Assembly: GCA_033442325.1 (NCBI GenBank) | Contig: JAWQFM010000031.1 | Location: forward strand, 531,497 to 595,496 | Length of the DNA: 64,000 nucleotides | Reading direction: 5' to 3' | Source of the DNA: Salpingoeca rosetta | Lineage: Eukaryota; Protista; Choanoflagellata | Part shown: piece by piece, positions 1-64,000 of the stretch | How the letters are laid out: every line of letters begins with the position of its first letter | Numbering within the stretch: the first letter of the stretch is position 1 | Notes under the pieces: model-generated | The model's database searches: none | Seen by the model: only the letters and a program-made list of their open reading frames with translations | Told to the model about the DNA's origin: nothing | Position numbers and translations under genes: made by a program

Positions 1-5
1 AGCGC

Positions 6-2506
6 GTGGAGACCTTCGCCATCCACCACGATGCCCTCATGCTGCAGCCCGAGGGCGAGGAGGAGGGCCACGCCATCGGACCAGTGTCACAACAGCTCTG
101 GCTCGCTGACAGCGGTGCCACGGCGCACATCACCAGCGACGCCTCCCTCCTCACCAACTACATCGCCGTCACGCAGCACGTCACCGTTGCCAACAACCAG
201 GCCGTCACGGTCATCGGCAAGGGCGACGCCGTGCTCCGCGTGACTGGCACCGACGGCGTTCCAGGCACCATCACGCTGAAGAACGTGCTGCATGTCCCCG
301 ACATCAAGTACAACCTTCTGGCGCTGAACCTGGTGACTCGTGCGCGTCGTGGTGCTTCCATCGTCATTGCTGCGGACGACAGCCGCATCCAGTTTGCCAC
401 ATGGAGTGTGCCTCTGCTGCCGTCCAAGGACACCGGCCACCTCTTCCTCTACGCCAGCGCCACGACCTCCCAACAAGCCACGGCGCTTGCGGGGGAGCTA
501 GTGCACAGCAGCGATGAGGAAGCCGAGGATGCTGACGAGGGCGCCTCTGCACACGACGTGCTAGGCCATCGCAGCAGCGCGGCCGTTGACGCCATCCGGC
601 AGCAGATCGCCCAGGCCTCTTCCAAGCACATCGTCACCTGTGGACCATGTGCGCTTGGCAAGAGCACGCGCGCCTCCATCCCAAAGCAGTCTGCTCCACG
701 TAGCGCTGGGCCATGCCAGCTGCTCTACGCCGACATCGCCGGTCCGCTGGAGGAGACGTCGCTGCGAGGTGCACGCTACGCGCTGACCTTCATCGACGAC
801 TGCACGCGTTTCGCCTGGACGTTTCTCATCCGGCACAAGAACGACGTCGGTGCGGCCCTGGAGCAGCTGCGCAAGGACCGTCACGTCATCAACGCGCTCC
901 GAGGCGCCACGCTGCAGACGGACAGCGACGCCGTCTTCAAGAGCCAGGACTTCACCGACCTGTGCCTGGCCTTCGACATCAAGCAGCGCTTCTCGCCACC
1001 GCACTCGCAGGCCAAGAACGGATCCGCGGAGCGCACCTTCCGCACCCTCTTTGAGACGGCGCGCACGATGCTGTTTGCTGCGGACCTGGACAAGCCGTTC
1101 TGGGGCTTCGCCGTGCAGCACGCCACGCTGCTGCACAACATCGCGCCACGCAGGAGCCTCAAGGACAAGTCACCGTTCGAGGCCCTGACTGGGCACGCCT
1201 TCGACGTCAGCCTGCTGCGCGTCTTCGGCTCGCCGGCCTACGTGCATGTGGAGAAGAGCAGCACGCGGCACAAGCTTGACCCACGCTCACGCGTCGGCGT
1301 CTACGTCGGCTTCGCCGAGGAGGACCAGGCCCACGTCGTCTGGATGCCGGACACGCGACGCGTTGTCCACACCATCCACGCTCGCTTCGGCGCCATCAAG
1401 AACAAGGACGCCGCCTCCTCTCAGCAGCAGCAAGAGCAGGACGACAGCGGTGCCTCTGCTTCGCATGCCAACAAGACCGCTCAGCGTTCGACCGAGGACA
1501 GTGCCACCGGCGCTCCCACTGCACCACGTGCGGGGGAGCCGCAGCTCCAGCCACGCGCACTTGGCGGCTCCGTCTGGGACCAGCTGCTGTTGTCCGAGAC
1601 CCTCGGCGACAAGGACACCCCTGGTGGCTCAACCACCACGTGTCACGTTGCCACCAGCGCTGCTGGTACGGGGGAGAAGACATCAGCAGTGGGTGGTCAT
1701 CTACCAGACATCGCTGCTGGCAGTGCTGTCACGTCAGCTGAGCCAGCCACCGTCAAGGAGGCGCTTGCCTCGCCAGACTCTGAGGAGTGGCGCCAAGCCA
1801 TCCTGGACGAGTTTGCGGCAATGCAGGCCAATGACGTCTACGACGTCGTGCCTCGCGCTGACCTTCCCAAGGGCCAGAAGGTGCTCCGCAGCATGGTCAT
1901 CTTTCGGAGGAAGCGCGATGACCAGGGCAAGGTGATCAAGTACAAGGCGCGCTGGGTTGCCAAAGGCTACTCCCAGGTCCACGGTGTCAACTACACGGAC
2001 ACCTTTGCTCCGACGGCTACCATCGCAGCCATCCGCACCATGCTCGCCATGGCCGTCGCGCGTGGCATGGACATCCAACAGATGGACGTCAACACGGCGT
2101 TCCTCAACGCGCCCGTGGATCACGAGATCTACGTCCAGCCACCGGCCGTCGACGGCATCTTCTCGCCGAATACGGTGCTGCGCCTCAAGCGCGGGGCTGT
2201 ATGGGCTGAAGCAGAGCCCGCGCCTGTGGAACCACACGCTGGACGCCTGGATGCGCGAGCAGGACTTCGTCGCCACAGCCACGGACGCCTGCATCTACCG
2301 CCGCACCTGCAAGGGTGGCAAAGTGATGTGGGTTGCCGTCTACGTGGACGACCTCCTCATCTTCGCCGACAGCGACAGCGACATGGCCGCGTTCAGGAAG
2401 GCCATTTCAAGCGCTTCAGATGAAGGACCTGGGCAGCCCAGACTATGTCTCGGCATCAAGGTGCGGCATGACCGCAAGGCCAGGGACGGTCACCATGAGC
2501 CAGGAG
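6..2506 (+). CDS. Copia Pol polyprotein (partial), with frameshifts near 2192 and 2415-2445
   Basis: ORF 6..2423 carries PR, IN and the RT N-terminus. RT continues in frame 1957 (GLYGLKQ..YVDDLL) and then frame 2333 (MKDLG..VTMSQE). The frameshifts are near the contig end, so they may be sequencing errors. Confidence 0.88.
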
Positions 2507-2984
2507 NNNNNNNNNNNNNNNNNNNNNNNNNNNNNNNNNNNNNNNNNNNNNNNNNNNNNNNNNNNNNNNNNNNNNNNNNNNNNNNNNNNNNNNNNNNNNN
2601 NNNNNNNNNNNNNNNNNNNNNNNNNNNNNNNNNNNNNNNNNNNNNNNNNNNNNNNNNNNNNNNNNNNNNNNNNNNNNNNNNNNNNNNNNNNNNNNNNNNN
2701 NNNNNNNNNNNNNNNNNNNNNNNNNNNNNNNNNNNNNNNNNNNNNNNNNNNNNNNNNNNNNNNNNNNNNNNNNNNNNNNNNNNNNNNNNNNNNNNNNNNN
2801 NNNNNNNNNNNNNNNNNNNNNNNNNNNNNNNNNNNNNNNNNNNNNNNNNNNNNNNNNNNNNNNNNNNNNNNNNNNNNNNNNNNNNNNNNNNNNNNNNNNN
2901 NNNNNNNNNNNNNNNNNNNNNNNNNNNNNNNNNNNNNNNNNNNNNNNNNNNNNNNNNNNNNNNNNNNNNNNNNNNNNNNNNNNN
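2507..2984. other. Assembly gap (478 N) covering the RT C-terminus/RNase H of the copia element
   Basis: Run of N. Confidence 1.
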
Positions 2985-3180
2985 GACACGCCTTCACTCG
3001 GGCCAGCCTTCCACAACAGGCTGCGCACCACAGGCACCAACCATTTTCTTAAACGTGTTCCACAACACACGTCCTTACTCACATCTCACCTACCTCTGCC
3101 CATGCCATTCCTACATGCATGACATCATCATCATCATCATCACGTTTCAGAACATCAACGCAGCAGAGAGGTAGGTCAAT

Positions 3181-3189
3181 GCGGGGGAG
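3181..3189 (+). promoter_or_regulatory. Polypurine tract (plus-strand primer) of the copia element
   Basis: GCGGGGGAG immediately before TGTTGA, the canonical copia PPT-LTR junction. Confidence 0.75.
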
Positions 3190-3445
3190 TGTTGACAGGC
3201 AAGTCCTGTCTGCTGAGTCATCATTTGACCTCCCTTCTTCACGACACCACAAATTCACATTCACCTCTCTTGTGTTCTGGAATGTTCACGTGATTTCCCT
3301 CCAACCTGTTGCACGTGCAGTGTTTAGCTTGTGTGGTTGCTCGATGTTACATGCTCTTGCATAACACACCACATAACCACACAACTCTCAACAAACACAC
3401 TACACAAGTCTCTAACAGCAGCACCACCACCATGAGTATTCAACA
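3190..3445 (+). repeat. Putative 3' LTR (~256 bp)
   Basis: Starts TGTTGA after the PPT and ends TCAACA at 3440-3445 (perfect 6-bp inverted termini). An alternative TCAACA lies at 3388-3393. The second LTR is not in the window. Confidence 0.65.
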
Positions 3446-3750
3446 GCGGTGCTTCCTGTGTTCTGGTTGTCGAAGCGTCAACGTCTCGTGACGTTGTCAT
3501 CAGCCGAGTCTGAATATGTCGGTATGACAGAAACAGCAAAGCAGGCACTATGGGTGAGGAATTTGTGCGCCGAGCTGTGTCACGAACAAGAGAGCATCAG
3601 TATCAACACGGACTCCAAACCAGCTCTAGCACTCGCCCAACAACACCAGCTCACGCCACGTACCAAGCATCTTGGAATCAGGATGTACTACATACGACAG
3701 CAAGCGCAGGAAGGGAACATCAAGTTGGTGTACCTGACGACGGAACAGCC
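3446..3750 (+). pseudogene. RNase H fragment of a second, older copia element
   Basis: PVFWLSKRQRLVTLSSAESEY...INTDSKPAL...PRTKHLGIRMYYIR...GNIKLVYLTTEQ is the Ty1/copia RNase H signature. It is truncated before the ADxxTK motif and has visibly lower GC than the upstream pol. Confidence 0.85.
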
Positions 3751-4238
3751 AGCAACACCACCACGAAATTTCAACACTTGCACAGCCAACTTTTTCATTT
3801 ACTATTGTTGTGAAAAGTCACTGCGTACTTTATACAAATCTACGACATTGGTTGATGATGTGCAGTAGTGTTCGCTGGCCTCATGCAGCATGATCACCCT
3901 CCTTGTTGAAAACTTACCCGCGTACAATAAAGAACACACAACAAACCACCAGCAATGATGGGGACCGCCCATGAGAATAAAAGTAGCACGCCGTCCTATT
4001 TTCAGGATTGTCAGTGAGTGAGTGTGAGTGTGAGAGTGTTTGTGTGTGTGTGTGTGTGTGAGTGTGTGTGTGTGTGTGTGTGTCTCACTCTCTGGCTCTC
4101 TCTGTCTGTCTGTGTGTGTGTGTGTGCGTGTGTGCGCGCGCGTGTGTGTGTCCGTGTATCCTTGAGTCCTTTGAAACGATCAGTGCCAGCAGTGGTTGCG
4201 CACCTCAATGATGATGTCAAGCAGACGTAATCGAGTTC

Positions 4239-4310
<72 letters not shown>

Positions 4311-4560
4311 GACACAGATCAACTAGTCATTGCAGTCACAATCAACGTTACAGTCACAGTTAAGGTCGGGGCACTGGCAAGCACAATCAACATGGGGCAG
4401 TGGAGACGAGGTGACAATGCTTTGCTTTTTTCTTGCCTGTATCGTGACCAGTAGTCGAGGAGGGAGCAGTACAGACTTTTGATTGCGTGAACGGCAAAGT
4501 GCTGACATTCACGCCACAAGGAACAAGCCCAAGCAAAGAAGCGCTCAACGGACCCACGAA

Positions 4561-4926
4561 AAGAAGAAGAAGAAGAAGAAGAAGAAGAAGAAGAAGAAGA
4601 AGAACAAGAAGAAGAAGAAGAACAAGAACAAGAAGAAGAAGAAGAAGAAGAACAAGAAGAAGAAGAAGAACAAGAACAAGAAGAAGAAGAAGAAGAAGAA
4701 GAAGAAGAAGAACAAGAAGAACAAGAACAAGAAGAACAAGAACAAGAAGAACAAGAAGAAGAAGAAGAAGAAGAAGAAGAACAAGAAGAAGAAGAAGAAC
4801 AAGAACAAGAAGAAGAAGAAGAAGAACAACAACAACAACAACTTAAACAACAACAACTTAAACAACAACTTAAACAACAGCAACTTAAACAACAACTTAA
4901 ACAACAACAACAACTTAAACAACAAC
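4561..4926. repeat. Compound (AAG/AAC)n trinucleotide tract
   Basis: Direct reading. It lies immediately 3' of the stop codon of the minus-strand DUF3883 gene. Confidence 0.97.
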
Positions 4927-4933
4927 TGCCACA

Positions 4934-5753
4934 TCACTCCTCCTCATGTTGTGGTGGCGACACGGGCAGGAGAACGTGCTGCTGGGTGAAGATGGGGTCC
5001 ACAATCACAGCCGCGCTGGCCTTGCGTTCAGCAGGATCAAGCACAACGTACATGAGCGCAAAACGCTGGCGTTGTTCGACTGCGCACGCCACCTCTGCAA
5101 AACACACATGCATACATCACAGAATATGTGGGTGAATGATCCAAGAGAGGAAATGTGTTGTCAAGCGGTCAAGCAAACTCGCACACAATCACGCAGTGGT
5201 GAGCACAGCCAAATGAAAGTGTACACACACACACACGCACGCACGCACGCACACACCCACGCACGCACGCACGCACACACACACACGAATTACACACACA
5301 CACACACACACACACACGAATTACACACACACCCACACACACAAGCAACACAGCTTTGCGTACCGTAAGATGACACGCGCACTGAGGTCTTTGGACCAAC
5401 GGTGGTTTTCACTTCCACGTACACTTTCTCGGTGCCTGCAGCATACACAACAAGCAAGCACAGTATCACAGTCAGTTCATACAATTCACGCTCCTCGTTA
5501 TTAATGTGTACGCCCGTACAGCAACGATCAACTATGTATACATACACACCTTCTTTCGCTGTGCCAAGAATGTCGAAAGGCTCTCCCGTCTCCTTTTGTT
5601 CGTTCATCCACTGCCAATCATATGCGTTGGCATCAGCGAGCAGCTGGTGGCCGTTCTCGTGTTCATCGTCATCCTCCGGCAGCTGAGCGACACACATACA
5701 CACACCAACAAGGGTTGCAAACAACCACCAGGGGATCAAGACGAGTGAGATAC

Positions 5754-5840
<87 letters not shown>

Positions 5841-6706
5841 GCACGCACACACACATGCACACACACACACACACAAATACATACATACATTTACCCCCCC
5901 CCCCCACCCCCACTCACACACGCTGTGCAGGAGGACCGTAATCTGCACGACAAGGTGTTCAGTGCTCTGGTCATCAAACAGGTTGCACACGTGGACTTGC
6001 TCGCACCTCACGAAAACGCGCGACTGCTGTCCAGTCAATTTCGGGCGAGACCATGTGTGCTTCGATGGGTGCAATGGGCACAACACCACGACCACGACCA
6101 CGACGACTATCGTCACCACCGCGGCCGCCATCCCTGCCATGAGCACCGCCAGTGCTGGTCAAGGCACGGGCTCCACCACCGCCATCTGCCGTGACGGGAT
6201 ACGGCGCAAAGGTGGTTCCCGTGGTATTGGTTGCTGGCGTGGGCTCTTCCTCAGCGACCATTCCGTCCTGCTCCTCCTGCTGTCGCTTCGCTTCTCGCTC
6301 GGCGCGCAGTGTCTTTAGCCGTTGCTGGCGCCGCTCCCGCTCTTCTTTCGTTGGAACGGCGCTGGCGAGAATGTGGCGGCCCACTGCAGCCAACTCCGCC
6401 TGCGTCACGCCGTCGGCTCGCATGCTCGTGCTGTTTCCAGTGGCTGCTGTCTGCTCGGTCGCTGGCGACGGCAGCTCCGCCTGCTGCTTGTCCACTTCAG
6501 GCGTTTGTCCTGGTACGAACCATGAACCAACGCCATCAGGGAGTGCCCATTCCTGGGAGAGCTTCGCTGCTACTGCTGATGACGACTCCGCAAGCTGGTT
6601 CAAGACCGCAGCCAGCCGTGTCCACACCTGCGAGTGTAAGAACGTGTGTGCATTTGTATGTGTGTGTTAGGGATGTGAAACGTGAATTTCTGTGTCGTCG
6701 TCGTCG

Positions 6707-6737
<31 letters not shown>

Positions 6738-6935
6738 GTTGGTGTGTGTGTGTGTGTGTGTGTGCTGGCACGAAACGCACACACAGTAGTGATAGCGGTT
6801 GCGGTGGTGGTGTCGTGGTGGTGGTTGGTTGTGTTTTTTGTTGTTGTTGGTGGTGGTGGTTGGTGTTGGTGGTGGTTGTTGTTGGTTGTTGCTGTGTTGG
6901 CCTGTGCAACACCACAATGAACACACACACACACA

Positions 6936-6991
<56 letters not shown>

Positions 6992-7956
6992 GCATATCCA
7001 CCACCCCCCCCCACACACACACACACACACATGCACGCACATGAATGGGAAGATCAGCAAGTGCGAGAAGAATCGCCTTCTTCAGATGCGATCGCGATTG
7101 GTGTCCTGATACAAATTAATACGTGCGTTGCAGATGAGTGCTTGTTCAGGAAACGAGACCTCTCATCAGACAAAGTCAACAAACGTGTACTGCAGGCACA
7201 ACATCATCGCCGGCTTGCTCACGTTCTTGCTGGCTTGGCACAACAAACATGGTGCACGAGTCCTTGTGGAATCCCCAGCGTTGCTCCCTGCAATACAAAA
7301 ACAATGGCAACACAAGCGTAAGCGTCGCCAAAGCGGAGCAAGAGACAGCAGGTGCTCCCAGTCGTGACACGTGTGGCACCACATGACTTACAGTGATAGC
7401 GGCTTGCCCGCGGTAACAGCGCGCTTCCTTCCATCAGCTGTCATGTATCCTGTGATGAAGGCGGAGCAAGGATTTCGTTCAGACAACCGCAAGGGCGACG
7501 AATGTAAATTAATTGTTGAGTGCGCGTGCACTCAACCAGCAAAATACAGTGGTAAACAGGGTGGGTACGTCTGGAGCAGCAGCAGCAGCAGCAGCAGCAT
7601 CAAGCAAGGGTTTACACGGACATTGCGCCAACTCACGAAGCTGCGGCGTCATTGTGATGTTGTTGACACCAGAGATGCGCAGGCCTTGAAAGCGGTTCAA
7701 CAGCTCCTCGTCATCAAGTTCTGTACATGTACATGCGCAGCGGTGATGGTGCAGCGGCGAGCCTTGAATGAGTCAGCGACACATGGCGGATAACACATGT
7801 GGACACAACTGCCCTCCAACCGCGGTGTGTTGTGGCTACCTGCGTCCAAGTGTACCTTGTTTGTGATCAAGTAGAAGGCGTTGTGTGGCTTTCATGAACA
7901 CTTCCAAGTCCTTTTCGTGCATCTGCATTCCAGGGTTGCCGGCTGAAACGGCGCGC

Positions 7957-8030
<74 letters not shown>

Positions 8031-10804
8031 TTTTGTGTGTGTGTGTGTGTTGGTGCAACGTGTCCAGAAGGTGAGGAACATGTGCATAAAGTCATGACAA
8101 CTTGCACACAAGCATGCGCGATGCAACAACAACCCCGCAAAAGCACACACACACACACACGCACACAACACGCACACACGAACATAACACACGCACACAC
8201 ACAGACGAGCGTGTGGTTGTGCAGACCTGGTTGTCCAGCAAGAACCTGCAGCTGCAGTGCTTTCATCGTGGTGGGAATATTGAGAACGGTCGTGTACACG
8301 TGCGGTAGAATCCGGCGCGCGTCCTTGATGGGCATGTTGCTTGCCAACGCGTCCTTCAGCACAAAGCGGGCAGAGGTCGTGTTGAAGCACTCCTCAACGC
8401 GCAAGCTGTCACAGTCACACAAATGCATGTCAATGTCAAGCAAGGATGAGTACGTGCGCAACACTCCTCGGGCAAACGTCGCAAAGACACACACACACAC
8501 ACACATACAGAGAGTCTCTCTCTATTTCTTTCTTCCCCCCTCCCCACACCCATGCCTCCGCCCACGCACGCATGCACACGCATGCATTGGCACTGGCTCT
8601 CCACCACGACGACCACCTCTCATTCCAGCGTCTCCACACCCACCTTGCCCACAGGTCGGTGTCGTTGGCGAGGAAAACGGGGCCATCGCATGACACCATC
8701 TCCAAATCTGCGGTTGTTGGCACAGGCAAGCGCTTCCGCAGCATGTCTCGCACACCTGACAAAATGTGATGCCATGTGTGCGTGTGCGTGTGCGTGAATG
8801 TGAGTGCATGCGTGCGGGCATGCAATCACGTCAGACATCAGGGGACAAGAAGAAGATACCAGCAAAGATCAGCAGAGGCATGCATGACTTGACTGAGTGC
8901 TGTGTCTACGGTTAATGTGTGTGTGTGCCTGCTTGTGAATGTGCTTGCTTGCTTGTCATTGCGTGTGTGTTGTTGTTGTCGACGCACGCTTGCCGCGACC
9001 AGTAGAAGACCTACCTTTTGCTTCCTGCGACAATGTTTGGCGTCCAACAGCGCTGTCATCTCCGTCGTGCTGCTCTTCCACCTCCTCATTCTTATCTTCA
9101 TCAAAGCGAAGGCCTGGAGAAAGCCGAGGCGTGAGTATTGAGTGCCTGAGCTGAACATCTAACGGCAAGGAACAACAACGCTTGTGCGACATACAAAGCC
9201 ACACACGCACACGCTCACACACAGACACATGCGCACCCACAGGACCACACCATTCACTCCCACATGTTACTCACCAGCTGGTACCATGTATGCGATGTTG
9301 GTGAGGACACGCAAGAGGCTGTATGTGCACAAGCGCTTCAGGCCCTCGTCGCGCGCCTTCCTCGCTTCCTCCTGTCTCTGGTGCAGCACGCCAGCCGCCG
9401 TCACATACTGCCCAACGAAAAGACGCAGCACAGACAGGGCACAGACGCGTAAGGGGGGGGCAGAACATAAAGTGAGCCACCCAGCCATCCACAGAACTGA
9501 CAACGTGAGACGGGCACACCTCGAAGCACCTGCCTCAACACATCACACCACACCAAATGTATCACCACACCACACCACACATCGCACGACACCATGTATC
9601 ACATCACAACACCGCAACACGGCGTGTGCGTCACCTCTTCCAACGTGGGCCGCACAGGAACGCCTAGCTGCTGCAGGACCTGCGGCATTGCGCGGCTCGG
9701 GAGATGGCTGTGAAAAGATGCGAGGCGACGGGAGCAGGAGCACATGTGCTTCAACATTAGCAGACACACGTCAGCAGTGATGAGAAAATAGCATACGGTA
9801 CGAAACAGCGTGCCCAATGCAAAAATATACACAGACACACGTCCACACACGCACGTACATACAGACATATGGGCACGTACACACAGACACACGTACACAC
9901 AGACACACACACACTCACACACTCACACACGTACACACACACACACACAACACAACACAACACATGCCACAGCACAAAACAATACCATTGCACGCACTCT
10001 GTGAGGACGACTTTGTCCAAAACGTCTCTGAAGAGAATGCGAGCGCTCTCGCGTGGTGTTGGTGCACTATGGCGCTGAGACGGCCACACCTTCTTCGTGT
10101 GACTTGGCTCCTCCCACACACACGAGGACAGCGGCACGGGCTGCATCTTGATGGCCGTCGTGACACCGCTCGTGGCGCTGCTGCTCTTGCTGGCAGCATG
10201 CTCCTTCCTGTTTGTGCTGCTGTTGCTCTTCGTTTTGGGCTTCGTGTCACCGTGCATTGGAACGAGCAAGCACGTCGTAGACGTGTCGGTTGTGGACAGC
10301 GATTGCACAAAGGCGGCATCCGCGTCCACAAACGCCAGCGCCGCCAGGACCACATCCGCTGTGATGCGTTTGCCTGCAAGCACAGCACTCTTGGGCGATT
10401 CAGCAGCATCAGCAGCATCAGCAGCACCAGCGGTGATGGTGGTGGTGATGGCGCGCCAGGCGTCTTGTGATGTCGGTGCATCGCGAATACCAATGCGCTT
10501 GAGGTGCGCGCGTGCATCGGCGGAGGGGCGGATGTCGCCCCACGCCACGCGCCGGAACAGCGGCTTCCATTGAAGAAGGTGGGGGGGGGGGGCAGAGAGT
10601 GTAATCATTGAGGGAGTGGGCATTGGGTGTTGTGGGGAGGGTTGTACGTGTGTGCGTTGTGGGTGGAAAGACCTGGCGTGGGCACAGGCGCAGGTGTGCT
10701 CAAGGGATGCAAAGCCCACAACAACATTCCCAATTGCACCTTCCTTCCCTCCTCTCCACACACATCCACAGATACATACACACACAGATGCTGTACACAC
10801 ACAA

Positions 10805-10840
<36 letters not shown>

Positions 10841-11794
10841 CCACAGACCATGGCCGCACCTGGGGATGTGGGTGGAAGAGACACAAACACGTCCTTCGGA
10901 GTACAGAGCTCGCCGTCAGTCGTGAGCACCCAACAATGCTCAGCCAGCGTCCTGTCATCAGAGTTTCAAGGAAAGAGCAAACCAGGCAACAGGCAGTGAT
11001 TGTGGTTGCGTGAGCGAAAGCGAGAGGAAGGCGTGTTGGCGTGTTCGTGTGTGTAAGCAAGCGTGAGGATGAGTGAGAGAAGTCTCACAAAGGCACAGAT
11101 AAATGCCTGCATTGCCTCTCAACACAAAACGCGAGACAATGAGGAATCGGTAGTCTTACGTGAAGAGTGACGACGGTGTTGTGGTTGGCAACCACTCGTC
11201 TCCGACCTGGACTTCCTTGCGCATCAGCTGTTCACCAAGCGGTGGTGTCGGCAACAATGGTGAGCATGGATCCAGGCAACGTGTGCATGTGTGTGTGCGT
11301 GTGTGCGCGAGAGAGAACGTGTGTTTCTGTGTGCGATGGTTCCTGAACATGTTTTGTGCATGTGCAAGTGCATTTGTGTATGCATGTGCATGTGCGTTTG
11401 TGTGCATGTACATGTGCGTATGTGTGGAGGCGTGCGCAGGGATGGCGGTTGTGTTGTGAGCACCACCTTGGCGACGGCAGCAAGGTGGTTGCCAAGAAGT
11501 TCCGCACAGAACAAGCGCTTCTGGTCATCACTGCCAATCATGCATGTTCATATTCGCAGCATGGACGCGGAACGCGCGCGCATGAGCCAACAGCAGCAGC
11601 AAAAACATCAGCAAGAGATGCATGTACACAAGCAGGAGGTCACACACATGCTCAAGCACACAAACAAACAAACAAACAAACAAACAAACAAACAAACAAA
11701 CAAAACAACCAACCAACCAAACAAGCACACAAACACACAAACAAACAAAAACAAACAAACGAACAAGCAAACAAACAAACAAACAACAAACAAA

Positions 11795-11837
<43 letters not shown>

Positions 11838-11913
11838 CAAACAAACAAACAACGCACCTCATGTGCGGCAGCGCTTCAGCAAGGAGTGGACAACAAACAT
11901 CGCGCACCAGCAC
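4934..11913 (-). CDS. NO VEIN-like multi-exon protein with C-terminal DUF3883 (NOV_C) PD-(D/E)XK nuclease domain; 5' end not identified
   Basis: About 20 phase-compatible GT-AG exons chained from 11913 to TGA at 4934-4936. The last exons (5550-5682, 5364-5435, 4934-5094) splice to WQWMNEQKETGEPFDIL..G..VYVEVKTT..SVRVSSYEVACAVEQRQRFALMYV, matching the DUF3883 pattern W.NE..E.G.P[FY]DI..[YF][IV]EVK[TS]T..S..E...A. Internal exons have NOV-like segments (LCTPKDVF, PLSSCVW, LGVPVRP..Y, PVFLAND..L). Confidence 0.8.
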
Positions 11914-12527
11914 CTGAATAAAGTGGGGAGCGAGGCGATGCATGGTGCAAAGGTTAGACGTTCGAATCGAAGAAAGATGCAACGTGCAGCACTTACTGGT
12001 AGGTGGCAAAGTGTCCAATGCACACAAGCGCAAACGTGTATTCACGCGCATACAAACACGCACACAAGCACACACACACACACAAGCACACAAGCACTCA
12101 CACACAAGCTTGTGCGCCAGCAGTGAACTGGTGTTGCTGTTCGCTGAATGTTCGTGAATGTTTTCCTCTATTTCTCCACAACAACACCAACAAAACACGG
12201 ATGAGACACACACACACACACACACTCTCTCTCTCTCTATCTCTCGCTCTCTCATGTTGGCTTGTGTGCTTGCACACTCCTTTGCCGTTCATCACACTCA
12301 GTTCCTTGGCAGTGAGGAAACAGCACGCAACAAGATTGAAGCAGGACACGCAAAAGGAAAGACACAAACACCAATCAAAGCACACAGGGCAAGGAAAAAG
12401 CACACAGACATACAGACACACGTACGCACACGCACACGCACACACCCATTCCCCCCCCCCACACACACACAGACACACACACAGACACACACACAGACAC
12501 ACACACACACAGACACACACACACACC

Positions 12528-12591
<64 letters not shown>

Positions 12592-12595
<4 letters not shown>

Positions 12596-13295
12596 TTGCT
12601 GCAAAGCGGGTGAAGCAGTCTGGAAGAATAAGCACGAGCGAGCCGCCCTGCCGAAGGGCACGCAGCGCAACAAGCAGCTGGTCAATCAGCGTCGGCTTGC
12701 AGTGGTTGTCTGTGACGTCGTTGCCGTCGCCATAGACCATGTCCGCGTGGTCAAGATGGATGCCGCACAGGGCAATGTCAATCGACCCATCAGGGAGAGA
12801 TGTCGTGGTGGCCGGCGCGCGGCTCATAGGGAACGGACACACAACAGTTGCTGCTGACGACGACGCAGAGGACGCGCTCGTGGCGGACGTTGTTGTGCTA
12901 TCACCACCACCACCACCACCACTGGTGCTGCTGCTGCTGTCGGGGGATGGGGCGTCAGCGTCGGTGCTGGGTTTGCTCTCATCGCTCGTCTCACCGTCAC
13001 CACTGTCCTCATGTTGCTGTTGCTGCTGCTGCTCGTTGCTGTGCGTGCCACCCACATCACCAGCAGTTAGCGCAGGGTCGCTCGTGATTGCATCGGTAGT
13101 GATCGCGTGCACGGCCTCGCACCGCTCCTCCAACAGCTGCACATACGGCACCAACGACGCGTGCAGCACGCAGCAGCGCAGCGGTGCCTGATCGAGCCAT
13201 TCAGGGAGGTGTGAGTGAGTGAGTGAGTGAGTGGGTGGCTGGCTGGGTGAAGGATACGCTTGACGAGATGCACAGAGTCAGCAGGAACCTAAAAG

Positions 13296-13367
<72 letters not shown>

Positions 13368-14526
13368 CACACACACACATTTGCATGCACACCTTCTTGT
13401 CCTTGACATCGTCTTCATCTGGCAGCAGGTGTGTGATGGCGGCGAGGTGGGCCAGCTCCAAGTACGCCACGGGAAACACAACGTGTGGTCGTTGTTCCTT
13501 CAGCAGCGCCGCTGCCGCATTGGCAACAACCCCGCACTTGAGCCCCACGCGCGCGTGTGCGTGTGTGCGGACGAGTGCGGCGACGCGTCGGGTTGCATCA
13601 CGTCGCTGCTCCTGCAGATCAATGACGACGTCCTGGCGAGAGAACTTGGAGCAGAGAATGGTGCGCAGTGGGGCACCGTGCACAATCTCCCATCCAGACA
13701 CATCCTCGTCGCTCAGCGGTGGCGGGAGTGATGTTGATGATGAGGCTGATGTTGATGTTGATGTTGATGATGACGAGCGGTGGTGCGTGTCGTATCCGCC
13801 GCTGCCGCGATCGTGCTGGTGCGGTGCACGCAGGACGAGCCAGTCGGCGTCCGTGGGCTCGCCGTCGTTGTCATCAAACCACGGGCTGCCCTCCATCCCC
13901 TCCTCAACGCCGAGCAGCCGGTGCGCGGAAAAGCCGAGACCGCCGCGCCCATCGCGCATCTCCGTGGCAATTGGCGCGTGCCGCCCCTGCTCGTGGCGGC
14001 CGAGACCACCGCCCGTGTATCCAATCTGACGCATGAGCATCTCGCCCTTGGACATCGCAGCGGCTGCGCGCCCACCGCCACCACCAACATCGCCGCCAGC
14101 CGTCGCTGTTGCTGTGCTGGTCGTTGGGGATGCTGCTTTTGCATCAGATGATGACGACGATGGTGGTGGTGGGGCTGCATCAGAGGTTGTGGCGCGGGTG
14201 AATGCAGGTGCAGCCGTGGCCTGGCCTGTCGTCGTTGTCGTCGTCTTCGTTGTTGTTGGTGACGACGACACGGGTGCTGCTGCGCTGCGTGCGTCCCCCT
14301 CGGCACCAACTGCAGCTGCGTCGACAATACGCGCATCACCTGTATTCTTCTTGTCGTCCTCGTCCGCCATCAGCCGCGCACGCTGTCGCGGTGGTTCGCC
14401 CGTATCCCACGCGCCATCATCGCCACCCTTGATCGCCGCCGTATTGCTGTTGCTGCTGTTGCTGCTGCTGCTGTTGTTGTTGCTGTTGTTGTTGTCTCCT
14501 CCGCGGCCACCGCTAGTGCCACTGCC

Positions 14527-14565
<39 letters not shown>

Positions 14566-15475
14566 GGCGGCCGGGGCCTGCGGGTTTGCGTCGCTGAATG
14601 CGCGTTTCTTGTGCTGCTGGTGGCGGGCGTACTTCTCCTGCCGCTCGCTCAGCGTGGCGCCGTCAATGCGCGAGCCAAACCCGCGGTGGGCGTGGCTGAC
14701 GACGGCGCTGGTGGCCCATGCGCTCACCTCGCGGTCGGACACGATGCGCTCGCGGCGGTGGATGGGCTGCGGGCGGTACGTGTCGAAGAAGCGCCGCTGC
14801 ACACCGCGCTTGCCATCCTTGATCGCCTGGTGGTGGCGGCGTCATGGTGTTTGGTGTAAGGGTTGGTGGTGGTGGCGTGGTGATTGATGGATGTTGGGGG
14901 ATGGATCCAAGTCAAGGAAGAAACAACGACAGAACGCCAGAGGAAGGATCACATTCATGCACGGCGTGCCATTGGGTGTTTGTTGTGTGGAGGAAAGGTG
15001 AATGCAAAACGGTGAGAGGGATTGTGGTGGCGAATGGTGGCGAATTGAGCGGGGTGGAAATTCGCGGGAGAAACACAAGCATGTGACATGACATGACGTG
15101 CAACGGCGCGAGGGTGGTGTTGTTGTTCATATTGGGTGATGGTGGGTGGCCCCATTCGCGTTGGGAAAATACAATGTGCCCGTGCGTAGAGTAAGGTGGT
15201 GCATGTGTGAGTGGGTGAATGCGGTGTCGGGACGTTGGACGTCCAATGCTTACGGTTTCATGCACACACACGCACACGCATACGCACAGACACAGACACA
15301 GACGCACACACACACACACACACGCGCGCGCGCACAGAACGCCATACATGCGCCCCCTCTCGTTCTGTTCTCGAACCTCGTCTTCCATGAATCCCTTTCC
15401 ATTCGTTTCAAGATCGATGTTTCGCTCAATGCAGTCCGTGAACCAGCGGCTGAATTGATCCGCAAGCTGCACCCA

Positions 15476-15519
<44 letters not shown>

Positions 15520-15613
15520 CACACACACGCACACACACACACACACACACGCACACGTAGGTGAGGTGGTGTGAGCGTATCGTGTGCCATGGGATCATCA
15601 GCGCTTGACTTTG

Positions 15614-15675
<62 letters not shown>

Positions 15676-16207
15676 AAGTCTCCCCCTCTGTTGTCTGCAT
15701 GCCATTTCACCACTATCGCCACCACTAGGGTTGTTTGCACCTGCACGACTTCGTTCACGAACGCCTGTGGCATTGCCGCCGTGTCCATCAGCGACAGCCG
15801 TCGCCCCTGAACAAACACATGCACATGTGCGGGTCATGTAAGTGGCCAGTGGTGAGGGATCGTGTAAGCAAACACAAACGCACACACGCATGTACGCAAC
15901 CACAAACGCACACACGCATGTACGCAACCACACACACAGACACACAAACAGACACAAAGACACACAGACACACAGACAGAGACACAGACAGACAGACACA
16001 CCCACCCACTCATGCATACATGCATGCCCAACACAACACCTGGCTGTCGAGGGGCAGGTCTTTGCCAGCGAATTGCAGGAGGCGCTGCAGCATCGCGTCG
16101 GAAATGCCGTGAAATCCTGGATCAATTCGACCATGGTGGAGGAGTGTGAATGAATTGCGGTTGTGTTCGCTGTACATACAGGCACGTGCACAGGCAAGCG
16201 GTAACTG

Positions 16208-16273
<66 letters not shown>

Positions 16274-18776
16274 ACAACCCATACACACACACACGCACAC
16301 ACAACACATACACACAGAACAACTCCACCTTTTGCCACGATGTAAGTCTCTGCGTTGCTTGCGCGGCTGCAGGCGGGCTTTGTGACCCAGACCTCGTCAA
16401 AGAGCGAGCGCAGAAGATACAGCAGCGCAATTGTCGGATGCTCAAACAGCGTAAACATCTTCAGCACCATCGCCCCACCTGTATCACAAGCGTGCCAGCC
16501 ACCGCACGTGTGTGAGCGTTTGCGACACACACACATGTCAACACACATACTCGCACACATAATCACACACATACACACAATTACGCATATGCACACACCT
16601 TGATCGAGGCAGCCAAGGCCAGCCACAGCCTCGCAGTAGTGCAGCTGGGCAACTATCATCTCCTGCTCGTTCGGGTCGTGCTGGCAGTCCACACTGCCAT
16701 CTGCGGTGAACAGCAGCACGGGGGCGTCAAGTGCACGTGCGCGCGCCCACAGGCCGCTAATGTTGGCGCGGTGGCGGATGTCGCCCGTGTCGTCCGCGCC
16801 AAAGTACCACCGAGGCAGTGTTGCAGAGATGAACTGGCACACGCACGCACATGCGTCAAGGTGTGTTTGATGTGTGTGTGTCATGTGTGTGCGTATCATG
16901 TGTGTGCGTGTCATGTGTTGGTCATGTGTGTCGATCATGTGAGTGTGTGTTTCAAGGGTGAGCGCATATGGTTGAATCGAGTGAAAGTACATGAGTCAAC
17001 AAGCAAACTGCACAAACAACAACAAACAATCGACAGAACGACCAAAGCAAACGGAAAATTCGGCGTGCACAGGGGGACGTAAGAAGAGGAAGAGAGGGTG
17101 GTCGTGTGTGGATGAACGGCCACGTGACGGGTCTCATATTGGGTGGTGAGGTGCAAATGTTGAGCACCCTCAACAATTGGCACACACACACACTGACACA
17201 CACACACACACACTGACACACACACACACAAACACACGAGCACAGATGGATGACCAAATACAGCCTCATGCATATTGGATATCATGCCACCACCACCACC
17301 ACCACCACCACCACTCCCACCATCGCCCATCCCAACGCTGATGGCATGCACAGCAGCCGCAACTCACATCATCCGACTCCACCATGGCTGTGGGGTCGTT
17401 CTGCTCGTGGTACGGGTTGAGGGAGTTGCCGATCCACCGCCACTGGTCTCTGGCCGGGTCGTCTGCCTTTGGGATATGGCGACGCGTGCGCAGGAAGTGG
17501 TTGGTGGCGGTGATGAACCCACCAGGCGCTTCGCACGCGTGCACACTCGCCACCCTTGCATGCATGCAAACGTGTGCGTGTGTGTGTGTGTGTGTAAAGT
17601 AAGCAACAGGGGAACAGGCGCAGCGAATTTCGAATCTAACCATACCCACACAACGACGCCGTCTTGTCTCACTTCTCGAGTCACTAGCGCCAACGCCACC
17701 AAAACACTACCACACACATGCAAATACATGCGCCCGTGCGTGAGCGTTGTTTTAGGCTACCTGTCATCTCTGGACACGTCGAGAAGCTGAAAGTGCTCGA
17801 GCAACTCGTACATCTTTGCCCAAGCGTTGGTGCACAGCTCTGGGTTGCATTGCTTTCGCAGCGCATGCAGAACGATGCCGGTCGGGTTGGTGAAGCGAGT
17901 GAGCTTCTTCCACATGTCAATCGCCTTGTTGTCAAGCTTGCTGCGCACATCGCCCGTGCGTTGCTTGAGCACTTGCATCTCTACACGTATCAGGTCGGGT
18001 GCATTCGTGGGGTGGTGGTTTGGGTTGTGTTTGGACCGAAATGTTTGCATGAGTCAATGGCAAACGCCTTTGTGCTTCAATGAGTACCTCAACATCTAAA
18101 GCTCATCTCAGCACCAATTGGAGTGTTTCACCCAACCAATCAGCCATTCATGCAAACAACACACACACACACACACATTCGCACCTGGAAGAATTGGGCC
18201 TTCAATGGACGCAAATAGGTCGTCAGTAGTTGGGGCCTTGTCGCATGGTGTTTGCACCTGCACAAACTTGTCAAAGAGGTTGCCGTAGCCAACCAAAGCA
18301 CGCTCACGCGCACGCTCCCAGGCTTCTCCGTCACGGGACGGTCCGCGGTTGCGCGACCTGAATGAGTCTCCTCTCGAGTCCCTCCGTCCACCCCAGCGTC
18401 CCTGATGGTTTTGCTGGTGGTGATACCGACCACCGCCATCGCGTGCATGCGGCGGTGTTGGCAGCAACGACGAGCTGCCACCAACAGGCGGCCCGAGGCG
18501 CGAGGTGATCAGCGGTGATGGTGCACCGGAAATGAGCGGCTGGCGATCGGGTGCGTTGGAAGGTGGCGCAGATCCCGGTGGTGGCGGTCCCAGCCTTTGG
18601 GAAATGGGCACGCGATCGCGGGGCTCGTGGTGGCGGTGATGGCGGTGATGGCGGTGGTCGTCGTGATGCCTGCGGTGCTGCTGACCTCGATCGTCATACC
18701 CCCTTCTTCGATCGCCATAGCGACGGTCATCATAGCGGCGACCACCGTGCGATCGCCGATCGTGCCGATGGCTCAT
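12592..18776 (-). CDS. CMTR2: Cap-specific mRNA (nucleoside-2'-O)-methyltransferase 2 (FTSJD1) with internal G-patch; 3' end uncertain
   Basis: ATG 18776. Spliced exons give [94 protein letters not shown], with the K-D-K-E tetrad intact. A degenerate second RrmJ-like domain follows ([27 protein letters not shown]). Confidence 0.9.
13930..14055 (-). other. G-patch domain within the CMTR2 coding sequence
   Basis: [37 protein letters not shown] fits the G-patch consensus. It is in the same exon (13393-14826) as the CMTR2 linker [10 protein letters not shown]. Confidence 0.9.
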
Positions 18777-18783
18777 CCTCGTT

Positions 18784-18871
<88 letters not shown>

Positions 18872-19101
18872 TGTGTGTGTATGGTTGTGCGCTCTGCTGT
18901 GGTTGTCGTTGTCTCCCTGTGTGGTAAAAGCGAAAAGTGCTGAATCAGCAGTTCCTTCTGTGTTTTGTTTTGTGTGTGTCGCACACCAGCCAACACAACC
19001 ACACAACCAAGCGCACTGTCCGCAGATGTCGCCACTTTCCCTCCCACTCTCCCCAACACAAACAAAACACCACTCTCCCCAATACCAGGACTGCTTTCAA
19101 G

Positions 19102-20683
19102 ATGGACGGGAACTGGCGCACTGGTGCACCCATGGCTTCGCCGGCGCGTGGCCGCCAGCCGCGACGTGGTGGAGGCCGTGGCCGTGGTGGTGGCCACGGC
19201 TATGGAGGGCGAACTGACACCTCCGGACAGGCGACGACAAGTGAGGGCCGCCGCTACGACCGCACGTCTTCTTCGACGCAGCAGACTCGAGACAATGGAT
19301 TTTCACGGGATGGCCGCGTTGACTCTGGACGCAGCCGTGGTGCACGCCGATCTGACGAGGTACCGCAACAACCACCACGCGATGGAGGGCGTGATCGCCG
19401 ATATGGCGGTGGACAAGGACGAGGCGGTGGACAAGGACGAGGCGGTGGAAAGCCGTCCGGTTGGTCACCCCAGAAAACGAAGAAGTTTGGGATTGTGCCA
19501 TGGATTCGCATTCGTGGGCAGTGGCTGTGCCTGCTTCAAGTGAGCTTCTCGGCAGTGGAACTCAACTTCAAGTTTGATCCCTTGCGCGGGGAGGCGCGCG
19601 GCAAGGAGACCTGGCAGCAGACGGCTGCCCGCGAGGTCCTGGAGGAGTCATGCCACGTGTTTGACTTTGGGGACGTTGCCGCTGACCTGCCCAAGTCGAC
19701 ATTTGTTGGTGGGCTGTATCACGTGGAGATCACCCCGGAGAGTGGCAAGATCGAAGACGAATGGACAAACATGCTGGACGCCTACACGAAGAACCGCCGC
19801 AGCATCGAGAACGCGCTGAAAGCCGGCAAGTCGTGGGCACGCAAGGAGTGCCTCGAGTGCGAAGCCATTGGGTGGATTGACCCCCATCTCAACGACGACG
19901 CCCTCCCATATCGTCGCGCGGGGCAGGTGCTACGCAACGTGGCCAGGTTTCATGATCACGACGCGATGCCAAAAGTTCGCATGCAACGCCGCAACTTCAA
20001 GAAGCGTGGGACAACCACGTGGCGTGCTCTCGACTGCAAGCCTGCGCTGAGGGGCAACTGGGATGTGCCTGATACTTCGCGCGAACCCGTCACCGCCGTG
20101 CTCAGCGCCCACGACCACATCGGCAAGACGAGGTACTGGCATCAGCTTGGTCGCAAGGCCTTTTGCTACCCCGAGGATTTCAGCACCGAGGAGCAGTTTT
20201 CCAAGGTTGGTGCAAGCCCTTTTCTTCAGACCGTTGTTGGGGTGCTTTTCTGTGTGAACGTGATGTTGTGGAGGGAGCATTGTTGTGGGGCATCACTGAC
20301 AAGAGGCATTTGTTCACATGCCATTCCCCTCCGTGCGTGTGTGATTGTTTGTGCTGCAGAACCTGACCAAGGTGCTGCGGGTGCAGAAGGAGTTTGATGC
20401 CGCCGATGTGCGCACGTGGCTTCGCCAGTACTGCGAGGCAGGCGTTGCTGTGACCGACGCGGAGGTGCGCAAGCAGACCGACCCGCCTGCATCGCTGCCA
20501 CCAAACCCTGGAGCGCTGGAGGACTCGACGTCGTCGACAACACCGCCGTCGCCACCGGCACCGCACGTGCACGTGCCGCGTGGTGGTGCTGGCGAGAAGG
20601 ACGAGGAGAGCAGCCTGGCAGACAGTGCCATCGAGTCACAGCCTGATCAATTGGGATTTGAAAAGCTACAAATCAGTGACTAG
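19102..20683 (+). CDS. Nudix hydrolase with RGG-rich N-terminus (exons 19102-20205, 20360-20683)
   Basis: Nudix box G-EARGK-E-TWQQTAA-REVLEES at 19588-19650 fits GX5EX7REUXEE, with the final G replaced by C. It is preceded by strands FGIVPW/WLCLLQ and by N-terminal RGG/GRGG repeats. The intron is GT-AG, phase 0. Confidence 0.78.
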
Positions 20684-20750
20684 ATGGAGTCACATTCCTG
20701 TCATGTCACATCACACCACGCGCCGCACGTGTGCGTGCGTGTGTGCGTGC

Positions 20751-20814
<64 letters not shown>

Positions 20815-21722
20815 AAGCTTGTTCACGTGTACGTGTCTCGCTGCGCTTTAACGCGTGTGCGTACGTGCGTCACCTCGTTGCGCGCGTTGCTGCTCCCTGC
20901 TGGGATTGCACTCGCGCCATACTGTCGCTTACATCTGTTGCCTTTGTTACTTTCTTGACGTTTTGTTCTCTTCTGTTCCCCGCGCGTGTGCACCTTTTGT
21001 TCTGTTGTGCTTGCGTTACACTGTTGTGCGTTGTCTGGTGACTTACACTGTGTCCTTGCATTGTTCACTCCCTCGTGTTATCTCACGTGCGTTGCAGTTC
21101 ATCGCTGCCACGCGTGCGGTGCGTATGCCTGTGCCTTTTGTGCTCGATCGTTTGTTCACGCATTTCCTCCCACCGCATCCGAGCTTTCGTGACGTGCCTC
21201 CCTCCAATCACCAATACAAGATCATCAAACGACACACAAGATGGATTGTGTGGGTGGTGCCTCGTACCCTATTCTGTTGAGGTGCTGGCACATACGTGAC
21301 TGGCTGCGTTTCCTGTGAAACGAACATCAAAAGCATGTGCGTGCAACGAGGGGCACCAGCGGAGCGTGAAAGTACAGAAGTGGGGCGCATGTGCGTGTGC
21401 CAGTCCATTTGTCACTGTCTGCTTGGTCGCTGTCTGCTTGGTCTGCGTGCTGCAGTCGTGCAGCAATGTCTGTCTCGATGAATGTGGCCGCATTCGATGC
21501 AGGTGTAACTGGCTGCTCATGCATGTGTTTGGCTACAACTTTTCTTACATCCCCATCAAATCGCCACTGTTTGTTCTCCGCTTTGGCGCACTGCCAAGAA
21601 GGACACACGCACATTTCCCCCTGCTTGCTGTGTCAAATCTCCTTGCTCGCACCCTTGCCGCGTGTTGCTGGTGGCCTCACGTTGGCTGTTGGCTGTTGGC
21701 TGTTGGCTGTTGTTGGGTGCGT

Positions 21723-21772
<50 letters not shown>

Positions 21773-21779
21773 CGGCGAG

Positions 21780-22633
21780 ATGGTGGTGTTTCGGCGGGTG
21801 GTGCTGATGGCTGCTGCGGCGCAGGCGCTTCCGGCGATATGGCTGGCTACATTGCAAGTGGAGCAGGGCATCTCACCGCTGGCACTGCTCAAGTTCTTGT
21901 TCACGCACGATCAACGGCTAGACCTTGCCATGACCATCTTGTCCAACGGATCGTCCTTCTTCACCTTTGTGAGTGCGTGCGTGTGTGTGTTTGTGTGTGC
22001 GGTTGCTGGTGGTCGTTTGATCTCCCAGGCAGCGTTGCGGCCTCTGCCGTCATTCCTTGCAACTGTATGTTACCGACCCGCGTTTTCTCCCCCTCCTTGC
22101 ACGACAGATGACCATCTGCACAATCAACGCGCTGCTATGTGCGCTGGCGCTGTTGCTGGAAAAGATTGTCTTCACGCGCCTCCGAGCCACAGAGTTGCAG
22201 GTGTGTGAGTGTGTGTGTGTGTTTGTGCATCTTTGTGTGTGTGTGTGTGCATCTTTGTGTGTATGAATGTGTATGAACGTGTGTGAATGCTCTCAGTGTC
22301 GGATTTCGACTCTCACACACACACACACACACTGTCCATCGCTCGCTACCAATCTCTCCTTCTCCCTCACTCACACGTGTCCTGTCTGCCTGCCCTCTCC
22401 TTACCGCAACCATGACACCCCCCCCCCAAATATGCAATCAGCTGTCGTTCCAATCAAGCGTCAACTTTGTGATTCTGCGCGCGATGGCGATTCATGCGGG
22501 CGTCAGTCTCCACGAGCACGATGATCAAGCGTGGCACTGGCTCTTCTGGGCCATTGTCTGCGGCTGGGGCACCGCCCTCCAGGCCATGAGCCACGCCCGC
22601 CTCACCTACGTACGCGTGCGTGTGTGCGTGTAC

Positions 22634-22699
<66 letters not shown>

Positions 22700-24951
22700 G
22701 TGTGTGTGTGCGTGTGTGTGTGCGTGTGTGTGTGTGCGTGTGTGTGTGTGTGTGTGTGCGTGTGTGTGTGCGTGTGTTGCGGGTAGCAGCTTGATCGTGT
22801 TTCGATGTGAACGTTGCGCTGCTTTTCCTATCCTCCACACCCCTGAACATCCACCCTTCTTCATCCCAACGCCCCAACAACCACACACAACAAAACCTCA
22901 CTCTCCTCCCCTTTCTTTCCTTCCGCCACTCTCAGCTGTTCACGTCGCCGCATGCCGATCGCGTGGCTGTGGGCAAAGTGCTGGCGGTCGTGGTGCTGGC
23001 GTGGGCAACGACGCTGCTTGTGCTGTCGTGGACGGTGGCTGGGCCCTTGCACTCTGTGCAGTGGTATCTGCTCTGGTGCTTTGATTTCCTCATGCTCACC
23101 ATCAAGTCTGCCAACACCCTCCTCACCTGGCTCTACTACCGCCAGAGCATCGTGCGTCACACGCCAGTGTGGCGTTGTGTGTTGTGTGTGTGTGTGTGTG
23201 CATGTGGTGTGTGTGTTGTGTGTGTGTGTGCACACTGAAACCACGCTGCGACATGCTTGCCCCCCCCCCCCCCCTGTTTACCTTACCCACCCTTGCCCCC
23301 CCCCCAACTCTGCCAACACAAGCCAGCCACGACGACGTGCGAGGGCCACGTGGTTGAGGAGCGGCGGTACCACTCGTCGCTGGTCATCGGGCTGCTGCTC
23401 CTCCTCCTCCGCTTCCTCCTCTGCTCCTCCGTCCTCGCCATCAACGACTTTGCCATCGGACCCATCAACATCGTCGCCTTCTTTCAGTGCAAGTGCGTGC
23501 GTATGTGCGTGCGTATGTGTGTGTGTGCATGTGTGCGCATGTGTGTGTGTGCGTGTATGTGCGTGTATTTGCGTATGTGTGTGTTCTTGTGTGTATGTGT
23601 GTGTATGTGCGTATGTGTATGTGCGTATGCGTATGTGTGTGTGTTCTTGTGTGTATGTGTGTGTATGTGATCGCTGTCATACTTTGTGTGGTCGTTGTCA
23701 TACCTCACGTCATCCATTTATTGCCTCATGATCGCTGATCCTGTGTTGCGCTTTGTTGTGGGCTCACATCTTTCCCTTGATTCAACAACACCTGCTCACC
23801 TCTTTCATCAACACTGCCACGGCCATCATCACAACAGGGGCATCGTGCAGAGCGCACAGGCGCGCCTCAAGGCCCACGGCCAATACCTCTTGTATGTTTC
23901 CTGACCAGCAACATGGCACGCTGCTCTGTTGCTTCTTGCTCATTCTTTCGCAAGCATCCATGTGTGTGTGTGCATGAGTGGTGTTGACCGTGTAGACGCA
24001 CTCACGAGCACGATTTGCAACCCTTCATCCCCCTTCACCACACTGCCCACCCATTCACCTCAATTTTCAACCCTTCACCATGCTTCATCACCACTCTCGT
24101 CCCCGTCACCCCCACAGGGCGACGCGGCGGCTGGAGCAGATGTTCAGCGTCATGAGCGCATCGCTCATCCCCGAACACACGCGCACGGCCGGATGCCCCA
24201 TCTGCCGCGATGACTTTGGCGACGACGCGTGCTCCCTCCCGTGCAGACACGCCTTCCACCAGGTGCATTTGGTGTGACGGGTGTGTGTTTGTTGTGTGTA
24301 TGTTGCGCGCGTGCGCGCGTGTGTGAGTGCACAATGACACCTGCTCTGCACATGCTTGGTTGCTTGGTTGCTCGTCTGATGGAAGGTGATGTTTGCGTAT
24401 CATTACGCAGCCTCTCACACAACACACACACAACACACACACACACACACACACACTGACACGCACACACAATGCCAGATGTGCATCACGCGGTGGCTGC
24501 AGCAACAGCCGTCGTGTCCAACGTGTCGCCTGCAGCTCGACACTGCAGCCACACACGCGAACCACAATCGCACTCCGACAACACCCATCGCCTCCACCAC
24601 ACCGGCCGCATCAGCCGGGGACAGCGGCGGTGTCAGCAACGCGGATACAGCGAGTAGCGGGCCATCACCACCTTCCCACCACCAGCACCACCACCACCAT
24701 CATCATCATCAACATGGTTACACGCGGCGACGGAGGAGGCGGAGCGTTGTTGCTGCGGTGCTTGACACGCTCGCCGCCGCTGCCGCCATTCGCATTCTGC
24801 CCGCGCTCGCACACGTTCTTCGCGGGCCACGACAGCAGCAACACCATGATGGCCGTGCTGATAACGATGATAACGATTATGGTGATGGTGGTGATGGGTT
24901 CTGGGCGTTTAACCAGGACGACCTGGAGGCGGAGGTGAGACACGCGGCGTG

Positions 24952-24996
<45 letters not shown>

Positions 24997-24999
24997 ATG

Positions 25000-25054
<55 letters not shown>

Positions 25055-26283
25055 ATGTATGTGTGTATGTGTATGTGTGTTTTTGGTTTATGCTTCGTAT
25101 ACACACGTCCTGCTGTGCAGTAACTTGATCTCGCTTGACACCCATTTCCTCACACAACTTCCTCTTCCTCTCCTCCCTTCACTTCTGCCTTAACTCCTCT
25201 CTACCCCCACCCTTCCCATATACAGGTTGCGCGCGTGCTGGCTGTGTTCCCCCACGCGCCCGCCGGTGCTGTGCGTGCGGATGTGTCGGTGACGGGATCG
25301 GCGGCCGCGACGTCAAACAACATCTTGGAGGGGCGTGTGCCCGCCGTTGCACTCCGCAGTGACACCTACCGCGGTGGTGGTGAAATACGTGGTGGTGGTG
25401 ATAATGATGACACGCAGTCACAACTTCCACCGCAACAGCAGCAGCGCCACTCCAATCTTGGATTGACGAGTGATGACGAGGAGGAATTTGACTTTGAACC
25501 TGATGATGATGATGGCAGAGGGTGTGTTGGTGCTGGGAGCAGTGGATGCACGCGTGTGACAAGAAGGGGTCGGCCGCGACGGCTGCTGCTGCGAACAAGC
25601 CGCAATCACGCTGCGTCCCATGGTGGTGGTGGTGGTGGTGATGCGGTGATGCTGCTGTCGCCCCTCACGTCTCCAACGCGTGCGCATACACACGCGGACG
25701 GCGCAATGGATGAACGCGACGCCACTGGCGATGATGTTGGTGATGGCGGTGTCGACGATGACAACAATCGTGGTGGTGTTTGTGGTGGAAGCAGGACCAA
25801 CGACACAGATGAAGTGTGTGTGTGTGTGTGTGTGTGTGGGGGGGGGTGATGGGCTCGTGGTTGTGGCAGGCGCTGTTTGAGCCACGCGTACAGCTTGCTC
25901 GCGTGCGCACCCCTGCTTGATTTGTCTTTCTGTGACGTGTTGTGTCAGGCCTTGTCATGTCTTGTCATGCAATGTCTTGTAATGTTGCAGCTTTCTCACA
26001 TCAACAACTCACATTCACACGCACATGTTTGCAAATGCAAAAACCAAAGAAGCAGGGACGACAACAACAACAGCAACAGCAGCTACACGTTGGCGGCAGT
26101 GCGGTGGGAGGAGGAACAACGAGAGGACGGGAGGCAGCTGCTGTGACTGTGAAACGGAACGAACCACCATTCGCAGCAGCAGCAGCAGCGGTGATGGTGG
26201 CGCAAACACTCACGCACACGAACGGCGTGCACGCAATCGACACTATCGACGACGACAGCAACAGCGAACAGCAGCACGAATGA
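21780..26283 (+). CDS. AMFR: AMFR/gp78-like ERAD E3 ubiquitin ligase (multi-TM, RING-H2, CUE); last exon and stop uncertain (25849-26283)
   Basis: Hydrophobic exons from ATG 21780. RING-H2 CPICRDD..LPCRHAFH|CITRWLQQQPSCPTCR (24194-24528). CUE-like VARVLAVFPH..VRADVSVTGSAAATSNNILEG (25226-25335). TM-RING-CUE order is that of gp78. Confidence 0.8.
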
Positions 26284-26386
26284 CTGAACGACGACAAGCA
26301 GACAGCCATCACCACCGTTACACACACGCATGCCACTGCAGCAAGGGAGGGGGGGGGGGGGTGAGGGAGCTGTGGTGGGTCAGCGC

Positions 26387-27732
26387 TCAGCCCATGAAGT
26401 TAACGACGACGAGGTGGAGGATGAGGTGGCCGAAGATGAAGTCGGCAAAGGCCTGCTCCCGCGTGATGGCCGAGAACTCCTGCGCATTCTCCGGGTTCAC
26501 CTGACTCCGCAGGCACGCTGGGGGAGGGGGGAGGAGGGTGTTGCATGATGTGTGTGTGTGTGTGTGCGGTGGTGTGGGGTTGTGTTGCGTGATTGTGTGT
26601 ACGGTGGTGTGGGGGTTGTGTTGCGTGATTGTGTTGTGTTGTGTGTGCGTGTATAAATGTGCATGCATGCGTGTGTGTTGATGGTGAGTGTGAGAGAATC
26701 AATGTGGGGAGCTATTTCTTCTCCTTGTGCAAGCGGCATGTCCCTTGCACCATTATCGCTATTCTGCAGTAGCAGTCGTCATAAACGGCCTAACCGATCC
26801 CTTTCAACGCCTCTCCTCCCGCTCGTGCATGCTTGCAAGCAATTGAAAGGCAAAGCTTATCCCTCCATATCATGCACACACACATAAACATACATGCACA
26901 CACACATACACATACATACATACACACAATCACACACACACGCACACACCAATCACACGCACACGCACACATATACATACATACACACGCACACACACAG
27001 TACACATACATACAACGCACCTGCGAGGACGAAGGAGCCGACGCTGGAGATGAAACCGGACAGGAACGAGTTGAAGGGGAAGGTGCCGACGAGCGCGCAG
27101 TACACAAACTGGATCAGGCCTGCAGATATGGTAAAGGAGGGTTAGAGGGGGGGGGGGTGTGGGTGCGTGTTTGTGTTCGTGGGTGGGTTGGATGGTTGTT
27201 TTTTGGGTTGTGTGAGGGACCTGAGACGCACAAGAAGAACAACAACAAGAACAACAACAAGAACAACAACAAGAATAAGAACAAGAACAAGAACAACAGA
27301 AACAAGAACTTAAACAACAACAACAAGAACAACAACACCCCACCACCCTCTCCGAAACACACCTGTGAGGAGGATGTAGAAGAGGTAGGCATCGATGATT
27401 TTGAGGGTTTTTGGGGTGGACTGGTATGCCTTCCACAGGTTACCGACGACGGCGCCAACACCCGCAACAGCCTTGCTGCTGCCGCTGTTGCTACCACCGC
27501 TGTTTCCTTTCGCCTGTCGGGAAACATAGATGGCAGGGGCGGACGTGAACGGGACCAAGACTTGCACACACCTCCGCATTACACTGGCAGCAACGTATCG
27601 AGGTAGCTTGGGGTTCCTCAACCCCTTGCACACACACACACACACACACAAAGCATACACAACATACACAACACACACACACACACAACATACACAACAC
27701 ACACACAGACGCACTTCTATGCCACTGACCAT
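26387..27732 (-). CDS. DAD1: Oligosaccharyltransferase subunit DAD1/OST2
   Basis: Four exons splice to [21 protein letters not shown]|[33 protein letters not shown]|[35 protein letters not shown]. Confidence 0.97.
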
Positions 27733-28180
27733 CTTGCTGTGCTTGCTTGTTCGTCTCGTTCTTCTTCTTCTCCTGTCGTATCCGCTGCGACTGCCACAAA
27801 GGGAAAATTTGCCAGTTCTTCCACCACTTTTCACAACCCACGCCGTAATCGCTCAACCAGCCATCCAATCCACACACACACACAGCCAATCCACACCAAC
27901 ACACACCAATCCCCAACACTCTGTCTCCTCAAGCTCACACATCTTGGCTACCCCCCCTCCCCATTCATTCATTCATCCCGTCCTCCTTCTTTGTCAAGGA
28001 TCGCTCACGCACCAGCCCCTCCTTTTGACAAAGCGCGAAAACGCACCGCGGTTTCCTTCCCCGTGTCTTGCCTTTTTTGGCATACTCCATGTTGTTTGAA
28101 GGTGTGACGTAGACTGATACACGTTTCCTTTCTCTTCCTACGCTTCCCTTCAAAGAGCCGCAAGCTCTTTTTATCCCACG

Positions 28181-31501
<3,321 letters not shown>

Positions 31502-31882
31502 TGCATCAGGGAAAAGGAGAAGGCAGCAGGGGCGTGGTTAAGCGGGGATATGGGACAGCAGGCGGAGGCGAACGAAGGAGGAGATGAACACAGAGAGAGG
31601 AAGAGATAGAGAGACAGATAGAGAGCATGTGTGTGTGTGAGGAGACTGCCATTTCCCACTATCGTGTCACATCTCCTGCCCTGTCTGTGGTTGTTCCAGT
31701 GCCGTAGCTTCATAGCATATTCGCGTTTGTGTTGGATTCATTGGCATGTTTTGGGACGCATCAGTTGTTCAGTTTACAACCAAGAAGATCAACAAGCGTC
31801 ATTGTCTGTCGTCAGAAGCGACAGCTGAAGCAGCAGTAGCGACAGCTGAAGCGACAGCAGAGGCAGCAGCGTCATTGTTCCA

Positions 31883-31938
<56 letters not shown>

Positions 31939-32164
31939 CCCGCCAATGGAAACAACACCATAAAATATCTTGCAGCTTCCTACCAAAAACCCACCTGTGC
32001 GGGTTTCAGCACAAGCCACCCCCGCAAACGCCGACTGCTTTTTATCGTGTTTCATTGCGGCGCCAACGTCTCCACACCGCCCGACCGATACACCGCCGTC
32101 CGTCGTCCACAGAACCGAAGCGCATCGTGCGGCTTCAGTGTCGCCTCCCCTTCTGCGCGCAGCC

Positions 32165-33318
32165 ATGGCGTCGAAGAAGGGAAAGGACACCTCCGCGGAG
32201 CCGGACTACCACCGGCTCGTCAAGGTAATGAATGAACAAAAAGAACTGGAATGGTGTGCGTGTATACCCTCCCTCTCTCTCTCTGTCTGTCTCTCTGTCT
32301 CTCTGTCTCTCTCTCTCTGTCTCTCTCTCTCTCGCGCATGTGGTTCGCGGTTCAACTCACTCGACACACATGAGCACTGAGAACAAAGTCGCTCTGCTCT
32401 GCTTGTCGAATGTCGTTGCGTGGCTCCTCTGCTGTGTCTGTACCCCCTTTCTCTGACACACGCAACAATCTCTCTTTCTCTTCTTCCCCCCCCCTCTCTT
32501 CTTCTTCCCTCCCCCTCTCCCTTCTCTTTCTCTCCCTCACTCACACACACTCTCTTCACTTCTTCACTTCCTCACTCCAACCCCTCCTCCTCCTCTCCTC
32601 TGATCCTCCCGACAGTCATTGGCGGAAGACCCAACTGCAGGGCGCACCTTGGTGTTCCAGCTTGTCGGCAGCATTCGCGAAGACAAGAAGAAGAAGGCCG
32701 AGGTCAAGGCCATGTGGAACGCCTTGCACCAGACGGCGTCCTCCCCAGAGTTCAAGCGCATCCGCATCCCCGTGTTTGTCGACAGGCACATCCTCATCCT
32801 CCACCTCTCCGACGCAGCGTGCCACTATGCCCAGGGTCTCGACAGCGCAGCAGCTGCCGTCTTTTTTCTTGACGTCTTCAGCGCCTTCACCCTCGACAAA
32901 AGCGAACAGGTACCTTTTTATTTGCATGTGTGCATGTGTGTGCTTGTCGTCCCGTGTCTGCATGTACGCACCTTGCTTGTGCGTGGTGGCATCACCGCTG
33001 TGTGGAACCAGCACTCATCCCGAGACACACATCCCGCTTGTCCTCAGATTGCCACACTGCAAGTGTGCCGCTACTGTGGCGTGAAAGACATTGTCGACGG
33101 AGGTGAGGTGCTTGTGTGGTTCGCCTCCCCAGCGGATGCCAGTCCTTTCCTTGGCTCTGTGCATGTGCATGTACATGTGTGCGTGTCGATGTATGTGCGT
33201 GTGTTGATGTTTGTGTGTGTGTGTGTGTGTTTGTCTCATTTCCCCTCTCCGTCACCAGCACCCACTTTTCTCTCATTCGCACTCACTCACACACTCACAC
33301 ACTGACACACACACACTG

Positions 33319-33353
<35 letters not shown>

Positions 33354-36300
33354 CACTCACACACACACACACACACTGACACAACACACACATACCTTGC
33401 AGCGGAAAAGTCCCTGGCCGACTTGGTCAAGGCGTTTATGCTCAGCGGGGACCTTTCCACGTTTGACCCTGCTCTTCTCAGACAGGTGTGTTGTATTGAG
33501 GTGGTTCGTCAAGGCTGACTTCCCTAGTAGACCTTCAACAACAGTGCGCACTTTTCCCATACCTTCACACATATTTAAACCTTCACGCACACACACACAC
33601 ATTCACACACACATTCACACACACATTCACACACACTCATTCACACTCATTCACACACACACACACACACTCGCACACATACAGATGTCGACTCAGCTGC
33701 AGCGGGAAGACCTGTTCCGCAAGTACAACGTTGCGACGACGCAGCAAGTTCGCGCGTTCCACAAGAAGCTCTCCACAGGTGTGTCTGTGTTTGTTTGTTC
33801 GCTGGCAGTGCGATGCCAAAACAACAACAAAGACAATATGTACATGCGCTTGCCTTTCATCTTGCTACACTCGCTCCGCTCCCCCCTCACTGGCCTCGTT
33901 GACCCTGTGCCATCTTGCCAGAAGTTGCCAACAGCATGCTGTTGACAAAGCACGCCCGCAGCCGTCCTGCCCGCGGTTCGTGGCACCAGGCAAAGCCCGC
34001 ACACATCCCAGACGACACCATCAGCAAGGTGCCATCGAAAGTCCTGCGAATTGCCTGCACGTCTCGCGTTTTGTGCCCTTGTTTCGCCACACACCCCATC
34101 TCTCTCTCACACACACACCCCATTTCACACACACACACACACACCCATCACACACCTACACACCTACACACACACTCACACACACACACACACACACCTC
34201 TAACCCCCCCCCCCACAACCACCCTCCCACGTTCTCCTCTAAACCTCTTCCCTAGGCGGCAAGCCTCGCCAAGCTTGTCCTTGATGCCGGGTACTCTGCA
34301 ACGGGCTCTGTAGACGCCTTTGTTGATCTCGTGCGCAAGGCGCAGATCACCCAGCTCACGCCGTCCATCCTCGCGTTTACCCTTGGTCAGTCGCGCCGTA
34401 TTGCCAAAACGACAGCCCTCTGGCCCACGTACTCTCTTGCTTGTCGCCTCGTTTGGTAGCTCGTGTTGTTGTAGCTTGCTGTCTTGCCCATGTTCATGCC
34501 AAATCATCGCCACCCCGACCTCACCCAGTCCGACCGTTCTTCTCTCCTCCCTTCTCCCCTCTCCCTACCCTTTTGTCCCGCCATTTTCCCTCTTTTTTTG
34601 TGTGTTTCCTCCTTCTCCCCTCTCTTTGCTCTCTCCCCTCTCCCTCTCCCCTCTTCCCCTCTTCCCCCGTTCTCCCCTCTCCCTACCCTTTCTTCCCGCC
34701 CGTTCCTTCAACTCTCCATTCAACAGCTGCCATGGCCGCCAACCTGACCACTGCCAGCACCTCAACACAAGTGCATGTAAGCGCGCGCGTCTCCCACATT
34801 ACTCCCTTACACCTGCCCATGCGCGTGCGCCACGTTGCCTTCACCCCTCGCCAGTCCACCCCATCCTCACGCTACCCCATCCTCACGCTACCCCCCCCCC
34901 CCCAATCCTCACGCCCACCTTCCCTTTGTCCATCGTGCCAGGGCACTGACGTGTCATGGGAGCACACGGACAAGCAGCTCTCATCGTGGGATCCAACCAT
35001 CATCGTGGCTGCCGTCAACAAGCTGGTGCGCTGCATGGCTGATTGGTGTCTTTTCTAATCTCGTCTTTTTGTATGGTGCCGCGTTTACCACTCTGCATTC
35101 ACCCCACACTTTGTGTACTTCGCACAATGCGTCCATTTCATGAACTTCATGCACTTAATGCACCTTGTGCACTTCACTATCCCGCGCGCCCACTGATCGA
35201 TGCTCACCCGACCCCCCTCCCGCCCAAACCACACGATCGTCACCACTTCCTGTGAAACAGTCTCCCAAGTTTGACTGGGCGTCTGTGTCGCTGAACCTCG
35301 ACTGCCCATTCCCCATCGCCACCCTCAGTGGTCTCGACTTTATCTCCCAAGTCCTCGAGCGCGCTCACAAGGTATTCACACAATCACTGCACAAACAAAC
35401 AAACAAACACAACACAACACAACACAAAACACAACACAACACAACACCTTAACCCCTTCCCTACCCTCACCCGCCCTTCCCTCTCTGCACAACCCCCCCC
35501 CCCCCACAACGTTCTCCCTCTCTCTCACTCGCTCCAGGGCCCGTTTGACCTGCGCGGCCTGCATGGCGCGTGGGCGAACGTGGAGAGCCAGCTTGCGCTA
35601 CTGACGTTGGTGATTGACCCAGCCAACGCCACAGACGAGCGCGTCTTCAACCTCTTCAAGCAGTACACGTACCGGGACAGCCCACGCGAAGGGCTCAAAA
35701 ACATCCACAACCTCGCCGAGCCGACGCTGCGCTGCTGGCTGTCCCTCGACCTCATTGCCGCCCTCCTCAACGTCGGCAACTCCATCCACTACGCCCGCGC
35801 GCGCCAGATGTTCGCCCCGGCCATGACCCACATCCCCGACGTGCTCATGGTGGGCCTGGCGTTTGCGTTTGCGCCGGACGACGTCGTGGCGCAGCACCGC
35901 CAGGCCGGGCGCACGGCGAGCAGCTCCGGGTCCACCTCCTCCATGGCCTCGGGCTCGGGCCCCGTGGCCGGAGACGCCGCCGGCGCCGCGGGCGGTAACC
36001 CGCTGCAGGACGACCTCATGCTCGCCCTCATGGCCGTGTTTATGGAGCAGCACCCAAACACGGCCCCCGTCCTGCAGAAGGTGCTCGCCGTCAAGGGCAC
36101 CCTCGTTCTCCACGGCATTGTCGCCTGGTACCGCATGCAGCCGAGCCTGACCAGGCTGGAGCGCGTGTTTGTCGTCGCCCGCGACATCAAGGCCATCACC
36201 AACCTCCTCGACTCGTCAGACTTTGACTTTGTGCTGGAGCTCGCCGTGTACAGCTCCACCAAGGAGTTTCTGCACGTGCGCAAGTGGATGCAGAACCAGC

Positions 36301-39300
36301 TCACCACCCTGCGCGGGCCCTTTGCCCTGGCCTGCCTGCGCTTCCTGCAGCGCAAGCTCACCAACCCCGGCCCCGGCTTTCCAAAGCTCGACCCGTCCCT
36401 CGTCAACACCATGGTTGCCGCCCTGGAGAGCTCCTCGCTCGAGCCAGACATTGTGCAGCACATTGACAACTTCCGTACGGGCGTGCCGGATGCCATGATC
36501 TCCAGCATCCCGCCCCTGAACCAGGCCACCCTCCCCTCCCTCCCACACGTGGGAACCACGGCCACAGGCAACGGCAAGGGCGTGGAGACGCTCGTCAAGT
36601 CCCTGCCGCCGCTCTCCCCAACCCAGGGCCAGGGCCAGGGCCAGGACGCAGGCGCAACTTCGGCAGGCCAGGCAGCCTCCTCGTCCATGCAGCGCCCGCC
36701 ACCGCTGCTTCAGCAGCCGCCGCCGCCGCCGGGCCTCAACCCGGAGCCCTTGCCACCATCACCCTCGGCCCAGCCGGGGTCGGCGTCTGAGCTCGTGCCG
36801 CTGCGGCCTGGTGTGCACCCCGAGGACGCGGCATCCAAGGAGCTCATGGACGCCATTGCCGCCAACCTGTCGCTCGTGCAGACGGGGTCAAAGGCGCCGC
36901 ACGAGTTTGTGGCCCACATTGGGCCCTCGCTCGCCCCAAAGGTGCACGGCAACATGGGCCGCGTCCTGGAGGTCCTGGTGCACGTGCTCTTCACGGACCT
37001 GCACACAAGCGACATGAACAGCGCCGTTGCCACGCGCATCATCACCGAGGTGATCAACTCCAAGGCCCTCGGCACCCACCAGCTGCAGCCCGTGCTGGCG
37101 TACCTCCTGCTCATGCTCCAGTCCAACCCACCGCGCCACGTCCTTTCCGTCATTGCCAACGTCATGCAGGGCAGCCGCACAGGCCTCGCAGACTACCCGC
37201 ACTATGTGCAGCAGTTTACGGACGCGTTTGACAGCCTCGACTCGCCCAAGGGCCCATCCGCGGCAGGCAGCCATCACCCGCCGCACCAGCACCAGCAGCC
37301 TGACCTGGTCGGCTCGCAGCTCCCGCCACAGCACCATCGCCCTCACCCACACCACATGCCGCAACAGCATCAGCAGCCGCAGCAGCAGCAGCAGTCGCGG
37401 TTTCAGCTCTTTTCCGTCAGCAACCCAAGCAACAGCAGCAGCAGCGCCGCCGCGGGCACGTCCCCACGCCAAACGCGCACGCAGCTTTTCTCCCTGAGTA
37501 ACAACAACAACGCCGCCGGCAACAGCAGCAGCAACGGCAACGGCGGCAAGTCCAAAGCCGGCACTAGAGGCGGCACCAGCACGGGCGGCGGCGGAGACGG
37601 CGGCAGCAGCCTGGTGAGCCCCAACATGGGTCACGGCGGGCCTGGAGGGGCGGGTGCCTCGGGCGCCATGTCGCCCACCCCACGTCAGATGACGGCCAAG
37701 CGGCGCAACATCAGCTCCATGCCCATCCTGCCGCCCTCGCCCCGCAGCGTGCAGCGCATCTCGTTTATCTTCAACAACCTGAGTGAGGACACGGCCGCGA
37801 CCGCCGCCAAGGACGTGGCGGGCTTTGTGGACGAGTACAACTACACGTGGCTGGCAAAGTACTTTGTTGACGAGCGCGTGGCCACGGAGGGCGAGCTGCA
37901 CGCCCTGTACACCAAGCTGTACCTTGGGCTCAACCCCACGGTGCGCCGCGCCATCCTCGACAAGACATACGCCGCCGCCACGGCCATTCTGCGAAAGTTC
38001 AACAAGGGCGAGCAACTGAGCAAGCAGGAGCGCACACGGCTCAAGCACCTGGGCAACTGGCTCGGCAACATCACGCTCGCCCTCAACCGGCCCGTCGTCA
38101 CCACCAAGCTCTCGCTCACAAACGCCATCAAGTCCGCGTACCAGCGGGATCTGCAGGCGCAGGCCAAGGCCGTAGAGGCTCAACCCCCACAGCAGCCGCA
38201 GCAGCAGCAAGCACAATCACAGCAACCACAGCCAAAGAAGAAGAAGGGCCAACAGCAACAGCAACAGCAGCAGCAGCAAGGCTCGTGGGAGCACATGGCC
38301 CTGACGGTGACCTTTGTGTGCAAGGTGCTGGAGGGCTGCAAGCTCAGTCGCGTTTTCCGGCGCACGCAGCCGTGGGTGAAGGAGGTGTTCTCGCTGCTGA
38401 ACGAGGTACACGAGGCCGTGCCACGCTCGACGGTGCAGTTTGACGTCGAGCTGCTCTTCCGCCACGCAGAGTACGACCGGGACACCTTCCCAAAGTCGTC
38501 GGTGCTGGCCGGCATCCAGACCACGCCGCCGCTGCACGACGGCCTGGGCACGCTCTCCTTTGTCGAGGACCTGACCAAGTTTGGCCTCACCCCGATGCAG
38601 GCGTTCCAGTTCCGCAACCTGGTCCCCAACAAGATTGAGTCTGTGCGGGAGTATGTGACGCTGACGCAAGCCATGCGCTCGAGCCTGGCGGACGTGCCCA
38701 ACCTCAACAGCCTCGTCGTGAACACCTTCCAGGCGTGCCTGGCGGAGGTGGTGGTCTCGGCGCGCACCCGCGCCACCAACGTCGCCGTCACCACCGCGCA
38801 CCGCACCCTGGCCAAGGACTTTGTCTACGAGCGCGACATCAAGCTGTTCCGCACGACGGCGCTGGCCATGGCGCAGAAGTTTGCGTCCAACCTCGCCGCC
38901 ACCATTGGCCGCGACTCGCTCAAGACAAGCTTCGTGCGCAAGCTCAAGGAGCAGTTTGGCGAGAGCATGCGCCTCAGCTCGCAGCAGGAGAAGGACACGG
39001 TGCTGGGCAAGCTGGCTGACGAGAACATGGGCCTTGCCACTGCGTTTCTCAAGATGTCGTGCATGGGTTCCGTGGAGCCCATGCTGGACGACCGCTTCTA
39101 CGAGGACTACGAGATTCGTCGCAAGCAGGGCAGCGGGCCATACTATCAGCTGTGGGCGCAGCTCCCGGACGCCCTCATGCCGCCCAAGTCGTCGGCAACC
39201 TTTGCCAAGCGCCTCAAGGAGATGTTCCCCGACTTTAGCAACCCCATCCTCAAGTCGGACAAACCCACGACACCCGACCTGACCAACAGGCCCGTCCCAG

Positions 39301-41941
39301 GCGGCATCCCTGGCTGGAACGCAAACCAGCCCTCGTACCCGCCCGTTGACGTGCGCGGCACTGGCCACGGAGCTGCGCAGCTGCAGCAGCAACAGCAGCA
39401 ACAGGTGGCGCAGCCGATGCTGCAGCAACAACAACAACAGCAGCAGCAGCAACAACAACAACAACAACAACAGGCACGGCAGCCAATGCCGCAGCAGGCT
39501 TCGCAGCAAGGCTCGCCAAGCAGGCAGGTGCAGTCAGCACAGGTGGGCCAGTCCCCGAACATGCCGCCACCACAGCAGCAGCAACAGATGCAGTCGCCCC
39601 AGTATGCTGGCATGGACCGTCGCCCCTTCCCGCCAGGTCTGCAGCCACCCATGCAACAGCAGCAGCAACAGCCACAACAGGCGCAGTCACCACAGGCACC
39701 ACAAGCGCCACAGCAGCAAGGGCAGCAGGGTGTTTCCCCGATGCGTGCGGCCCAGGCGCCGCTGTTTGCTGGCCCCGCAGCTCAGCCCGGTGGAGGCCCG
39801 CCGCCGCCGCCCACGGATGCGCCCACCATCCTGGACCAGCTGCAGCGGCACGTTGACGCGCTCGTCTCCGTCGTCACAAAGGACAAGCACGCCCCGCACA
39901 GGCACATGTCGGAGGCGCTGCGGGAGTTTAGGGCGCTGCTGGGGCCCGTGCCGGCCAAGGTGCAGGAGGAGGTGCTGGTGCGCATGGCCAACATGCTGCT
40001 GCGGCGCCTGTTTGAGGACATGACGTCGCAGCTGCCCATCCTCCGCGACGTGTACGTGCACGCCATGCTGGCCCTGCGCGACTGGAACGACGTGTTTGTG
40101 GAGCACACGTCGCAGTGCTACGTGTCGATGGACGGCACGCAGAAGGTTGACCGGTGGGACGACGTGGCGAAGCTGCTCTGCCTCAACCTGCTCTCCCCAC
40201 CCGTGCTGGACCCGTACTTTGTGAAACTGATGAACAACGGCAAGGAGGCCTTCTTCGTGAGCAACGTGGAGAGCATCATGCGCAAGACGGTCGTGGACTC
40301 GCGCGCCCTCCTCACCACGGACTTTCCCGAGACGATTGGCGTGCTGCGGCGGCTGGCGCAGAAGCGCTCTGCAGAGCAGCAGCGGCACAAGGAGCTGGTG
40401 GCCAGCATTGACGGCGTCGCTGCTGAGGAGGCGGAGACGCTGCGCGCGGCGCCCTTTACGGCGGCCATGCTGCACGAGACGGAGGACGGCATGCGCAAGA
40501 AGCCCCACCTGGAGCGCGCGCTGCGGCTGTACAACGAGTGGTTCACAGCGGTGTGGCCCAGCAACAACATTGACTCGTTCCTCGAGCGGCTCACAAACAA
40601 CCTGCTCATCACGGAGAAGTCGAGCGCGGCGTTTTTCAGTGTGGCGGTGGACGTGTCGCTGACGTGGTCGTCGCGGCCGGGCCCCTGGGCGGAGACGAGC
40701 GACGCCGTGCGCGCCTTCTTCTCCCTGGTCTCCGCGTCCTTCTCCCGCCAGATCATCTCCCAGTCCATCTTTGCCTACCTGCTGCCGCACATTGCCCGCA
40801 TCATGCAGATGGAGTACTCCCGCGCCGTGCAGGCCGCTAGCAGCGATGACGGCACCGCTGGCATCATGCAGTTCAACCAGCGGCCGTACCTGTTCCTGGT
40901 GGAGCGCCTGCTGGCTTACCTGCGGGCGGACGTGCACCCATTTGACGCCATCAACGGGTTCCTCACGTTCCTCAGCACCACGGCGCCGCCCAACATGGAG
41001 CACTTTACGTTTGGCTGGATGCACATTCTGTCGGACCGCGCGTTTATCCCGACGGTGATGCTCGTGCCGCACGCAGACAACATCCGCCGCGAGGTTGCCA
41101 ACCTGATTATTGTGCTGCTGCGCTTCCTTGCGCCCCACCTGCACAAGGAGGGCCTCACCCCGCCCTGGCTGCGGCTGTACGAGAGCACGCTGCGCCTGCT
41201 CGCCGTCACCGCCCGCGACTTCCCCTTCTTTGTCAGCGAGTTTGCGTCCACCTTTGTGTGCTGCCTGCCGGCGTCTGCGGTTGCGCTGCAGAATGCGGTG
41301 CTGTGGACGGCGCCGCTGAAGAACGCCGTGCCGGACATGCCGCCACGCACCATGCGCCCGCCCCCGCTGCGCATCAACATCAAGCCTTTGCTCGGGCAGC
41401 TGCGCGTCCCCATGGAGGCGTTTTTCAACCAGCCAACGGCAGAGGCCGTGCCCGCGCCGCTGCTGACGCTTTGCCAGCTTGACGCCACGCAAGACACGTT
41501 CCAGCTGCTGTGCCTGGTGATGCACGTGATGGCGGTGCTGCAGACGCGCCACACGCGCGCGCCTACGGCCATCACCCGCACCCCTGGCGTGGTGCTGCTG
41601 CGCCAGCTGCTCTCCGTGGACCGGCCAGACTTTGTGTACATTGCCGCCTCTGCCATGGCCACGCAACTGCGCTACCCGAACCCGCTCACGTCGTTCTTCT
41701 GCTACGCGTTTGTGGAGCTGTTTGAGCTTGTGCCAGACCTGAGCAAGGACATTTTGCTGCGGGTGCTGACGGAGCGTGCGCTGACGACAGGGCCAACCCC
41801 GTTTGGCATCAGCATCGCCCTCAGCCACGTCTGCAAGGCAGACCTGCTCAAGATGCCGTTTGTCATCAAGAGTAAGTGCAACAGTGTGTGTGTGTGTGGG
41901 GGGGGGTTAGAGTGAGTGTGTCTGTGGGTGTGTCTGTGTCT

Positions 41942-41974
<33 letters not shown>

Positions 41975-42259
41975 GTTAGGTTGTTCCTGTGTTGTCAATT
42001 TTGCAGTGTGCTTTCGCCTCGGTCTGTCTGTGCTTTTGCGTAACTCGCATACTCCAGCCTCCAGTTGCTTGAAATAGCTTCGCGTCACCACTCGTCATCA
42101 CCTCACACACCGTGTCTGTTGTTCCAACCCCGCTCCCCCGCCTCTTGCTCTCCAGACCCGGCAGTGACGGAGCTGATCAAGAAGATCCTTGCGCACATCC
42201 ACGCACACGCCGGCCCCGGGCAGCAGAAGCAGCAGCAGGCCACTTCATCCTCGGCCTGA
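32165..42259 (+). CDS. CNOT1: CCR4-NOT transcription complex subunit 1 (scaffold)
   Basis: CWLSLDLIAALL..IPDVLMVGL (HEAT), RISFIFNNLS and LKHLGNWLG..TLALNRP (CAF1-binding MIF4G), KDFVYERD (DUF3819), FNQRPY, FTFGWMHILS, TQLRYPN, RVLTERAL..PFG (Not1 C-terminus). Small 5' exons, one exon 35538-41871, terminal exon ending 42259. The 5' exons are less certain. Confidence 0.92.
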
Positions 42260-42926
42260 CGTGCTGTGCTGCATGACGTGCAAGATGAGCAGCAGGAAGC
42301 ACGTGCCGTGGTGATGATGTGTTGAGTTGGATACGCTGAGGGCGCAGGTGTGCTCATGCTAGTGTTGTTCGTGGTTGGGTCGCCACGTCGTGTGCTGCAA
42401 GCAAAACGCTGCCGCGTTCTTGGGTGTTTGTTTGTACCGCTTCTACATTCTGACACCCCTCGTATCGTCTGTGTCTTCTCTCTTATTTGCTTCGTCTGCC
42501 CCTCTTTCAGTTGGTTTCTTTTGTGCATTTGAGCTTCGAAGGCAAGCAGCCACTCATGTTTTGGTGTTGTAGATGTCAAGTGCTTTCTTACAATTGATTT
42601 TTGTGTTTCGCAGCTTCATGTGACCCCTTTGTGTAACTTCCTCGCTGTTGCTTCTCCTTTTGTGGTTTCAGTTGCATTTCGTCAGGCGTTAATGTCATCC
42701 TCGCACATGTAGCTCTTTCATACACAAAGGGAAGCCAGGAAGCAAGCGAGCGAGTGAGAAGGCAGTCACGAATGAAAGCAAGGAAGAACGTGGCGTGCGA
42801 TGCAATCAACCCAAAAGCGTGGAGAACAAGTGAAAGCACGCATGTGCATATGCACACGAACACACACACACAGACACACACGCGCGCGCGCGCACACACA
42901 CACACACACACACGCACACACGTAGA

Positions 42927-49351
<6,425 letters not shown>

Positions 49352-49778
49352 ATCGACGTCGCTGCTGCTGCGTCGCTTGAGATGGAGAATGCGCAGAGCA
49401 GGGAAGCGTGGAGGAGGGGTGAGTGTGTGCGTGCGTGCGTGTGTGTGCGTGTGTGTGTGAGAGTGAGAGAGATAGAGGAGAAGAGAATTGAGACAGGAAG
49501 AGTGAGAGGGTTTGAGTGACAGAGAGAGACAGATACGCACACTCTCACGCCCTCACATTCAAAACACAGTCAAACTCCGATCTCCAGCCAGAGCAAGAAG
49601 CAAGGTGGTGGTGCGTGCACAGCCAACCAAGGCACACACTTCTTGCTTTGTGTCGCAAGTGGAAGGCTGATCGCCGTTTCTTGCCGAAACCACGAAGCGA
49701 CTGAAGTCAGTCTATGACTCACCATTCACCTTGGAAACTGACTTCAGTCCCGCAACAGCAGCAGCACAACTGCCAAAG

Positions 49779-52400
49779 ATGAAGAAGGGCGGCAACGGCA
49801 AACGCGGTGGTGGTGGTGGCGGTGCGAAGAAGAAGCACAACAAGCACAAGAACACCACAGCGTCAAAGAAGAAGAAAGCACAACACAAGCAGCAGCACCA
49901 GCAGCACCAGCACAAGGGCCAACAAGAAACATTATTATTGAAAGAGACAGAGGGGACAACACAACAGAGTGGTGAGAGACAGGGTCCAACAACGCATGAG
50001 CAGCACCAGCAGCACCAGCAGGATGCAACTGCAACAGTAACTGCAACAGTAACAGCGGCAGCGGCAGCAAAGGAAGCGCGGCGTAAGGAGCTGCAAGCAC
50101 GGTTGAGATCAAAACGGGCGGCCCTGCGTGCTGGTCATGGCCACAGGCAGGTGTGGGCAGACAGGGACCAAGCGCATGAGCACCAGCACTCATCCTGCTC
50201 GTGCTGCGACGACCACGACCACGACCACGAACATAGCACGTCCAGTGGCAACGACCACGACGCTGCCCCGGACCGCGACGGTAGTCACGCAGCTCAGGAT
50301 CACAATGCATCATACACCAAGCAGTTGCCAGGGGAATCACAAGCCGAAACTGGAGCGAGTCATTTGTTGTCGACGAGCAGCAAGAAGGCGTTGTCGGGAG
50401 CGAACAGGCATGCGGCACCGCGTGCCATGCCAGACTGGCTCACGGGCAAAGCGGGCGACATCATGCGTGCGCAGCCGGAATCACACGATGACTTTTTGCA
50501 GTCACTTCCCTCCATCAGCAACGGCACCAACCCGTTCTTTACGCGGATGATGGCACGCCGCAAGAAAGGTGCACACACTTGCAGCATGCTGCCGCATTGG
50601 CGCGTGCTTGTGCTGTGGATTCAACTGTTGTCTTTGCTGGTGTCCATTGCATACTGCACACGTATTGCAGTACAATTCACACGGCCACCTTGTTCGCAGG
50701 TGCATTGAAGGAGCAACAGCACACGCAATCGACGCGGGACAAGCGGTTGCAACCAATGCTGTTCGACGAAGAGGTGCGTGCGCTGTGTCTGTGTGTCTGC
50801 GTTTGTGTCTGTATCTGTGTCTGTGTGTCTTTGTATCTGTGTGCGTGCGTGTATCTGTATGCGTCTGTGTGTGTTTTTGTCTGTCTGCGTGTCGTGACAC
50901 GTAAATGCGCCAACGCTCTCCGTTCAGCTGCTCAAGGCTCTTCATCTGCATTGCATTGTCACCCTTACAGCTTGAGGTCCCGGACGTGGAGCCTGTCTTG
51001 TTTCCAGACGACGACGCGAACTTGAACCTCCAGGTCAACGACACTGTGTGTGTGTGTCTGTGTGTGTGTGTCTGTGTGTCTGTGTATAACCGTGTCTGTG
51101 TGTGTCCCAGCGCTTGTTGAGCATCGTCATGTGCTGTTCATGTTGACTCCCATCAGTCCACCTTCTGCACTTACCGCTCACCACATGCACCACGTGCACC
51201 ACATCTACCGTCCCCCCCCCCCCAACACCGCGTCTTCAACATCACAATGCGTCTCCTCATCACGACAGACCGACAACTTCTTCGCTGTCACACCAAACGC
51301 CACGAACAGCGACCGCATCCACAGTGATGATGATGACGGCGATGATGCATGGGCGATGGCAGACGTGCGTCCTCAACGCATTCCCGTTCACACGGCGAGG
51401 AAACCCAGCACTGCTGGTGATGGTGCTGGTGGCAATGAGATGAGTTTGAGGGCTTCCACGCTGTCACCAGAGGCAAAGACAACAAATGCAGTGACAGTCG
51501 CAGCAGCAGGGACCACAACCCAGTCGACCGTGAACGGCAGCAGCAACGGCAGGAGTGATGATGAGGCAATGGCTCTGCTGGATCAGTTTATGGCAGACGT
51601 GCTGCTGGACGCCAAGTACAACAGCAATGGTGATGGCGGTGATGGCGTGCCTGCAGGCAACGCAACAGTGATGACCGTGACGACCAAGGGCGCACAGGCG
51701 AGCATGGTGGCACAATACGGTGATGGTGGTGGTGGTGGTGGTGATGGTGGTGATGTGATTGTGCCAGTGCGTCGTAACCCACACAGCAACAACAATTACG
51801 ATGACGACGATGATGATGATAGCGGGAAGGAGGGCGGGGAAGGCGTGGAGAATGATGATGGTGGTGATGGTCCTGGCTCTGGTGATGATGATGATGATGA
51901 TGATCTGTTTGGGATTTCTCCACCACAACCATCATCAACCATGCTGCATATCCTTGGTGATGGCGCGTGTTCTCTCCTCCCTGGTGAGGCCGATGATGAC
52001 AAGCGTTTCCCAGCAGCACCAGTAACCCGCACAGGTGAGCCAGAGTCGTGTGTGTGTGTGTCTGTGTGCCTGTGTGTGTGTGTGCCTGTGTGCGTGTGTG
52101 TGTGTGTGCCTGTGTGTGTGTGTGTGTGTGTGTGTCTGTCTGTGTGTCTGTCTGTGTGTGTGTGCCTGTCTGTGTGTAGTGTGCGCCATCTTCCTCAGGC
52201 TCACAACCCCACCCCCTTCCTCTCTGTGTGTTCAGACCGGTTTCTGGACTTCAAGTCCACCATCCGAGCTCATGCAACTGCACAGGTAGCAAACAAGAGT
52301 GAATGCATGGCGTGGAGTGTCGTGCGTACGTTCTGTTTGTGCACGGTGACGACATCAGTGACTCTGAAGTGCAATTTGTCCTCATACAAACACACACACA

Positions 52401-52499
<99 letters not shown>

Positions 52500-52905
52500 T
52501 CTCTCACATACACACGTATGGTGATGGCTGTAGATTGCTGGTGGCGAACTGGTGACCTTCACGGCAGTTGAAGGGGAAGATACGACAACAACGACGACGA
52601 CGATGGGTGATGGTGCTGTCACCACCACCACCACCACCACCACCACAGCCACTCATCGACAGATCGCCACGACAACGGCTACCGCACACGACACGGGCAG
52701 CAATGGCACAACCAGCAGCGCCGGCAGCACTGCAATAGATACACAATCATCACCATCACCATCTGTGAGTGCGAGTGCTGTTGAGGCGTTTGCTCTGGAT
52801 CCGGACTTTGACTACGACGACATTGCGCTGACGGCGACACCGCCGCTCCACGCGCAGGTGGCCGCCATGGCCAGGCAACGCGGTGGTGGTGGTGGTGATA
52901 GATGA
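49779..52905 (+). CDS. IFTAP: IFTAP/C11orf74-like intraflagellar transport-associated protein
   Basis: Four colinear motifs resemble vertebrate IFTAP as I recall it: ESHDDFLQSL, TDNFF, LLPGEADDD and C-terminal VEAFALDPDFDYDDIALT. Six phase-compatible exons. The rest is low complexity. Confidence 0.65.
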
Positions 52906-53267
52906 AGGCTGATGGTAATGATAACGGTCGCGCGCGCGCGCGTGTGTGTGGGTGGGTGTGGGTGTGTGGGTGGGTGCGCGCGCGCCTGTCATTGGGGCGC
53001 TGCTTTTGTACTCTGAACGGCCGATTGTCTATGAGCGGGCTGTTTATGTTGAACGTATGAGACAGTTACTTTTTCACACATGACATTAGAAACGGGCAGC
53101 AATTACACAGTCAAACGTTGCAGTGTTATCCAGTTACCACGTGGTGTGTGGGCATGTATGGAAGCGTGTGTGTGTGTGTGTGTGTGTGGGTGTGGGTGTG
53201 TATGTGTGTATGTGTGTGTGTGCGTGCGTGGAGATGTAAGTGTGTGTGGAGATGCATGCACGTGTGT

Positions 53268-56122
<2,855 letters not shown>

Positions 56123-56957
56123 ACTTGCGCCTGCCCGCTTGCCTGCCGCCTTGCAGGCTGCTTCTCTTCCTCGCACGCACGAGCAAAGCAGCGCTGCTCA
56201 CACCAACACAGGTACAGGTCCGTCCGCTGCACCTTCCCGTTTCCTTCCCGTTTCCTTCTTGCGTTCTTTCTGCGTTTGTTGTGTTTGTTGTTTGTGATGA
56301 TGATGACGTCACACGCAACACCCACGACTACAGAGAGCCTTACAATGAATGCCACACGTTTGCTGCGTTCAGGGCAGCTGTCACCACAGCCAAGAAAGCC
56401 AGCTTTCTCCGTACAGGCTCAAGTCACGTGCAGCAGTGACGTCGGTATGACTTCCACCCCAGTTCCACGAAAGAGAAAGAAATCAGCACAGGTTGCTGTG
56501 ACAATCAGCTGCGTCAACACATCACGCGCAGTTGCTTGAGAACACGTCTACGCGCAACCCACACGCAAGCAAAGGAGCAAGCATCAGCAACCTTGGCAGC
56601 GCAGAGTGTCACCGGCAACCAAGTGACTTGCAGTTCTAAGTTGCCACAATCAATCACGAAAGCATGAAATCCGTGTAAACGTTGCAAGCTGCGAGGGCTT
56701 GCTTTTCCAAGAATCGGCAGGTGCACAGACAGAACCAACGATTGAACCAACAAGCATGAGAACCGAGTCTCCCCCGGTTTGCTTTGCTTGCCTGCAACCG
56801 CCTGCTTACATGCCTGCTTGATTGCGTTTTGCGGATGCACCCTCGCTCGGTTGCCAGCCACCATTTATTTCTTTCCCCATCCGCAGCTACCGCATCAGAC
56901 AAGTGGCCAATCGCATCCCGCCCTGCTCAAGCCACTTCTCTTGTCCATTCGACATAC

Positions 56958-57020
56958 AGCACCTCAAGCACCTCAAGCACCTCAAGCACCTCAAGCACCT
57001 CAAGCACCTCAAGCACCTCA
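56958..57020 (+). repeat. 9-bp tandem repeat (AGCACCTCA) x7
   Basis: Direct reading. Ends 31 bp upstream of the ATG at 57052. Confidence 0.93.
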
Positions 57021-57051
57021 AGAAACAATTCAGCCATCAACCCATTCAACT

Positions 57052-58590
<1,539 letters not shown>

Positions 58591-59224
58591 CGCTGTGGTG
58601 CTTGCTGGTGAGTTGACCTGATGCATCTGTTACCACGACGACTGCGCTGCAGCGTTACTTGGCAGTGCGTGGTGTTGCCGGCTGGTATGTTGGGCTGGAG
58701 AAGTGGAGGCTGGGTCGTGCGACCTTGCTCTCGTGGTGAAGGACCTAACACCAGAACATCTGCTTTCATCTTCACATGGTTTCATTGGGGGGTTTCACTC
58801 GTTTACATTACATTCATTGTATTTGCTGTCGTTTCAGTTGAGTGACATTACATTTACACGATTGAACATCAGTGCATTGAACATCAGTGCGAATCTGAGC
58901 AAGAGTGTGGCCAGTAGTGCCAAAGCGACAAGAGAAAAGCCAATAGCGCGATAACATGGTGAAGCAGCGTTGTGACGTAGAAAGCACGCGCATGATGCGA
59001 GTAGATGTGAGTACGGTCACACGCACGCACAACAACGCGCGTACGCACGGCATCAGCAGCATGCAGGCTCAATGACGTGCACAGCGTCGGTATTGTCTGG
59101 GAGGCAGTAAAAATAAGGCCGTTGCCTTAAGCTAGTACAAGTACGTCGCATTGCCACGCTGTTCACGTGGTAAAGCGAAGAGTGGTCGTGCCTGTGGTGG
59201 TGCTCTTCATGTCAAGGAGAATGA

Positions 59225-59860
59225 TTAGTTCCTTGTGGGCTGAATAGGGAACTCTGAGAAGGTCGATGAGGAAGACGTGGTGGTAGGGGATGACGATGTG
59301 GAAGACGTGGCTTCGTGCACCGTGGTGGTGGTGGTCGGGGATGACGATGTGGAGGACGTGGCGTCGTGTACCGTGGTGGTGGTGGTCGGGGATGACGATG
59401 TGGAGGACGTGGCGTCGTGTACCGTGGTGGTGGTGGTCGGGGATGACGATGTGGAGGACGTGGCGTCGTGTACCGTGGTGGTGGTGGTGGTAGGGGATGA
59501 CGATGAGGAAGACATGGATTCGGATGACGGCTGCTCAAGCGCACGCAGCCTGGCGGCTATGGAGGTGATGGCATGGTCCTGTGCGGCGTTGATACGACGC
59601 TGCTTCGCGATTGCGCGCTGCTGTTCTTGGGTGAGCTGGAAGAGGTGGGCCACGTCCATGCCGTTCATGAACACGGGCTGGCGTGCAGGATCGTTTGTGC
59701 TGATGTGCAAGGAGCCCGCATCGTCCTCTTCCAACACGGCGGCTCCGGCACTGTTGTCCGCGCTGAGAAGGAGAATCCCAACATGGGCTGTGACAAGGAC
59801 AGCACTGACGACGAAGGCCGTGTTGAGGCGGGTGGAGATGCCGACACGACGTGGTACCAT
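59225..59860 (-). CDS. Secreted or type II membrane protein: signal peptide, short beta segment, coiled coil, mucin-like S/T repeats
   Basis: MVPRR..AFVVSAVLVTAHVGILLLS, then GSLHIST..QPVFMNGMDV, a heptad-like region (LTQEQQRAIAKQ..IAARLRALEQ), then 17-aa S/T/P repeats. Confidence 0.75.
   Translation of the reverse strand: MVPRRVGISTRLNTAFVVSAVLVTAHVGILLLSADNSAGAAVLEEDDAGSLHISTNDPARQPVFMNGMDVAHLFQLTQEQQRAIAKQRRINAAQDHAITSIAARLRALEQPSSESMSSSSSSPTTTTTTVHDATSSTSSSPTTTTTVHDATSSTSSSPTTTTTVHDATSSTSSSPTTTTTVHEATSSTSSSPTTTSSSSTFSEFPIQPTRN
59288..59505 (-). repeat. Coding 51-bp minisatellite, ~4 copies (SSPTTTTTVHDATSSTS)
   Basis: Near-identical units GGGATGACGATGTGGAGGACGTGGCGTCGTGTACCGTGGTGGTGGTGGTCG on the + strand. 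Confidence 0.93.
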
Positions 59861-60361
59861 TCTTGTTGCTCTGTGTGTGTGTGCTGTGAATGTGTGTGTG
59901 TGTATGCATGTGTGTGTGTGTGCTGTGTGTGTGTGTGTGTGTGTGGTGTGTGTGGTGTGTGTGGTGTGTGTGTGTGTGTTGTGTGTGTGTGTGTGCGCGC
60001 TGATGCGGAGGTGCTGTCTGTTCTGTCTGTTGTTTGTGTGGCACAAGTTGCCTGTACCAAACTGATTTCAGTTGAAATGCGAATGGAAATGGACCATTCT
60101 GCTCATTTTCACACACGCGGCACCGATTCGCCCCGCAAACAAGCAAGAGGCAAGAAGTGCGCGACGCAAGCAAGCCAAGCCCAAAACACACAACACGCGT
60201 CAACCAACACGCGGACCAAACAACCTTCATCTTCTGGCCGCATTGCGGTGTCTCTCACCCACACAGAGCAGCACAGCACAGAACAGACTGCGCTTCGCAC
60301 GAGTGGCCTGGCTGTGGTTGTGGTGCTGCTATCGCTGACGTGTGTGCTCTGGACCAAAACA

Positions 60362-60443
<82 letters not shown>

Positions 60444-60458
60444 ACACACACATCGCAC

Positions 60459-61661
60459 ATGGGTAATTGGGGAAGTCGGGAACGGGATGGCCCTGCTGGG
60501 AGGGAGCTCACATCCAGCACCCACTACTTTATGCACCTGGCACTGACGCCAGCAACAGCGAAATCACACCAGCTACAACTACACCAACAGCAGCAGCAAC
60601 ATGGCGTGGAGGATGGCATGCGGGCCACGCTGTCGTCATCAGCGACATCCTCGCCCGCGTCGTCGCTGTCACGGCCCGGCCGCCCCCTGCCGCCCTTGCC
60701 ACAACGCAGCTCCAGCCCTTCCATGGAGAGCATGTCCATGATGTCCATGATGTCCGTATCCACGACACGGTCTTCGGCCATCAGCGACGTGTCAACCTTT
60801 GAGCTGTACCGCGCACCGGTGGCGTGTGTTGGCGGCAGCTTCCGGCCCGGCGCATCGATCGACCCCATGCGGGAGACGCCGTACTTTGACGTGCGGCCGC
60901 ACCACCAGGAGGTGCACGTGCCCACTAGTGAATCGCACATGCACGTGGACAAGGTGTCGTACTTTATGCTGGAGCCGCACCCGGGCTGCCGGATAGCGCT
61001 GAAGAAGGCGAAGATTGTGCTGCCGCTGACGCCGTCGCCATGCTTTGCCATTGTGGTGCAGAGCAATACCTACACGACCAACGTGCGCCGGGAGGGGCGG
61101 GCGATGCATGTGGAGCTGATGAAGCCCAACGGCGACTGCATCATGTATGCGCGTTTCTACACGCTGCGCGACCCCTCGGCCTCGTCACTGTCCCTCCCAC
61201 TGCCAGGGACAAGGCGCAGCAGCACCAGCAGCAGTGGCGGCAGGGGCGGTGGTGGTGGCGATGGTCCTCGCAAACACCGGCACACGTTTGAGGTGCGGAC
61301 GACGCAGGAGAGCGTGCTGCTTGCACGTGCACAGGGCCATATCCAGCGTGGGTTTGACGTGCTCGTGTCGGACTTTGTCACGGCAGACCACCCCATGTAC
61401 AGCGTGGTGTTGGCCTTCCTCATCACGGTGCTGCTGTGCAAGATGCACACGCGGCCCACGCGCCGCCAGCAGCGCCGCTTACAGCAGCAACAACAGAAAG
61501 AACACCAACAGCAGCAGCAGCAGAGGTTGGCGGAGGAGGGGAAGCGAAGGCCCTCGCAGCCGCAGCCTTCGACTGATGAGCAAGGGCAGGATGATGCGCG
61601 GTTACAGCGGCACGGCAGTCACATCTCTACTGCTTCCTCCATGGCAGAGTCGGCAGACTGA
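60459..61661 (+). CDS. Intronless hypothetical protein, possible Tubby-C/LOR/scramblase-like beta-barrel domain; start codon uncertain
   Basis: Open frame with a series of amphipathic beta-strands (HVELMKPNGDCIMYARF, HTFEVRT..VLLARA, FDVLV) ending in a hydrophobic helix D..YSVVLAFLITVLL. Confidence 0.6.
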   Translation: MGNWGSRERDGPAGRELTSSTHYFMHLALTPATAKSHQLQLHQQQQQHGVEDGMRATLSSSATSSPASSLSRPGRPLPPLPQRSSSPSMESMSMMSMMSVSTTRSSAISDVSTFELYRAPVACVGGSFRPGASIDPMRETPYFDVRPHHQEVHVPTSESHMHVDKVSYFMLEPHPGCRIALKKAKIVLPLTPSPCFAIVVQSNTYTTNVRREGRAMHVELMKPNGDCIMYARFYTLRDPSASSLSLPLPGTRRSSTSSSGGRGGGGGDGPRKHRHTFEVRTTQESVLLARAQGHIQRGFDVLVSDFVTADHPMYSVVLAFLITVLLCKMHTRPTRRQQRRLQQQQQKEHQQQQQQRLAEEGKRRPSQPQPSTDEQGQDDARLQRHGSHISTASSMAESAD

Positions 61662-62767
61662 CCGTGGCAATGATATGCGCGCGCGTGTGTTTGTGTGATT
61701 GAGTGATTGATTGATTGAGTAAGTGAGTGTGTGAGAATGTGTGTGTGTGTGAGTGTGTGTGTGTGTGTGTCAAGTGTGTGTGTGTGTCAAGTGTGAGTGA
61801 GTGATTGATTGAGTGAGTGATTGATTGAGTGATTGATTGAGTGAGTGAGTGAGCGAGTGAGTGAGTGTGTGTGTGTGTCCACGAGCGTGTATGTTCATGT
61901 GTATGTGTTTGATGACTCGAAGCCGGTTCTTTGGGCGAATTTGGTCTTGGCGACATTCCTGCGTTCGTTGGTGGTTCGTTGTGTATCGCGCTCTTTGTCT
62001 GCATACGCAAATGAGTGCCAGACTTGGGTGCGTCAGTGTGTGCTTCTTGGTTGTTGTTCTTCTTGGCGGTTGTCATGTCACCTGCCTGCGGAGTGTGCTG
62101 ATGCTGGGTTCATTGGCACGTGTTGAGGTCCTGCCCCCCTCCCCTTTCGTTGCTCGATGTCAGCGGTGAGCGTATCACTCACTGGCTCTATCCATTTCCA
62201 AATGTGTTGTGTCGTTGTGCTGCGTTGACATGTGGGTTGGTGTAACTTGTAAGGTCTCTATGTGACTTGTCTCTATGTGACTTGTCTTAATGTAAACTTT
62301 TTCCGTATTTAATGTGTGGCTACTTTCCTTCGTATCTCACTCAAGCAATCAATCAAAGCAATAGACAGCAACAGCACTTTGAGCAAGATCATAACAAGTG
62401 ACAACAACCCAATGGCCACACACGTGTTGCGAGTCGCCATGGACTGAAAGGCGTTACACACCCTCCACTAGAGGTGCAAGCAATGTCGCACACCACCCAC
62501 AACAACACCAGCACACGCTTGCACGCGTGCTTGCTCATACGTTTACATGCACAATGGGTGTTACGGGGACAGAGGAAATGAACAAGACGGGGGGGGGGCA
62601 AAGCAAGGTCAACGAAGGAAGAAAGGCAAGACAAAAGCAAAGGAAACGAATGGGGAGAACAGGGAGGAGATGGAGAAGGAAGTGCAGGGATGGAATGGAC
62701 AAGGATGGAAGGGGAACGCTCGTTTCAGGCATGCGTGATTGTGTGGCTACTGCACAAGTTGGCGCGC

Positions 62768-63001
62768 TTACGCGTTGATGCCCCTGACAATGTGGAAGCG
62801 AAGGTCCTCGCTCATGGGGACGTACATGTAATCACGGTCGTGCGGGTCCCAGAACTCAAACTTCTCTGGTCGTGGCGTCTGGCCGGGGAACACGTGCACC
62901 TGCAAGAAAAGCAGGGGGGCGTGGGAGGAGGGGGGAGGGCGAGAGGGGTGAGAGGAAGGAAGCGTGGAGATGTGTGTGATTGTGAATGCGTGAATGTGTG
63001 A

Positions 63002-63060
<59 letters not shown>

Positions 63061-64000
63061 GCGTTATGCATGACAAAATAGATGAGACAGCAGCGCACTT
63101 GAGCAATAGTAACCAATCGTCCCGCCACCACCATCACCATCATCACCACCACCACCACCACCACCACCACCACCACCACCACCACGATCGTTGCTGCCTC
63201 GCACCCGCTCAAAGACGAGTTCCCCTGCGCGAATGTCATCCGGCGCCGCGGCGATGAATTCGCGACGCACCGGATCGCGCTTGTACGCCTGGCAGTGGTG
63301 GTGGTGGTGTGGTTGATGTTGTTGTGAGAGGCGTGATGAGGGCAGTTGGGTGGCAGCAAGCAGGAACAGACGCAGTGAAACTGGAACTCAGGGTGTGGTA
63401 TGTAGTGTGGTGTGCCATGTCAATGTGCTGGGGCCTCACCAGGACATTGTCATACTCGTCGAGGTGATAGAGTGGATTTGAGCGACGAATGTCATCCAGC
63501 GCAAACGCTTCATCAAACTTGTCGCTGACCGCTGTCATATTGATGGTGGCGGTGGTGGTATGAGAGGAAAGCGTGGATCATGCTGACACATGCGTGCACT
63601 TGCAGTCAACTCTCACTTACTAAACCCTACATTGCACACAAACACAACACAACACACCACAACACAACACACACGGACGCAACACAACACAACACAACAC
63701 AACACAACAACACAGCACAACACAACACAACACAACACAACACAACACAACAACACAACACAACACAACACAACACAGACATACAACACACAACACACAA
63801 CACAACATCACTGCCATGACTCACCGCGCACGCCGTGCAGTTCCTCCGTGTCCTCCGCGCGGTCGTACGCGTGGTAGTCGGCGCCGTGGTGGCTGTGGTG
63901 CGGCTTGGTGTTGCGTGGAAGGTTGGGCGAGTCCTGGTGGTGCACGGCCGAGTGGGAATGGCGTTTGGGTGTCGGCTTCATCGTGTCCTCAACGTCGGAG
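62768..64000 (-). CDS. 3' four exons of an unidentified gene continuing beyond the window
   Basis: Phase-consistent splice: ..EELHGVR|AVSDKFDEAFALDDIRRSNPLYHLDEYDNVL|AYKRDPVRREFIAAAPDDIRAGELVFER|VHVFPGQTPRPEKFEFWDPHDRDYMYVPMSEDLRFHIVRGINA*. Confidence 0.75.

What the first reader, a model, noticed from the sequence alone, without database searches (positions are those of the whole stretch)
12592..14826. CMTR2 carries a G-patch in front of its dead second methyltransferase domain, a CMTR1-like module
Seen: in one exon, the CMTR2 linker is followed by a canonical G-patch and then [32 protein letters not shown], leading into a second RrmJ-like domain lacking catalytic lysines ([15 protein letters not shown]). 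Established: human CMTR1 has a G-patch (binding DHX15) followed by its MTase, while human CMTR2 has two MTase-like halves and no annotated G-patch. Inference: the C-terminal half of CMTR2 derives from a whole G-patch+MTase CMTR1-like unit, preserved here and eroded in vertebrates. It also implies DEAH-helicase coupling of cap2 formation.
Basis: partly seen in the sequence, partly recalled or inferred. Interest (0 to 1): 0.7.

Follow-up and report, generated by a model that had tools for sequence, protein, structure and literature searches.

The report
Cap methyltransferase 2 keeps CMTR1-like G-patch
This protist gene for the cap2 RNA methyltransferase (CMTR2) carries an expressed G-patch, a helicase-recruiting motif, in front of its inactive second domain; comparison with relatives indicates that the whole second half of CMTR2 is a decayed copy of the CMTR1-type enzyme, and that animals have lost the G-patch.

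Summary
A minus-strand exon (13393-14826) encodes, in one open frame, the CMTR2 linker, a Pfam-significant G-patch (13933-14055) and the start of a second, catalytically dead RrmJ-like domain. Stranded RNA-seq covers the exon continuously, confirms its 5' splice joint, and shows no isoform that removes the G-patch.

- At least 27 of the 150 best CMTR2-type representatives carry a G-patch at the same position. They include green algae, a metamonad, an amoebozoan, a fungus and bdelloid rotifers. Several also end in a WW domain.
- G-patch-less sequences form essentially one clade, which holds every named non-rotifer animal in the set.
- A profile of the C-terminal halves matches human CMTR1 collinearly from the G-patch through the methyltransferase domain (E 4e-51). 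It scores far better on CMTR1 than on the CMTR2-N-type enzyme EP424R.
- One uncultured relative still has an intact K-D-K-E second domain.
- This genome has two such genes and no CMTR1.

Helicase coupling remains an inference. I found no paper describing this, although databases annotate the domains automatically. Two other first-reader notes in this genome report a G-patch on a VP39-type cap methyltransferase; I could only partly verify that.

The parts
18108..18776 (-). First coding exon region (ATG at 18776), with an R/D/H-rich N-terminus; the 3' boundary is approximate
   Evidence: ORF list; the paralogue on contig C32 begins the same way
17751..18011 (-). Catalytic-domain exon holding the first catalytic lysine ([12 protein letters not shown])
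   Evidence: translation; N-half profile A2 hit, E 1.8e-19
17365..17571 (-). Catalytic-domain exon with SAM-binding motif I ([14 protein letters not shown])
   Evidence: A2 hit, E 5.5e-20
16599..16833 (-). Catalytic exon with WYFG...FTADGS (catalytic D)
   Evidence: translation; Pfam FtsJ E 4.6e-11; intron joint 16475->16596
16327..16478 (-). Catalytic exon with VLKMF (second K) and NAETY (E)
13393..14826 (-). G-patch exon: CMTR2 linker, low-complexity runs, G-patch and the start of the second domain in one open frame, phase 0 at both ends
   Evidence: RNA joint 14825->15376 and continuous RNA depth
13933..14055 (-). G-patch domain
   Evidence: Pfam PF01585, E 4.1e-8; genome scan; best solved match is the NKRF G-patch crystallised with DHX15, 6SH6, E 5.9e-5
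13639..13698 (-). [20 protein letters not shown]: the W-x-V-x-G...S-x-F-C motif that opens the CMTR1 methyltransferase region (human [20 protein letters not shown])
   Evidence: Profile alignments; conserved in all CMTR2 C-halves; A1 hit on the window, E 3.4e-12
13444..13467 (-). AYLELAHL: the equivalent of CMTR1 RAAMKMAN, with the first catalytic lysine replaced by E
   Evidence: by register
13188..13392 (-). Intron rich in (CA)n
   Evidence: RNA depth 0.35-0.9 against 19-60 on the flanks; GT at 13392-13391 and AG at 13189-13188
12592..13187 (-). Next exon: core of the second (dead) RFM domain. [15 protein letters not shown] lies at 12603-12647, with the second catalytic lysine replaced by I
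   Evidence: A1 hit at window 12591-12743, E 4.3e-7; RNA depth 15-66
12278..12379 (-). Tentative further exon of the second domain ([23 protein letters not shown], compare CMTR1 ...KPITSRPANSERYVVCKG)
   Evidence: Translation and RNA depth about 7. Read by eye; boundaries not confirmed
11899..12030 (-). Tentative exon with the end of the second domain (LDTLPPTS...IRTSN, compare CMTR1 VVPLEVI...MIRSNE)
   Evidence: Translation; RNA depth 4-14 and a contig piece at 11861-12054. Read by eye; not confirmed

Best explanation
The gene is a CMTR2 (cap2 ribose 2'-O-methyltransferase) orthologue that keeps the family's older architecture. That architecture is an active N-terminal RrmJ/FtsJ domain, a linker, a G-patch, and a second RrmJ-like domain that is a degenerate CMTR1-type methyltransferase. 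Shown here: the G-patch is real, transcribed and in frame. The same G-patch at the same position occurs in CMTR2-type proteins of distantly related eukaryotes and is missing from the clade that holds every named non-rotifer animal in the set. The region from the G-patch to the end of domain 2 is collinear with, and by sequence and fold closest to, CMTR1. Inferred: CMTR2 arose when a CMTR2-N-type cap methyltransferase was joined to a whole CMTR1-like unit (G-patch plus methyltransferase, in some lineages plus a C-terminal WW domain). The second active site then decayed, and animals later deleted the G-patch. Also inferred: by analogy with the CMTR1-DHX15 pair, the G-patch binds the OB-fold of a DEAH helicase (a Prp43/DHX15 orthologue). 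This would couple cap-proximal ribose methylation to unwinding of structured 5' ends or to snRNP/spliceosome contexts. The dead domain would act as an RNA- or cap-binding scaffold, as it does in human CMTR2, where it is required for activity.
For: The G-patch passes the Pfam threshold. The exon is continuously covered by RNA, its splice joint is confirmed and no isoform skips it. The window's catalytic region finds CMTR2-type proteins. Local scans find a G-patch 300-370 aa after the WYFG motif in at least 27 of the 150 representatives and never N-terminal of the catalytic domain. Pfam shows the order FtsJ, G-patch, about 400 aa, then WW in P0004, Rotaria, Endogone, P0006 and P0171. It shows FtsJ then G-patch in Chlamydomonas eustigma, Pedinophyceae, Paratrimastix and Planoprotostelium. 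In the catalytic-domain tree, 67 of the 75 G-patch-less rows form one clade that holds all named non-rotifer animals, and the G-patch rows form the surrounding grade. P0007, placed near that clade's base, has a decayed G-patch. The C-half profile against PDB hits human CMTR1 85-527 at E 4.2e-51. Without the G-patch it scores 145.6 bits on CMTR1 against 31.8 on EP424R. The animal-only C-halves score 80.4 against 22.4, and the N-half profile scores 157 on EP424R against 121 on CMTR1. hhalign of C-half against N-half aligns only 152 columns. The AF2 model of a C-half (pLDDT 75) gives CMTR1 structures as its top six Foldseek hits. P0005, a single uninterrupted ORF, has FtsJ, G-patch and a second FtsJ with an intact K-D-K-E tetrad and a GGxGGF motif I. 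The genome has two such genes and no CMTR1, and it has at least 8 DEAH-type OB-fold helicase loci. Human CMTR1 binds DHX15 through its G-patch (PMC6232587, PMC6071836).
Against: No tree that includes CMTR1 sequences could be built, so 'closer to CMTR1' rests on profile scores against two solved proteins and on collinearity, not on a tested topology. The tree is unrooted, made with a quick LG+G4 search, and many branches are weak, so gain against loss is argued from taxon spread, and the family is known to move horizontally (PMC3113572). The rotifer copies sit with a fungus and may be transfers. G-patches are too short to show that this one is specifically of CMTR1 type: on the G-patch alone, TFIP11 scores about the same as CMTR1. 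The WW domains resemble Pin1/PRPF40 types rather than CMTR1 specifically, and none was found in the window's gene. Helicase binding is untested. Most relatives come from unnamed metagenomic or transcriptomic sources.
Confidence: 0.75

Rival explanations
1. The G-patch is a recent, lineage-specific insertion (exon shuffling or capture) into this organism's CMTR2, with no bearing on the origin of the second domain.
For: The exon is full of low-complexity insertions, so this region clearly tolerates added sequence. Named non-rotifer animal orthologues lack the motif.
Against: The same motif lies at the same position in at least 27 of 150 representatives, from Chlorophyta, Metamonada, Amoebozoa, Fungi and rotifers, and in this genome's own paralogue. 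The collinear match to CMTR1 runs through the G-patch.
Confidence: 0.03
2. The second domain is an internal tandem duplicate of CMTR2's own catalytic domain, and the G-patch (and WW) were acquired independently, so the CMTR1 arrangement is mimicked by convergence.
For: The two halves are homologous (hhalign probability 99.1, E 2e-18). CMTR1 and CMTR2 are paralogues anyway (PMC3113572). G-patch and WW are mobile modules. The WW is not specifically of CMTR1 type.
Against: The C-half profile scores 143-146 bits on CMTR1 against 32-35 bits on the CMTR2-N-type EP424R, while the N-half prefers EP424R. The C-half shares with CMTR1 the W-x-V-x-G...F-C lead-in immediately after the G-patch, and HMMER does not align that lead-in to the N-half. 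Foldseek ranks CMTR1 well ahead of EP424R.
Confidence: 0.12
3. The direction is the reverse. The two-domain protein with both domains active (as in P0005) is the older form, and stand-alone CMTR1 arose from it by loss of the N-terminal domain.
For: P0005 has both domains intact in one ORF. The two-domain form is very widespread, and several lineages have it without CMTR1 (PMC3113572).
Against: Nothing here polarises the event. Stand-alone N-type enzymes exist in viruses (EP424R), and stand-alone CMTR1 is widespread, including forms without the GTase-like domain (PMC3113572).
Confidence: 0.1
4. The apparent single gene is an artefact: two neighbouring genes, an N-type methyltransferase and a degenerate CMTR1, read as one.
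For: A first-stage note (s1-434456) found gene boundaries further downstream in this locus hard to define.
Against: The CMTR2 linker, the G-patch and the start of domain 2 share one open exon with no stop. That exon is spliced to the upstream linker exon in RNA reads (joint 14825->15376). [quoted passage not shown]
Confidence: 0.01

Closest known systems
Human CMTR2 (FTSJD1, hMTr2), cap2 2'-O-ribose methyltransferase
   Same: The order is the same: an N-terminal active RFM domain (the window has FtsJ at Pfam E 4.6e-11 and K, D, K, E all present), a linker, and a C-terminal RFM-like domain without catalytic lysines. The shared motifs are W..v.G...S.FC and LTRF.AG. In human, both domains are needed in one chain (PMC3113572, PMC3941023).
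   Different: The window's protein has a G-patch and about 250 residues of low-complexity sequence in the region that in human is the 'highly divergent' stretch 431-530. Named non-rotifer animal proteins have a clean deletion there. The non-animal C-domains are also less decayed: they pass the Pfam FtsJ threshold, while the bird C-half gives no hit.
Human CMTR1 (FTSJD2, hMTr1), cap1 methyltransferase with a G-patch that binds DHX15
   Same: The segment from the G-patch to the end of the RFM domain is collinear with CMTR1 residues 85-527 (E 4.2e-51 for the family profile). CMTR1 structures are the best fold matches. Some relatives also end in a WW domain, as CMTR1 does.
   Different: In the window this unit is the second half of a larger protein and is catalytically dead (E and I at the lysine positions, degenerate SAM loop). 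No GTase-like domain was seen, and no WW in the window's gene. The relatives' WW is Pin1/PRPF40-like rather than demonstrably CMTR1-like.
African swine fever virus EP424R (stand-alone CMTR2-N-type methyltransferase; PDB 9IQ4, 9W69)
   Same: It is the best solved match of the N-terminal half profile (157 bits, including the N-terminal extension).
   Different: It has no second domain and no G-patch, and it matches the C-half profile only weakly (22-35 bits).
NKRF / TFIP11 / Spp382-type G-patch activators of DHX15/Prp43
   Same: The window's G-patch aligns along its length with the NKRF G-patch crystallised on DHX15 (6SH6, E 5.9e-5) and keeps the conserved glycines and the hydrophobic helix.
   Different: The proteins are otherwise unrelated. 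Which helicase this G-patch binds, if any, is unknown.

Membership tests
CMTR2 (hMTr2/FTSJD1) family | N-terminal RrmJ/FtsJ-type domain with the K-D-K-E tetrad and a SAM motif | tested here: met
   Pfam FtsJ E 4.6e-11. Exon translations show [28 protein letters not shown] and NAETY. The A2 profile hits four exons at E 1e-32 to 2e-19.
CMTR2 (hMTr2/FTSJD1) family | C-terminal non-catalytic RFM-like domain in the same polypeptide | tested here: met
   The A1 profile hits window 13597-14061 and 12591-12743. The lysine positions are replaced. The exon is spliced to the upstream linker exon in RNA reads. The last third of the domain was read only by eye.
CMTR2 (hMTr2/FTSJD1) family | Closest relatives are CMTR2 orthologues rather than CMTR1 or FTSJ1/3 | tested here: met
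   The top representatives (E to 7e-41) include proteins named CMTR2 or 'cap2 methyltransferase' and share the two-domain layout. The window falls among them in the tree.
CMTR2 (hMTr2/FTSJD1) family | Methylates the ribose of the second transcribed nucleotide | not testable with these tools
   This needs an enzyme assay. The genome has no CMTR1, so the position specificity of its two paralogues is open.
G-patch domain (PF01585) | Glycine-rich consensus of about 45 residues scoring above Pfam's gathering score | tested here: met
   33.5 bits against a cut-off of 22, profile positions 2-43 of 45; 38.2 bits in the genome scan.
G-patch domain (PF01585) | Binds and activates a DEAH/RHA helicase through its OB-fold | not testable with these tools
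   Only supporting facts are available: the alignment to the DHX15-bound NKRF G-patch and at least 8 OB_NTP_bind helicase loci in the genome.
CMTR1 (hMTr1/FTSJD2) family, applied to the C-terminal half | G-patch directly upstream of the RFM domain, with the CMTR1-type lead-in | tested here: met
   One collinear stretch to CMTR1 85-527, E 4.2e-51; window motif [20 protein letters not shown].
CMTR1 (hMTr1/FTSJD2) family, applied to the C-terminal half | Active K-D-K-E tetrad and SAM-binding loop | tested here: not met
   The window has E and I at the two lysine positions. Among 26 G-patch-bearing relatives the first K is kept in 4, and only P0005 keeps all four residues plus the glycine loop. 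The half is derived from, not a working member of, CMTR1.
CMTR1 (hMTr1/FTSJD2) family, applied to the C-terminal half | C-terminal GTase-like domain and WW domain | tested here: inconclusive
   WW is present at the extreme C-terminus of several relatives but was not found in the window's minus-strand frames 4000-13200 or in the paralogue. There is no room for a GTase-like domain between the RFM and the WW in relatives. CMTR1 forms without that domain are known (PMC3113572).

The most novel reading that the evidence does not exclude
CMTR2 began as a natural fusion of two working cap methyltransferases: a CMTR2-N-type domain and a complete CMTR1-type unit with its helicase-recruiting G-patch. 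Some living protists (P0005-like proteins with both K-D-K-E sites intact) would then still make cap1 and cap2 with one helicase-coupled polypeptide. In CMTR1-less lineages such as this one, the G-patch-bearing CMTR2 paralogues would carry out all cap-proximal ribose methylation together with a Prp43/DHX15-type helicase.
Probability: 0.35. Interest if true: 0.8.

Novelty: new variant of a known kind. Interest (0 to 1): 0.62.

Why it matters
The role and origin of CMTR2's essential but inactive second domain have been open since 2011. Reading it as a decayed CMTR1, complete with G-patch, has four consequences.
- It gives the domain a concrete ancestry.
- It predicts that cap2 formation was originally coupled to a DEAH helicase (and, where WW is present, perhaps to the phosphorylated Pol II tail). 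This fits recent links between human CMTR2, snRNPs and splicing (PMC12592727).
- It offers an explanation for how organisms without CMTR1 can still modify caps.
- It points to natural two-active-site enzymes that could be assayed directly.

It also shows that automatic naming calls some of these proteins 'CMTR1', possibly because they combine G-patch and FtsJ.

Tried and rejected
- The word-indexed protein search with the G-patch-to-domain-2 part of the exon found nothing, probably because low-complexity words swamped it.
- The same tool with the C-half alignment returned only two CMTR2 proteins and no CMTR1.
- The first tree run with the mixture model was killed for memory. I used LG+G4 with a quick search instead.
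- A WW profile was tested as a further CMTR1 link. It matches Pin1/PRPF40/TCERG1/PCIF1-type WW domains best, and CMTR1 is not among the top 60, so I do not count WW as evidence of homology with CMTR1.
- The G-patch alone does not discriminate between CMTR1 and other G-patch proteins.
- The fold was done on a close full-length relative (P0004:478-918), not on the window's own protein.
- No tool named the organism. My guess of a choanoflagellate (55.4 Mb genome, CMTR1 absent as reported for Monosiga) is from memory only.
Full report
WHAT IS THERE

The window is eukaryotic, with (CA)n-rich introns. A multi-exon gene lies on the minus strand.

Its upstream exons encode an FtsJ/RrmJ methyltransferase domain (Pfam PF01728, E 4.6e-11) with all four catalytic residues and the SAM loop visible in the exon translations: [33 protein letters not shown].

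The exon at 13393-14826 is one 478-codon open frame. In order, it holds:
- a CMTR2-type linker;
- long alanine, serine, threonine and asparagine runs;
- a G-patch ([42 protein letters not shown]; Pfam PF01585, E 4.1e-8, 33.5 bits against a cut-off of 22; window 13933-14055);
- [20 protein letters not shown];
- AYLELAHL.

After a 205-base intron, the next exon (12592-13187) holds [18 protein letters not shown]. The only correction is that 12592-14826 spans two exons and an intron.

IS IT EXPRESSED AS READ?

Three stranded RNA-seq runs of the same species label were laid on 11001-17000.
- The first mate lies on the plus strand, as expected for a minus-strand RNA in the usual stranded libraries.
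- Depth is continuous over 13401-14826 (about 3-50 per bin) and falls to 0.35-0.9 in the intron bin 13201-13400.
- A joint at 14825->15376 (GT..AG on the minus strand; 12, 14 and 1 reads) fixes the exon's 5' end at 14826.
- Further joints define introns at about 15806-16038, 16476-16595 and 11228-11466.
- The only 'joints' inside the exon have 20-base sides, non-canonical ends and extra letters at CAG-type repeats, so I read them as cross-mapping.

The refuting result 'transcripts splice out the G-patch' was therefore not seen. Short reads cannot exclude a rare isoform.

IS THE G-PATCH PECULIAR TO THIS GENOME?

No. A full HMMER search of 1.84 billion cluster representatives with the catalytic exons (read by reference through an in-frame intron) gave 1827 hits, of which the best 150 were listed.
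- A regex, a phmmer search and then a local HMM find a canonical G-patch in at least 27 of these 150. It always lies 300-370 residues after the WYFG motif and never N-terminal of the catalytic domain.
- Named carriers are Chlamydomonas eustigma, Pedinophyceae sp., Paratrimastix pyriformis, Planoprotostelium fungivorum, Endogone sp. and the bdelloid rotifers Rotaria, Adineta and Didymodactylos.
- Pfam confirms the order FtsJ, G-patch, about 400 residues, and in five of nine proteins tested a WW domain at the very end (local scan).
- Named proteins without a G-patch are all animals: a bird, a starfish, a tunicate, a hydrozoan and an ostracod.

A catalytic-domain tree of 105 rows (LG+G4, quick search) puts 67 of the 75 G-patch-less rows into one clade that contains all those named animals. 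The G-patch rows form the surrounding grade, and the window falls among them. The label needs 6 changes (4 forced by starred branches) against 26 for shuffled labels.

The rotifer proteins sit with the fungus Endogone at 100% SH-aLRT support. That looks like a transfer into bdelloids rather than retention in animals.

In the alignment of C-halves, the named non-rotifer animals have a clean gap where the G-patch sits. P0007, near the base of the animal clade, has a visibly decayed G-patch.

The window's own genome (55.4 Mb, 68 contigs) has a second gene of the same kind on contig C32, also with a G-patch.

IS THE SECOND HALF CMTR1-LIKE?

I aligned 75 C-terminal halves, from the G-patch (or the equivalent point) to the end, as A1, and 65 N-terminal halves as A2. 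I then searched the sequences of solved structures with each profile.

| Profile | Human CMTR1 | ASFV EP424R (CMTR2-N type) |
|---|---|---|
| A1, all C-halves | 177.4 bits, E 4.2e-51, full length 8P4E, one stretch to residues 85-527; 142.8 bits on the crystal construct 4N48, which lacks the G-patch | 34.6 bits |
| A5, 26 G-patch-bearing C-halves, G-patch cut off | 145.6 bits | 31.8 bits |
| A4, 39 animal C-halves only | 80.4 bits | 22.4 bits |
| A2, N-halves | 121.5 bits, second half of the RFM only | 157 bits, including the N-terminal extension |

The A1 stretch to CMTR1 runs through the G-patch, the W-x-V-x-G...F-C lead-in and the whole methyltransferase domain.

Further results:
- hhalign of A1 against A2 aligns only 152 columns (E 2e-18).
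- An AlphaFold2 model of P0004:478-918 (pLDDT 75, pTM 0.67) has CMTR1 entries as its six best Foldseek matches (E 5e-12 to 4e-10), ahead of EP424R (about 1e-5) and Spb1/FTSJ1.
- A language-model feature search on the same stretch (P0004:478-918) lists a 'CMTR2' cluster with G-patch in 96% of members, and next an arthropod CMTR1 cluster. Both scores are under 0.9, so this is a lead only.

The two halves therefore have opposite preferences between the same two reference enzymes. This is the expected result if the C-half belongs to the CMTR1 lineage and is not a copy of the N-half. It is not a phylogeny.

HOW DEAD IS THE SECOND DOMAIN?

In the window the two lysine positions are E and I. In the C32 paralogue the second lysine position is C (read by eye).

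Among the 26 G-patch-bearing relatives:
- the aspartate is kept in 22;
- the second lysine position is K in 12 and R in 11;
- the glutamate position is E in 11 and D in 11;
- the first lysine is kept in only 4.

The SAM loop is mostly degenerate.

One protein, P0005, keeps K-D-K-E and a GGRGGF loop. Its C-half gives a full-length Pfam FtsJ match preceded by a G-patch and aligns to CMTR1 89-503 with all catalytic positions matched. It is a single uninterrupted 3630-base ORF on a metagenomic contig.

This gives a series from intact (P0005), through partly decayed with the G-patch kept (most protists and fungi, and this window), to strongly decayed without a G-patch (animals; the bird C-half has no Pfam hit).

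MECHANISM

Shown: the domain order, expression, conservation and the similarity to CMTR1.

Inferred: the G-patch recruits and activates a DEAH helicase.

The basis for the inference is:
- the established role of G-patches, and of the CMTR1 G-patch with DHX15 in particular (PMC6232587, PMC6071836);
- the full-length alignment of the window's G-patch to the NKRF G-patch solved on DHX15;
- the presence of at least eight OB_NTP_bind helicase loci in this genome.

The dead domain probably serves substrate binding, as proposed for human CMTR2, where both domains are needed in one chain (PMC3113572, PMC3941023).

Profile searches of this genome find RFM matches of either type only at this gene, at its C32 paralogue and, weakly, at an FTSJ-type locus on C6. 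No G-patch hit lies upstream of an FtsJ hit. CMTR1 therefore appears to be absent, as was reported for Monosiga (PMC3113572).

WHAT IS KNOWN

Werner et al. 2011 described hMTr2 as two RFM domains. They called residues 431-530 'highly divergent' and noted CMTR1-less organisms that have hMTr2 orthologues. The only G-patch the paper mentions is CMTR1's, and I found no proposal there that the second domain derives from a CMTR1-type unit.

Full-text searches for CMTR2 or FTSJD1 with G-patch returned only papers in which the G-patch is CMTR1's.

Databases do hold the automatic domain hits, and UniRef names the rotifer proteins 'CMTR 1'.

I therefore class this as a new variant of a known kind: undescribed in the literature I could search, but visible in automatic annotation.

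LIMITS
- Exons were searched one by one by reference.
- The fold is of a relative, not of the window's protein.
- The 3' exons of the gene (about 12278-12379 and 11899-12030) are read by eye from translations and RNA depth, and the stop codon was not fixed.
- The tree is unrooted and quick.
- No tool named the organism.

Noticed in passing
G000:C32:291000-300999 (L008); G-patch at C32:296974-297081: A second CMTR2-type gene in the same genome. It has the same R/D/H-rich start and the same catalytic exons. Its final exon is 1551 codons long and contains a G-patch, an RS/RD-rich stretch and the dead second domain (...ALVCLPDTLSRLGAG...). It has no WW.
   Followed up: partly
Whole genome G000: No CMTR1-type gene was found. 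Both the N-half and C-half profiles find RFM matches only at the C31 and C32 genes and, weakly, at an FTSJ-type locus on C6. How cap1 is made here is open.
   Followed up: partly
G000:C7:1905516-1905716 (-): A poxvirus VP39-type (PF01358) cap methyltransferase match (38 bits) in an 866-aa open frame. Two first-stage notes (s1-432440, s1-440368) say a VP39-type enzyme in this genome is fused to a G-patch, but the Pfam G-patch scan of the genome lists no hit on C7. The fusion is therefore unverified and the enzyme itself is supported.
   Followed up: partly
L009:651-4280 (P0005, JGI metagenome contig): A single ORF encodes a cold-shock-like domain, an FtsJ domain, a G-patch and a second FtsJ with an intact K-D-K-E tetrad and a glycine-rich SAM loop. 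It is a candidate two-active-site cap methyltransferase.
   Followed up: partly
P0017, P0041, P0051, P0172-P0175 (bdelloid rotifers) and P0173 (Endogone): The rotifer G-patch/WW CMTR2-type proteins group with a mucoromycote fungus at 100% SH-aLRT support, away from other animals. This suggests horizontal acquisition. UniRef labels them 'methyltransferase 1'.
   Followed up: no
P0004, P0006, P0017, P0171, P0173 C-termini; P0008 residues 100-130: The WW domains on CMTR2-type proteins are closest to the phospho-CTD-binding Pin1/PRPF40/TCERG1/PCIF1 type. This hints at recruitment to RNA polymerase II.
   Followed up: partly
window 4934-12600 (-) and 18937-20397 (+): Downstream minus-strand exons continue without an obvious stop or start after the CMTR2 C-domain (first-stage note s1-434456 suggests a fusion with a DUF3883-type gene). 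RNA depth and a joint at 11227->11467 show transcription there. A divergent plus-strand ORF at 18937-20397 had no Pfam hit.
   Followed up: no
window 14228-14258 and 13015-13033: Many RNA reads end here with loose ends of GTC/GCT/GTT repeats, and there is a strand-specific T>G difference at 14246. These look like reads from other trinucleotide-repeat loci rather than variants of this gene.
   Followed up: no
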